Positions 1-64,000 of a stretch of 64,000 nt of DNA are shown here, piece by piece. Where the stretch lies: contig OX597814.1 in assembly GCA_951406725.2 (NCBI GenBank), positions 88,164,001-88,228,000 on the forward strand, written 5' to 3'. Both the position numbers and the translations under genes were made by a program. Origin of the DNA: Octopus vulgaris (Eukaryota). The notes below the pieces were generated by a model that worked only from the letters and a program-made list of their open reading frames with translations, was not told where the DNA came from and searched no databases. Numbering within the stretch: position 1 is the stretch's first letter; every line of letters starts with the position of its first letter.

Positions 1-44
1 ATAACTGTTCTAGATTATGGTAATTTTACTATATATCTAAAGCT

Positions 45-255
45 AGCATGCTGGTAGAATTATTAGGACGCCGGGAAAAATGTTTGGCGGCATCTCGTCT
101 GTCTTTACGTTCTGAGTTCATATTCCACTGAGGTCGACTTTGCCTTTTATCCTCACGAGGTCGATAAAATAAGTACCAGTTGAAGACTGGGGTCGATGTA
201 ATCGACTAGCACCTTCCCCCAAAATTAACCTCATGTCAAAATTTGAAACCATTAT
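45..255 (+). mobile_element. tRNA-derived SINE, family A (Nin/Deu-like central domain)
   Basis: GCTGGTAGAAT..TTAG A-box-like head, GAGTTCATATTCC B-box, central GCCTTTTATCCT..GGTCGATAAAATAAGTACCAG motif; about 20 further copies in the window. Confidence 0.75.
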
Positions 256-1059
256 TAATATACATCTAATAAGCTCACTGGTCAAATTTTGTAATTCCAT
301 TTTTAAGGAGACAACTGTAACAGCACTTTGAGCATACTCTACTAAATACTACTTATCACAGCTAACTAGTTTGCTGAATGCTGTCGGGACTTGAAGACAG
401 TTTGGAAACTCATAATGCAATAGTTTTGTGTAAAACTGAGCAGAAATGCCACAAAAATTTATGAAATCTTCCAGACTTCTTATAGATTAACTTGCATGAG
501 CCTAACATATTTTTGCTGCTGGTACACGATGCCAGGCAAATCAAATCCATCGAGAAGCTCATCATGATCCTCCCTTTTCGAAAGAAAGAGCATCATTTTG
601 AGTAAAACATAATGAGATAGGTTGAAGAACGGTACGTATTTAAAATTGTGGGAAAAACTACAACTGAAAGAAAGCACATGAACATTGTAAATTATTGTAA
701 ACAAAAAGAAGAAATAATGTAAACTGAATTGATGAACAAACAAGTATTTAAAATTTAAAAAAAAAAAAGTTACCTTTTTGTTGAAAAAAGAACACATATG
801 AACGTTCATTTTAAAGGCAGGAAATGAAAGGAAAGGTCACGGTTTCGCATTGTAGCGAAACTAGAGGTGGTTTTAAGTTTAGTTGTAAAGTGTATTTGTA
901 AAGTTAACTGTAAGGTTTAATCGTAAAGTTTATTTGTAAAGTTTAATTGTAAAGGTATTCACGGTTTGTCTCACAGTGGGGGCGAGATGGCAGTCTCATT
1001 TACATCATAATTATGTTCATTTCATTATCATTTTCCATTCGTCTTTATGTCCCTGCATG

Positions 1060-1565
1060 TCAGTTGTATGTCCCCTCTGTATTCAGGCCTTGTGCCTATA
1101 ATAAAGAGAAAGGGCATCACTTACATCCACCTGGTCCCCTCTCACCAGACGGTCGACAAAAAGTGCTTTTTGGTAGCTTTGAGGGAATTCAGGAAGAGAT
1201 TTCGTCGCAAAAAGCCAGTACACCAGCACCAGGACAATGTACCTGGCCGTACTTTGATCCCGGTAACTAATTACTTGACAGAGGTGGGCATCAAAACAGT
1301 CCTGACTTTGTTTCCTGTGACTTTTGGTTGTTTCCCAAGCTGGAGGAGAACCTCGGGAACAGTCGTTTTGAAGATATTGGGGAAATGAGGAGGTTGTGAC
1401 AAGGCTCCTGTACACATCCATTTCGGAGGACAACCTTGGGTGCCTTCACGAAATAGCTGGAGCACTACAAGCAGTGCACTGAAGTCAGAGGATCGTACTT
1501 TGAAGGATATTAGTTTTGTACTTCTTTGAAATTAATAACCTCAAAATTCTGGAATGTGCTTGTAT
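1060..1565 (+). pseudogene. Decayed mariner transposase 3' fragment
   Basis: ORF 1047-1388 has KGITYIHLVPSHQTVDK...HQDNVP (mariner second-D region); C-terminal KQCT..YFEG-like remnant near 1470-1510. Confidence 0.6.
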
Positions 1566-2702
1566 AGCTTAATGCTATGCCTGGACGTATTTTAAGAACG
1601 TATTTTGTAATAAATTTCAAAAGAACATTATTTCGACGATGAGTGTTGCATGTCTTTCGAAGCCTCTGCATTTATAGATCTGCATTCAATTGTTCTTCAA
1701 GAGCTTTGATGCAAAATGAATGACTGAGTTTCTATAGAAAACGTCCGTTTTCTTTATTTGCCCATTTGTTTATTTAGATGTGTCTTGTCCATGCTTAAAC
1801 TTTGACTTTGAATTCCGCCCTAACATCTAGGACAGTGCTGACGTTACACACACACATACACACGCACACACACACACACACACACATATATATAAACACA
1901 CACACACACATCCTATGGCCAAGAGTATGCCGTGTTCAAAAACAATATTCCTAGAACTTGTAATTAGAAAACCACGGTGATCCGTCTATTTGTTTACTTA
2001 TTTCAGTTTATAACTACACGACTTTCCTACGCCTCAAAACATGCAGAGGGCCTTATAAGCTGATGGCATCACATACTCACTATTCTGCTCACACAAGCAC
2101 AGCTAATCCGGTGGAGCATCAATCAGTAAGAAACTTGGCTCCAACAACCTTAGAATAATAGCGACCAAATTTATGGTTTAGTAAATAATCAATTTTTAGA
2201 CTCCAAGAGTGCTGTAAAGCATACTTAATCTTTGGTTTGGATTCACAACTGTACTAATTCCACTTTTCTTACATTCAAAATATAAATGGAAAACGCATGA
2301 ATACTACATCGGTTCATTTCCTTTCCATCACACACATTTTGAACTCTTCGAAATCTGCAGCTATTCTAAATTAATTTTATTAAGTCGATAAATTCCTTCC
2401 CAACAGAATTTAGTTTTATTATGACAAATGTTCTGTTGCAGAAGATTTAACCATTTTTTAAAACCATTCCTGTCAATTTCAATAACACACAATGGGAGCT
2501 TTGAAGCTCGGTCTATTTCATTCACAGACTGTCGAACTATTTGGAGCTTTGCCAACGGAGTTATAGAGGTCACATATTAAGCGTTTATATGTCCGTTTAT
2601 ATAAAATGAAAATTTATTGGTTTTGTATGGCTGAAATATTAATGTTATTGAATAATGCAGTTGGCTATGCTAGTGTCAAATAGACGCACTACAGTAAATT
2701 GC

Positions 2703-2771
<69 letters not shown>

Positions 2772-3724
2772 ATACACAAAACGTAACAAACAATTGAGCT
2801 AACAGACTATACTGAGGATATTCTATCTATAAAGAAAGGTAGGTAAGAACAACATTAATTGTTTCAATGTTAGCACCATAAACTCTACCATTTATAAGCA
2901 TGAATAACATACACCCTTAATAAAACTTGAATAAAACACGCATACATATGTATTTACACACATGCATAGATTCATAAATGCATCATCTATTGCCAGACAT
3001 TCAAGTCAATAACATAACTACTCGCATTGGTAAGTATTCGTTTTCGAGTGATGCACTTAATTGACTTATACACGTAACCAGTAGGGACTAACTTTTCCGT
3101 GTGCACTCATGCGAGCGATTACGCTAGTTATTTAAAACAAACGTATTACAAAAGACCATCCAACCATGTGATATCTATTTACAATAGAAGTAATTGGACC
3201 ATTAAGAGTTAAGTACGTTGGCAACGAGCCTGTTATAAAGCCTATGGTTGAATTGGGCCGGTGATTTACCGATACCGTATTAACTCGCATGTACAACTAA
3301 TAATTTCTAAAATAGCAACAAGCTCAGAAATGTTGATATAGGAAATAACATATTGATGCCAATACGCCAAAATTTTGATTGGAACTTAATTTTTTTTTAT
3401 TCTATCCATTCCGAACGGGCAACAAATTTAACCATGACGAATGTAAATCCAGAGAGTAATTAGCTGGAACAAACACTGCATATGTCAATTGTTCTGGCTC
3501 TTTGCGATTATACATATACAAATGATGACATACAAATTATTATCGAGAATTAGACCGTTAGACAACACATACCGACAAAATTCCTTCCACACACCATTAT
3601 TATTATAAGAATAAATCTAAAAGCAAAACCAAAATCTAAAAACAAAAAAGCCTTCATTAAATGTATTCTTTAATTACCTCGGACAGAGTAGCATATTTTT
3701 GAGTGAAACTGTGGAAGTCCATAA

Positions 3725-3866
3725 TGTATGTATGTATGTATGTATGTATGTATGTATGTATGTATGTATGTATGTATCTATGTATGCATGCAATCATGCA
3801 TGCATGTATGTATGTATGTATGTATGTATGTATGTATGTATATATGTATGTATGTATGTATGTATG
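3725..3866. repeat. (TATG)n microsatellite
   Basis: Direct tetranucleotide tandem repeat; source of the spurious CMYV ORFs. Confidence 0.95.
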
Positions 3867-3914
3867 TCATTATGCAGTTTTATTTTATTTTAAGATTTCT
3901 TGCCTATAGAGAAA

Positions 3915-4810
3915 GAACCAGTTTCTAATCCTGATCCAAGGCTCATTCAATGGAATTTCAACAACATCAATAGGATATTTTTTGCATGTATGTGTAGTTG
4001 GTGTCTGTTCACGTGCAGATTTGTATGCTTTGTTTTATGTATGTATTCTCATGCATATAGTTATATGTCTAGACATGCGCATATATACTTAAATAATAAA
4101 ACTCTGGAAAGTTTTGCAAAAGGCTTGGATCTGTAGTTTTCGATTCAGCTTTCTCCTTTCTGGTTTTGAGAAACCTAATTTCTCGAGATTGATACTTAGG
4201 TAGTGTTACGTACCCCAGTATCTCAATAATTACAGGTACAAACCTGAACTTGTAATCTGGATAGAGTAACTGTAGATTTCTCAATAGTTCAGCATAGGTA
4301 TTTCTTTTCCCCTGATCTTTAGCTTTATGTTAACATCTGTTGGGCATTTGATTTCTACTACTATTTACAGTTTCTCTTCTCTATTTATATTTTTATGTCA
4401 AGTCTATTATGTTTACATTTTATTCAGGTTTTCACTAGGGCATTCCACCAACAACCCTTAATATTATGAGTGGTTATGGTCTCTACCATACTGTGGGTTC
4501 GTATTTCTTTGGCCTCATGGTTATCCTTCCGACGGAACTCATTATTGTTTCCTGGCTACAGCATCATGTCCCATCGGTAGATGATACCACGATGACATTT
4601 TTGAACAACTGCTTATGATGTAGGTGATATCTTCGGTGTTTTAAGCCCACAGAGTCTGCATCGTTTATCACACTTTGGTGTTTTTCCTGCGTTTGTGTCT
4701 CTTTTTGTGAATGAGGTATTTGGTTGATATTTCTTGTTCCTGGATTGCAAACGCATACTCTTCAAAGTGGGAATTAGTAATCCGATTGTTGGTCTATGAA
4801 AGACTGCCTT
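3915..4810 (-). mobile_element. 3' fragment of a non-LTR retrotransposon with restriction-like endonuclease (R4/Dong-like)
   Basis: Minus strand reads SHFEEYAFAIQEQEIST, CDKRCRLCG (zinc knuckle), HDAV and LRNLQLLYPDYKFRFVPVIIEILGYV (RLE C-terminus), with frameshifts. Confidence 0.65.
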
Positions 4811-4836
4811 GATGATGTATGTGTGTATGTACGTAC

Positions 4837-4867
<31 letters not shown>

Positions 4868-5369
4868 TGTATGTATGTATGTATGTATGTATGATGTATG
4901 TATGTATCTAGTATATATGTATGCAGTATGTGTACGTGCGTGTGTATATATCCCGTTTCATTCACAAGGGGTGGATCGACCCAAGGTCACAGAAAGTAAC
5001 ATTTGCTCAAGATGCCACGCAGCTGGATCGAATCCTGGACCTCGTGGTTGTGAAGTAAACTCCTTAACATACTCAGTTCCGATATGTTTTCGCCTACATG
5101 TAATTATGCATATGAATGTGCGTATGTGCGAGTATGTTCGTGTATATGTGTGTATGCCTTTATTTATGTGTACCTATCTAACTTGTTGTGTTGCATCCTT
5201 TTACATCAAGAATTATGAAGCAGCCCTTTGTTATACAGGTAGATATCAAATAAGTATCATACTAAAATAAATATATATGATTAAGCAAAACACTGCATGT
5301 CGATGCTCCAGTAAGGCAAGCAGTTTAATGACTGAAGTCATGAGAAAAATAAGATAATACATTCATTAT

Positions 5370-5980
5370 TGGCTTCAAATTTTGGCTTAAGGCCAGCAAG
5401 TTCGGAGGATGGGATAAGTCGATTACATCGACCCCAGTTCTCAACTAGTACTTATTTTATCGATCCAGAAAGGATGAAAGGTAAAGTCGACTCGGCGGCA
5501 TTTGAACTTGGAACGTAAAGACGGACGAAATGCTGCAAGGCGTGTTAAAAATTATGTCAGCTTTAATTAAAGTGTTACATCGAATGTAGTATTCAAGGCG
5601 GCGAGCTGGCAGAAACGTTAGCATGCCGGGCGAAATGCTTAGCAGTATTTCGTCTGCCGCTACGTTCTGAGTTCAAATTCCGCTGAAGTCGACTTTGCCT
5701 TTCATCCTTTCGGGGCCGATTAAATAAGTACCAGTTACGCACTGGGGTCGATATAATCGACTTAATCCGTTTGTCCTCTCTGTGTTTAGCCCCTTGTGGG
5801 TAGTAAAGAAATAGGTACTTCCTCCGTCTTTTCGTTCTAATTTCAAACGCTGCCGGGGTCGACTTTGCCTTTCATTATTTCGGGGTCAGTAAAATAAGTA
5901 CCAGTTGAGAACTGGGGCCAATGCAATCGGCTTACCCCTCCCGCTTAATTGCTGGCCTTGTACCAAAATTTGAAGCAATT
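5370..5980. mobile_element. Cluster of family A SINEs (one minus copy, two nested plus copies)
   Basis: GGCGGCGAGCTGGCAGAAACGTTAGC head at 5597; repeated GCCTTTCATCCTTTCGGGG..AAATAAGTACCAG core. Confidence 0.8.
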
Positions 5981-6786
5981 ATTGCACTTTAATATGCGAA
6001 ATATAATCCTCTGAAAAATAACCTACATTTCTTAATATAATGTGTAATACTGGTGTCTTTTATGGAAATTTTGGAATTAAATACACTCCACTATCGAGAT
6101 AGGGGAGTGGAATGCGTTTCTTCTCTCAGTGTCTCTTAAATATCATTGGAAGAGATACGAATGTTTGCAAGTACAGAAAGTCAGCTACAGATACATCTGG
6201 TAGCTATTTCTCTCCACCCATAACTCCTAAATAATTACAAATAAGGCGGAGCTTTAAGAAAAGAAGACTAAAAGAAACTCCAGTCATATATAACATATCT
6301 TTACATCAAATTTATGGAAGACACTAATATATCATGGCAACCGTTGAAAATTCGGTGAATAAGAAACATTCTAGAAATAGAGTCGAAACAGAATGATGAT
6401 AGCTAGGATAATTTCTTGGATAAAGGAAAATTGAGAGCCAGCATAAACTTAGTGTAAAAAAAATATTCAGTTAAAGCACATTGTTTTCCGTTTGATCTTA
6501 CACACATAAATACATTCGTTATTAACGATACATAGCGCATGTAGGTGTGAAAGAAAAAAATTAATCACACAGTTACATGTGTGAGTATGTGTGTTCGTGT
6601 GTGTGTATTAGCGTCTGTTTGTGATATTTGTGTGTATGCATTGGAGCATTGAGTTAGCTAACATTTGGAGTAATTCTGATTCCTTATACATTGACCTCAA
6701 ATTCAAGGGATATGGAGATGATTTTGTAGCATAATATATGAGCACTTCAGTTGGAAAAATAATGAAAAATAGATAACACACACACG

Positions 6787-6843
<57 letters not shown>

Positions 6844-7239
6844 CCACGTGCATATGTCTGTCTGTCTGCATGTAAATATGTATGTATATCATCTATCTAT
6901 TTACATACATAAACACATACATACATATATATATATATATAAACACACACACGTACACACACACATACACACACACACACATATGTATATATAGGATCTT
7001 TACCTTTTGACCGACAGATTTAAAAAATAATTTTTTGTAACTAAACACTTTCAAACTTCGGACATTGGTAGAATGTGTCATATAAAACATCTTTTACTCT
7101 TAGCGGTTTTGAGAAAAACTTATATTTACAAAGTTATTTCACGTTAAAATTGTCGTATTTCGGTAATTTCAGCCAATCAATGACGTGTATTCAGCCGAAT
7201 AAAATTACTGCTATCGTTTGTCAACAAGAACTTCCAGCG

Positions 7240-8560
7240 ACTTCTCGGCATTGATCTAAGCCCCTGCAACCGATTCATGTTCTTCTAGAATAGAGCTGAC
7301 CGTCTCCACATCGGAGGCGTCCGACACCATGACGGTGACGTCGCCCGTGTTTGCAAACATTGTTCCTCCGATGCCCCTCAATTGTTCCAACTTCCACAGC
7401 AGTGGCTCGAGAGCTAGCACGTACAGAAAGGTTCCGCTAGCTGGCCATTTACTTTGACCACCGAGCAGGTGCCACTGTGCATTGCAGTGATTCAGCCCCT
7501 GAAAACGGGTCCGAAACTAACCGCTTTAAGGACGGATTCCAGGTAACGATGGTCAACTTAATCGAATGCTTTTGATTGATACAAATTGATCAGTGCCCCA
7601 CCGAAGCCAGCTTTAGTCCCAGTCCTCTATATGATGTATTGCATAAGGTGGAGGCTGTTGTGGATAGATAAAATTTGGAATTGCACACTAGACTAGCAAT
7701 GACAAGAGCCAACCTTTTCGCTAGCACCTTCGCTAAAATCTTAAACTCAGTGTTTAGTAGAGTTATGGGCCGAAAACTTTTTAGTATGTCCCCATTGCCG
7801 GCGTCCTTCTTCAACAGTGTCACCGCAACCCAACTAACAGCACTGAGAATTCTCCCGTTCTGTTGCTAGTTGCGGCCAAATAGTCTGGCACGAATACATA
7901 GAATTCATAGGGTAGACCATCTAAACCTGGCAATTTGCGACTTGTGCAATCGCTCATCGTCTCTCGTATTTCAGTGGCCATTATCGGCTTTTCGCAGAAC
8001 CTCGCATCTGCTGCTGAGAGATGCGGCAAGCCATCTAGGTACGAACTAAAGTCCGCTACCGTCACTGACCCATCGCCCCTTCCAAACAGCTGCATGAAGT
8101 GCTGCTGAAAAGCCGCACACATCTGCTGAGAACCATGTAGCACGCACCCGTCCCGATCTGTCAAAGACACGATTGTAGCTTTGTTGCCACGTTGCGTCTC
8201 CACCGTTCGAGCCCATCTGACAGCTCATGTTTTAGCGGACGGGTCTTATCTCTGACAACGCAACCTTCGTGTTTGCCTCAAAGAAAATGACAAGATCCAT
8301 TCTCACTGCTAACAGGTCAGTCGCGATGCCTTTACTAATCGCCTCTTCTAGTTTGCCAACTCGCTCTCCCTCTCATCTCTTTCTTTCCATTGCTAAGTCT
8401 TTGCTAAACTCTATTGGTTCTGCTCTAATCGCCCTCTTCAGGGTTATCCACCACCGGTTGTTAACGATTGCCCCCATCAATTGCCGCTTAACTAGTTCAC
8501 TAATCCGGTCCCTATAGTCTTTGCGCGCCAGAAAGGACGCGTTCAACTTCCACTAACTGG
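7240..8560 (-). mobile_element. L1/Tx1-clade LINE fragment (linker plus N-terminal RT)
   Basis: ORFs 7820-8203 (KLPGLDGLPYEFY) and 7590-7823 (FRPITLLNTEFKILAKVLAKRL); downstream LYVLALEPL and DVTV motifs. Confidence 0.8.
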
Positions 8561-8810
8561 GTCCCTGTCTGCGCATCATATTTAAATCGATTGTGCAGAT
8601 AACAAATTTGCAGTCTATGCAGCCGACCAATTTGAATGCAAAATGCAAAACAATTATTACGCAAAATGATACCCCAACGATCAAGACAATGTAAGTAAAA
8701 TACTTCTTAACCAGCCGAAATGCTTGATTAAACACTTACAAATTACGGATGTCCAACATGTATGACTTCACAGCCTAACGGCCATAATAATAACGATGAT
8801 GATGAGGATG

Positions 8811-8869
<59 letters not shown>

Positions 8870-8872
<3 letters not shown>

Positions 8873-9212
8873 CCTCTGCCAATGCAACACCAACGTTCTC
8901 TCAACGATTAGCCAGAGATGATTCTTAAAATGAGGATATCTGAAATAAACTCGACTGCTCTCACAAACGAGAATACTAAAAATGAACCGGATCGCTCTCA
9001 AAAATTAAGTAAAAAAAGGCAGGGGAAAAGTAATCCAGAATCCTTGTCCAGTACCGGATCTATTCCCAAATCTAATCAGTTCGTGCTAATCACAAGGCCA
9101 AACATCTCTGAAAGTTTCATCCAAATCCATCCAGCGGTTCTTGAGAACTATTGTCCAAAGACAAACAAGCACGACTGAAAGAATACCTCCGCCTTCCCTA
9201 AGGCGGAGGTAA
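8870..9212 (+). mobile_element. Putative Helentron/Helitron-type non-autonomous element
   Basis: Terminal GC-rich hairpin ACCTCCGCCTT-CCCT-AAGGCGGAGGT followed by (AAT)n; 5' AACCTCTGCC resembles the hairpin arm. Confidence 0.35.
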
Positions 9213-9221
9213 TAATAATAA

Positions 9222-10770
9222 TCTTTTATTGACCACAGAGAGCTTACATCAAGAATAACATTTTGGACAGAGCAAGACAAAACTTTGAATGTGTGTGTGT
9301 GTGTGTGTATGTGTGCGCATGTGTGTTGTTGTGAGGGGTTTGCGTGTAAACAAGTTTAACGTTAAAAGAATAAAAACAAAACATTTTAACAATGTGTAAT
9401 TTGCAATAGAAAGAAGACGTTCGAAGGTTTCTCATAGAAAGAAACCCATAGAACCATTGGTGCACTGACTTCTGGAGCAGGTGCCTTTTCTCAGTTCTTT
9501 ATATCCAATTTACAGTGTATGCTCAGGGCAAGCCAGTTTACTCGCCACTCTCATCCACCTTTAAAACAAAATGGCTGGAAGGCAACACTTCCCTCTCCAC
9601 ACCCTATTTTCCTCTTCAAATGAAACTTGAAGTTTATGAGGAACTGGCCAAAGAGGAAAGTGTTTGTCTTCAGCCCCTTCAATCTCGTTCACCATACAAC
9701 CTCTTTCGCCATGGCCTCCGAGCATGCAAAACTGTTTGCCCTTCCCGGTTAAAAGAAGACGGCGGGTGATCTTCACGATGGATCCACTTGACAACCTGAT
9801 TCATCCTACACGCAACAGCACGAGTTCGACATGAAGTTACGGGTCAGCAATACTTGAGCACTGGATGAGTGCATGCAGGACGGTTTCACCGACCTACACG
9901 CATTTCGAACATGCTCGGTTGACAGTATTTTCGTGCCTGTAGAGTAAAACTCCCCGGTAACACTGCAAGACCAGGGATTTCTGGAAGTTATCCATCGGTC
10001 TTGAGTCGAAAGTTCTCCGGAAGAGAGCGGCTAGCTGATTGTCTTCGTCGCCCAAGTTCTCCCCAAGAACGTGATCGCATCTTGCCGCCACTAACCCTCT
10101 AAGAACGCTAGAGTGGAGTTTCTCCTTATGTCTGACTGATTGAGGGTTGTGAGCGCTTGAAGATATCCCGCTTTTCAAATGCCTTCTCTCGGGCTCTGTT
10201 TGACCCAGGATTGTAGCTCCGTTGAGGAGACCAGCTGGGAAAACACGTGTCTAGCGAACGGCGACCACACCAGTTCACTGTTAAGGAAGCGCTGGAAGTG
10301 CCATAGCCTTAGCGCATGTTTACACATCATCAGCCACGGCATCACGCAGCGGGTGTTAACAGCAGATAGACACCCTGACCATCGGAACACCTCCCGTCCA
10401 TAAGAAAGGAGACTGTATACGCTCCAATGCAATCAGACGGGAACCGAAACAAATCACGGTGGTCAGGCACGACGAACGTAATGCATGCGTTAGCCACCTC
10501 TACCCGACTTTTCAGGGATAGCTTTCTCTCAGGACATTTTTGAGTGAAAGTAGTTACCCTGCTTGTTACCTCGTCCTAGTTTTTGTCTCTCTGAAGGTCC
10601 GGACTGAATCAAAGCCCAAGGAATTTAACTGGTCTGTCCGTCCATTGCCCAACGATACAGTTGGACGACATGGACTTGCCTCTCCAGGTGTCGAGCTGCA
10701 AGCTCACTGACTTTACCTGGTTAATTTTTCGCTCCTGGCACCGCCTCGTAGTCCATGAGAGCGGTATGTT
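9222..10770 (-). mobile_element. L1/Tx1-clade LINE fragment (RT C-terminus, zinc finger, 3' UTR)
   Basis: Minus strand RACSKCV..ETVLHALIQC zf-RVT-like motif; 3' AATAAA followed by (ATT)n tail at about 9225. Confidence 0.7.
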
Positions 10771-11023
10771 TTTCTTGATGTAAACCCTTTGTGGTCAATA
10801 AAGACATCAGCATCATCATCATCATCGTCATTGTTATTATTTTTATGAGTGGTGATGGATTGCAGAAACAGTGGAGAGTTAAACTAAATAAATACCATCC
10901 AATATATAGTTGGGATCCTCTGCACTCTGAATCATCGTTAGGCCTCACAAGTTGACCTGAAAAGAAAGACATGTGTGTGCGTGTGTGTGTGTATGTGTGT
11001 GTGTGTCTCTTTCTTTCTTTCTC

Positions 11024-11062
<39 letters not shown>

Positions 11063-11163
11063 CCCCCCTCTTTCTTTTCTACCCTGTTTTGAAAACATTG
11101 CAAGTGAAAAGTTTCAACCGTCTCTGCGAACCGGTTATTACAGGAAGGAAAATATACTCACAA

Positions 11164-11238
<75 letters not shown>

Positions 11239-11250
11239 TATAATAATAAA
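11164..11250. repeat. (AAT)n microsatellite
   Basis: Direct trinucleotide repeat. Confidence 0.95.
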
Positions 11251-12039
11251 TCACATTTTTCCAATATGTGTGAAAGATACATTTAGAACATTTCTAGGCA
11301 GTTGACATTTTCCCTTAAAATAATAGAACAGTTAGCTTTGGTTATTTTCTTTAAATTCAAGTGTACCACAACTTGTAGATTATCTTACTTGTCAACTGTC
11401 AAGAAAGAAAACTAAATTTTCTGAAACTTACTGTGTAATATCAGACTGAGGGAAGGATACTTATCACTTATGTCCTTTTACGTATAACCATGTGTGCATG
11501 TGTATATTTATATATGTGTAGAGAAAGAAAATAGTCTTCAATATTGAAAATAGAATTGCGCATTATATTTATTGAAATCTAGAGTTTCATATTCTTTCAT
11601 TCTTTTCTTCTTCTTTTCTCCCCTTGCTCTCTTTTACTTCTCTAGACAATTTCCATTCCCTTCACTTATTTTGTATATAACGATTATATTCATAACCAAT
11701 AAGATTCGTTTTGTTTCAATCTTATGCAGTGAAAACATGTTAAGATATGCAAACCTCTCCAGTATATGATTTTCATATATCTTTCCGACGTTACGTTTTC
11801 ATATATGTCGGAAAGTCAGAAATGAGAAACTTGGAGCAACGATTTGTGAAGTTTCAACACTCAAGTAGATATAATACACAGTTCCACTATCAGTACTGAG
11901 TAGACATTTTACTCTCCATGTTTCATGCACAGGTATTTACACATACTATAACCCTTTATATAGTTGGGTACTGCTTACTGATAGCTAACAGCCTGCTGAA
12001 TGTGGAACAGCACGCATTCATTTTTTTCTACCCAAAGTA

Positions 12040-12712
12040 TATTTATTCTTTCTAGAATGTATTAAATGAAATTCTGAATCGAAAATTTAGAAAACTTTAT
12101 AAGAACGAGATGGCGGACTTATTTGTTCGACAGAGATGTGTCAGAAATTCAGCAGAATATTGTGAATTCAAATATAGAAAAACATACCCCAGTAAAAGAA
12201 AAAAGAACCCGATCCATTTAAAACAGCTCTTTTTAATCTAGTAAAATGGGTAGAATTCAGGAACGTATACAACATCTCTCAATGTTCTGTAGATAAGAAT
12301 TTAACATCTTTAATCCTAAGAATATGTGTGCATTTTCGGATAAGACCCAAACCAACCACAATACCGGGAAAAAATATACAAACCGGACTATTATGTAATA
12401 ACATTACATTTACAAAATCCTGGCATCAGTACAGATAACTCTATAAACCTAACTTACCATCCACACCATATATAACTCTCAAAAATCACAAACCTAATTT
12501 TTCTAGTAACCACAAATATAGGTGAATCAGCCATGTAAATGCGATTTAGGAATAGCTAGAAAACATGTTGGATTCAATTACACTTAGATTTTAAAAAATC
12601 TTAGAGTCTTTCCAATATGAATCAATAATATGTGAATAGTAGAATAGTTCAGAAGTATGAACAACAAAGAACACAGGAAATTTACCAGTTTGATATTATT
12701 GATAATATTCCA
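12040..12712 (+). pseudogene. Decayed Penelope-like element (PLE) reverse transcriptase fragment
   Basis: Manual translation across stops and frameshifts: LENFI.RTRWRTYLF, FKYRKT.P, PYITLKNHKPNFSSNHKYR*I.PCKCDLGIARKH, QFDIID; resembles the TLKDHK.NF...RLINP.K..G..SK...FDI.D.YP signature of PLE RTs. Confidence 0.65.
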
Positions 12713-13870
12713 TAACGGAAGCCTTTGATAGTATTGTACCTATAAGTGGATCTGATATTAAATAATTGTTTGTAAAGAAATACATTTGATTATTTGATAA
12801 TTCATCCTGGGTCGAAAGCAAAACGGGGATGAATTGTTTAAAGTTTTGGAATAGCTTTGATCATAGGTCTCATCGGTCAAAGTAATCTGCAGTTCAGCAA
12901 AACAACAGCAGCAGTAGCAATAACTCCTCTACTGCCAATAAGTATTGAGTCCAGTCAAAATAAACTAATGATTAAGCGTACATATACAAAGGTTGCAGAG
13001 TCGTTATCAAGCTACAGGTGAAATCATATCGAACAGAATTTGAACTAATACAGCTCAAAACGTCTAACAATTAGTCTTCATTTTATAATGGAGACAATTA
13101 ATGTATATGTTTTTGCAGAAATACGATGGACTAGTTCAGTTATTGAGTGACTAATCTCTCTGTTAAAAGATGTAAATTCTTTATCTAATGACTATATGAA
13201 AAAGCTAGAAACTAATCTGATAGATTCCACCTTTTCTGCTTATGGAATTTTTGTTTTTAAATGCAGTGTAATCACATTGTTTACTTTGCATAGTAACGCT
13301 AAAAATTTGATGTTTATCAAATGTGGTGTACATCACATTTAAAACAACACTGTGAAAAGCATAATCATTTAAATAAATAAAGCACAGACGCTGGCGCCAC
13401 ATAAAAAGCACATGTGATGGTGCTACACATCTACTACAAGCAGGAGTAGTTGGTGTTAGGAAAGTCATCAAGCCGTAGAAACCAGGCCAAAATAGACTAT
13501 GGAACCTGATGCGACCCCTTGCTTTACCAGTTCCTGTCAAGCCGTCCAACCCATGCCATCATGGAAAACGGACGTTGACTGGTAATGATAATGATGATAA
13601 TATATATGTGTGTATGTGTGAGTAGGGGGCAACTAATGAAGGGATTGTTCTTTATGTTGCCTGTCCTGTTTCTCTTTGTTTCTTTCGTTGCTCGGAAAAA
13701 AGTTCTTTTTCCATGTTTTTGTTTTTACCTGTTTTCGTTTTTCATGTTGTTCACGTTTTTTTTTACGTTCTGTACCCATATATGCATGTGTATATGCATA
13801 TATATGTAGGTATGTACGTATATGTATGTATATATGCATATATATATAAAGGAGATGAAGAAAAGAATTA

Positions 13871-13950
13871 GCTTACAGCTGCTTCCGCTATAAGATGCAA
13901 TTGATTCATAGCTGAGTACCTGAGTAACACTTTACGGCCTCATCAGACCC
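13871..13950 (-). ncRNA. Degenerate hammerhead ribozyme remnant
   Basis: Reverse complement: CTGATGA-GGCCGTAAAG...CTTATAGCG-GAAG-CAGCTG-TA; palindromic stem III; A15.1 mutated and stem I weak. Confidence 0.4.
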
Positions 13951-14441
13951 TCAGTCACGCACACACGTGTGTGTCACAAACGTTCCCCATCACAAGAGAA
14001 CAAACACACTGACGCTTCTTCGCTTCTTTACAAAAAAATTCACTCTCTCTCTCTCCCTCGTCCTAGTTTTTGTCTCTCTGAAGGTCCGGACTGAACCAGA
14101 GCTTCATCTGTCTTTCTGATGAAGTACTAACAACATCCAAACTGTGAAAGGCATTTTTGGTTTCATTCAAACATTAAATTAACATCTTTTTCCATCACAC
14201 TAAGCATTTCGCCAGGCGTGCTAAAGATTCTGCTTGCTCGCCGCCCTAAAACGCGATTTATGTAATAGATATATATATATATTATATAATACAAACATAC
14301 ATTCATACGAACACACACACACAAAATATAAGCATTTTAGTGTGGAGAATATATATTCATGGAATATAATTTTAAGTGCAGACGGTGTTTCGACCTAGAG
14401 ATCCTATCAAGCAATGAATCATGGTTACGCATTTTTCAATG

Positions 14442-14490
<49 letters not shown>

Positions 14491-14702
14491 ACTGGAGCAG
14501 TATTTTCACAAAATTATGGCAATGTTAGTCAATGTTGGTATTTCCTCATAAGGGCTTATCGATTATGTTGGAGTAAAATTTCAAATTATGTCGATAAATG
14601 GAGTAAAAATGATAGGATGGGTGTTGTTTACAAATGCATATGAGAAAAGTGAAAGAGAAATGAATAAGCTGATAGAAAGAAGGCAGAGAGATGAGTGAGA
14701 GA

Positions 14703-14740
<38 letters not shown>

Positions 14741-15054
14741 GAGAGAGAAGAGAGGGAGAGAGTAAGTTAAGCATGTCTGGCGCTGTCTTTTTAGAAACTT
14801 TCTTCAATTCTTTTTACACAAAACCCGTTCTTTCAATTTACCAAATTTAATGATATTCTTTCAAATTCTGCTACTAAATAGTACATTCTGTTCATTTTTG
14901 TTACAAAGAAGCTCTAATTTAGACCTATCCCATGGTTCTATGGGTTTTTCTTTTTTTTTTTTACAAGAATCCCAACTCAGATTCATCACTTAATAAGATC
15001 TCTAGATTGAAATTGATGGCTACAGTGTTGCAAAATATCTTCAATATGTATGTA

Positions 15055-15270
15055 AGGCAGCCATCTGGCAGAATCGTTAGTACGCAGGGCAAAATGCTTA
15101 GCGGCATTTCGCTGATCTTTACGTTCTGAGTTCAATTTCCGCCGAGGTCGACTTTACCTTTCATCCTTTCGGGGTCAATAAAATAAGTACTAGTTCAGTA
15201 CTTAGGTTGATCTAATCGTCTTATACCCACTCCGAAAGTTCTGGCCTTGTGCCGAATTTTGAAAGCAATA
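15055..15270 (+). mobile_element. Family A SINE
   Basis: Same head, B-box and central motif as the 5597 copy. Confidence 0.8.
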
Positions 15271-15600
15271 TATGTAAATGATTGTAAGTATAAATGTGTG
15301 TATGTATGTATATACATACATACATATATATGTTTATACACTCAACAGTATTCTACTTCATCAATACACAAAATATTATTTTGATTTTTTAAGGACTAAG
15401 TGTGTATGCGCGCGCGCGTGTGCCTGCGTGCTTCGGTTCAATTTTGTTAAAATATGTTTTCGTGTAAAATTCCTGATTCTAACCGAAACTTAGATCTTTA
15501 ATTTTCCGAACTTGCGGTTTTTATTATTCACCACATATATTAGGTAGAACATTAGCATCTGATTTGCTTTCTCAACAATATCGATGTATACAAACATTAT

Positions 15601-15810
15601 AGGAGTGGCTGTGTGGTAAGAAGTTTGCTTCTGAATCACTTGGTTCCGGGTTCAGTTCTATTGCGTTGCTCTTTGGCCAAGTGACCTCTAAGATAGCCAT
15701 GCTGGTGTGTTTACATCCCCGTAACATAGCGGTTCGGTAAAAGAGACCGATAGAACAAATACTAGGCTTACGAAGAAATACCTGGGTTGATTTCTACGAC
15801 TAAAATACCG
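15601..15810 (+). mobile_element. Family B SINE (CORE-like), internally deleted
   Basis: GGAGTGGCTGTGTGGTAAG head, GGGTTCAGTTC B-box, TTGGCCAAGTG core, joined to the tail GCGGTTCGGTAAAAGAGACCGATAG. Confidence 0.7.
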
Positions 15811-15924
15811 CGTATCAGTAAAAAGACTTCATTCTATAAGTCATCGACCAATGATTCATTTCGTTTTAAAAGGACCCGGGTACATGGTATTGATAAACTA
15901 CAATAATGGTGAAATATCGGTATC

Positions 15925-17166
15925 TGCGTGGGTGGTTTGAAAAAGTTCATAGGCTGACTATGAAGAAGTGTTACTAGAGCTGTGATATCTTGCATGTATT
16001 AATTTGAAATCTTGTTATTAATAACTGCATTGTTTGTTTTCAGGCAAACTGATATTTGACTGAGAGTAACTAGTAACGACTTCTTTTGAAGATCAACAAA
16101 ATTTGGTATCGTGATGTTATAAAGTACCTGCAGAAAAATTATTTTAGTCCCGAAGGACATTCATCCTGACATGGTTGCAACGTTAGGGGATGATGCCTCA
16201 GCTTTATCAACAGTGCAAAAGTGGACAGCATAGTTTAGGAGGGGAAGGGAGAGTCTTGATGACCCAACATCTGGACATCCTGCAACTGCCACCAGCAAGG
16301 AAAACATTGATCGTACTCACCACATGGTGACGGATGACAAATTATTGGCTACAAATCAGATAATCAATACTATTAACATACTCTGTGAGAGAGTTCAGAT
16401 TATTCTGAGTTCAGAATATTCTGCACAATGAACTTGATGTGACGAAGGTTTCCGTTGGTGGGTGTCACGTCTTCTGACATCTGTTAAAAAGCGCACCATG
16501 TTGATCACTCCAACATTGTTTAAAGCAGATCCAACTGGTTTCCTTGAATCTTTCCTAAGCCAGGATGAGTGCTGGGTTCATCACTTTGAGCCAGTGACAA
16601 AGTGACAATTCATGCAGTGGAAACACTCCTTCTTAACTGCTCCAAAGAAGACCAAGATCGCTTCATCTGCAAGGTATTTGATGGCTTCAGTTTTGGAGAA
16701 GCAAAAAGTATGGTGTTTTTTTTTAAAATTTTACTATCTTCAAAAGAGTCACACCTTAAATGGGAAGTATTATCCCAACTTACTGTGGCAATTTTGAAAG
16801 GCTATCAAGACCAAATACCCAGGAAAACTGACGAAAGTGATTTTGTTTCATCATGACAATGCTCCACCATACAAGTTCTGTTGTCCGTAACTGTGGTTTT
16901 TAACTGATTGATCACTGCCCCTATTTTCCTGATTTGGTCTCATCTATCATCTGTTCTCCAACATGAAAAAGATATTTGGCTAGGAACCAGTATTGCAGTA
17001 ATGATGACTTCATATCTGCTGTTGATGGCGTTCTTGACCAAAAGGATGAAAGCTTCTTCACCACTGGGATCGAAGCATTGCAACATCGATGAAAGAAGTA
17101 CGTTGGCCGCAAGGACTACGTAGAAATATAAACCTCATTTAATCATATTCCATGAGAGTATCTTGG
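15925..17166 (+). mobile_element. Decayed mariner element
   Basis: KIWYRDVIKYL, WVSRLL, LSQDECWVHHFEP, MQWKH..LTAPKK, HHDNAP and PYFPDL motifs with many stops and frameshifts; 3' end interrupted by another repeat. Confidence 0.8.
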
Positions 17167-17167
17167 T

Positions 17168-17330
17168 CTTTAACACTCGGCGTCGTTTGGGGTGCTTTTC
17201 TCCGACGCTATCTCGTGGCCTCGTTTGAGGTGCTTTCCCCGGACGCTATCTCGTGGCAAATATACGTTTAAACCAAACACATACACTATGTATGTGAGAC
17301 AGATAATGTTTATATTTGCATATATAATTA
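17168..17330 (+). repeat. Unclassified interspersed repeat (second copy at about 24685-24800)
   Basis: CTTTAACACTCGGC...AAACACATACA.TATGTATGTG shared between both sites; internal duplication of about 40 bp in this copy. Confidence 0.55.
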
Positions 17331-19589
17331 ATGATTCAAGACTGATTTAAGACAAAACGAATCTAACATGAGTCAGTGTCACTTAAAACTCGCTTTATTT
17401 TCTTTTACTTGTACAGCAGAGAAGAAACTATTGAAAGAAGTTTTTCCCATTTGTCACACAATCTATTCTTATATATATATTTTAAAGACTATGTTAAACT
17501 TCCCAGAACGGTTTTCTTATATATTATTTTAACTCCAATTCATCAGCATCGTATTACGCCAGCTGTTTAAAAACAGACGGATTATACTTACATCACTTGT
17601 CACATTCATACATCTTCAGGATTTTTAATCTTTCTCGAGGCTAATAAATGTCTTGGAAACTAAAAGTGATTTATTTTGTTTTCATTATTGTTAGTTTGTT
17701 TTCAAATTTCGCTCACAATTGTTTATGCTACAATACTTTTTTCAATCAAATAATTATTTTCAGATCTGACTTTTGTTTCTCTCTTTACATACCCTTCTCA
17801 CATGTACATACGCAACTGTTTTGATATCATTGCCTTTTATCGAAAACAGTAGAGGCCGAACCGCTTTTTATCTCAATACTACCGACGATAATCAATTGAA
17901 TAACATCTGTCGCGAATACATCAATCACACTTAAAAATAAAAAAAACTGAGATTCTATTTCTATTCATAGAAATTTCATATCATGTTAAAATGTATTTAG
18001 GAAGTTGCGAATGTAAAAAAGTAGCAGTTAATTCCCTCTCCAATTACCATCTTGAAAGAGAAATCATGGGATAATTTAGTACTGAAAACAAGACAGGATT
18101 TTATTCCGTCACAGAGGTTTCACATTATGTGTTGTGTTTAGAATAGGTGCAAACGTCAAAAATAGTTGCCAAATCTCCCTCCAGTTACACTTCTTTGAAG
18201 AAGAAAATACTGGATAATTTAGTACTGAATACAAGACATCATAGTTATGGTTACAACTCTTTTCACTGTGTATCAACTCACACATCCATCCGCGCGCGCA
18301 CACACACTGTTAAAAGTGATACACCTCGATGTTTCACCCGTTTCAATACCATGAAATTTTATGCAATAACCATAATGATAGATGTATATGTGTATGCCGA
18401 GAGCCGTTAGAGTTGGATAGAATACCTGGCTGTATTTGTTCTGGGAATTGCGCTGTGAGTTCAAATCATTCTTAGGTTAACTTTTGCTTTTCATCCTTCC
18501 AGGGTTGATAAATAACATATTTCAAAATAACTAACATGCATTCGTTATAATTTGAACACTCGTTTTAAAAATGTCTATATTTTACATAATTTTTATTTGC
18601 CGTTACAGTATGAGAGTATTTTCTTTATTTAAAAAAAATACACACAATGCAAGGACTTAATGCAGGCATTTTTCATCGATATACCAAGTATAAATAACTA
18701 AAACATACATAAGTTACGATTTTTTCTCAAATTTTCTTTATTTGTTTTCTAATTTTCTGCATGTTGTCGAGTGACATCCGTTAATTCATTTTAAATCGTG
18801 GAGCACAGTTTCAAGACTATTGTAATTCCTACCCGCACCCAATACAGCGCCTCCCTTTCTGCTGTCCTTAACGCCAGGAATTCGCTGCTTGATGTACATT
18901 ACTTCTTACTGAAAGTCAAATTACATACACCCTTTTCTTACTTCTTCTATATCCCCCAACACCCTTCCTTCCTGGAGCTATCTTTTTAAAGTTACATAGT
19001 TGATGACATTGTTCCAGCTCTGTTTTTTTTTCTCTCTCTTTCACCTCGTCTTTTTATCGCTTGTTCTTATACGAAGAACACGAATGTATAAACGTAAGCT
19101 CATTTGTCAAACAACCCTGAAGGCCTTATTACTATGTATTATCACGATTGTTATTCGTGTTATTGGTAATAAAGAAGATGAAAATAATGGCAATGCTGCA
19201 ACGAAACAGAATGTTTATTCCTATTGTCTCATGAATCATATGTAAAAACATTTCTCACCTCAGACAAACTGAGTTTTATTACTAATAGCATTCAAAAGAA
19301 AAGGCGTGTTAGGAATTAGGTAACTTTTTATGTCTACAACGACAATATACTATCCATTGCAGAACAGATTTTATTGTGCTTATCATGGCAATTTCCCTTG
19401 CTAGATAGAAAAGAATTAGTATGAACGAACATTAATACCAAACCTACTTTACCCTTATCCGTTCAGAAGCATTTATAGCATTGGCACTGTAACCGTATGC
19501 TTATGTCAGTTACCTCCTCTCACACGTCATATCTTTTTTTTTTCTTCTTAATCTGGTCTTGCTTCAGTCAAAGGGCTGCAAGATAACCG

Positions 19590-19800
19590 GTTTCAAATTA
19601 GTCATAAGGTCATAAGTTTCGGGAAAGGGACTAAGTCGATTTGATCGACATCAGAGCTCAACTGGTACTTATTTTATCGACCACAAAAGATGAAAGGCAA
19701 AGTCAACCTCGGCCGAATTTGAACTCCGAAAGTAAAGACGGACGAAATGTCGCTAAGCATTTTCCCCGACGGGCTAACAGTTCTGCCAGCTCATTGCCCT
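19590..19800 (-). mobile_element. Family A SINE
   Basis: Reverse complement of the family A consensus. Confidence 0.75.
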
Positions 19801-20115
19801 ATGGTCTGCAAAATAATAATAAAAAATGTTTCAGCAAATGAATTGTACCCCGAAAAGTACTCCGGAACGAAATGAACACAAGGGAAAAGTCGAAATCATA
19901 TGATGCAAAAATTGAGCCCGTTGCTCAATCATTTTATCTACAAGAGCGAAGGCATTGCCGAATATGTTTCGGAAATATTATAATCACATTAGCGAAGCAT
20001 GTATGTGGTGCGTGTGCACGCGCGCGAGTAAGTGTGTGTGTTGATGGGTAAACAAACGAAAGAAGAGGAGGTGAGAGAGAAAGAAAGGGACAGAGAGATA
20101 ATACCCTGAACGCGG

Positions 20116-20160
<45 letters not shown>

Positions 20161-20298
20161 GTATATATATATATGCATATATATATATACATGGGTAAAT
20201 TATTTATCTATATATATATACACACATATACACACATATATATGCATACATACATACATACATACATACACATACACACAGACACACACACACACACA

Positions 20299-20574
20299 TA
20301 CAAGGTGTGTAAAATATTTGAGGACAGATTTATGTTTATAAAAACAGTTATATAATAACAGATAATAACTTTATTTATCAAAAAATGTTATGAGGATAAA
20401 AATAAACCTTTTCTATAATGTTATTCAATAAAGCTACTTTCAGCTCCAACAACTGCTTCTATATGAGATCAAAATCATCTACAGGCTCGAATCAAGTGGC
20501 TCTGGTTCATTATGGACATTACTCTGACTATGGTAGCTTTCATAGAATATTTGGTGTTATGGGCGTATTCATTC

Positions 20575-20622
<48 letters not shown>

Positions 20623-21583
20623 AACGCACCACATGAAATAGTCCAGTGGAATGAGATCTGAGGAATTAGGAGGCCAAATGTTAGGTGTTATGTGATCATT
20701 AAAATTTTCAGCCATCCATTCCAGTATTACTAGAGCCATGTGTGATTGTGCAGAGTCTTACTGAAACACATATGGCCTTCAATTGCATATACTGTCTATC
20801 CAGAGCTTAATAATTATTTCCAGGACCTCAGTGTAGGCGGCATAGTTAACTCTAAGGCCTTGTGGAAAGAAGAAGGCATAACATATCCTTCATTGCTGAC
20901 AACCCCTAAAACCATGACAGTTACAGGAAATGTTGTATGCTTAACACTTGGAACTTCAGAAGTGTCTGCTCATAACTATCTGGCATTTCTTCTGTTAACT
21001 TTTTGATCTTGGTTGAAGATTTTCTCGTTAGGGAAAAACCAAATCAAATCTTCTGCTGGATTTTTCAGTTTGTTTAAGAGCCTTTTAGATCTGATGTAAT
21101 GATTTTCTTTTGCTTTTTCTGATAAATTGACCTTTCCTCATCATATAAGACTTATATCTGATGTTTTCGTGGAGAGAATTTATAACTGTTCCTTCTGACA
21201 CGTGGAGATATTTGGCAATTGACCTCATGGACTTTCTGGGATTGTAATCAATGGTCTGTTGAATTTGCTGGATAAATTCAGGTGCTCTGATGATTTCAGA
21301 GCGTTTAGAATACTTTTTATGCTTTGATACTGGTGATACATTTCATCTTCAGTCTCTAGTTCCTTACAAACTTTGTAGACGGAAGATCTGGCAACTTTTA
21401 AAAATCGAGATATTTCTAAATCCCTATGCTCAGCCTTTATAACCACAATAACAGCATGCCTCTTCATTTCTTGAGTTAGCTGAGCGTCTGCTTTTCTTAC
21501 TTTCTGAAACAAAGATTATACAGAGTTAGCAAAAAAAATGCAGCAATGACCCCCAAAATGTATGTCCTGAAATACCTTACGTA

Positions 21584-21590
<7 letters not shown>
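20299..21590 (-). mobile_element. Decayed Tc1/mariner element, maT (DD37D)-like
   Basis: TIRs TACAAGGTGTGTAAAATATTTGAGGACA / TGTCCTGAAATACCTTACGTACATTGTA; MKRHAVIVVIKAEHRDLEISRFLKVARSSVYKV HTH, GRPYVFQ*DSAQSH, IWPPNSSDLIPLDY. Confidence 0.75.
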
Positions 21591-21636
<46 letters not shown>

Positions 21637-21639
<3 letters not shown>

Positions 21640-21934
21640 TAACATATAATTGCCAACCAAGTGTAGCGTCCTGTACGGAACAGTGCTACTGACGTGTATT
21701 GCCTCAAGAAGACATCTCTTCCGGCTGGCTAACGACACACATTCTGTGATCCGATTAGTATTTGCGAGGGGACGTCATCGCTCTCATCCCTGGCCTTACG
21801 TGATACACACGGACTCGAGTTTCTGAGTAGTTATCCATCCTCAGCGTATGTTAATCACCAGCTAGTGATGAAAACTCACTCCACTCGCAAAATTCTATAG
21901 GACGCCACACTTGGTTGGCAATTATATATTACGA
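21637..21934. mobile_element. Short element with about 45 bp terminal inverted repeats next to a (TA)n tract
   Basis: TCGTAACATATAATTGCCAACCAAGTGTAGCGTCCT / AGGACGCCACACTTGGTTGGCAATTATATATTACGA. Confidence 0.7.
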
Positions 21935-22065
21935 TTCCGTATTGCTACTGTTTACATCTCGCCCAGAGATTTAGTATAGCCTATATATATATACATACGT
22001 ATATATATGTATAAATACGTATGTGTATATATATATATATATATACCTACATATATATATATATG

Positions 22066-22126
<61 letters not shown>

Positions 22127-22127
<1 letters not shown>

Positions 22128-22640
22128 AGAATAAACTATCCTTATATTGCAGAAAAAATCTTTACCGGTCAGACTCGAACTCACATCCCTGTGATTACGC
22201 GCCAAGTGCATTACCTCTAAGCTAAACTTCCCAGTAACGAATTATTCTGCAATTTTAGGGTTTATAAATCTAGCTTTATAAGACGCTAACGTTAAATTCA
22301 ACTTACGATGAAAGTAAACAAAGAAAATTTGCTTTAGAACTTGAATTTAACGCTAGCATTTTATACAGATAGATTTATAAATCCTAAAATTGCAGAGCAA
22401 TTCGTTACTGGACAATTTAGCTTAAAGGTGAAGCACCTGACGCGTAATGGCAGGAATGTGAGTTCGAGTCTCATGGCTGGCCAGTAACATTTTATTCTGA
22501 AATATATGGATAGTTTATCCTGTTCATGCTATTGTATTAGAATTTTCATGCTTTTGAGGATAAACTATTTGTGTATCTTTCAATACATCTCAACGCTTCT
22601 AAAGCAAACTTTGTTTGCTTTCATCGTAAGTTGAATACAT
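22127..22640. mobile_element. Palindromic element carrying a tRNA-like head in each arm
   Basis: Arms about 22127-22300 and 22338-22521 are inverted copies; the right arm has A box TAGCTTAAAGG, B box GTTCGAGTC and a TTTTT run; the spacer is repeated inverted at 22600-22637; flanked by (TA)n. Confidence 0.7.
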
Positions 22641-22666
22641 ACATATATATATATACATACACACAC

Positions 22667-22732
<66 letters not shown>

Positions 22733-22961
22733 CGTGATTTTATGACTGTCTTACATAACAGCAGAAGCCGAGTACGTCTTTGAGGAGCGATCGACAAATT
22801 CCGAAACTTTTCATCAGGAGACTTTTGTTGTATTTTTGTATTTGTACATGAAAAAGATAGAATGTGTTTGCTTTCTTTATATTTCACCCGCAGCCAGGTC
22901 TGTAGTAATTAAATTTACCCTAAACACATACACACACACCACACGCATACATATGTGGCTG

Positions 22962-23017
<56 letters not shown>

Positions 23018-23669
23018 CATACATACATAAATACATACATACATACATACATACATACATACATACATACATACATACATACATACATACGTTTGTGTAC
23101 CTATGTTTTGGATGTATATGTTATGTATGAGTGCATGCATGTCTCGCACAACGGGGGGTGATTAAAAAAACTGCGAAGTTAAGTAAAGATTGTTTTGCTA
23201 CATATGATGCGTATCCTTCGACAGACGCAATTGAAGTCTGTTTTGGTAATGTCGCACCACAGTCGACAATTTTCGTTGACGTCGAGAACAGGAAAGCAGA
23301 GCTTTTCTGTAAACCACTTCTTAATCCGACCATCTTAGAATTTATTATTACAATCAGTAAACAAAACTTATGCAATGAGTTTTGATGATTGAATACCTTA
23401 AGCGATAAAACACTGTACAATCTGAAGTTTAACTCCACGCTAATATCTAATTTGTGTTTCGTTTTTTTCCTCAGGGTAGAACGAATGTGGATAAAACAAG
23501 TACCGAGATATCTTTAGATATTTTTGGTCTTTTTCCATAAAAAATGTGCCTTTGTAAGAAATCTATATACTACGTCGTGTCTACGAAAGAGAATCATCGT
23601 CAGCGAGTTTGCAAACTGAGACAGCAATAGGATTTCGCTTCTAGGTTGCGCCCCTTTTAAATTCTAGCC

Positions 23670-23872
23670 AAGCTTATGGGCCCAGTTTCCCGGTTTCTAT
23701 GGCGTGTGTGTTCCTCAGCTGGACGGGACGCCAGTCCATCGCAGCGTTACTCACTTTTGCCAGCTGAGTGGAGCAACCTGAAATGAAGTGTTTTGCTCAA
23801 GAACACAAAGCGTCGCCCGGTTCAGGAATTGAAACCACAATCTTACGATCATGGTGCTGACACGCGCCTCCA
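23670..23872 (-). mobile_element. Family C tRNA-derived SINE (partial/variant)
   Basis: Reverse complement TTCTTGAGCAAAACACTTCATTTCAGGTTGCTCCACTCAGCTG core shared with the 43151 and 57229 copies. Confidence 0.65.
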
Positions 23873-24102
23873 CTATGTCTTGTATAGTATATGATATATA
23901 CAGAAGTGTGTCATGAACATTAAGCGTTGCTTCTTTCCAGCTTCATTTCTCTCCTGTTTCTTTATGACATCAATATCAATACTAACCAATCACTTTTCCC
24001 GTCTTCCGTTGATTCTTTGTGAGCAATTAGTGCTTTCTTGTCATATAAAAATGCGTGTTAATATACTCACATAAAACATAGGTATAGACACACAGACACA
24101 CA

Positions 24103-24177
<75 letters not shown>

Positions 24178-25789
24178 TCTCTTGCTCGCTCACACATGAA
24201 TTTAAACAAGTTCCCTGTCATTTGGACCATGAGGTTGTTTGATCAACTGGATGGCCAAAACTTTGAACTAACGTTCGTATGGCTGAATATTCCACTGATA
24301 CGAGTATCCTTAACATAATTCACTGTTAGAATCAACCCGTAATAAAACTCGACTGTAGAATTACAAATGCAATCCATCATACAGGCTTCCAAACAGTTTC
24401 CGCGAACACAGTTTCGATCAATCCGAATCTTAAAATCACTTACCTACGATCTCACACAATAGGGTCGAACCCAGGAAGTACCTCACAAACAAAAATTAGG
24501 TCGGCTACAGAAATATTTCAACACGATCATTTTCTGTACTGCTACGAGCCTAGTAATGATCTTATATTGTCAGTTCATATTAATGGGGTGGCATGGTTAT
24601 GTGCTAATCGAAATATTGATATCTACCATTTGTGGTGATTCCTAGGTGAGTTGTCTTGCCTGGTCTGTGACATTCAGGTGTTCTTTAACACTCGGCAGCG
24701 TGTAGGAGGCTTTCCGCAGACGCTGTCCAGCAGCAAATTTGGTGTATAAACAAAACACATACATTATGTATGTGCGACCGCCAATGTTTCTATTCTGCTT
24801 AATACTTCAATATGAAGAAGACAGCGCAAATGAGAGATGTTTACTGCTTCGACCAACAATAAATGGAAAAGAATGAGGTGGAGAAGCTGCATTTCTTTCA
24901 GTTTAAAATCAAACATCTCTGCATTTGAACCCAAGCAAGGTATGTGGCTGTACATAACTCGCATTATTTAGCCAGGAGGCTTAGAATACAATATTGATTA
25001 AGAGTTCGATAGTCTTTAAGATGTAAAGTAGTTCTGTCAGTGATCATTAAAGTTTAAGCTGAAGCTCTACTCTAAATCTTGCCGAGCCATATTCTGTTAA
25101 TTGCTTCTTGTGACTGTATTGTATTTCTACACTGGATATTGTGAAAAGTTGTTCTTTTAAAAGATACTATAAATTAATAAGCGATTCTGTTCTAGGTAAA
25201 CTAGGATGTCATTGAATTAAATACGTTCAAATCAACTATATACTTAATTCAGGAGGTTAAAGTGGCAAGCATACCCGAACAAAATGCTTAACGGCATTTC
25301 TTCCAGCTCTTTACGTTCCAAGTTCAAATTCCCCGAAGTCGACTTTACTTTTTATCCTTTCGGAGTTTATAAAATAAGTACCAGTGGAGGACTGGGGCCG
25401 ATGTAATCGATTAGCCCCCTCGCCCAAAATTCAGGTTTTGTGACAAGAATTAAAAGAAGTATTGCAGGTAGTTTAAACCATGGCGGAAGTAGTAGAACTA
25501 CAAGTGCCTCTAGTCTGTCACTTTACTTTGTCCACAGATTTTTTAGAAAATAAGTTTTTGTTTATTATTTACTTAACTATAAATTAAAATAATTTCCTGG
25601 TGACCTAACTATTGATAGAATATATAAATATGTTCCTTTTGAATGTCGAAAGAGATCGGAGAAACGCGTGGTCCAACAGCCACGTGTTAGACTGAATTTT
25701 ATTTAATGTGTTTTTGTCCATAATTTACATAACTATTCATTGAGATAATCACCTGATTACTCAAAGAACTTAATATTTGTATTGAATAT

Positions 25790-26515
25790 GGCGGCGAGCT
25801 GGTAGAATCGTCAGCACGCCGGGTGAAATGCTTAGCAGTATTTCGTCTGCCGCTACTTAATATAATCGACTTAATCCGTTTGTCTGTCCTTGTTTGTCCC
25901 CCTCTGTGTGTAACCCCTAGTGGGCAGCAAAGAAATAAGTATTTCGTCTCCCGTTACATTCTGAGTTCAAATTCCGCCGAGGTCGACTTTGCCTTTCATC
26001 CTTTCGGGGTCGATAAATTAAGTACCAGGTGCGTACTGGGGTCGATCTAATCGACTGGTCCCCTCTCCCAAAATTTCGGACCTTGTGCCTAGAGTAGAAA
26101 AGAATATCTGCACTGAATAGTACGTCTGGCGAAATGCTTAGCGGCATTTCGTCCATCGTTACGTTCTGAGTTCAAATTCCACCGAGGTCGACTTTGTCCT
26201 TCATTCCTTCGTCATTGATAAAATAAGTACCAGTTGAGTACAGATGTCGATGTAATCGATTTACCCACTTCCCTGAAATTGCTGGCCTTATACCAAAATT
26301 TGAAACCAATATTTGTATTGAACTGCGCGCCGAGCAAAATGCTTAGCAGTATTTCTTCCGGTCATTACGTTCTGAGTTCAAATTCCGCCGAGGTTGACTT
26401 TGCCTTTCATCCTTGCCGGGTTGATGAAATACGTACCAGTAAATCACTGGGGTCGACATAATCGACTTACTCTCCACCTACGAAATTATTAGACTTGTGC
26501 CAAAATTTAAAATAA
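25790..26515 (+). mobile_element. Nested array of family A SINEs with target-site duplication
   Basis: Four partial copies; AATATTTGTATTGAA repeated at about 25772, 26308 and 26515. Confidence 0.8.
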
Positions 26516-27017
26516 ATATTTGTATTGAATATCGGAAGAGTTCGAAGAAACACATAGCTCAGCTGTCATGCGTTAGACTAATTGACCTCATAAAGATTAA
26601 CTTTGCCCTTTTATATTCTGATTTCAAATCATAGCATGTTCAGTTCTATTTTTCATCCTTCCATGGTTCATAAAATGGATACCAGGCAGATTCTTTTTAA
26701 TTATAAGTTGTGCTATTGTCTCAGTACAAGAAATCTGTAAATGAATTGAATTGGACAAGAAGTGTGCTAGCCTAAATTCTTTCTTTTCCTAATTGTAATA
26801 CCCATTTGGTCTAGACCTATGGTCCAGTTTCTATAAAGGTAAACAAATGGGAAAGAAATTTCCTCGATACCCAATCAAATCGAACATCAGTACTGTCAGT
26901 TGTCATGATGTTTTACCTCAGTTTACTCATAGAACAGTTGGGACCAATTTTGCCTTTCACTCTTGCAAAGGCTAAATATAAATACAAGTAACATACTAAA
27001 TTCAATTAAACAAAAGA

Positions 27018-27102
<85 letters not shown>

Positions 27103-27136
27103 ATCTATACATACAGTATATATAATCCACTACATA

Positions 27137-27334
27137 TACGAGGTGGATGCTGAAACGTTCCTGTCTTTGAGTAAAAGAAAATACTGGCGAATCAGTTAAT
27201 CAGGATTTTATCCAGCACATTCCCCTCTCAAATTCACACACCTACTGCAGCGGTAAAAGAACACGGGAGGTTGGGCTTCTAAACAGGCCTTTCGAGATGC
27301 CTCAAAGCCAAGAACTTTTCAGCACCACCTCGTG
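27137..27334. mobile_element. Mariner-derived MITE
   Basis: TIRs TACGAGGTGGATGCTGAAACGTTCCTGTCTTTGAG / CTCAAAGCCAAGAACTTTTCAGCACCACCTCGT; no ORF. Confidence 0.75.
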
Positions 27335-27517
27335 TGTGTGTGTGTGTGTGTCGTGTTGGCAGTTGGAAAAAAGAGTACTCGAAGTAGAGATTAACAATAC
27401 ATTTTTATTTTGGTCGATTCAGTTTCTTGCAATTCTGAGTTTCATCTGTGGGTGCACAGTAGCAAGACACTAGACCAAAATAATATATATATAATGTATA
27501 TATTTATTTATTTATGT

Positions 27518-27620
<103 letters not shown>

Positions 27621-28117
27621 CCTGTGTCCATGTTCTTCAAAGTTGATTTTGTCACTTAGTCTAATAATAAACAAATAAATGAAGGCGGCTAATTTGCAAT
27701 ATTAGGGGGAAATTTCAGAGGATACTATCATCAGGTTTCCGTTTATTTTGGGCAAATGTTTAAACAGCTGGGAAATTTATCGGAAGACTACTGTTTTCTC
27801 ACAACTGTCAGCTGACGACAATTTTTGTAGTTGATATTGTGTAATATTTCTGTGGCTGTTTTCTATAGCCTTTTGATGAAGTTTGGTACTTTACCTTCGA
27901 GCACGTTCCCAGCAAAAATGAAAACATATCTCTCTCATGTCCTTTCGAGCAAGTGGAATTTACGCAAAGTAGAAAGAGTGAAGCCTTTTTAATTATTTAG
28001 ATCTAGTGACACTAACTTGAGTCACTTATTTGCTTTAGGCGTCGAAGGAGCGCGTAACAATTTACTCTTCAAAGTAGTTTTGCTTCCTTTCGAAAAAGTT
28101 CCCCTGCCTCAGTTATC

Positions 28118-28210
<93 letters not shown>

Positions 28211-28493
28211 CATATAAATACATATTTAAATAAAAACATTTTTAAAACATAGAAATATTAATATTTCTAAGTCTCTCTAAAGGAGACTCCGGCAGCGGTA
28301 CTGGATATTAATAGTTATCGCCAAGCTAATATGTCAGTCCAGAACTATAGGACGAATGCTGCCGTTGATTAGCTCCAAGAGGCCATCGCCTCTAGCTAGC
28401 TATGTGACACACGAACCTGTGTCCTTTATAACCTTCGAACATGGGATGACAGTCGCTTTCCCTTGCTGGTCAGGCAAAACAAAAATAAAAATA

Positions 28494-28755
28494 AAAATTA
28501 TTAATTGTATAGAAAAAATCTTTGAAAAAAATTGATTGTCATGAACTTTTTAGAAGGATATTTTTGTATAGTGTTCGAGGGCTTTCCTTGTTAAGTCTTT
28601 CACACACGCACCATGGGGTAATCCGTATGATGGTTACCCCATAACACGGGTGCTTGAAAAGCATAACAACAAAAGCGCTTATACACTATACGAAAACTTC
28701 CTTTCAAAAGATTTCTGGCCTATTTTTTAGATTGCCTTATATAATTAATAATTTT
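28494..28755. mobile_element. Degenerate palindromic element related to 35891-36374
   Basis: AAAATTATTAATTGTATA / TATATAATTAATAATTTT ends, central ATGGGGTAA..TTACCCCAT hairpin, shared AAGGA.ATTT(T)TGTATAGTGTT..TTTCCTTGTT motif. Confidence 0.6.
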
Positions 28756-29200
28756 ATTTAAGAAACTATTCCTTGAAATATTTTGAGTGCATCAAGTGTC
28801 ATTTAGAAAAACACGAAATATAACTCTGTGTGTGTGAGTGTGTGTGTGTGTAAGTATATATCTGCCTATCTATCTGTCTGTCTCTCTACCTAACTACCTA
28901 TTTACCTGTTTAGCTATTTATCTTTCTATCTTCCAATCTACTTATCTACCTGTCTATCTATCTGTTTGAGTATGTGTGTATTTCACCACACACACACACA
29001 CGCGCGCACATACACACACACACACACACACGCGCGCGCGTGAAATATAATCATGTATAATTCTTTTAGCAATTTTGAACTCGCGAATCTACAACAACCA
29101 ACAAGCTATTGGCTCATGGAATTCATTCGCTTCAGCGCTACACATTCAAAGAAGCTGTGATGGAATCTAGTCATTTATGTCTATTGCTAGTAAGCCGGAA

Positions 29201-29430
29201 GGCGGCGAGCTGGCAGAAACGTTTGCGCGCCGGGCGAAATGCTTAGCAGTATTTCGTCTGTCGTTACGTTCTGAGTTCAAATTCCGCTGAGGTCTACTTT
29301 GCCTTTCATCGTTTCGGGGTCGATAAATAAAGTACCAGTTTCGCACCGGGGTCGATGTAAGCGACTTAATCCGTGTGTCTGTCCTTGTTTGTCCTCTCTG
29401 TGTGTAGCCCCTTGTGAGTAGTAAAGAAAT
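29201..29430 (+). mobile_element. Family A SINE, full length with 16-bp TSD
   Basis: TATTGCTAGTAAGCCG on both sides (about 29182 and 29432). Confidence 0.9.
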
Positions 29431-29806
29431 ATATTGCTAGTAAGCCGTCATCGATAATGGACGGTTAAAAGATAAGATCTATTTCGTTTCAATACCTCCA
29501 CAAAGTCTGGCCGACACACTCAGTAGAGCTCTTACATATTTAATGATAACTAAAGGATGATTCATGCTAGCTAGCATTCTGCTACTTTCATGGTTATAGT
29601 CTGCTTGAAGATGCCCCTTGTGTTGGTGTTAAACATACAAGGGAGGGCAATGTTTTTGATTTAGCGACAATTGTAAAAGCCTTAATGAATGCTAGCATTC
29701 TTCACAGATAATCGATGCAAGCATGACATACATTTTATTGTCTTATATCTATGTACGTATGTAATATTAGATGAATAGTGGTATGTATGCATGCAGATAC
29801 TATGTT

Positions 29807-29841
<35 letters not shown>

Positions 29842-29911
29842 TTGGATGGATGGATGGACGGTTGAATGGTTGTAAGCATGAATTATGAATATGTCTGAAA
29901 GATATAGATAT

Positions 29912-29945
<34 letters not shown>

Positions 29946-30078
29946 AGACACACACACACGCTTACGCGCGCGCGCACACACATATATGTGATATTTGTGT
30001 GTGTATATATACATATATATATATATATGTATATATATATGTATATATATACATACATATATATACACATATACATAT

Positions 30079-30115
<37 letters not shown>

Positions 30116-30129
30116 AATATATATACACT

Positions 30130-30720
30130 TTCCCTCATCTTTTACCTCACTCTGTCCCTTTCCTTTCTTTTTCCTCTTTCTCGTCCCTCCCTAATTCTTC
30201 AATCCCTCTATCCCCAACCTCTCTCTTCTCCTGACTGGTTTTCCGCCAAGCCTGACCTTTCTTTCTTGGTTCGATTACCAGCCGTGTAGCATCTTTTGTA
30301 TTCTGTCCCATGACTTTTATCTCTTATGTTCCTGCCGTAAGGCTTAACTTCCACACACGCCAACTTAAATATAATTTGTCCTTAGTCGAAAGACACCTGT
30401 TGTTAATGTCCTGTTGTTTGTATTTGTAATTGTGTACCATTTCACCGGTTTTTTTTGTCGTCCTTGTTTTCGTATATATTCACTTACTTTATTCCAAGGA
30501 GTCTAGTGCTCTTAGCTTAGTTTTTCTTGGGGCCGGCCAGATTGGAGCAGTCTCGAGTGTAACCGGCCGAAACTGCAACGACGATCTGGAACTCGACAGA
30601 AGATAGAAAGCTCCGAATTACCTGTCCTTGTTTTTTCCTGTCCTTTTTTGTATCGTCTAGCTGTCTGGATGTTTTGTTGTCGCCTGTTGCGTTCTTGTTC
30701 CATTTTTTGTTTGTTTTCTT
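30130..30720 (+). repeat. Unclassified non-coding interspersed repeat between microsatellites (partial minus-strand homologue at about 33660-33800)
   Basis: GCCGAAA.T..A.GA.GATC.GG...TTGTATCGTCT similarity between the two sites. Confidence 0.5.
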
Positions 30721-30790
<70 letters not shown>

Positions 30791-31566
30791 CACACTACCA
30801 ATGGAAGAAGTGTAAAACATAGTAGTATGTGTTATATAGGGTGCAAACATTGTCTAATACAGGACTCTGTACTTGCAGCTGTGATAAGCCGCCAAGCACG
30901 CGCACACCATGTTTTCAAAAAAAAAAATCCGGACTATGTAGTACTATCGCAACATTCTAACTACCTGTAACACCGCCTGTGGAGAAGATTACACCAGTGA
31001 AAGCCTGGTGCCAAATGATGCTTCTGGATTTGGTGGATCCTATTGCGAGTGCACCATAGCTAATAGAGTCGACAGGAGGGAAATGGAAGATGAGAAAAGC
31101 TGTTGAAGTGGGAGCGATTACTCGCCCTGGAAATGAAAGAGGTGTAGGTATAGTGCAAAATACTGGGATACGACTTGATTAAATAGGGAACAAATTGATA
31201 CACTAATAGAATAAGAATAGCAAGCGAGATATTGAGATCAAAACATTTCATCATACTGACGATGAGTGAGTTCGACTTAGGCAGAAGGGTTGTCAATGCG
31301 TATGCGCAGAGTTTGCGATAGCTGAAAGTTGTAAGCTGTCACAATATGCTATGTAAAATGGAACCAGTCAACTTGTGATTGTTATTGAGAGGAGCGTAAT
31401 ATGTATTCCCACCCCCGGCTAATATTAGATAGTTGGTTGGAGTGACATTAATGCGTGTCATTAATACGGAAGTCATGCATCCTTGAAACATGTTCTAGAA
31501 ACATCTCAGTCATCCCTTATTGAATATTCATGGCAGCGTAACCAGGTTTTGAACATCTTGCTGATG

Positions 31567-32861
31567 TACGAGGGACGTTCAATAAGTAATGTCTCTGACC
31601 CACTTGCAGTTGTTTGATCTAGCTGAAATTTTGCATGTGCAATTATTTATATCTCTATAGAGTAAGTGGCAAATTACAGCTCTGAATTAATTGTGGTGTC
31701 TGATCTACAGGTGTTTGAACCGAGTCAAGTGTGAAATGGAGCCTGTTGAGTGTCGAGCAGTGATCCGGTTTTTGTATTTGAAAGGACGCACACCACGGGA
31801 GACATTTGATGAAATGAAAGTAACTTATGATGATGATGCCCCATCATATGACCTTATAAAACGCTGGCATCGTGAATTCAAACATGGTCGGAACTCTGTG
31901 GAAACAGCTCCCAGATCTGGTCGCCCCTTTCTGCCATTGATGAGGCATCTGTCCGTCAAGTTGAGGCTGCCATTTTCGAAGATCGACGCATAACTATTCG
32001 CCAAATAGCCTATGAGGTCAAGATTAGTACCGGGTCTGTGGAAACTATCATTCATGACCATTTGCATATGCAAAAGATGTCTGCCAGATGGATTCCCAGG
32101 TTGCTCACGCCTTTCCAGAAGCAAGAACGCGTCGAGTGCTCGAGGGTGAATTTGGAGATGTGCCAAGAAGATGAGTCAAAATTTTTCAAAAGACTGATTA
32201 CACAGGATGAAACCTGGGTCCATCACGATGATCCAGAGACCAAAGCCCAGTCAATGCAGTGGAAGCACCGTGACTCACCCCCTCCAAAGAAGGCAAGGGT
32301 GCAGCCCTCCGCTGGCAAGGTCATGCTCACAGTCTTCTGGGACCAGGACGGAGTAGTGATGACAGATTTTCTGGCAAAGGGTACCACAATTGCAGGAGCC
32401 TATTATGCTTCACTTTTGAGGAAATTAAGAGAAGCTATAAAAATCAAGAGGCGGGGCAAGATCAGCAAAGGCATCCTCCTCCTGCAGGACAACGCTCCGG
32501 TCCACAACTCGCTTGTCGCCAGATCAGAAGCACAGGCGTATGGCTATGAACTCCTCCCCATCCCCCCTACTCTCCTGACCTTGCACCCTCTGATTTTCAC
32601 CTCTTCCCAATCATGAAGTTGTTTTTGAAAGGAAAGCGTTTCCCAGATGATGCAGCCTTGATTTCTGAAGTCACGTTGAGGTTGGAGGACCAAGCTGGGT
32701 TCTTCTACAAAAACGGTCTCCAGAGCCGCATCAAACGATGGGAGAAATGCGTAACTCTGAGTGGTTCCTATGTTGAAAAAGACTAATAACTGTGCCAAGT
32801 TTCCTTGCTCTACTGCTATGGGAAGTGGGTCAGGGGCATTACTTATTGAACGCCCCTCGTA
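31567..32861 (+). mobile_element. Full-length mariner (DD34D) transposon
   Basis: About 40 bp TIRs TACGAGGGACGTTCAATAAGTAATGTCTCTGACCCACTT / AAGTGGGTCAGGGGCATTACTTATTGAACGCCCCTCGTA, TA ends, about 1.3 kb. Confidence 0.95.
31736..32786 (+). pseudogene. Mariner transposase with two frameshifts
   Basis: MEPVECRAVIRFLYLKG, WIPRLL, ITQDETWVHH, LLQDNAPVH, PYSPDLAPSDF, WEKCVTLSGSYVEKD*; frameshifts near 31930 and 32560. Confidence 0.9.
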
Positions 32862-33593
32862 TATAAGCAATAATGTAGCAGGGTCGGTGCAATGAAGATC
32901 GACAAAAAGTTGCACCTTGGTGCTTCCCACCTTAGCATGATGTCAGTGTCAAATACGTGCAAATAGGTCTGAAGAAAGTGCTAAGTCATAGTACAGCAGC
33001 TTTGCAAAACTCCGATCTTACGGCATGCTCTAACTTTGTCACACTTTTGGAAGGTAATATCAGCTGGGGAAGCATACAATGAAGCACGGTGTTTACAGTT
33101 CAGGAGGGAAGTAGTGGCTTTGTGATAAGATCAACAATGTCCTACCTAGCCGGCTTTAAACTTAAAAGAGGATAACATGGATTGGCGTGCTTGAGCATTG
33201 TAATTTGTGAAAACAGATGTCCATGTAAACATGAAATTTCAGGCATAAAAAATTCTTACTCAGAAAAGCTTTCAGATTTTCACTTTTCAAAAGCAAGTCT
33301 TCGTCAAAAAGCAAATATTAGAGAAAGAAATGCTGTTTAATATTCGATATTCAAATAATTCAGCTAACGAAATTATACAATACGAAAACAAGTTCTTCAC
33401 AAATAATATAACTTAATCCCCAGTAAAAGTAAACTAACTAAATATAAGGTGTATTATATGGACGAAATGTATTCTGGTTATAGAAATAAAACATGTCTAA
33501 AACAAACTTTTTAAAATAATGCAATATGAAATACCCAAACGTAAACTATCGTTAGTATTTACAAAAACAAAGAAAAAGATATTACAGCGCAGT

Positions 33594-33663
<70 letters not shown>

Positions 33664-33792
33664 GATATGTAAAAAAATACAAACTGTGACAATAACGTAT
33701 AACACTTAGAAGACGATACAACAAACACAGACAGGACATTCGAAGCCCTCAGTCTTCAGTCAAGAACCGGATCATCGTAGTAATTTCGGCTG

Positions 33793-33845
<53 letters not shown>

Positions 33846-33959
33846 CATAAAACAAAATTCGATAGGAAAATATTGCCGACAACGCAACTAAGCAGAATAC
33901 GAACAATAACTATATGATCTGATTAGTTATGATGGTTGGCAAAAATCAGCAAATAGATA

Positions 33960-34830
33960 GCACTCTGGTAAACTAGAAGTTTATTTTCAGTTTGGCCGTC
34001 CTCCCAGACGCTGCTTCAATGATTTTACGCGAGCACATCGTCCATCACGCTCCCCACCCCTTATGCATGTTCTTAACTCGTCAACATTTGCCATTCCACT
34101 GTCCTGAAGCAAATTGTCCACATAGGTTAGACGTTTTCTTCTCCTGTTGCTTCTTCCTTCAACTTACTGCCATGAGACCAGTTGATATTCAGGTTCTTCT
34201 GACACTATGGTTAGCAATTTTCATTCTTCTCTGTTGCCTTTTCTCAGCCACTTTGGGTAGATCTTGATGTTGTTGCTCGTTGGCTAAATGAGCTCTCCAT
34301 GTAACATTCAGAGTAATTCTTAACAATCTTGTGTGGCAGCTGTCTATTTGTTTTTCAAGCTTTTTGAAATTGATTCTACCGTAGAGACGAACAACCAAAT
34401 TTTCAATTTACTTGCCATCTTAGAACTCCAGATTTTATGTAGTTTGTGACACACATTCCAAGCGAGTACCTTCCAGACAGCAAAGTCCTTTTCACTACTT
34501 TCCATTCAAGCACCAATATTAGTAACTTCCTCAACTTCTTTTCATGCAAAGAGGGGATTTGGTAGCTCAGGATCTTGATCGAATGTCTGATTTGCAGTCT
34601 TATCTGAGTTACAGTACAGGACAATCTTTGCAGCTTCAAGTTCTACTCTGTTGAGCACTTCCTGAGTCCGATGTATTTCTTCAGAGATAAAAACAATATC
34701 GTCTGCAAAGTCTAGATCTGTAAGTATCTTTGCTGTAACTCGTCTACTTATTCGTCTTTCCAACTTAAACACTGTTCTGACTCTTTTTCTTGTAAGGCCT
34801 TGCGCACCGCGTACCAGAACGAACATACGG
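33960..34830 (-). mobile_element. RTE-clade LINE 3' fragment
   Basis: LTDLDFADDIVFISEE; IDSCHTRLLRITLNVTWRAHLANE; decayed. Confidence 0.75.
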
Positions 34831-35217
34831 TTCAGAAACTATGTGGCAGCGCTCGATTAACCATTAAGCAAAGTAAGCACATGGTTAGGGTTTCAAGGGA
34901 AGTGGGCGGGGCACCACAGAAATAGTGAAACTGTTTGCGGTACGAACGAAATCACTTTAAACTTGCTAAAATCATATTCAAAGTGGTTTATATGGTCGGA
35001 AATATAATTTCAAAGTGATCATGGTGTCATTGAGAGGATCTTATCAAAGACTTTGTAATTAAAAAAAGGTGGAGAAGACTTTTCAAACTTAAATAAAGTG
35101 GAAGTATACAAAAATAAAGATTATTTTCCATCTTACTGTTAGTTTTATTTCATTTTCATAAATAAAAATTTATTTTATGGTTTATTATTGTTTATATTTT
35201 GAATTATATATATATAT

Positions 35218-35337
<120 letters not shown>

Positions 35338-35374
35338 TTGTAAATATAATATATGACAATTATTCGGTAGCTTT

Positions 35375-35435
35375 GATAAAACTCCGAGTTTCGAATGTCG
35401 GGGCGGAAACCCGCGCCGGCATCTCTTCAGTTATC
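35375..35435 (-). ncRNA. Type I hammerhead ribozyme (P1 left arm)
   Basis: Reverse complement GATAA-CTGAAGA-GATGCCGG(CGCGGGTTTCCGCC)CCGACATTC-GAAA-CTCGGAG-TT-TTATC; stem I GATAA/TTATC, stem III ACT/AGT, GUU cleavage triplet. Confidence 0.7.
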
Positions 35436-35767
35436 GGGCCATCGAAAAAAATGCTACGAAAATGACCGTTAAAACAAAGGGAAATTACTGTGTGATTGAC
35501 CGTTATTAAGACAAAAGAGTTATTAGAATAACCGCTAAGTAAGGGTAGGGAGTAAAGGTAAGGCAATAAAAATGTTCATAGTAGTCGCGTATGCGCGCAT
35601 ATCCGTGGTCATTCTAATACCTCTTTTGTTTTAATAACGGTCAATCACACAGTAATTTCCCTTTGTTTTAACGGTCACTTTCATAACATATTTTTCGATG
35701 GCCCGATAACTGAATAGATGAATAGATGCCGGCGTGGGTTTCCACCCCGACATCCGAAAGTCCGAGT

Positions 35768-35769
<2 letters not shown>
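35375..35769. mobile_element. Palindromic hammerhead-bearing element P1
   Basis: Arms about 35377-35535 and 35605-35769 are inverted copies with a spacer of about 70 bp; flanked by (TA)n and (CA)n. Confidence 0.8.
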
Positions 35770-35857
<88 letters not shown>

Positions 35858-35890
35858 AGGATGAAAAGGAACACACGAGTTGATATATAT

Positions 35891-36370
35891 GAAAAAATAA
35901 GTCAAAATAGAAAATGCTAAAATAATTTTATAAAGAACATTTCAGTACCGGTTTCGGTCATTTTGAGACCTTTTCAACTGTAACGATTAAATAATTAAAT
36001 TTAGAAAAATTAAAATAAATGTTTTTTTAAAGGAATATTTGTATAGTGTTCAAATATAAGTGGCATTTTCCTTGTTTATGCCTTGCTCTGTCTCTCTTGT
36101 TCACACTTGTTCGAGGTCGTTGATTCACAACGATTCACAACGACCTCGAACCCACAAGTGTGAACAAGAGAGACAGAGCAAGGCAGAAACAAGGAAAATG
36201 CCACTTATATTTGAACACTATACAAATATTCCTTTAAAAAAAACATTTCTTTTAATTTTTCTAAATTTAATTATTTAATCGTTACAGTTGAAAAGGTCTC
36301 AAAATGACTGAAACCGGTACTGAAATGTTCTTTATAAAATTATTTTAGCATTTCCTATTTTGACTTATTT

Positions 36371-36374
<4 letters not shown>
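35891..36374. mobile_element. Near-perfect palindromic element P2 (about 235 bp arms, about 15 nt loop)
   Basis: GAAAAAATAAGTCAAAATAG... / ...CTATTTTGACTTATTTTTTC; few mismatches; centre about 36132; flanked by TA repeats. Confidence 0.85.
36282..36325 (+). ncRNA. Minimal hammerhead ribozyme, U3-A8 core variant (mirror copy on minus strand at 35941-35983)
   Basis: CAG-TTGAAAA-GGTC-TCAAAAT-GAC(T/C)-GAAA-CCGG-TA-CTG; stem I CAG/CTG, stem II GGTC/GACC, palindromic stem III ACCGGT, GUA triplet. Confidence 0.6.
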
Positions 36375-36428
<54 letters not shown>

Positions 36429-36429
36429 T

Positions 36430-36626
36430 CTTTACTCTTTTACTCTTTTAATTGTTTCAGTCATTTGACTGCGGCCATGCTGGAGCACCGCCTTTAGTCG
36501 AGCAAATCGACCCCAGGACTTATTCTTTGTAAGCCCAGTACTTATTCTATCGGTCTCTTTTGCCGAACCACTAAGTGACGGGGACGTAAACACACCAGCA
36601 TCGGTTGTCAAGCAATGCTAGGGGGA

Positions 36627-36706
<80 letters not shown>

Positions 36707-36871
36707 TACGACAGGCTTCTTTCAGTTTCCGTCTACCAAATCCACTCACAAGGCATTGGTCGGCCCGGGGCTATAGCAGAAGACACTTGCCCAAGATACC
36801 ACGCAGTGGGACTGAACCCGGAACCATGTGGTTGGTTAGCAAGCTACTTACCACACAGCCACTCCTGCGCC
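36430..36871 (-). mobile_element. Family B SINE, full composite with internal microsatellite
   Basis: Minus-strand head GGCGCAGGAGTGGCTGTGTGGTAAG, TTGGGCAAGTGTCTT core, internal (TA)/(TG) tract, (GTAAAAGA)n tail. Confidence 0.85.
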
Positions 36872-36879
36872 TATATATA

Positions 36880-37090
36880 TATATTGTTAATCCAAACATG
36901 AACAAAAAGAAAACACAACGACGCGAGGACGTGGAATAAGTAGTGTTATTGGACGCTCAGTAAAGGAGAGAACGAAGGAGGATTTCACGTTTCGAGCGGA
37001 GCTCTTCATCAGAAATGTAGAGAAAGTCCAAAGAAGGGAAGATGGAGACAGAAAATCGCCAACAATACACACGCGGTCACCGCCCCCATA
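36880..37090 (-). mobile_element. Short hammerhead-bearing element in (TA)n (family shared with 44075-44310)
   Basis: GTTAATCCAAACA.GAA...ACGCGA.GACGTGGAA shared; minus-strand ATTT-CTGATGA-A-GAGC-TCC-GCTC-GAAA-CG-TG-AAAT at 36982-37016. Confidence 0.7.
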
Positions 37091-37104
37091 TATATATACA
37101 TATA

Positions 37105-37193
<89 letters not shown>

Positions 37194-37230
37194 GAATGGA
37201 GTTGAACGACGAATTAACAAAATTCCTTTA

Positions 37231-37313
37231 TTTTCGACATATGTTTCGAAGGCTGCATATTCCTAATTGCGAAGGAATAAGGAGTATATTATGCCGCTTT
37301 CTCATCAGGAAAA
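37231..37313 (-). ncRNA. Type I hammerhead ribozyme (P3 left arm, mirror copy)
   Basis: Reverse complement of the 37568-37650 motif with an intact core. Confidence 0.75.
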
Positions 37314-37450
37314 GCAAGGAACTTATGTCAACATCAAGATGCACAAAAAACTTTTAGATGACTGCTCAAACGGAGCCCATAGTGAAAATGAGTGTCGTTT
37401 GAACCCTTGAACCTTTAGAACCTTCTAGATTCTTCTACATCCAACCATTT

Positions 37451-37469
37451 TGACGTCACTCCTTATAAA
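37451..37469 (+). promoter_or_regulatory. CRE (TGACGTCA) plus TATAAA in the P3 spacer, putative Pol II promoter
   Basis: TGACGTCA at 37451-37458 and TATAAA at 37464-37469, just upstream of the right arm. Confidence 0.4.
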
Positions 37470-37567
37470 GGAATTTTTTAAAGAGATACTCATTTTCGCT
37501 ATGGGCTCCGTGTGAGCAGTCATCTAAAAGTTTTTTGTGCATCTTCATGTTGACATAAGTTCCTTGC

Positions 37568-37650
37568 TTTTCCTGATGAGAAAGCGGCATAATATACTCC
37601 TTATTCCTTCGCAATTAGGAATATACAGCCTTCGAAACATATGTCGAAAA
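37568..37650 (+). ncRNA. Type I hammerhead ribozyme (P3 right arm)
   Basis: TTTTC-CTGATGA(37573-79)-G AAAGCGGC...ACAGCCTT C-GAAA(37634-37)-CATAT-GTC(37643-45)-GAAAA; stem I extends as TTCCTT/AAGGAA beyond an internal loop; palindromic stem III ACATATGT. Confidence 0.8.
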
Positions 37651-37830
37651 TAAAGGAATTTTGTTAATTCGTCGTTCAACTCCATTCTTTCATATATTTA
37701 TATTTAAAAAAAAACATACAAATTTCCACACGAAAGCACGTAACTTCAAACGTGTCTTCTTTGATGTGAATTTGCTACCCAGGTATCGATTAACCGAATT
37801 ATCCATAACAAGATAATTCATTCAACTACT

Positions 37831-38340
<510 letters not shown>

Positions 38341-38887
38341 CATGTATGTATTTTAGCACCAAAATATTTTGAGTTCTTAGGACCTCTAAGGGTCTTAATC
38401 TGCTGCATTTCGGCTTTCGCTTTCATGTTTTGTTTTTAATAACTGAGAGAGAAGGAGAGAGGGAAAGAGGAAGAGGGAAATTATTCAGGACTTTTAAGAC
38501 CTGTTGCATATTTTCCTGCTGGTTACTGTGCTGCCAGTGAGGTGGTAAACTGTTAAGAAACTCGGCACTTGCTTAAGGGCTTGCCGAGCACTCACCAATT
38601 TTGTTGGATCCATAAAGAACCCACTTTTCTTCTTGTTTTTTTTCCGGTGTCGAGAGACACGATTTGAACTTGGAATGCACAAAGTCACAACGGATATCGG
38701 AAGAGATCCCGTCCGATATTCTAACAATTCCATCAATCCACCGCCTGGACTGGTAATTTATTTATCGACCACGAAAGGGTGAAAGGCAAAGTTGACCTAT
38801 GTCGGATTTAAACTCATACTGTAAGGCTTCTAACCAAAGTTCTATAATCTCTGCTAATTCACTGTTTTAATAAGGGGTTATTCATTG

Positions 38888-39092
38888 GCGGGCGAGTTGG
38901 CAGAATCGTTAACATGCCGGGCAAAATGCTTTCGTCCCTCTTTACATTCTAAGTTCAAATTCCGACGAGGTCGACTTTGCCTTTTATCTTTTCGGGATCA
39001 ATAAAATAAGCACCAGTTGAGCACCGGAGGTCAATGTAATCGACTAGCACCTTTCCCCGAACTTTCTGGCCTTGTGTCAAAATCTGAAACCA
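38888..39092 (+). mobile_element. Family A SINE
   Basis: Family A head and core. Confidence 0.8.
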
Positions 39093-39645
39093 ATAAGTGG
39101 CTATTTATGCAAATTTTTCCCCGGTGATGCTAAAATTCTTCAGGTTGTTACAAACTTCTCCGAATCTCATATATAAACTTTACGTATACAAAGTGTGAAA
39201 ATAACCGAGTATAATTATCACTGGCGGTATATATACAGACTCCTCCCCACCACACATAAAAAAAAAACACCACGCAGATACATTGAGGAATTCACAAGCG
39301 CATACCCTCTCCCTCTCTCTCGCTCCACCCCCATACACGAACACAGAAGAATACAGACACATATACAAACTTACAGACACACACTCACACACAGACACAT
39401 ACACACGTACACAAGGGCAGACAGCTGGAGATATAATCGCATAATAGCGCTAAAACATCATCAGCCTCCTCCATTCAACACGCAAGAATCGGCAAGAACC
39501 ATCAACAAAACTCATAGATACAGACAGTAGTTTGTATACACATGATGGCACATCAAGTCGTTTCGCTGTACATTCAATTAAAACCAAGCTAGCTCTCCTT
39601 CCCTCCCCCTCTCTTTCTGTCTGTCTGTCTGTCAGTCTATCTGTT

Positions 39646-39677
<32 letters not shown>

Positions 39678-39779
39678 GCTCTCTCTCTCTCTTTCTCTCT
39701 CTCTCGCACTCATTCTCTCTTTCTCTCTGTCCTTCTCCTGCAAAATTCTTGCCAGTGAGTTTTATTTTCTTCTCTCTTT

Positions 39780-39827
<48 letters not shown>

Positions 39828-41219
39828 TCGCTTCCCCTAAGTGGTCCCTTTACACAGAAGCTTGCTGAACATTATTTCAAACTGCGCCCATTCGTCAAAT
39901 GCTTAAGTGAGCTGAAGAATTTACTGTAAAACAACAGAAATAGCGTCATCTTGGCTGTTTGTAGTATTTTTTTTCCTTTTCCTTTTTCTCTATTAGCATT
40001 CAGTATGTTTCTCTCTGATCGATATTTTGTCAGCAACCGCTCCAAAATTTTATTGATCAACTATTATTTCTCTATTATTACGGAAATATGAGATCCTAAA
40101 GGCTGAACTCTTAAATTCATTTTGCATCCATCCCTTCTCCGTGGCATTTGGTGGAGCAACGATCCCGGCTAAACAAAAACAACGACAATAACAACAACAT
40201 GAACGGCAATAATGACTCCTACAATGATATGATAATAAGTTCTGTGTTATTAACAAAAACTTTCTGAGTCATTGCACAGCAACAATTCATATGACCCATC
40301 GGACAGTGGCACTATTAGACCATAAGAACTCCCTATAAATCATTCATCATCTCTCTCGCTCGCTCATTCTCTCTCTTTCTCACACACACTCATTCTCTCT
40401 CTCTCACACACTCATTCTCTCTCTCTTACACGCTAATTCTCTCTCTCTCTCTCTCTCTCTCTTTCTCCCAGTCCTATACATTCTACAACGTTTATATACA
40501 TATTTATACCAATTGTGTTTTGTTGGCTCGGACATTATTCAATAACAAGGAATCATATAAAGATACAATGTAAAGTTATTCTTGCAATTTAAATTTGAAA
40601 AAAAGAAAGAAATACCCGGTATTTTAAAGTGCATTTCATCTAATAAAACTTTCCTGTACAAACATATTCACCCACAAATAAAATACTTATAACCAAACAG
40701 GTTAAAATATAATGATGTATTCTTCTGCAGCTCATTGATATACAAATTACATTTGTGGAAAGCAATTTAACACTATATATATATATATATGTAACAGATT
40801 CAAAAAGAAAAAAAGTTCCTTAACTTGAGCCAAGGTTCAAGTTGATTAAAGTACATTCATTCACAAATGTCAATACACGCATACTCCCTGTATTACAGGA
40901 AATAATAACAAAAATGCATGTGTAAATTAACAAATTTTCACACGTTCTTATGTTTCCCAGACATATGTTTGGATATGTAAAAACAAAAGGATGCGCACAA
41001 ACCCATACAAACTGCAGCTTATATACATATACTCATGAACCCATATACACATAAATACACATGGGTGCATCATTTTAGTTGTCTGATCAAACAATCTTAT
41101 ATATAAATATTTAATGCCTTTTAAAAATACCAGTGAAATTTAATCCACAAAATCGACTTTGCAATGTAAGTAAACGAATATTTATTATATATATATGTAT
41201 ATTTTTAAATAGACATATA

Positions 41220-42180
<961 letters not shown>

Positions 42181-42237
42181 ATATGTCTATGAATTTGTGT
42201 TGCAGGATTCCTGATATGAAACCGTGTGCTGAAACAA

Positions 42238-42407
42238 ATATTGTTGTATTTCAGGATGGTCTTTTTTTTTCTTACTGTTCGATGAAGAGGTCACAGATGT
42301 GTGACGAAATATTTCCGGACAATGGACATGAGTTAAAACAAGAACAGTAATAAATGAGTGTAGAACGAATATATAGTGCGTGTGACCATCCTGAAATAGA
42401 ACAATAT
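42238..42407. mobile_element. Short element with 24-bp inverted ends and a hammerhead-like remnant
   Basis: ATATTGTTGTATTTCAGGATGGTC / GACCATCCTGAAATAGAACAATAT; internal TCGATGA-AGAG-GTCAC-AGATGT-GTGAC-GAAA. Confidence 0.55.
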
Positions 42408-42410
42408 ATA

Positions 42411-42445
<35 letters not shown>

Positions 42446-42448
42446 GCA

Positions 42449-42665
42449 TACAGTAATCCCTCGACATATCGCGGTTCACCTATCGTGGTTTATTATTTAA
42501 GCTTACATCGATTCCTCCGATGCATTTATAATAAAATAAATATATACAAATTATAAAAATAATAAAAGAAAATATATTGTACAGTACTGTTTCTACTTCG
42601 CGGATTTTCACCTATCGCGGGTGTGTTTGGAACGTAACACCCGCAATATTCGAGGGATTACTCTA
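42449..42665. mobile_element. Tigger/pogo-like MITE
   Basis: TA-CAGTAATCCCTCGACATATCGCGG / CCGCAATATTCGAGGGATTACTC-TA. Confidence 0.8.
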
Positions 42666-42826
42666 TACATACATACATACATGTGTGTGTGTGATATTAT
42701 ATGTGTGTGAATGTGTTTGTGTATATGTGTTATATATACATATATATATGTGTGTGTATATATATATATGTAGATATATTTATACATACATACATACATA
42801 CATACATACATACATACATACATACA

Positions 42827-42861
<35 letters not shown>

Positions 42862-43150
42862 TTCCTGTCGTACCTTCAATATTCTGTTTGTTATTCTACC
42901 AAAGTGTCTGGTGGTCTCAAAGAAGTTGACAAATATTTCTTTTGCACTGAGTAACGTTGTTTGTTCCTTCATAAATCACTCTATTTCTGTGAGTGGGATG
43001 TATTAACTTTAGTAATTTGATACTTTTAGGAAAACACGGTGATATTTTTGTAACTTATGTGTTTCATATTGTGCAAGTAAGTAAGTATGTATGTATGTAT
43101 GTATGTATGTATGTATGTATGTATGTATGTATGTATGTATGTATGTATGT

Positions 43151-43478
43151 GGAGGTACATGACTCAATGGTTAGAACGACGGGCTCACAGTTCAATCCCC
43201 GGACCGGACTGTGTGTTGTGTTCTAGAGTAAGACACTTTATTTCACATGATTCCAGTTCACTCAGCTGTTGAAATGAGTTGTGACGTCACTGGTCCCAAG
43301 CTGTATCGACCTGGGCCTTTCCCTTGGATAACATCGGTGGTGTGGAGAGGGGAGACTGGTTTGCACGGGTGACTGCTGGTTTTCCATAAACAACCTTGCC
43401 CGGACTTGTGCCACGCAGAGTAACTTTTTAGGGGTAATCCCATGGTCATTCATGACCGGTGGAGGAGGGGGTGCCTTT
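43151..43478 (+). mobile_element. Family C tRNA-derived SINE
   Basis: GGAGGTACATGACTCAATGGTTAG head, GTTCAATCCC B-box, AAGACACTTTATTTCAC..CCAGTTCACTCAGCTG core; homologous to 57229-57560. Confidence 0.8.
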
Positions 43479-43611
43479 ACATTTTACTCTTTTGGTAATT
43501 ATGTATGTATGTATTTTTCGGTCGGTAGTTCATATATCCGAAAAAGTAGCGCACTCTAAAGCTTTAGAGCAGTATTTTATTTAGTAGGTTTTTTTTTTAT
43601 TATGGCCGGTT

Positions 43612-43694
<83 letters not shown>

Positions 43695-43861
43695 AAGAGA
43701 GGTGGGCGGGGTGATCATTGGGTCCGCACCTATAAAGCGCTTAGCTGTCCCTCCTGCAATTTGATTCTGACGGGTCGCCTATACAACCAAGCGCTTTATA
43801 GTTGCGGAACGAATGGTCACACTCTGACCAGGCATAAGAAACAACCTTCTAAACATCGACA

Positions 43862-43892
<31 letters not shown>

Positions 43893-43897
43893 AGGTC

Positions 43898-44047
43898 CAG
43901 GCGTGGTTGTGTGGTAACAACATTGCTTTCCAACCGCATGGCTTCGGGTTCAGTCTCACTGCGGGGCACCTAGGTCAAGTGTCTTCTATAACCTCAGGCC
44001 GACCAAAGTCTTGTGAATAGTAGAAAGAAACAGAAAGAAGCCCTTCG

Positions 44048-44079
<32 letters not shown>

Positions 44080-44525
44080 ATCCAAACAAGAAAACACAGA
44101 AAAAACACAGAAAAAAACACAGAAAAAAAAAACACAGCAACGCGAAGACGTGGAACAATTAAAGTATTATTTGACGCTCAGGAAAGAAGGGAAGGAGGGT
44201 TTAACGTTTCGAGCGGAGCTCTTCGTCGGAAACAAGGAGAAGGAAAGATCCCGAGAAGGGAAGACAGAGGAAAAAAAACATTTTTGCTGGTGGTGCTCAA
44301 GAGATCACATGTGGGTGAGGTTGTCCCTCACCACTGCTTTACAAGAGGTGTTGGTTTTGTTTATGTCCCTGTATCTTAGAGGTTCGGTAAGAGATCGATA
44401 GAATAAGTACCACGCTTAAAGATAATAAAAAGTACAGGGGTTAATTTATTCGGCTAAAAACTCTTCAAGGCGGTGCCCCGGCATAGCCACAGTCTAATGA
44501 CTGAAACAAGTAAAAGATAAAGATA
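43898..44525 (+). mobile_element. Family B SINE interrupted in its internal (TA)n by a hammerhead-bearing element
   Basis: Head 43898-44050, insert about 44075-44310, tail GGTTCGGTAAGAGATCGATAGAATAAGTACC...GACTGAAACAAGTAAAAG. Confidence 0.75.
44199..44233 (-). ncRNA. Minimal hammerhead ribozyme (U4C variant)
   Basis: Reverse complement GTTT-CCGACGA-A-GAGC-TCC-GCTC-GAAA-CG-TT-AAAC. Confidence 0.55.
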
Positions 44526-44728
44526 GATATAAAAATGTAATATATACGTTTTTATATATATACAATCACACACCAATGCATATGTATATACATGCATGTA
44601 TATATGTATGCTTGTATGTGTGCGCGCGCGTATTCGTGTGTGCGTATAAAATGCATACACACATGTGCGTTCGCACAAACATGCATGCACTCACGCAAAT
44701 ATATATGTGTATGTGTACTTACATACAC

Positions 44729-44788
<60 letters not shown>

Positions 44789-45169
44789 CTGTGTGCCTCT
44801 CTGTGTGTGTATGTGTGTGCCTGCGTGTGTGTGTGTGTGTGTGTGCATCATGAACTCTCTCGTCGTTAGACGACGTATGAGAGTGCGGCAATTTCTTGCT
44901 GAACAACCTCACAAATTATTTGTTTATAGCGATCAAAATGTTTGCGTACACATAAGCTCGCTCCCTCCATCAAATCGATGTTGCCTGAACAGGTGCATGG
45001 GGTACTACATGTCAGATGACGTAATGATCGCAGAGCAACGTGAAATAAAGTGTTTTCCTCAAGAACATAACGGAACGTCTGGTCTGGGAACTGAAACCTC
45101 GATCTCGCAATCGTGCAAAGCCCTCCCGCACAATTAGTCATCGCTTCTCGAATTTGATTTGGTTGTTGT

Positions 45170-46335
45170 TATCAGTTTTTCGAAAGACTCCACCTCTGCT
45201 GCCGAGAATCGTGGTATGCCCTCGAAGTAGACATTGAAGTCCTTTCCTGCGATCCGGCCCGTAAATCGTTCTGAATAATCGAACTAAGTGCTACTGAAAA
45301 CCACATACATTTGCTTGGGATCGATTAAAACGTGCTCATCATTATTGTCCAGTGATGACTTGTAGCCCAGTTGCAAATTTGAACCTCCACAGCCCGGGCC
45401 TATCGAACCAATTTCGTTTTTTCGTGTCTAAGAGCACAAGCCTTTGCTTCGTGCTTGGCATTGAAGAATTGGTCAAGGGGTAATTTTGTCGCCAGCACAT
45501 TTGTCGTGATGTCTTCTCTGAGTGTTTTTTCTCGGTTTCTGTCTAGGGTTCACTCAAGTCTAGTTTTTTCTATTGCTACTTCCTTATGAAACTTTTTCGG
45601 TTCTATTATAATTGTGCTTTTTATGGGTGAACCACATTTTACTGTTGCTGACTGATTCCGTCAACGGCCGCTTAATTAATTCGCAAATCCATTCTCTGTA
45701 AGCTTGGTACGCCTATCTAGGCCACCCGTACAGATCAAATTTGTTGTCCTTGTCTGTTTAGCCGACTACTTTGAATTGTTGACAGGCTATGCTATCATTG
45801 CCAATTGGCCTATAAAAAACACTATCTAGATACGATCTGGAATACCCGATGTGGTTTGTCCGTTGGCACATTCGGGAAATACAGTCAATACCTGTCAGAA
45901 ACAAACGAGTAGATTGCGAGGCTTTTGCACTCGTTCTTCTATCAGCTAACCCTACAGGATTCAAGCTTACATGCAAGATGCGCTTCAATTACACAGCAGC
46001 ATTTAACATTAGGATGTTCCTAAGAAGTATGCTAGACGCCTAAAGAAACTTGGCCTCTCTGCCCCAGTTGGAGTGTGGACGGCTATTACTCTTGGGGTAT
46101 GGTCTTCGTTGCTGGTCACGTCCAGTATCACCAGCTTACCATCGGAGTCTAGGAAGACAGTCCATATCGCGAGATACAGATCTAGATCTTCCTGAAACAA
46201 TCTAGTGATTCCGCCTCCCGATGTCGGTCGACTTGCAGACGCGTGAACCTCGCAGTCACCAAACGTGGCAAGAAGACTCAAACCTCGGAAGTTCTGATCT
46301 GGCTGATGGGCACTGCATCTACATACAGTGATCTA
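45170..46335 (-). mobile_element. L1/Tx1-clade LINE fragment (AP endonuclease region)
   Basis: DSDGKLVILDVT...RVIAVHTPTGAERPSFFRRL; TNHIGYSRSYLDSVF; decayed. Confidence 0.65.
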
Positions 46336-46764
46336 AAGTCACATTCATTTATTCTGCCCACTTTAGTAAAGCCATGTTGGATGAGAAGGAAGAAATTGAG
46401 GACTTCTTAACATTATTCTTGTAAAATGACAGGTGTTCCGCCTTCTGGCTAGTTGTGGGTGTTTCCATGAATAAATCTCAGTAGAGTCATTTGCTAACAT
46501 TCTTTCGGAAATCTCCGATTACATCGTGACATTTGTATTTTGCTAAGTTGTATGCCTTGTGTGCTGTTTTGACGATTTTTATGTGTCGGTATGTAATTTA
46601 CACATGTTGTGGCAAACGTATGTAGTGCTTATGTGTTGATGGATGTGGCTTGTTGATTTTTTTGTTGCTTGCGTCTATGGCTTTGTAGTTAAAGATTTCT
46701 TTTGTCTGTGTAAAGGATGCTGGTATGACTGTTGGCACAGGTGTGAAGTGAATTGTGCAACAAT

Positions 46765-48300
46765 GGTTTCTAATTTAGGTACAAGACAACAACTTTGACA
46801 GGAGGGGGTTAGTCGATTACATCGACTCCAGTACTTGACTGGTACTTCCTTTTACCGATCTCGATATGACGAAGAGCAAAGTTGAATTTAGTAGGATTTA
46901 AACTCGGAAAGCAAAGCCATAAATAACACTGCAAGACATTTTCCAACGCTCTAACCAATCCACCTGCCCTTAATCCTTTCTACTATAGGCACTGAGTGTG
47001 AAATTTAGGGGATTGGGGTTAGTCGATTACATCAACCCCAGTGCTCAAGTGGTACTTATTTGACTGATCCCGAAAGGACGAAAGACAAACTTAACCCCAG
47101 CAGAACTTGAACTTAGAACATAAGAAGTATCGCTAAGCATTTTGTCCAGCATGCTAACGATTCTGCCAGCTCGTCGCCTTCTCACCTTAAAGAATGGTTT
47201 CAAAGAATGGCACAAGGCCAGCAGAATTTTACCGGGGAGGGGCTACGTCAATTACATCGATCCAAGCGCTCAACTGGTACTTATTTTAACCACCTCCGAA
47301 AGGGATGAAAGGCAAAGTCGACTTTCAGCTCAGAACGTAAAAACGGAAGGGATGCCGCGAAGCATTTCGCCCGGTGTGTTAGTGATTCTGCCATTTCGCC
47401 GCCTTATTTAGTACAAGTATTAATAAGTTCTTTGAGTAATCAGGTAATAATCTCAATGTATAGTTATGTTAATTATGGACAAAAACATATTTTATAAAAT
47501 TTTAGTCTAACACGTGGCCGTTGAACCATGCATTCCTCTTATCAATTTCCACTTTCAAAAGAAATATTCATATATTCTATGAATATTTTGGTCACCAGGA
47601 AATGATTTCAATTCGTAGTTAAGTAAATAGTAATCAAAAACGTAGTTTTCAAAGAATCAGTAGAAAATGTGCAATGACAGAATGGAATCATTTCTAGTTC
47701 TACTACTTCCGCTATGATTTAAACCACTTGAAATATTTCTTTTTATCATAGTCACCAGGCCTGGAATTTCGGGTCAGGAGGTTAGTTGATTACATCGGCC
47801 CTAGTGCTCAACTGGTAATTATTTTATTGACCCCAAAATGATGAAAGGCAAAGTCGACCCCGGCAGACTACTAAGGGCACAAGGCCTGATATTTTGGGGC
47901 AGGGGACTATTCGATTACATTGGCCTCAATACGCAACTGGTACTTAATTTATCGACCCCGAAGGGATGAAAGGCAAAATCGACATCGGTGGAATGTAAAC
48001 ACGGACGAAATGCCGCTAAGCATTTAGGCTGGTGTGCTAACGATTCTGCCAGCTCGCCGCTTTAATAATAATTATAACTCTTTTTACTATAGACACAAGG
48101 CCTGATATTTTAGGCGAGGGGTTAAGTCGATTACATCGACCCCAGTATACCACTTGTACTTAACTTATCGACCCCGAAAGGATGAAAGTCAAAGTCAACC
48201 TCAGCGGAATTTGAACTCAGGAATTTGAACTTAGAACGTAATGACGGACGAAGTGTCGATAAGCGTTTTATCCGGCGTGCTAACGATTCTGCCAACTTAC
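46765..48300 (-). mobile_element. Cluster of at least six family A SINE copies flanking a unique-looking 350-bp segment
   Basis: Repeated GTCGATTACATCGACCCCAG..CTGGTACTT..GATGAAAGGCAAAGTCGAC. Confidence 0.8.
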
Positions 48301-48304
48301 CAAC

Positions 48305-48363
<59 letters not shown>

Positions 48364-48536
48364 GAAGAAGACGAAGAAGAAGAAGAAGAAGAAGAAGAAG
48401 AAGAAGAAGAAGAAGAAGAAGAAACCTAACAGAAACAATACTACCAATAGAAGGCATAATAAAATCGATTTACAAAAATCAATGGAAATCCTTGCCCAAG
48501 CTATACGCGAACAAGCTATATCGAAGAAAGGAAAAG

Positions 48537-48604
<68 letters not shown>

Positions 48605-48808
48605 TGCGTGCATGTGTGCACGTGCACGAAGAAACGTAACATTGGATGACACATTTGCACCAACAGATGCTTAAGTATATATTTGGGCTTTAGAGCGAAA
48701 ACAAACGACACATTGAAAAACCACACAATAGGTCAGAGGAGAAAAAGATAAGAGAATTATAGTAAAACTGCATATATGACTGACCCACTGATAGCGTGCA
48801 AAAAATGC

Positions 48809-49300
48809 AGGCGTGACTGTGTGGTAAGAAGTTTGTTTACGAACCGCATGGTTCTGGGTTCAGTCTCACTGCTGGCACCTTGGGCAAGTGTCTTCTACTA
48901 TAGCCTCGGGGCTATAGTAGTGAGTGGATTTGGTGGACGGAAACTGAAAGAAACCCGTCGTATATATATGTGTATAGACACACACACACACTCACACACT
49001 CACACACACACAAACACACACAAACAACCACCCACGCACACACACAGGCACGCACGCGCACACACACATATGTATGTATGTGTTTGTGTTTTTGTGTCTG
49101 TGTTTGTCCCCACCACTGCTTGAAAACCGGTGTTGGTGTATTTACATCCTCTAACTTAGCGGTACGGCAAAAGATATGGATAGAATAAGTACCAGGCTTT
49201 AAAAAATGTACTGGGGTCGATTCGTTCGACTAAAATTCTTCGAGGCGGTGCTCCAGCATGGCTGCAGTCTAATGACCAAAACAAGTAAAAGATAAAAAAA
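48809..49300 (+). mobile_element. Family B SINE composite
   Basis: Head, CCTTGGGCAAGTGTCTTCTACTATAGCCTCGGG core, internal (CA)n, tail. Confidence 0.85.
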
Positions 49301-49329
49301 ATAAAATGGGATCAAACCCGCAAGTGACT

Positions 49330-50325
49330 GGGAAGCACCAAGGAGTGGCTGAACCATCTAACTAGTACTAATGAATTTGTAGCAACATCATTCAATGAAT
49401 CGTGTCTGTTGACTAGATTCAACACACGAATGGTTACAACAGCGGAAAACAATACTGTTTTCCAAAAATATAAGCATCAGTTCTATAACTTTTTTTGCTA
49501 ACAAGAAACTCTCTAACAAGCCGATTGCCCGCATTTAAAACAGTAACGTTTAGCAGGAGTAGTAGAAATGAAATGGGATGTATAACTGGAAAGAACAGTT
49601 GCTGGCGAATCGGACAATTAGCGAAGAAAAAGAAAGACATGGCATGGATTGATTACCAAAACGCATTTGATAGGCAAACCACATTCTTGGAGTTTGGATA
49701 AAACTGTTATTACTACTACTAACACGCTACATCAACTTTAGCATGTCAAAATGGAAAACAGCCGTATCACTACTTGGAGAAGAGAGAAAATGTTTAAAAC
49801 CGACTTTATACATAAGAGGAACTTTGAGAATGCCTCCATGTCCCTTCCAATTTTCTACGAAGCTCTGACCCAAATAAATTTGTTAGATGAAAGTTATAAA
49901 TACTACGAAATATTATAAACTTGTTTCTCTATATGGCTGATATAAAATGATTTATAAAGAACAATATCCAGATACAAAATCTACTGAACACTGTTTATGA
50001 GTTCAGCTGGAATATCAAATTGAATATAGGGATGAATAAAGGTATGAAGCATATTATAAAAGAAACTAATTGATTATAACTGTAGACATTAAATTACATC
50101 CAGACTCTATTATCAGAGAATTAAGAAGGAACCAGGAGTGGCTGTGTGGTAAGTAGCTCGCTTACCAACCACATGGTTCTAGGTTCAGTCCCACTGTGTG
50201 GCACCTTGGACTAGTGTCTTCTACTATAGCTTCGGGCCGGCCAGAACCTTGTGAGTGGATTTGGTAGACGGAAACTGAAAGAAGCCCGTCGTATATATGT
50301 AATATCTATATCTATCTATCTATCT

Positions 50326-50389
<64 letters not shown>

Positions 50390-50700
50390 TATGTGTGTAT
50401 GTGTGTGTGTTTGTGTCTGTGTTTGTCTCTCCAACATCGCTTCACAACCGATGCTGGTGTGTTTACGTTCCCGTAACTTAGCAGTTCGGCAAAAAGAGAC
50501 CGATAGAATAAGTACTAGTCTTACAAAGAATAAATCGTGGGGTCGATTTGCTCGAATAAAGGCTCCAGCATGGCCACAGTCAAATGACTGAAACAAGTAA
50601 AAAGTAAAAAGTATATTTAGAAGTAGATGAAATCGATGAGACACACAGAAACGAAGTAGTAAACTTTTAAAGAAATACTGTAGAAGAGTCAGAGTAATAT
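49330..50700 (+). mobile_element. Decayed R4/Dong-like RT fragment, split by SINE insertions
   Basis: MAWIDYQNAFD, LFLYMADIK and KEYCRRVRVIL motifs across frameshifts. Confidence 0.55.
50134..50610 (+). mobile_element. Family B SINE composite
   Basis: GGAGTGGCTGTGTGGTAAGTAGC head, core, internal (TA)n, tail. Confidence 0.85.
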
Positions 50701-50873
50701 TGGTTTCAGATTTTGGTACAAGACCAGCAATTTCGGGGGTGGGGCTAATCGATTATAGCGACACTAGTACTCAACCGGCCTCGACAGAATTTGAACTTAG
50801 AACTTAAAGACGGACGAGATTCTGTAAATCATTTTCCCCAGCGTGATGAAGATTCTGCCATCTAGCCGACTTA
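50700..50873 (-). mobile_element. Family A SINE with 15-bp TSD
   Basis: AGAGTCAGAGTAATA on both sides. Confidence 0.8.
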
Positions 50874-51149
50874 GAGTCAGAGTAATAGCTCTTCGTCAAA
50901 AAGGAAAACGAAAAAGTCCAGAAAAGGAAAAATATCCCCAACAGTACGTGTGTGGTTACATTGCAGCAGTAACCGGAAGTAGAAAGAGATAGAAAAAGTG
51001 TTTTTTGGGGGTGGGGTGACAGGCAAGTGCGAAGGTGGCCAGTGTGTGTGTGTGTGTGTGGTAGTATCTGTGCGCGTGTGTTCTTGTGTGTATGTGAGTG
51101 ATGTATGTATAAGGGTGTGAGTCAACGAGCAGGTTGTATGTATGTATAT

Positions 51150-51383
51150 CAGACAAGACAAAATCGGCAGCTATATCCATTAATATTATTTATATTATTT
51201 ACATTTGACGGATATTTGTCCTCATCTTGTTTGTTTCGGGTGATATACCCTCCAGCCTTCATCAGGTGTCTTGTTGAAATTTCGAACCACGAGCATATGG
51301 CGTAGTGGTTAAGAGCGCGAGTTATTAACCCCAAGATTCCGAGTTCGATTCCAAGCAGTGACCTGAATAATAAAAATAATAGC

Positions 51384-51421
<38 letters not shown>

Positions 51422-51480
51422 TACATCGAAAAATACTTTAGGAATGAGAACTGTGTTTCGAAATTTCCCCAAGACACCTG
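51150..51480 (+). mobile_element. tRNA-headed SINE-like element with a hammerhead-like tail and an inverted 3'-end copy in front
   Basis: Head 51291-51363 (TGGCGTAGTGGTTAAGAGCG, GAGTTCGATTCC); 51457-51480 is the reverse complement of 51263-51286; minus strand CTGATGA-AGGCTG..CACCC-GAAAC. Confidence 0.7.
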
Positions 51481-52419
51481 TCCTAGAGCCCAGTACTTGA
51501 CCGGTACTTCATTTTAACGTCTCCGAAACGATGAATGGCGAAGTTGACCCGGCTAAGATTTGAACTCAGAACGCAAAGAGCTGGAGTTCCTATGGTCTAG
51601 TGGTTCTGTCAGCTCACCACTTTAACAAAACCAACAAAAGCAGCAGCAGCAGCAGTGACAACAACAGCAACAACAATCCTTTCTACTATAGACACAAGGT
51701 CTGAAATATTATGGTGGGGAGGGGACTGACCCCAAAAGAATGAACGGCGAGGTCGACCTCTGTGATATTTGAACCCAGAATGTAAAACCAGAAGAAATGT
51801 CGCTTACCGTTTTGTCGGGTGTGCTAATGATTCTGCCAGGTTACCGTCTTTCTCTTTCTTTGGCACAAAGCCAGTAATTCCAGGTGAGGGGTAAGTCGAT
51901 TCCAGTATTTATTTTTTAAGTTTAGTACTTCCGATCTTTTTTTCCTAAACTGCTACGATGCGGGGACGCAAACAATCTCACACAGGTTGTGAAGCGGTGC
52001 GAGTGAATAAACAACGATACACACGCACGTATACACACACACGCACGTATACAAACACACGCACGTATACACACACACGCACGATGGACTTCCACACTGT
52101 TTCCATCAATCAAATTCACTCACAAGCCACTGGTCGAACCCAGAGCTATAGCTGAAGTCTTTTGCAGAAGATGTCACGCAGTTGAACCGAATCCGAAACC
52201 ATGTCGTTGTTGTAAAGCAATGTATTTAGCTACACAGCCATGCCTGTATCTAAGCCTATGCTTCTTGAATACTATAATTAATTCTAGATATATTGCCTTA
52301 AACTAAAGCAGCGCAACGATCACAGTGAGAATAGAAATCTGATATTAAGTCGTCTCGATCTTTGATAACTTGTGGCGAAACAACCATTACAACAGCTTGC
52401 GCTATACTACATGACAATA

Positions 52420-52656
52420 TACAGGGTGTCTATAAATTATCTTTACAGCTTCCACAATTTATTGTATCTGTTAAAGTTGAGATCAATCAATCAACTTCTT
52501 TGCAGCCAAAGGAGCCCATGTGGAAATGTTCTAATGTTTCTAATAAAACTTTGTTTCTTTGCTGATGTTTTCCAGTAATCTCTGGTGAATTATCCTTATT
52601 TTTCATTTTTTCCTAAATTTTTTCAAATTATAATGGTAATTTATGGACACCCTGTA
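52420..52656. mobile_element. Tc1-type MITE
   Basis: TACAGGGTGTCTATAAATTA / TAATTTATGGACACCCTGTA. Confidence 0.8.
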
Positions 52657-53162
52657 TTATGTTACACAATACTATACAACAGTACTCAACAGCTTTTTAT
52701 GATAGCAGTGAACGGGTTCTCAGCTATGGTCTATATCCTTGGGGGTTTATATAAGATTATATTGTTTAAAATAATGTGCAATAAATTGGTTATATTTCTA
52801 CAACACACAAAATGCTTTAATATTTTAATACAATTCCTAATAATGTTTAGTTATAAAAATATAGTAGGATTTTTTAAGCACTGAACAGCTGTAAAAGATT
52901 ACTTGAGTATACAGGAATCAAAGTGATCCATAGATAAAAGACGGTTTAGAAACATTGTGTTAGATTATCAAATAGTAACATTCAGAGGAGGGACAGTTTG
53001 GACTGTCATCATAAAATTAATGGCCACTTATATGTGCAAGTATTTTCAAATTCTTACTGTTTTTTGTTTAATGGAAGCAGGGAGCAATTGAATATTTTAT
53101 CAATGTTATTTCGTATTGCTGTTGATATTGGTAATTCAACAGAAACAGAGCCAATTGTACAC

Positions 53163-53228
<66 letters not shown>

Positions 53229-53489
53229 CGATATTTGACATGTGGTGCGCCATGTACTTGTAAGAGAATGTCAGTTTGATGGTTGGAGTGAGCTAACGAG
53301 TAGCTCAAATCATCTGTGCAGGTTCTTTCAGTAGGAAATTACTGAACTGTCTTTCTCAGAATTCGAGAAGCTACCATACATACATACATACATACATACA
53401 TACATACATACATACATACATACATACATGCATGCATGCATACATACATACATACATACATACATACATACATACATACATACATTGTA

Positions 53490-54955
53490 TGCTACGTCTT
53501 CCGACCGCATATATCTTGATTTAATGCGGATCATTTTAAGACTTCCAGCTAAGATGTGAGTGTCCATTTTTGTCAGCATGGTTTGCAGTTGGTCTGTAGT
53601 TTCAGCGATGAATACAATGTCATCTGCAAATCAGAGGTGTGTTAGTTGCTCGCCATTGATGTTCACGCCACCTGTTCTTGATAATCATTTCTAGACATGT
53701 GGTAAAGAGCTTTGAAGATATGGTATCTCCTTACTCGACATCCTTCTCAATTGGGACCCTTTCTGGCAGTAGTACCAGCAGAGCTATGTCTGTTGTGCAT
53801 CCATCCAAGTTTCGCATCTTTGAACAGTTTGATGCATTGTGCCTCGACACCTTGAATTTCCAGAGATCTCAACACTGCGCTCATCTCGACGCTTTTGAAG
53901 GCCTTTTCGTAACCAACAAAACACAGAAGAAGCTTGTATTCGTAAGCTCCTTCTATGATGAGCTGTGTTAGAATGAATATATAATCTATCGTACAATAGT
54001 ACTTACGGAAAACTACTTGCTCTCTCTGCTGTTGGTCGTCGAGGTGCTTCCATAGTCTGGTGACTACGACCTTTGTAAACAGCTTATAGACGAGACAAAG
54101 GGCATATGAGACGATAGTTACTTTAAATCTTCTATATCACCCTTCTTATGAAGCAGGATGATATTTGACTCTTTTCTCAGTTAAGGTATTTTACCCTCTT
54201 TCAGATAGTGATTGAAGTGTAGAACGAGAATTTTCCACAGCTCTTCACCTCTGCATCTGTTGTATTGCCATCTTACCACGGAACTTTGTCTGTTTTCATC
54301 AATTTGAAAGCATTGTCAATTTCATTGATCAGAAAAAGTTGCACTTCTTCAAGCATTTGTGGTGGTGGGGAATGGTTTGCATACCTCCTCCATTTCTCCG
54401 TTGTCTGCCACCGTGAACCCATCCATGTTATTAAGCGCCGTTACATCCGACCTATAGAGAGCCAGCCTTCTCCTGCATCTTTAAAAATTTTTCCTTTCAT
54501 CTGCAGTCTGTATCAATTTATTCAGTCTATAATTCTTGAAGTCGTTTCTTAGATCACTTTGCAGAAAACGGAATGCTCGAGATGATCCTTCATGTTCCTT
54601 TTCATAGTTTCTTTGTTTCTCTCGCATTTTCTTCGTCTCCTCCGAGATTCTTCCGCCTGACTTGAAGTTTTTGCTTTCCATATGCTGCTTCTAATTTTCT
54701 GGACCAGCAGATTGTAGTCCTTATCGAAATCTTCAAGTTCACTCCAGCTTTCCTTCATGATAGCTTCCTGCAACTCTCTTACATCAAAAGCCTTGCCGAG
54801 TTGATTCTTAATTGATTTTTGCAGAGCCTTTTTCTCTCTGTTTTCATTGATCACGATATTTGCCCGTAGCAAGCGATGATCATTTCTTGTGTTTGAATAC
54901 GATACGTGCCTGTGTTGAATATCATGCATGCCAGATTCTTCAATAGCACCGTTCT
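53490..54955 (-). mobile_element. RTE-clade LINE, inverted internal segment (end of EN to RT)
   Basis: DHRLLRANI, KKGDIEDL..YRLICPLS, FVGYEKAF, GDTISSKLFTTCLE, FADDIVFIAETTDQLQTML. Confidence 0.8.
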
Positions 54956-54959
54956 ACAT

Positions 54960-55280
54960 GCGCCTTTATACTGGTTACGATGCATTACTAGAGCATATTG
55001 GAAATGAGATAATCCGAGAGCTGGGCGAAGTGAACGATGTGATCGCAGAACTACGAACGCTCAAGTACTGCAGGGCCGGACATGTCGCAAGATAGACAAC
55101 AGGTAGACCTGTACAGTTGCCGAGTGGTATCCAAGAGATCGGAAAAAGTCACGAGGAACGTCTCCGCGACAGTGGGAAGAAAATTTAGTTAAATAATTTG
55201 GGCCAGGATGGAAAAGAACGGCACGATCAAGCCAGAATTGAAAGCGCATTGTGACCAGCGGTGTGTACAAATATTTGATG
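54960..55280 (+). mobile_element. RTE-clade LINE 3' end
   Basis: LLEHIGNEIIRELGEVNDVIAELRTLKYCRAGHVAR; EWYPRDRKKSRGTSPRQWEENL. Confidence 0.75.
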
Positions 55281-55324
55281 GACTGGTCGGTACTGTGATA
55301 TATGTATATGTATATATATATGTA

Positions 55325-55379
<55 letters not shown>

Positions 55380-55425
55380 ATGTGGTTGGGAAGCAAGCCT
55401 CTTATCACACAGCCACGCTTGCGCC

Positions 55426-55467
<42 letters not shown>

Positions 55468-55491
55468 TTTTAGATACCAATACATCTCATG

Positions 55492-55562
<71 letters not shown>

Positions 55563-55563
55563 A

Positions 55564-55599
<36 letters not shown>

Positions 55600-55951
55600 T
55601 GTATGTATGTATGTATGTGTGTATGTATGTATGTATGTATGTATGTATCTTTGTGTTTGTGTTTGTCCGTTCACCATCGGCAAAAGAGACCGATTGGATA
55701 AGTACTAAGCTTACAAAGAATAAGTACTTCGTCTAAACCATTTTAAGTTGGGGCTCTAGCATGGCCGCAGCCAAAGACTGAAACAAGTAAAAGAATAAAA
55801 GAAAATAAGCATATATATATATATATATATGCATACTTGTATATGTGTGAGTGTGCTGGAATATGTATATTTATGTATGCATGTATGTTGTGTTTGTTTA
55901 TATATATATATATACGTATGTATATATATATATATATACATAATATAATAT

Positions 55952-55999
<48 letters not shown>

Positions 56000-56902
56000 C
56001 ATGCATACACACACACACACATATAGATAGATAGATATTATATATCTGTATGTGTGAGTGTATGTGTGTGTGTGCGAGGGGGAAAGATATATATATAGAG
56101 AGAGAGAGAGAAAGAAAGATAGATGTATTTGCAATTCATTCATGCATATCTAGATAAGCAAGAAATAAATTTTCATTATCTTTCTGTATCACTTTTCCTT
56201 TCACAAGACATTATAAAGCGTTCATTTTTCATTTCTGTTTCTCTCGACAGTATTACCTGATATCACTGAGATTCCTCGAGAGTTTTGCATGTTACTCGAT
56301 CATCTGTTATCATTGATTGAACGGTGTCTCTTCCAGTGATACCTGAGTCAGACAGCTCTCACAATCTAGCTCAGGTAATATCTATTAAATATTTTCGTTT
56401 CATCGTGGTAATTCCACTTACAGTTTATTAATTTCGAGAAACTTATTTTCTTTCTTCTCTTCCTCATAGAATAGCTATAAGGATTATTTCGCAACCTACT
56501 CTTTGCTCCTGCTTTTTAAGTTTACCAAAGGATATCTAACTCATTTCTATTGCACAAGCTCTCACACCCACACATTCCGCCTTTCGCTTCACTGCACAGG
56601 AGACCGACTCAATTCAGAGTCTCTCGACCAGCTACAAATTGCAGCCAAATTTTCCTGAAATTACACACTATTATCTTTATAATGAACAAAATAATAATTT
56701 AATAAAATTTGCATACTTATTATTTTCTTCATTATTAGACACAAGCACAGCTGGGCGGTGAAGAAGCTCACTTTGCAACCACATAATTTTGGGTTCAGTT
56801 CTACTGTCCGGTAACTTGGGAAAGTGTCTTCTAGTATTCCCCTGGGACGACCAATGCTTTGTGAGTGAGGTTTGGTAGATAGAAACTGTGTGGAAGTCTG
56901 TC

Positions 56903-56956
<54 letters not shown>

Positions 56957-57112
56957 GACGGTCTTGATTCACTTTCAGTTTACCAAATCCACGGGTATTG
57001 GTCAGCCCCGTGGCTGTATTAGAAGACACTTGCCCAGAATGCCACGCAGTAGGACTGAACCCGGAACCATGTGGTTGGGAAGCAAGCTCCTTACCACACA
57101 GCCATGCCTGTG

Positions 57113-57658
<546 letters not shown>

Positions 57659-57669
57659 CATACGCACAC

Positions 57670-58630
57670 GACTTTGGCATGTAACGACTTTGGCTTAGCT
57701 ATCAGCCTTAAGAAGACCAACATCATGGGCCAGGCTACATCGGACATCCCAAACATACTAATTGGAGACCACAGATTACAAGAGGTGGAGAAGTTTACCT
57801 ATCTGGGCTCTACCGTCACCTACAACCTATCCCTTGATGCTGAGCTCAATATACGCATTGGCAAGGCAGCTGCTGCGATGGCCCAACTCTCCAAACGGGC
57901 TTGGGACAACAATAAGCTGACCAAGACCACAAAAATGAAGATCTACCAGGCATGTGTACTCAGCACTCTACTGTATGGAAGCGAGACCTGGACGCTATAC
58001 ACACGCCAAGAGAGTCGCCTAAACATCTTTCACCTGCGCTGCCTCCGAAAAATCCTCCACATCAAATGGCAGAATCATATCCCCAACAAAGATGTCCTCA
58101 GGCAAGCAGGAATACCAAGCATGTTTGCACTCCTCACACAAAGACGTATGAGATGGCTTGGGCATGTTAGCCGTATGAAAGATGGCAGAATCCCCAAGGA
58201 CATACTCTACGGAGAGCTTGCTAGGGGTACTAGGTCTGTGGGTAGACCGATCTTACGTTACAAGGATGTCTGCAAAAGGGATACGAAGGCCTGCAACATC
58301 AACATTAGCGGTTGGGAGGCAGTCGCCGGCAACCGTGGAGAATGGCGACGTACAGTAAAAGAGGGTATACAGAGGAGTGACAGAAAGAGAGAGGAGAAAT
58401 GGAAAGAAAGGAAGAGACATAAACAAGAGACCATGGCACTACAACCAGCCAGGAACAGTCTTCGCTACATTTGCAGTACCTGCCAGAGGGAGTGTTTGTC
58501 CAGGATAGGACTACACAGCCACAGCAAGAAATGTAACAGGAAATAAAATATAACAGCCGGACTAGACCTAGAAAAAAAAAAAAAAAAAAAATGCGCAACT
58601 GTCTCCCGAGACAGAAAGGATGCCAAACAA
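57670..58630 (+). mobile_element. 5'-truncated RTE (BovB-like) LINE with an uninterrupted ORF remnant
   Basis: About 290 codons without a stop to 58546: [56 protein letters not shown]-terminal CSTCQRECLSRIGLHSH; 3' UTR hairpin CTGTCTC-CC-GAGACAG. Confidence 0.9.
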
Positions 58631-58986
58631 ACATACGCACACACATACGTATGTGTATGTTTGTGCCAGTGTGTGCCTCGCCTGACAACCATTGTTTCTT
58701 TTACGTCCCTGTAACCAAACATGAACACAAACACGCACACACACATATATACACGCATTTGCATGCTCGCACATACGCACTTAAATGCTCTTTCCTTGCA
58801 AATTATTTGTTGTTTCTTCCAACATCTAAACTAAGCATTAACATCATCAACATCATCAACCTCGTCTATTCATTCATTCATATACCGCAGTCAAACATAG
58901 AAAATCTATAAGCTCTGTCTTTCCTCTTCAGAAGAACAAAATTAAATTGTTCCTGTGTTTGTTTTTGTTTGTTTGTATGTGTGTGT

Positions 58987-59059
<73 letters not shown>

Positions 59060-59644
59060 CACACACACACACACACATGCATGCATACATACATATATTG
59101 TTTTGAAAACTTTGTCATGCTTCACAAATTCTACTCTGATTTGGTCGGTATCTTATCTGTTGATAGCTTTGGGAATACTTATTTAACACGGCGTGTGAGC
59201 TGCCAGGATGTCAACAGGATTCCAGATGTTGAAATATACGTTGGAAGACCACTGAGCACTTTTGACAGAATGTAGAGAATAATAGGTAAATAAGGTGTTA
59301 ACATCGATTGCTTACATACTCATCAAATCAATCGTTTATTAGTAGAAGGGTATAGTTGTAATCAATTGAATCATCTTTCTTTCGTTAATGACATTTATCT
59401 TATGGATAGATGCAAAACCAAATCAACACCAGCAGGATTTGAACCGAAAATGGAGAGGAATGGAATTAAATACTGTACTGGTGTTTCGTTTGACATTCTA
59501 TAATTTCTGCCCACCATTTCTTTCAAATTAAGCGATGAAGAGACCTATCCATAGTCGCTGTACGGATATTGGCGTTGTATCAAAGGTAGATTTCAACATT
59601 TTTATAATCCAAAAATGAGTAATCATTGCATATTAATATTGTTT

Positions 59645-59850
59645 TTAAATTTTGGCACAAGCCCAGTAATGTCGGGTGAGGGGGTAAGTCGATTACATCG
59701 ACCCCAGTGTTCAACTGGTACTTATTTTATCATCGACCCCGAAAGGATGAAAGGCAAATCGACCTCGGGAGAATTTTAACTTAGAACGTAAAGACGGACG
59801 AAATACTGCTAAGCAATTTTCAGGCTAGTGATTCTTCCAGCTTGCCATAT
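59645..59850 (-). mobile_element. Family A SINE
   Basis: Reverse complement of the family A consensus. Confidence 0.8.
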
Positions 59851-59856
59851 TATTAA

Positions 59857-61080
59857 TACTAGAGTATTAAAGATTTCCCCTGATCAACTTCCCAAGGACT
59901 GCGATAAACGAAACTCGATATAATTATTAGTCCTTCTCTACATAGCCACCACCAACGGCGACACACTTCTCCCATCGCTTTATGCAGTTGTGAAGACCTC
60001 GTCCATAGAAGTCGGTGGCTTGCGCCTGGAGCCAATACTTTATCTCGAAAATAAGTTCATCATCATCTGAAAAGTGCTTTCCCTTCAAAAGAGTCTTCGT
60101 GGTTGGAAAGAGGCGGAAGTCAGATGGTGCGAAGTCGAGAGAGTAAGAGGGATGAGTAAGGATTTCATAGCAACAGAAATGTGCTTTCATCTGGGCAACG
60201 TGCACATTGTGAAGTGTGTTATCTTGGAGGAGGCGGATTCCTTTGGTCAGCATGCCACGCCTCTCTGCTTTGATGGTGTCCCGCAATTTTGACTGCAGAG
60301 AAGCATAATATGCCCCGTTATTTGTGATGCTCTTTGCCATCATCACTACTTAGCGCTGGTCCCAAAAGACTGTGTTGCCTGCTGAGGGTTAGACACGAGC
60401 CTTCTTTGGAGGTGGTGAGTTATCATGCTTTCATTGCTTCGACTGGACTTTAGTCTCAGGATCATAGTGATGGACTCATGTCTCATCATGTGTAATAAGT
60501 CTACCGAAAAAGTCATCGTTTTCTTGGCACATTGCCAAAAGAGCCTGGGAGCAAATGACTCGTTCCTGCTTCTGTAAAGGTGTGAGCATCTAGGGAATCC
60601 ATCGTGCAGACAACTTCCGCATGTGCAAATAGTGGTGAATAATTTTTTCCACGGACCCAGCAATTATCTTCATTTGTTGGGCTAGTTGCTGAATAGTTAT
60701 GCGGCGATCTTGGTGGAATGTGGTCGTGAGGAATAGGAGCAGTTTCCACCGATGTCCGACACATTTGAACTGGAGATGCCAGTGCTTGACTACGTTGTAT
60801 GATGGTGCATCGTCACTATAAACTTATTTCATCTCATCGAAAGCCTGTTTTGGTGTACGACCTTTTAAGTATAAGAACCTGATCACTGATCTGCATTCAA
60901 CTGCCTCCTTTAGAACACCTTAATCCACTTCAGCAGCCATAAAGGACAAACGAATGCTAGTGGAAAGCTGCAATTTACAATGTGACATGTAGAGACATGT
61001 ATGATTATACCTGTCCAACTTCGGTTTCCTGCAATAACCGGAAGTGGGCCAGGGGAAATATGTAATGAACACCCCTCGTA
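59857..61080 (-). mobile_element. Decayed full-length mariner related to 31567-32861
   Basis: TIR TACGAGGGGTGTTCATTACATATTTCCCCTGGCCCACTTCC; EAVECRSVIRFLYLKGRTP, LLQDN, SYSLDFAPSDF, WEKCVAVGGGYVEKD. Confidence 0.85.
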
Positions 61081-61091
61081 TTTTAAAATAA

Positions 61092-61293
61092 GGTGGAGAG
61101 CTAGCAGAATCGTTAGCACGCCGGGCGAAATGTTTTAGTGGCATTTCGTCCGCCTTTACGTTCTGTGTTCAAATTCCGCCGAGATTGACTTTGCCTTTCA
61201 TTCTTTCGGGAACGATAAAATAAGTACCAGTTGATGTAATCGACTTACTTCTCCTCCAAAACTGCTGGCCTTCTACCAGAATTTGAAACCAAT
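61092..61293 (+). mobile_element. Family A SINE
   Basis: Family A head and core. Confidence 0.8.
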
Positions 61294-62031
61294 ATCAAAT
61301 TTTATCATTCGTGGGACTTTGCTAGTTGATTAAAATGACCTTAGAGTATTACTGGTACTTATTTTATGATCCCACCCCTGAGGACGAAAAGTAAAGTCAG
61401 AGTCGATCGATAAAATAAAGTACCAGTCAAATAGTAGGATCATTATAATGGGCTATACTCCTCCCTCGAGTTTGAGACCTTGATATGTAAAGTATATCGA
61501 TAGTACTCTGAAACTAGATTTGTCCCTCGACTGCCTGCTTTTAAATACCATCAAAGTAGCACTGTTTACATGCTAAGCTTTCTTTATGGGACTTATAACC
61601 TCTTCCCTATAAAAGGATGTACATAAATAAGTAGTAAATGTTAATTAAAACAAAATCAACGGTGGTGATCATGAATGCCTTCATAGATGTTCATAATCAT
61701 GAAGGCTGCTTTTAAGTGTTCTGTATTTAAACGTGGCTAACTTCTACACTCTCTCTTGGAGAGGCACAGATATTCCTTGCTGGCAAGAGCAGGTCAAGGC
61801 AGACATGAATTGTGGTCCTTGCTGTGGTTAGCTGAAAAATGCTGAGAATTCCTAGCAAATATTCGACCTCAATGTTAACATTTAGCGTTGCTTCTTTTAC
61901 TGGTTTCTCTCATAGTCCTCGCTTCTAAGATAGCCTCTACTAAGAACCAATGTTTTAACCATGGGAAGCAAGTGTATTTAACTACCTGAGGCTTTAGATA
62001 CCAACATATTCTATTGTTAATAAGTAAAAAG

Positions 62032-62245
62032 TACCATATTTTCCGTCATACAAGACGACATAATATATAATGTAAACATGTAGTGTAAATATTTAAATAT
62101 CATCATTGTCTTTCCAAAACCTGATGTATTTCACGTGGAATAATTTTTGGTACTCCAAAGTCGTCTTGGCATATAAATTGACCCATTTTTTTTGGTTGTA
62201 AATTTGGTCTGAAAAATTCGACTTGTAAGCCGGAAAAATATGATA
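62032..62245. mobile_element. Tc2/pogo-type MITE
   Basis: TACCATATTTTCCGTCATACAAGACG / CGACTTGTAAGCCGGAAAAATATGATA. Confidence 0.65.
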
Positions 62246-63136
62246 ATTTAAAATAATAGAAAGAGTGGGCGAAACAAATTATGAACTGTATATTCCCTAA
62301 AAGCTTTACGCCTCGTATTAAATTCGAAATCTGCTGAAACTGATTTTATTTTTCATTGCACGGAATCAATGAATCAATGTTACCAGTGTCAATTCGATCG
62401 ACAGTGCCTCTCTCCAAAGAAATCGACCTTATACTTACTTTCACCTCTGATGTTTTCCTTCCAGACTTACAAGGGCCGTTTTCTATACATCTATTTCCTA
62501 TTTGTTGAAGAAAATGTAATCTTCAAGAAGAAATTTCACAGTCATAAAGTAGTTAAAATCTTGATGCATTTTCCAGTGTCGTCTTTCACGGATTCTTGTT
62601 TGGCCTAAATTAATATTTGATATGAACCATGGGAAACGAAAATTGTTGCTCTTATATTGTAAGTTGAACAGGGAGGTCTTTACTAAAAGGATTCTTTGTC
62701 CTTTTTGTATATTTGTAACTTTTCCAATTCTGGTTATGCTAGAGTACAACTGAAGTAGTTATAAGTTTCTCACTATAAACAGATCTTTGTCTACAATAGC
62801 TTAAATTTTAAACCCTTATTCTTTTCTCAGCAGATAGCCTCAAATTTCACACTTGAAATAACAAACATGATTACAATTCCAAGCTAAGACTTCAAATAAT
62901 TTTCCATTGGTTAAGTTGCATATTTGCTAACTCGCAAAAATTTATCTGTACATGAAGGATCTGTGTTCAACTTCGCCTTGTGTTAAAATCCAATCCTTCC
63001 CTCTTGTTATAAACCAAGCATCATATTCGTTGCGAATACAATAAACTCCCCATGGCCCAGTCTACGTAGCTTTAAATAGATGCCATGGGATAAGACAGTT
63101 CAACGCTAATAGAAGCAGTACCTCTTTCTATAACTG

Positions 63137-63342
63137 ATTTCAAATTTTGGCACTAGGTCAGCAAGGGGTGGGGTAAGTCTATTACATTGACTCCAGAACT
63201 CAACTGGTACTTATTTTATCGACTCCGATAAGATGAAAGGTAAAGATGACCTTGGCGGAATTTGAACTTAGAACGTAAGGACGGACGAAATGCTGCAAAG
63301 CATTTCTTCCGGTGTGATAACGATTCTGCTAGCTTGCCACCT
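63137..63342 (-). mobile_element. Family A SINE
   Basis: Reverse complement consensus; CTCTTTCTAT on both flanks. Confidence 0.75.
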
Positions 63343-63531
63343 TATCTCTTTCTATCATAGGTAAATATTTTGTTTAGTATTGAGTTCAATTAGTGTCGCA
63401 TAGATTGATGAGCTGGATTACCTCAGGTAGATTACAATAATACATCTTTAAGTGGTACCGAACGAATTCTCTGTTCTCTCTCTCTTTTACACTCACACGC
63501 ACACTAGTTTGAGTGTGCATGTATGTATGGG

Positions 63532-63603
<72 letters not shown>

Positions 63604-63708
63604 TGAGTCTAACACTGAAACAATAGTTTTTTTTTTATATGTATAAACTAGTAATATACTTGAAATTACTCCAGTTGTCTTCTTTATGATAATATAATTA
63701 CTGTATTA

Positions 63709-63920
63709 GGCGGCGAGCTGGCAGAATCATTACCGCATCGGACAAAATATTTGACTACATTTTTTCTGATTCTTTACGTTCTGAATTCATTCCACCTAGG
63801 TCAACTATGCTTTATATCCTTTTGTAGTCGATAAAATAAGTACCAGTGAATACTGGGGTCGATGTAATCAATTTCTCCCTCCTCTAAAAATTACTGCTTT
63901 GTACCGAAATTAGGAAGGAT
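63709..63920 (+). mobile_element. Family A SINE
   Basis: GGCGGCGAGCTGGCAGAATC head and core. Confidence 0.75.
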
Positions 63921-64000
63921 ATAGATACGGTATAGAAAACATTGTGACTATGCAACCATCCCCACCACACAGACACAAGGCCTCCTATTTATAAGCGGTG

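Follow-up and report, generated by a model that had tools for sequence, protein, structure and literature searches.

Hammerhead-bearing palindromes in TA repeats of the Octopus vulgaris genome: very probable truncated ends of protein-coding Penelope-like elements

The locus studied here lies in a 64,000-nt stretch of the Octopus vulgaris genome (contig OX597814.1; hereafter, the window), in which three palindromes (P1, P2 and P3), one single arm (A4) and seven hammerhead-like motifs occur within 2.4 kb. We wanted to know what kind of mobile element leaves such a pattern. According to the original prediction, the palindromes represent a distinct class of short, non-autonomous retroelements. Our analyses make it very probable that the cluster consists of four end pieces located in TA-repeat tracts, each truncated at its 5' side and each from a different protein-coding Penelope-like element (PLE) family, and that three of them have an inverted second copy that likely originated in a single insertion. 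The elements are new members of a known PLE insertion footprint rather than a separate class of mobile element; we regard the stubs as inactive from the moment of insertion and their hammerheads as passengers.

Much of the original description was borne out. The three fold-backs and the single arm are all present and are mutually unrelated in sequence (cross-alignment scores of 15-26), each is flanked by (TA)n/(CA)n, and none contains an ORF, the longest ATG frames in the stubs being 40-66 aa. The arms of the three palindromes were confirmed, but the outer limits of P2, of P3 and of the left arm of P1 had to be changed to those given in Table 1. The segment between P2 and A4 is an abundant, unrelated interspersed repeat, which we take to be an octopus SINE. 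A tblastn search of the window with nine parent fragments gave no match at 1e-4, and thus no PLE coding remnant accompanies the cluster.

Table 1. Features of the cluster (window positions). Clade types are assigned by motif and by-eye match to printed alignments; hammerhead motifs and cleavage sites are predictions. L numbers are genomic copies.
Feature	Position	Strand	Remarks
(TA)n target tract	35203-35336	.	
P1, head-to-head pair of Hydra-type PLE 3' ends	35342-35769	.	91% and 87% to L155; arms 35376-35533/35607-35772, 145/166 identical
P1 long (left) arm	35342-35604	-	
P1 left hammerhead motif	35375-35435	-	CUGAAGA core, long bulged helix II, palindromic helix III; predicted cleavage after U at 35380
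P1 short arm	35607-35767	+	last 38 nt missing
P1 right-arm motif, damaged	35705-35768	+	helix II duplication, broken helix III, helix I 3' strand lost
(TA)n tract	35768-35857	.	
P2, head-to-head pair of Neptune-type PLE 3' ends	35859-36376	.	96-98% to L158/L157; arms 35889-36117/36143-36376, 225/234 identical
P2 tail	35859-35888		~30 nt, left arm only
P2 minimal hammerhead	35943-35980	-	U3-A8 core; predicted cleavage after A at 35946
P2 minimal hammerhead	36285-36322	+	U3-A8 core; predicted cleavage after A at 36319
(TA)n tract	36374-36427	.	
Interspersed repeat	36425-36872	.	internal (CA)n(TA)n tract; several more window copies
(TA)n tract	36872-36883	.	
A4, single 5'-truncated 3' end of second Neptune-type PLE family	36884-37082	-	83% to L249
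A4 minimal hammerhead	36982-37016	-	G17 at 36986; predicted non-cleaving
(TA)n tract	37087-37188	.	
P3, head-to-head pair of Hydra-type PLE 3' ends	37190-37826	.	96-99% to L121; arms 37185-37396/37485-37696, 207/212 identical
P3 short arm	37190-37396	-	
P3 hammerhead motif	37231-37313	-	canonical core, long helix II; predicted cleavage after C at 37236
P3 long arm	37395-37692	+	
P3 hammerhead motif	37568-37650	+	predicted cleavage after C at 37645
P3 tail	37693-37826		~135 nt, right arm only
(TA)n tract	37834-37924	.	

The relation to PLEs that had been proposed is supported by other copies in the same genome, where each of the arms recurs as the 3' terminal repeat (pLTR) in longer elements with reverse transcriptase (RT) and GIY-YIG regions, and where the hammerhead motif is part of the parental pLTR. 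Such long copies were found for each arm, and they are 83-99% identical to the elements in the window. The RT region precedes the GIY-YIG region in all four families, although the frames are broken and none of the four contains an intact ORF among the copies examined. Pfam searches with the parent fragments detected RVT_1 (E 2.5e-5) and GIY-YIG (E 3e-4 to 0.02), all under the curated cut-offs, and 3 of the 10 fragments gave no match.

Based on their motifs and on by-eye matches to printed alignments, we assign the parents of P1 and P3 to the Hydra type and those of P2 and A4 to the Neptune type. The P1 family is the older one, with copies that are about 90% identical. Its copies L155 and L156 run through frames encoding a CxCX5C linker, GIY-YIG and CxxC; in L155, the arm continues into GIY-YIG and RT-thumb frames, and L195 holds the RT. 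The P3 family is very young (copies 97-99% identical). Four P3 copies continue for more than 1.5 kb and enter a frame that ends in GIY-YIG; a second upstream walk followed copies for more than 2 kb, into an ORF with the RT motifs RWL, DKT and YRDD plus GIY-YIG. The P3 parent contains QSDKT and RIRWL, corresponding to the DKT and RWK-like motifs of Hydra elements. In pairwise blastp, the parents of P1 and P3 share only ~36% identity. The features that they share with the Hydra clade (PMC8557442) are DKT and RW in P3, CxCX5C in P1, CxxC near the C-terminus in both, and (TA)n targets; the P3 parent differs from that clade in that an asparagine-rich insert takes the place of the CxCX5C linker. By eye, the P1 parent is close to Hydra-1_Obim of Octopus bimaculoides and has the same hammerhead layout, but its hammerhead sequence is unlike the one given for Hydra-1_oBim in that paper.

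The P2 family is also young. Its copies L158 and L157 contain the motifs GLKF, DKG, GTAM, CX4CxxC and GIY-YIG; L157 is nearly full length, and its GTAM motif reads GTAMG. In six of the 30 A4 loci (L233, L234, L239, L244, L248 and L249, after two walks), the arm lies downstream of GIY-YIG, at about 1 kb from the endonuclease end; in L249, it follows RT and GIY-YIG frames and a CA-rich 3' region of ~1 kb. The parents of P2 and A4 both have a CX2-5CxxC linker and a CCHH-type GIY-YIG, with a spacing that by eye is nearer to the Neptune than to the Nematis rows. With the Neptune clade, as presented in the supplement of PMC8557442, they share CX4CxxC with Neptune-like spacing, the CCHH-type GIY-YIG, insertion in microsatellites and, in P2, DKG. 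They were matched to alignment rows and not to a named octopus Neptune family, and A4 differs by its common G17 variant (see below). The literature searched contained no paper devoted to these octopus families, which may already be catalogued in Repbase or Dfam.

To find out how the copies of each family are organized, the genome (2.8 Gb, 227 contigs) was searched with each arm, which gave 1522 (P3), 1748 (P2), 3421 (P1) and 3937 (A4) first-look candidates. For each family, 40 were scored and the best-scoring 30 fetched; three duplicate loci were dropped and the window loci were counted. As only the best 30 of 1500-3900 candidates per family were taken, the fractions obtained are biased toward window-like copies. 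Even so, palindromes are a minority: an inverted second copy was present upstream in 12 of 29 P3, 4 of 29 P2, 13 of 29 P1 and 0 of 30 A4 loci, one A4 call having been removed as a low-complexity artefact. The end points differ at every inverted locus, and 5' ends vary continuously. None of the 40 candidates scored per junction query was a second copy of the P1, P2 or P3 junction, and the four nearest look-alikes were other junctions. Since no sampled junction recurs, the palindromes are one-off insertion products, and the possibility that the palindrome itself is the amplifying mobile unit was rejected.

The 3' ends adjoin (TA)n with n of at least 3 in 70-79% of the loci (20, 23 and 22 of 29, and 21 of 30), compared to 7% of random positions, which agrees with the predicted preference for microsatellites; target site duplications are unreadable inside (TA)n. 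The P1, P2 and P3 families each have two alternative 3' ends, set apart by a tail of ~65, ~30 and ~135 nt, respectively. Among the 87 loci of these three families, 29 are inverted, and in 27 of them the tail is present on exactly one arm (p 8e-7 against 0.5, the maximum one-arm probability if the arms were independent); when two short internal inversions are excluded, the count is 25 of 27. The P1 copy in the window has no tail on either arm, which counts against a one-sided-tail model. In L169 and L170, the P3 tail is located between an upstream pLTR and the start of the ORF, so that these copies are partial tandems of the type pLTR-tail-ORF-pLTR; none was seen in the P1, P2 and A4 loci examined.

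This architecture is already published, including the inverted 5'-truncated copy, the one-sided tail, the (TA)n bias and the opposite-strand hammerhead pairs, and the present cluster therefore carries little weight as a discovery. The EN+ PLE insertions described in PMC3846280 and by Craig et al. 2021 (PMC8557442, Fig. 2 legend) likewise have a head-to-head inverted, 5'-truncated copy with a tail on one arm, frequent 5' truncation, a hammerhead close to the 3' end and a bias for microsatellites. The octopus insertions differ from these published accounts in the length of their tails (~30, ~65 and ~135 nt versus 30-40) and in the stacking of four families in 2.4 kb. PMC8557442 lists the origin of tandem and inverted PLE insertions among the open questions; with the one-sided-tail count and young octopus families such as P3, it can be tested from genome data alone.

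How might the palindromes arise? For a Poseidon-clade element, it has been reported that the endonuclease nicks AT-rich DNA on both strands, that both are extended, and that reverse transcription starts at either of two internal sites on a tandem RNA, which bound the tail (PMC11167929). In the octopus, both nicked ends of a (TA)n target could similarly prime reverse transcription, one per RT start site. The two cDNAs would stop early and would then be joined head to head, often at short microhomologies; the outcome of such two-site priming would be a palindrome with a tail on one arm. Two-strand priming is our interpretation, being known in vitro only for the Poseidon clade, which is a different one. 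According to a rival reading with the same PLE origin, a single cDNA folds back where it meets a short palindrome or microhomology, serves as its own template, and has its end resolved by the endonuclease; self-priming has been proposed before (Arkhipova et al. 2013, PMC3846280). Several junctions indeed show short overlaps or microhomologies, and the P2 palindromes turn near one short self-complementary site, although three of the four were found by querying with that junction. In addition, rare variants are common to both arms of some loci (5/36, 20/47 and 16/173, versus 0.2-2% between loci). However, the shared variants and the junction microhomologies fit two-strand priming and fold-back alike, and the variants also fit gene conversion.

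The position of the tail is more informative. In its simple version, fold-back places the tail on the first, longer arm, whereas 9 of the 27 one-tail loci (L009, L045, L052, L056, L069, L076, L079, L084 and L087) have it on the clearly shorter arm and 11 on the longer arm; the arms are of about equal length in 6 loci, and 1 locus is unclear. A tail on exactly one arm, which is sometimes the shorter one, favours priming from both nicked strands, and we regard fold-back as rather unlikely. The mechanism in the original prediction, in which the RT acts on self-cleaved RNA before fold-back synthesis, fits poorly with these tails, with a core that is not conserved above background among copies (see below), and with the element ends, which do not coincide with the predicted cleavage site but lie downstream of it by tens of nucleotides or more. 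Two-strand priming can be extended to a joint reading, which we offer tentatively: PLE-specific twin priming at (TA)n nicks would use one RT start site each, giving a strictly one-sided tail on either arm; ribozyme cleavage would be dispensable in vivo, because the A4 subfamily with G17 has amplified widely; and the near-perfect hairpins would contribute substantially to the double-stranded RNA that is so heavily edited in octopus.

The hammerheads themselves were screened with a type I descriptor with palindromic helix III on the 58 kb of the window left after removal of microsatellites. The strict descriptor gave five matches, compared to 0.1 +/- 0.3 in 30 shuffles: one at 21844 and four in the cluster, on both arms of P2 and of P3. 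When G17 was allowed, six matches were obtained versus 0.2 in shuffles, the extra one being A4. Rfam returned weak HH9 matches on P2 alone (E 0.17 and 3.8), which came nowhere near the gathering score; matches to hairpin-type miRNA models were rejected as shape matches. Both type I descriptors missed the P1 motifs. By inspection, the left P1 motif has a complete core and fits only with a bulge in helix II; in the right motif, helix II contains a duplication of 8 nt, helix III is not palindromic, and the sequence is cut off before helix I closes. The type I fold predicted for every arm is thus present in P2 (as the U3-A8 variant), P3 and the left arm of P1, is damaged in the right arm of P1, and carries G17 in A4. 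A hammerhead with G17 would not cleave according to the NUH rule, for which reason A4 is predicted to be inactive. G17 was present in 23 of the 30 best A4 matches and U17 in 5; among copies recovered by an upstream query, G17 was present in 14 of 28 and U17 in 12.

Minimal type I hammerheads with a tiny palindromic helix III are known from metazoan PLEs (Cervera and de la Pena 2014, PMC4209133), and the U3-A8 variant is common to those and to ours. The same paper attributes opposite-strand hammerhead pairs 100-700 bp apart to truncated PLEs. Differences are the long helix II extensions of P1 and P3, and the G17 of A4, which is not among the features given where that paper describes its hammerheads. 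There, single minimal motifs did not cleave and dimers cleaved weakly. In a lizard Poseidon element, cleavage depends on the protein, and insertion in vitro can proceed without cleavage (PMC11167929).

It had been predicted that transcription of either strand would yield a ribozyme. The motifs read outward, however, and on either strand the motif therefore falls in the arm that is transcribed second, behind its own complement. In folding of the whole elements, the mean probability that the core is unpaired was 0.001-0.002 for P2 and P3 and 0.09-0.22 for P1, compared to 0.49-0.58 for single arms. If a palindrome is transcribed whole, the hammerheads are thus predicted to be buried in a long hairpin, and neither strand would give a working ribozyme. 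Selection on the core was not detected either: core divergence among copies was 12/308 (3.9%) versus 170/5250 (3.2%) in the flanks for P1 (p 0.51), and 2/261 (0.8%) versus 119/4415 (2.7%) for A4 (p 0.07). The original prediction had named a core not conserved above background as an observation that would speak against it.

These results bear on the view that the stubs are retrozyme-like, that is, distinct short non-autonomous hammerhead retroelements that move as palindromes through a PLE RT acting on self-cleaved RNA. The stubs lack an ORF, contain real hammerhead motifs and occur as thousands of short copies per family; in addition, they resemble animal non-LTR retrozymes in being non-coding and PLE-derived with a type I hammerhead, and such retrozymes have been proposed to stem from PLE pLTRs (bioRxiv 10.64898/2026.07.22.740005). 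Retrozymes, however, form head-to-tail tandem arrays, whereas the stubs are head-to-head or single: arrays of short units were present in 0 of the 87 P1-P3 loci, and 1 of the 30 A4 loci was tandem. Together with the coding parents, the continuous variation of 5' ends, the lack of a recurring junction among the sampled copies, the ends away from the cleavage site and the buried, unconserved core, this makes a retrozyme-like class very improbable, and for these loci we consider it largely refuted. An origin as MITEs, in which the arms would be the long terminal inverted repeats of a DNA transposon that targets (TA)n, is suggested by the fold-back shape and the (TA) flanks but can be dismissed, as had been anticipated, because most copies are one-armed with variable 5' ends, the arms continue into RT and GIY-YIG frames and the tail makes the two ends asymmetric. 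The likeness does matter for annotation, since stubs of this kind can pass for MITEs and raise the number of hammerheads counted, and all families but P2 are common.

Long, near-perfect double-stranded loci are unusually numerous in octopus, and heavy editing of a lizard Penelope has been reported (PMC5625713). Contigs of five presumed-RNA runs and three large unlabelled runs were aligned with the P3 arm; such contigs do not reveal RNA ends, strand or level, and that the presumed-RNA runs gave no joint of a circular RNA is no evidence that such RNA is lacking. In these contigs, A>G at position 37648 occurred in 4 of 5 presumed-RNA runs versus 0 of 3 large unlabelled runs, the type of run being guessed. 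RNA editing is not claimed, since G>A at 37655 shows a similar pattern, occurring in three presumed-RNA runs only (run type again guessed), and 2 of 47 genomic motif matches carry the G of the A>G variant.

Finally, four insertions in 2.4 kb exceed the average density in the genome. Six matches to the strict descriptor were obtained in 400 kb of arbitrary DNA (0-1 in eight shuffles), and about ten matches to three of the four families, with none to P2. Shared (TA)n targeting is the likely cause of the clustering. It explains the clustering partly: other hammerheads are no more frequent in the flanks of family copies (5 in 363 kb) than in random DNA (6 in 400 kb), and therefore chance among many such tracts plays a part. 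Two of 40 arbitrary 10-kb stretches (L277 and L278) hold two such families within ~0.6 kb.

Four independent palindromes of the family of P2, one of the palindromic 3'-end stubs of Penelope-like elements (PLEs), turn at one short self-complementary site, within a few bases (L294, L295 and L297, and window positions 36117-36143). Rare variants common to both arms number 5 in L294 and 14 in L295.

Long simple repeats are present in the 3' regions of the parents of P2 and of the single-arm stub A4, that is, of the longer copies with RT and GIY-YIG whose 3' ends match the stub arms. In the P2 parent (L157, L158) they are (CTT)n/(CAT)n repeats; in the A4 parent (L159, L160) they form a CA-rich stretch of about 1 kb. 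Therefore, microsatellite-like DNA is spread by these elements. In the P3 parent ORF (L122, L166, L180), an asparagine-rich insert is located in frame between the RT and the endonuclease, at the place expected for the cysteine linker; it is similar to the N-rich inserts described for rotifer Penelopes in PMC3846280.

Three bases past the predicted cleavage site of the P3 hammerhead, at window position 37648, A>G was present in four of the five sequencing runs guessed to be RNA and in none of the three large runs. Because G>A at position 37655 shows a like pattern, subfamily or allele effects are possible for this variant. Among A4 family copies (L091-L154), 37/58 contain G17 in the hammerhead and are predicted to be non-cleaving, and 17/58 contain U17, in a sample biased toward copies like the window's own G17 copy. 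These sequences suggest that a subfamily with a ribozyme predicted to be dead was amplified.

Additional features of the window
Feature	Position	Strand	Remarks
Likely PLE-type stub in (TA)n, fifth in window	21655-21985		hammerhead motif at 21844 (-)
Decayed LINE-type RT fragment	34500-34790	-	read by eye; directly left of the stub cluster
MITE-like element, ~75 bp, in (TA)n	37926-38001		imperfect CAG...CTG inverted ends

The likely fifth stub has an inverted terminal copy of ~35 bp and an extension of ~50 nt on one side only, and therefore resembles a MITE with short TIRs. The MITE-like element is presumably of the hAT type. One interspersed repeat of ~200 bp is present in about 20 copies, in both orientations, across positions 40-63900.

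What the first reader, a model, noticed from the sequence alone, without database searches (positions are those of the whole stretch)
35941..36325. P2 hammerhead has the compensatory U3-A8 core (UUGAAAA instead of CUGANGA)
Seen: both arms read CAG-TTGAAAA-GGTC-loop-GAC(C/T)-GAAA-CCGG-TA-CTG. Established: C3 and G8 form a Watson-Crick pair in the active hammerhead, and the double change U3/A8 retains activity and occurs naturally. Inference: two core substitutions that exactly restore this tertiary pair argue for selection on catalysis rather than chance, and standard CUGANGA motif searches would miss this family.
Basis: partly seen in the sequence, partly recalled or inferred. Interest (0 to 1): 0.75.

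Follow-up and report, generated by a model that had tools for sequence, protein, structure and literature searches.

The report
Swapped-pair hammerhead in Penelope retroelement fragment
This is a broken, back-to-back end fragment of a common jumping gene (about 2,000 copies) carrying a predicted self-cutting RNA with an already published base-pair swap; related repeats in the same genome use all four standard base pairs at that spot, which likely reflects selection in the parent elements, while this copy is probably inert.

Summary
In detail: both arms carry a minimal type I hammerhead with U3-A8. The arms are one sequence copied twice, a 5'-truncated, inverted 3'-end (pLTR) fragment of a Neptune-type Penelope-like retrotransposon, inserted in (TA)n with a one-sided tail. 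The genome holds 1,995 exact motif matches, 1,985 of them U3-A8. U3-A8 in Penelope hammerheads is published (Cervera 2014; Perreault 2011), so the motif is a new member of a known kind. Two arms prove nothing about selection, but comparison across families supports it. In a scan blind to positions 3/8, 27 of 37 clusters pair Watson-Crick (16.4 expected). C-G, U-A, G-C (6,225 matches) and A-U (113 matches, a related endonuclease-bearing family) all occur, and one copy of this family is a C3-G8 double change. Against strict pairing: a U·G subfamily also amplified. This locus would fold as a ~240-bp hairpin that buries the ribozyme. Cleavage is untested. The scan had already noted U3-A8 and G3-C8 families on other DNA of this genome.

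The parts
35773..35855 (.). (CA)n then (TA)n microsatellite, left flank of the insertion
   Evidence: (TA)n flanks recur at the family's other copies
35856..35883 (-). About 28-nt optional 'tail' on the left arm only; in a long tandem copy the same sequence continues into the start of the next unit's coding region
   Evidence: L113; present in 32 of 87 distinct copies examined; PLE hallmark per PMC8557442 passages
35890..36122 (-). Left arm: inverted, 5'-truncated 3'-end (pLTR) fragment of the Neptune-type element
35943..35980 (-). Minimal type I hammerhead, left copy: core U3-A8 at 35977-35971, stem II G10.1-C11.1, palindrome ACCGGU, predicted cut between 35946 and 35945
36122..36141 (+). Head-to-head junction of the two arms, with a 10-nt tandem duplication
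   Evidence: sequence
36135..36375 (+). Right arm: 5'-truncated 3'-end (pLTR) fragment, ending about 55 nt past the predicted cut, without tail
36285..36322 (+). Minimal type I hammerhead, right copy: core U3-A8 at 36288-36294, stem II closed by G·U, palindrome ACCGGU, predicted cut between 36319 and 36320
36375..36427 (.). (TA)n microsatellite, right flank

Best explanation
The stretch is a head-to-head, 5'-truncated insertion of the 3' end (pLTR) of a high-copy Penelope-like retrotransposon with RT and GIY-YIG domains, and each arm carries the element's minimal hammerhead motif with U3-A8, predicted to cut only as a dimer and likely silent at this locus. Shown: parentage, copy number, insertion anatomy, and Watson-Crick pairing at 3/8 across families. 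Inferred: in tandem full-length source copies two sense hammerheads would pair through the ACCGGU palindrome to form helix III, probably with help from the element's own protein, and cut after UA. Selection on replicating lineages would keep positions 3 and 8 paired while letting the pair's identity change (C-G, U-A, A-U, G-C, with U·G tolerated). Pasted copies such as this one then decay without constraint; here any read-through RNA would fold into a ~240-bp hairpin that buries the motif.
For: Parent: upstream of longer copies lies a continuous 784-aa frame with RVT_1 (E 2.9e-8) and GIY-YIG (E 1.5e-4, 22.4 bits against a cut-off of 22.6; the domain passes in L032), plus a CX4CxxC linker. Anatomy: common 3' end, optional tail in 32 of 87 copies, frequent inverted pairs, (TA)n flanks. 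Copies: 1,995 exact matches, 1,985 U3-A8. Covariation, blind to 3/8: 37 of 44 hits in 1.38 Mb of evenly spaced genome samples are Watson-Crick (27 C-G, 6 U-A, 4 G-C; reversed control 1 hit). Over all 275 held records, 27 of 37 clusters pair (16.4 expected, permutation p 3.5e-5) and 13 of 14 multi-copy clusters (p 5e-4). G3-C8 family: 6,225 matches, 95 of the 100 listed G-C. A3-U8 family: 113 matches, 88 of the 100 listed A-U with N7 varying, GIY-YIG fragments upstream in 5 loci. One copy of this family is C3-G8, with 2 of its 5 differences in 386 bases at exactly 3 and 8; 0.003 doubles expected from single-change counts, at most about 0.07 under looser assumptions. Stem II closing pair is G-C, G·U or A-U in different subfamilies. 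Literature: U3-A8 in Schistosoma Cercyon PLEs and dimer activity of min-HHRs (PMC4209133); protein-assisted cleavage, abolished by C3G or G8C and partly rescued by the double change, in an anole PLE (PMC11167929). Hairpin at this locus about -350 kcal/mol.
Against: No cleavage data for this family. A sister family (1,509 matches) has U3·G8 in 10 of the 100 listed, forming two amplified subfamilies, and most of its subfamilies carry an extra U before the core: a non-Watson-Crick core did replicate. The motif is not significantly more conserved than its flanks between three subfamily majorities (1 of 38 against 21 of 189 variable columns, p 0.085). Families are not independent lineages: collapsed to one lineage per pair type, p is only 0.04, and no C-G family with an endonuclease was available to root the tree. 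10 of 37 clusters are not Watson-Crick (9 single copies, likely decayed or chance, and 1 tie). The monomer is predicted to pair U3 with A17 (probability 0.70), like the inhibitory C3-G17 trap discussed in PMC3884650. Copy ends lie about 55 or 85 nt past the cut, not at it, and ribozyme mutants did not impair insertion in vitro in PMC11167929. The C3-G8 double change is a single copy.
Confidence: 0.8

Rival explanations
1. The 3-8 pair is selected for the folded hammerhead shape (protein binding, RNA packaging or positioning of reverse-transcription start sites), and cleavage itself is incidental or too slow to matter.
For: Low in vitro activity of min-HHRs (PMC4209133); ribozyme mutants leave insertion unchanged and no reads end at the cut (PMC11167929); copy ends do not map to the cut; predicted U3-A17 trap; amplified U3·G8 and extra-U cores.
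Against: The 3-8 pair is reported for the active core conformation and not in minimal ground-state crystals (PMC3884650 passage), so its covariation points to the cleaving fold. Most families found keep a UH cleavage site, though the descriptor demanded this.
Confidence: 0.12
2. U3-A8 is a neutral by-product of AT-biased drift in one ancestral element, inherited by its descendants; the motif is a relic that no longer works.
For: C to T and G to A are both common transitions; all U-A families could descend from one event (no rooted tree); within-family conservation is not significant.
Against: G-C and A-U families each need two transversions from C-G or U-A, and G-C runs against AT bias; mismatched pairs are not the majority state of any multi-copy cluster, one tie aside; N7 varies in the same families; U3-A8 also occurs in Schistosoma Cercyon elements.
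Confidence: 0.05
3. This particular palindrome is a functional locus (a host-used ribozyme pair or a source of hairpin small RNAs).
For: It would form a near-perfect ~240-bp hairpin if transcribed.
Against: It is one of many such inverted insertions; the arms have already diverged by point changes and gaps; the two hammerheads are on opposite strands and cannot form the active dimer in one RNA.
Confidence: 0.03

Closest known systems
Minimal type I hammerheads (min-HHR) in pLTRs of metazoan Penelope-like elements, including the U3-A8 family of Schistosoma mansoni Cercyon elements (Cervera and De la Pena 2014, PMC4209133; read: parts 1-2 of 4 of the main text, supplement parts 1-2 of 3)
   Same: Type I topology, short stem I, G10.1-C11.1, palindromic helix III needing a dimer, position in the pLTR after an RT-EN frame, thousands of truncated copies, pairs on opposite strands 100-700 bp apart, U3-A8 core (about 1,300 hits in S. 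mansoni).
   Different: Here the carrier is a Neptune/Nematis-type element, there is no unpaired base between 9 and 10.1, stem II is 4 bp and the palindrome is 6 nt with A17. Their 56-motif alignment lists no cephalopod and no G3-C8 or A3-U8 core; it does list one U3·G8 (Saccoglossus).
Natural U3-A8 hammerheads (Perreault et al. 2011, PMC3088659; read: passages and section 8)
   Same: First natural C3-G8 to U3-A8 covariation; states that covarying pairs are active in vitro.
   Different: Not PLE-associated minimal dimers; only U3-A8 is named in the text.
PAc hammerhead of the anole Poseidon element (Frangieh et al. 2024, PMC11167929; read: abstract and whole main-text section)
   Same: PLE hammerhead just before the ORF/tail region; tail explained by two internal RT start sites; 3/8 pair tested by engineered C3G/G8C.
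   Different: Poseidon clade, natural C3-G8; cleavage needed the protein and was not needed for insertion in vitro.
Neptune and Nematis EN+ PLEs (Craig et al. 2021, PMC8557442; read: passages)
   Same: C-terminal GIY-YIG, CX2-5CxxC linker, 5' truncation, inverted copies, one-sided tail, (TA)n targets.
   Different: Clade not fixed by an RT tree here. The parent shows an upstream ORF overlapping the RT frame in -1.
Animal non-LTR retrozymes (bioRxiv 10.64898/2026.07.22.740005, passages; PMC7229834, search listing only)
   Same: Type I hammerhead with palindromic helix III, dispersed copies.
   Different: Retrozymes are non-coding head-to-tail arrays; this is an inverted pair derived from a coding element.

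Membership tests
PLE minimal hammerhead (min-HHR) | Catalytic core N3-UGA-N7-N8-A9, GAAA, UH with 3 and 8 complementary | tested here: met
   UUGAAAA / GAAA / UA in both arms
PLE minimal hammerhead (min-HHR) | Short helix I and helix II closed by G10.1-C11.1 | tested here: met
   Helix I 3 bp, extendable past an A·A mismatch; helix II 4 bp, G-C in the left arm and G·U in the right
PLE minimal hammerhead (min-HHR) | Palindromic 15.1-16.1 segment allowing a dimeric helix III | tested here: met
   ACCGGU, duplex -8.3 kcal/mol; the dimer MFE contains it
PLE minimal hammerhead (min-HHR) | Usual unpaired base between 9 and 10.1 (common, not universal) | tested here: not met
   A9 is followed directly by G10.1; at least two motifs in the published alignment also lack it
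PLE minimal hammerhead (min-HHR) | Located in the pLTR of a PLE | tested here: met
   About 0.6-0.7 kb after the RT-EN stop and repeated before the ORF in tandem copy L113
PLE minimal hammerhead (min-HHR) | Self-cleavage as a dimer | not testable with these tools
   Only contigs were available; they cannot show RNA ends
EN+ Penelope-like element, Neptune/Nematis type | RT followed by C-terminal GIY-YIG endonuclease in one frame | tested here: met
   L117 784-aa frame; GIY-YIG above cut-off in L032
EN+ Penelope-like element, Neptune/Nematis type | CX2-5CxxC linker between RT and EN | tested here: met
   CX4CxxC directly before the EN domain
EN+ Penelope-like element, Neptune/Nematis type | 5' truncation, tandem/inverted pLTRs, one-sided 30-40-bp tail, microsatellite targets | tested here: met
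   tail here about 28-30 nt
EN+ Penelope-like element, Neptune/Nematis type | RT phylogeny separating Neptune from Nematis | not tested
   No reference PLE proteins were held; 'Neptune-type' rests on the linker and (TA)n bias
Non-LTR retrozyme | Head-to-tail array of non-coding units, one hammerhead each | tested here: not met
   Inverted pair from a coding parent
Rfam hammerhead families | Score at or above gathering threshold | tested here: not met
   (HH9 20.9 and 16.7 bits against 52)

The most novel reading that the evidence does not exclude
Penelope-type elements of this one genome have sampled all four Watson-Crick pairs, plus a U·G wobble, at the hammerhead's tertiary 3-8 pair, including an A3-U8 family that I did not find in print, and this family itself contains a copy made from a C3-G8 revertant source. 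That natural mutant series would mean that the cleaving conformation is under selection in the element's life cycle in vivo, although cleavage was dispensable for insertion in vitro, and it gives a ready allelic series for finding which step needs it.
Probability: 0.5. Interest if true: 0.55.

Novelty: new member of a known kind. Interest (0 to 1): 0.33.

Why it matters
The motif itself is a known variant in a known setting. Its value is as one state of a natural series. What PLE hammerheads do is an open question (PMC8557442 calls it unclear; PMC11167929 found cleavage unnecessary for insertion in vitro). Repeated compensatory change at a pair that belongs to the active fold is the best available sign that the fold matters in vivo. 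Practically, CUGANGA descriptors and Rfam miss at least about 9,800 exact matches in four families of this genome alone (1,995 + 6,225 + 1,509 + 113), so hammerhead counts and statements of absence in PLE clades need descriptors with free, paired positions 3 and 8.

Tried and rejected
Two arms as independent support: rejected, one duplicated sequence. A hidden C3-G8 sister subfamily of this family: the 16-base pattern gave 6 matches against 5 in the reversed control, and only the known singleton belongs to the family. The singleton's diagnostic differences near the 3' end were shared by few or no other held copies, so a separate source lineage is not shown. Stem II covariation inside the 7-nt-loop subfamilies: not seen (of 30 non-G10.1 copies, 6 A with U11.1, 8 A with C11.1, 16 other); an A-U pair appears only in an older short-loop subfamily seen in 3 held copies, 1 with the stem intact. 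Lower private substitution inside the motif (0.6% against 1.4%) is confounded, because many loci were picked by exact motif match, so it is not used. A second G3-C8 motif with the CCGG palindrome is a single exact match and is not counted as a family. The 18-of-18 family count was assembled by hand and includes families noticed by eye, so the blind counts are the evidence. Expression: no RNA holder listed on record. Four runs guessed to be RNA hold contigs of the 3' end, one crossing the predicted cut, which says nothing on cleavage, strand or level. Contigs of four further runs, labelled as four organisms, were laid on the locus; the family is present in them and no U3 change is among the 40 differences shown, 35 more not shown. 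The EN tree separates three lineages (this family; a U-A/U·G sister; A-U) but has no C-G outgroup, so order of change and number of origins are not inferred. Rfam miRNA-like hits are hairpin artefacts below threshold. Not obtainable: Lunse et al. 2017 (PMC5785218) and Przybilski and Hammann 2007 (PMC1986816); either may already describe natural or engineered G3-C8 and A3-U8. Searches for print on these states: 'hammerhead' with U3-A8 (1 paper), G3-C8 (1 paper, whose G3-C8 passage was not displayed), A3-U8 (0), G3C8/U3A8/A3U8 (0), G8C+C3G+natural (2), octopus+ribozyme (8 papers, 7 listed, none on this by title), covariation terms. Figures and bioRxiv supplements were not visible.

Full report
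Observation. They parse as a minimal type I hammerhead: helix I CAG/CUG, core UUGAAAA, helix II GGUC/GACY with a 7-nt loop, GAAA, CCGG, cut site UA. A strict descriptor finds 2 in the window and none in 200 shuffles. Rfam misses them. The two motifs are the arms of one inverted repeat of about 240 bp that differ by 4 substitutions and 2 gaps, so they count as one observation.

What it is. The arm is a dispersed repeat: 2,620 first-look candidates, the 40 scored about 97-99% identical, in a 2.8-Gb animal genome. I did not determine the organism; the scan's earlier notes call it octopus-like. Copies share a 3' end, vary in 5' truncation and sit mostly in (TA)n. Longer copies lead upstream into RT and GIY-YIG coding sequence; L117 has a continuous 784-aa frame with both domains and a CX4CxxC linker. 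L113 shows the partial tandem layout, with the hammerhead both after the ORF and just before it. A tail of about 28-30 nt is present in 32 of 87 distinct copies examined, and in the window on the left arm only. These are the features given for Neptune/Nematis-type Penelope-like elements in PMC8557442 (passages). The window locus is a head-to-head pair of 5'-truncated pLTR fragments with a 10-nt duplication at the junction.

Within the family. An exact 33-base pattern with positions 3 and 8 free gives 1,995 matches, control 0. Ten differ: 3 C3-A8, 1 G3-A8, 1 C3-G8, 2 U3-G8, 1 U3-U8, 2 U3-C8 (one inverted pair). This uniformity reflects recent copying from U3-A8 sources and is not evidence of selection on copies. 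The C3-G8 copy differs from its subfamily at 5 of 386 bases, 2 of them exactly at 3 and 8, and at 19 of 1,406 over its length, several in a low-complexity tract. From single-change counts 0.003 doubles are expected (upper bound 0.03; 0.07 if all copies were 1% diverged). It is suggestive of a revertant source, but it is one copy, and no C3-G8 sister subfamily was found. Across three subfamily majorities the motif has 1 variable column of 38 against 21 of 189 outside (p 0.085): a trend only.

Across families. I sampled 138 stretches of 10 kb at round-number positions (1.38 Mb) and scanned with a descriptor blind to 3 and 8. Of 44 hits, 27 were C-G, 6 U-A, 4 G-C and 7 unpaired; reversed sequence gave 1. 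Clustering the 217 hits from all 275 held records (random and targeted), with 3 and 8 masked, gave 37 clusters: 27 Watson-Crick against 16.4 expected (p 3.5e-5), and 13 of 14 multi-copy clusters, the other a C-G/G-G tie (p 5e-4). Genome-wide patterns then confirmed a G3-C8 family (6,225 matches; 95 of the 100 listed), whose sampled copies are short (about 190 bp), tailed and (TA)n-flanked, and an A3-U8 family (113 matches; 88 of the 100 listed; N7 is U, A, C or G) with related GIY-YIG sequence upstream in five loci, about 60% identical in DNA to this family's EN. A U-A sister family (1,509 matches) has U3 in all 100 listed and G8 in 10, which fall into two subfamilies. So U·G also replicated, which argues against a strict Watson-Crick requirement but fits a pairing requirement, and it is the expected intermediate between U-A and C-G. 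Families share ancestry; with one lineage per pair type the permutation p is 0.04, and no rooted tree was possible.

How it likely works. Shown: the structure and the covariation. From the literature: min-HHRs of PLEs are inactive as monomers and weakly active as dimers (PMC4209133); an anole PLE hammerhead cleaves only with the element's protein, loses activity with C3G or G8C and partly regains it with both, and is not needed for insertion in vitro (PMC11167929); the C3-G8 pair was seen in the tertiary-stabilised structure and not in minimal crystals (PMC3884650 passage). Inferred: in transcripts of tandem source copies two sense motifs pair through ACCGGU (duplex -8.3 kcal/mol) and cut after UA, probably protein-assisted. 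Copy ends lie about 55 nt (no tail) or 85 nt (tail) beyond the cut, which fits internal RT initiation rather than ends made by the ribozyme. The monomer is predicted to pair U3 with A17 (0.70), which would slow cleavage until dimer or protein remodels it. At this locus the motifs are on opposite strands, and either strand folds into a hairpin of about -350 kcal/mol that pairs the motif with its antisense, so this copy is probably inert.

Comparison and novelty. Natural U3-A8 was reported in 2011 (PMC3088659) and in PLE min-HHRs in 2014, with about 1,300 hits in S. mansoni and mention of opposite-strand pairs 100-700 bp apart (PMC4209133). The finding as posed is therefore a new member of a known kind. 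The published 56-motif alignment has U3-A8 and one U3·G8 but no G3-C8 or A3-U8. My searches found no natural report of these two, but the two most relevant papers could not be read and figures were not visible. The scan has already noted U3-A8 and G3-C8 families in this genome and a retrozyme family with four versions of one key pair; these are unchecked notes and were seen after my own counts. Verdict: real, ordinary in kind, modestly interesting as one state of a natural compensatory series. Interest 0.33.

Noticed in passing
G000:C13:524777-524809 (L111): Single copy of this family with both core changes to C3-G8; 2 of its 5 differences in 386 bases.
   Followed up: yes
L220, L275-L294: A3-U8 hammerhead family with a 2-bp stem II and GAAA tetraloop, CCGG palindrome, after a GIY-YIG frame; 113 exact matches.
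   Followed up: partly
L039, L096, L107, L227-L232, L245-L274: G3-C8 family, 6,225 matches; sampled copies about 190 bp, starting about 20 nt before the hammerhead, with an optional tail of about 58 nt; no coding parent seen in the loci held.
   Followed up: partly
L063, L113:2700-2780, L125, L296-L315: Sister family with 2-bp stem II, an extra U before the core in most subfamilies, and two amplified U3·G8 subfamilies.
   Followed up: partly
L113:5854-5917 and L114, L115, L117, L233: The parent element has an upstream ORF (about 410 aa from its first Met, no Pfam hit) overlapping the RT-EN frame in -1 at a T-TTT-TTA heptamer kept in 5 of 5 copies that cover it; possible programmed frameshift, but no stable downstream structure was predicted.
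   Followed up: partly
L207:2300-4760: Young tandem array of 359-nt units, each with a C3-G8 hammerhead, plus an inverted part: retrozyme-like. Its stem II loop resembles that of a U3-A8 family in L080, L086, L273.
   Followed up: no
window 35340-35765: Neighbouring inverted insertion with a C3-G8 hammerhead at 35430 (-); the other arm (35710, +) is disrupted by a 9-nt duplication in the core.
   Followed up: partly
window 37158-37723: Third inverted insertion with C3-G8 hammerheads at 37308 (-) and 37573 (+), long stem II, CATATG palindrome.
   Followed up: partly
window 21844 (-), 37012 (-), 51265 (-): Further C3-G8 hammerhead motifs of other families; the last two are damaged at or after the cut site.
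   Followed up: no
window 31876-32616, 59927-60349, 57548-58546: Transposase-like (mariner-type by recalled motif) and LINE-type RT-like open frames; not tested against a library.
   Followed up: no
G000:C16:2486383-2486410 (L295): A lone G3-C8 motif with 7-bp stem I and CCGG palindrome; single exact match.
   Followed up: partly

Follow-up and report, generated by a model that had tools for sequence, protein, structure and literature searches.

A palindromic hammerhead locus in Octopus vulgaris as a probable insertion stub of a Hydra-like Penelope element

The inverted ends of Penelope-like elements, their choice of microsatellites and the use made of their hammerheads are standing questions in PMC8557442 and PMC11167929. 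As that account of the Hydra clade has it (PMC8557442), a single ORF encodes a reverse transcriptase (RT) and then a GIY-YIG endonuclease, with a DKT motif and with CxxC and CxH around a conserved E and N, and the octopus family described here shares all of these features. Also shared are the (TA)n target, a hammerhead after the ORF with a self-complementary stem III, and an inverted 5' copy, through which, in the PMC8557442 supplement, Penelope-13_HM carries a hammerhead on both strands. The octopus family is unlike the members described there in that the CxCX5C linker is missing and is N-rich instead, RWK is replaced by RWL, the unit is ~3.5 kb rather than under 3 kb, stem II plus loop takes up 54 nt as against ~10-25 nt in the listed Hydra motifs, and the tail is 141 bp rather than 30-40 (PMC8557442). 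The green anole Poseidon element PAc belongs to another clade and its hammerhead overlaps the start codon, but it too has two RT start sites bounding a tail, an AT-rich target and extension of both strands, observed in vitro for PAc and deduced from sequence here (PMC11167929). A further likeness is that the PAc hammerhead is dispensable for insertion, with no RNA ends reported at the cut site (PMC11167929). The Penelope elements of Adineta vaga have an inverted pseudo-LTR, a tail on one end and an N-rich insert between RT and endonuclease, as here, but are present in few copies, with a 31-bp tail and palindromes at the junction (PMC3846280).

The minimal hammerheads of metazoan Penelope elements are likewise of type I with a 5-bp stem I, an enlarged stem II and a palindromic stem III; as described in PMC4209133, monomers were inactive and dimers weak in vitro, which resembles the behaviour predicted below, and opposite-strand pairs 100-700 bp apart were already noted there in 2014. 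The octopus motif has a far longer stem II, a stem I that reaches much further, and its core is not followed by an extra base. Animal non-LTR retrozymes also carry a type I hammerhead with a weak stem III that acts as a dimer, but they are short non-coding tandem repeats, whereas the sequence here is the end of an autonomous element (PMC7229834; bioRxiv 10.64898/2026.07.22.740005). The canonical type I hammerhead, with stems of 6 and 4 bp and a conserved contact between loops I and II, is not matched by a motif whose stem II is 54 nt long.

The window analysed is a stretch of 64,000 nucleotides (contig OX597814.1, positions 88,164,001 to 88,228,000), and the insertion occupies 37190-37833 within it. 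Its parts are as follows.

37088..37189, no strand: left (TA)n tract, the likely target.
37190..37396, minus strand: inverted, 5'-truncated copy of the element's 3' end (pseudo-LTR), which stops at the short end and has no tail.
37231..37313, minus strand: type I hammerhead of the inverted copy, core from 37308, predicted cut after C 37236; its stem II has the base usual in the family.
37395..37396: inversion junction, 2 bases (TC) common to both copies.
37395..37833, plus strand: sense 5'-truncated copy, with 3' UTR, hammerhead, short end at 37692 and tail.
37397..37484, plus strand: unpaired centre of the palindrome, 88 bp of ordinary element sequence in the longer copy only.
37552..37665, plus strand: type I hammerhead with extended stem I; a private change at 37625 weakens stem II.
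37693..37833, plus strand: 141-bp tail, which in full-length copies leads into the ORF at its 5' end.
37796-37803 with 37812-37819, plus strand: hairpin just before the tail end.
37834..37925, no strand: right (TA)n tract, the likely target.

A sequence-only reading had described a 510-bp palindrome at this position. The mirrored arms are real, but each is only ~208 bp long (37190-37396 and 37485-37692), they stand around the 88-bp unpaired centre, and the insertion extends to the right as far as 37833. The same reading had the arms differing at a handful of positions, and five were counted, a divergence of 1.3%. The sense copy starts ~400 bp past the ORF stop and the locus holds no coding sequence. 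A stand-alone palindrome was rejected in favour of one Penelope-like insertion, a sense 3' stub head to head with a shorter inverted stub inside (TA)n. We put the probability at roughly 85% that the locus is a single insertion of this kind, two truncated 3'-end copies in a TA repeat whose hammerheads are weak passengers. The locus is then an ordinary one, a real hammerhead motif in a common insertion stub, and the mirror copy is a known by-product of insertion.

That the family is a Penelope-like element with pseudo-LTRs can be seen directly in its other copies. The right arm found 1585 candidate relatives in the 2.8-Gb genome, at 96-100% identity in the 45 matches listed, and these run through the supposed spacer and on for 141 bp beyond the arm, with two fixed 3' ends followed by (TA)n. 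Their 5' ends are scattered, i.e. truncation is variable, and the junctions differ at each locus. Intact cores with both halves exact number at least 405 in the genome and none in a reversed control, and a second subfamily, ~72-76% identical, gave 266 matches to its own pattern. The 3'-end sequence also precedes the ORF in L044, L045, L047 and L054, as a pseudo-LTR in which the hammerhead motif is located. The unit measures ~3.55 kb (1224 + 2328).

The ORF upstream in longer copies has the RT motifs RIRW, DKT and YRDD and then a C-terminal GIY-YIG domain, RT and endonuclease forming a single frame in L050 (741 aa), L047 and L037. A Pfam match to GIY-YIG had an E of 3e-4, falling just short of the Pfam cut-off, and the long frames gave no Pfam match at an E of 0.05; homologues numbered 45, the best with an E of 7e-90. 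The change from DKG to DKT is seen as VQSDKT in L042, L045 and L047, and RIRWL aligned with the homologues' RMRWK, with K replaced by L. The endonuclease reads CGVCNSE...INT...CMH, that is, CxxC and CxH around E and N; it has no CCHH motif when set against the general layout of that motif. The CxCX5C linker was absent from every endonuclease frame listed (in ~22 distinct loci 100+ residues upstream were read), including L050 and L037, in which the whole stretch between RT and endonuclease was read. The linker is instead N-rich in both subfamilies, whereas 36 of the 45 homologues keep CxCX5C. Since DKT, the endonuclease cysteine pattern and (TA)n match the Hydra clade and the linker and the ~3.55-kb unit do not, the family is provisionally called Hydra-like and is not assigned to that clade, the motifs having been compared by eye and named members by the supplement text. 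Identity with Hydra-1_Obim was rejected, its hammerhead and protein being different.

The arrangement at this locus recurs throughout the family. Within 3 kb, the first 100 cores listed form 18 head-to-head pairs (36 cores), one same-strand pair and no tail-to-tail pair, as counted by eye. The 5' end is visible in 25 of 29 distinct best-match loci, and at 15 of the 25 an inverted piece lies alongside. One tailed end together with one short end was found in 17 of the 18 position-ordered pairs (binomial 7e-5), the exception being L102 (= L007), which has the tail at both ends. The same rule holds in 12 further best-match loci (L008 was not scorable), in L108, and in all nine of nine pairs in the second subfamily. 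In L029, L091 and L092 it is the shorter copy that carries the tail and the longer one that lacks it, while in L010, L026 and L078 the inverted piece consists of tail only. Each of the two ends coincides with a TA-rich tract of the element. Paired "hairpin boxes", one at either end, were considered and not adopted, the tail-end hairpin occurring in both subfamilies and the short-end one in the window's only (L038 and L064 were left out of this comparison). A one-sided tail is already known; neither the family nor the strict one-tail rule was found in print, in the literature outside Repbase, the PMC13282606 repeat library and most subscription papers.

It is likely that both nicked target strands primed reverse transcription. 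The RT-endonuclease of the element, probably as a dimer, would nick both strands of (TA)n, one DNA end priming where the RNA tail ends and the other 141 nt upstream of that, at the short end; the two priming sites are TA-rich element tracts, so short pairing with the nicked (TA)n may be inferred. Both cDNAs would end early (at ~439 and 207 nt) and be joined through the 2-base microhomology. Across the family, the hammerhead might act as a dimer on tandem transcripts to cut out unit-length RNA, and insertion would use RNA that is uncut or rejoined at the hammerhead site. The overlapping copies require the same stretch of RNA to have been copied twice, for which two RNAs, two pseudo-LTRs or strand displacement are alike possible. 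L102, tailed at both ends, counts against this explanation. For PAc, RT was found to start at sites without homology to the cut DNA (PMC11167929), which differs from the TA microhomology suggested here by the two TA-rich ends.

An alternative is that one cDNA or antisense RNA folds on itself and is copied back as the inverted arm, such fold-back or self-priming having been proposed for the rotifer elements (PMC3846280). At this locus the longer copy does have the tail and contains the short copy, and the arms are 1.3% apart as against 4.8% to other loci, both of which would be expected of a fold-back. At six or more loci, however, the inverted or shorter piece includes tail sequence that is lacking in the other copy, and the junction here shows no palindrome, just the two shared bases. 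The presence of the tail on either the longer or the shorter copy, and of inverted pieces made of tail only, argues for two separate primings, and we consider fold-back unlikely.

Returning to the insertion with two primed strands, a more specific version may be offered tentatively, as a possibility that we hold to be somewhat less probable than its negation. A lineage without the linker might find (TA)n by base pairing, each nicked strand annealing at one of the RNA sites that bound the tail and a dimeric enzyme priming once at each. Were this true, it would explain the near-strict rule of one tailed and one short end, and the family would amount to a deletion experiment done by nature on the proposal that the zinc linker directs Penelope-like elements to microsatellites. 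The hammerhead would then be a dimer-only, long-armed one, and decay of stem II in the youngest subfamily would not have stopped its spread. The missing linker despite TA targeting, the 54-nt stem II, the 141-bp tail and the end rule are in any case family features of modest interest, and a comparative set is at hand in the hundreds of recent insertions, which follow a fixed end rule, lack the linker and include subfamilies whose stem II is sound and others in which it is damaged.

The hammerhead motif itself can be read directly, and the canonical core reported earlier is intact on both strands. The type I elements CUGAnGA, GAA and UH are present with three stems. On the plus strand TTTTC (37568-37572) is followed by the core bases CTGATGA (37573-37579) and GAA (37634-37636); stem II spans 37580-37633 (54 nt), stem III is the palindromic ACATATGT at 37637-37644, C17 is at 37645, and GAAAA at 37646-37650 pairs with 37568-72 to form stem I, in which the distal TTCCTT/AAGGAA pairing is also present. 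The mirror core starts at 37308 on the minus strand with C17 at 37236, so that the predicted cuts after 37645 and at 37236 both fall where that reading had placed them. A hammerhead descriptor gave 3 matches in the 64-kb window and 1 in 40 Markov simulations (mean 0.025). Rfam listed no hammerhead family at E<=10 on 36860-37830 (19 rows), and none among the 150 listed of 210 rows over the whole window, probably because of the long stem II. In 20 natural copies of two subfamilies, 90.8% of cells were paired, as against 35-50% in slid controls, and compensatory changes (U-A to C-G in stem I, G-C to A-U in stem II) support the hammerhead fold, although they reflect one subfamily split and so few independent events; the count of pairs changed on both sides was not above shuffles (201/500). 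The self-complementary stem III had been said to allow a dimer, and this is borne out by the covariation and by the double hammerhead being the predicted minimum-energy fold in tandems of L052 and L066, as it is the predicted best fold for older copies. Sequence and predicted folding thus support a genuine hammerhead motif of type I, whose palindromic stem III would suit a dimer.

Activity at this particular locus is another matter. All folds are nearest-neighbour predictions that ignore tertiary contacts, Mg2+ and help from protein, and on these the cost of adopting the hammerhead is 8.1 kcal/mol for the plus arm, 4.8 for the minus arm and 2.3-2.4 for the best copies. The value of 8.1 compares with 3.8-7.7 kcal/mol (ensemble cost) in the remaining 19 of the 20 copies whose stem II begins at the same place, although some second-subfamily copies are equally poor folders, with costs of up to 12.2. 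For tandems the dimer gap is 0.0 kcal/mol in both L052 and L066, 3.6 in the minus arm and 12.2 in the plus arm. The plus arm ranks near the bottom on both measures, and the view of this locus as the best candidate for an active ribozyme is not supported; for bench work the copies to choose would be tandems of L052 or L066. In the window's subfamily stem II contains an A-C mismatch, which also strengthens a decoy hairpin over the core (-5.6 as against -2.8 kcal/mol), and to this the plus arm adds its change at 37625, absent from all 28 other copies (0/28). The palindrome is no help to dimerisation, as its two cores sit on opposite strands and thus cannot pair in cis; from whichever side it comes, read-through RNA first meets its complement and so would form one long hairpin, with predicted folds of -392 and -403 kcal/mol in which the core is fully paired. 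An RNA started inside the 88-bp centre escapes the long hairpin, yet its predicted fold is still not a hammerhead. The loop-loop contact that had been proposed is unsupported, as the internal loop of stem I differs between subfamilies. This locus is predicted to be a weak candidate for ribozyme activity, its hammerheads being passengers; the anole hammerhead is described as cleaving only with its protein (PMC11167929).

It has also to be asked whether the locus could be an active two-strand ribozyme cassette, specific to this place and kept or homogenised by selection. Both cores are intact, the minus arm folds at a lower cost than the other three window motifs tested and has a dimer gap of only 3.6 kcal/mol, and conversion between arms can occur in the family: in the duplicated locus L093/L094 (157.84 and 158.12 Mb on the window's contig) one substitution is mirrored in both arms in L094 only, which suggests arm-to-arm gene conversion elsewhere in the family. 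Set against this are the hundreds of equal or better copies, the private stem II damage in the plus arm, the read-through hairpin and the non-conserved stem I loop. Nor do the arms themselves bear out the description of the insertion as young or homogenised; their divergence is simply the mean of the 18 pairs, eight of which have none, against 4.8% between loci (612 comparisons), and the five differences are unshared, with no private change common to the two arms. A selected cassette is accordingly held to be very improbable.

The 5' ends of genomic copies gave no sign of cleavage. Copies starting exactly at the predicted cut number 19, or 16 without L118, L125 and L128, and control start positions gave 9 at -3, 10 at -6 and 36 at +2, about half of the last being indel or tandem variants as judged by eye. 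After correction for the probability of a difference at all three flanking bases (0.46 at the cut and 0.23, 0.38 and 0.46 at the controls, our own estimate), the counts become ~35-42 at the cut, 39 at -3, 26 at -6 and ~40 at +2, with no excess of 5' ends at the cut. A broader control, dominated by a subfamily with a 5-base duplication, was left out. That subfamily is large, making up most of 675 matches to judge by the first 100 listed, and has the duplication just after the cut and a larger stem I internal loop. Tiny palindromes at L115 and L123/L124 have both arms starting at precisely the predicted cut. The family is covered by contigs from runs presumed to be RNA, which carry no information on ends, strand or this particular locus.

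A non-autonomous retrozyme or a fixed, palindromic MITE-like element would account for the want of coding sequence at the locus, and retrozymes do carry type I hammerheads and have been linked to Penelope pseudo-LTRs; but this sequence also forms the 3' end of a 3.5-kb unit with an ORF, each locus has its own junction and no short tandem monomer was seen, so that this has very little to commend it. An assembly artefact from a fold-back read is extremely improbable: even though the junction is bridged by none of the contig pieces listed for four runs (a gap that proves nothing), the arms differ at five sites and terminate at two different family-specific ends, and the same architecture occurs at dozens of loci.

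Other parts of the window hold related structures. At 36886-37087 another hammerhead-bearing fragment adjoins the left (TA)n, and its minimal motif near 37010 (minus strand) has a G at the cut position and is thus likely inactive. An inverted pair of another family lies at 35355-35772, with an intact core on the minus strand at 35430 and a broken plus copy; this core has a long GC-rich stem II, an ACTC-G-GAGT stem III like published Hydra motifs and a predicted cost of 14 kcal/mol. A 500-bp palindrome in (TA)n and (CA)n at 35883-36382, with a degenerate hammerhead-like core, is likely another Penelope-like inverted insertion. Inverted ends at 21636-21936 surround an intact hammerhead core at 21844 (minus strand) with a palindromic ACTCGAGT stem III and a 7-bp stem I. 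No host exons were recognised by eye among the 55 window frames of 110+ aa. Frames at 31876-32616 and 59927-60349 resemble what we take to be mariner transposase remnants, and one at 57548-58546 is presumably the C-terminal part of a LINE RT. Further inverted structures between dispersed repeats lie at 22128-22640, 5364-5984, 28489-28759 and 56736-57116.
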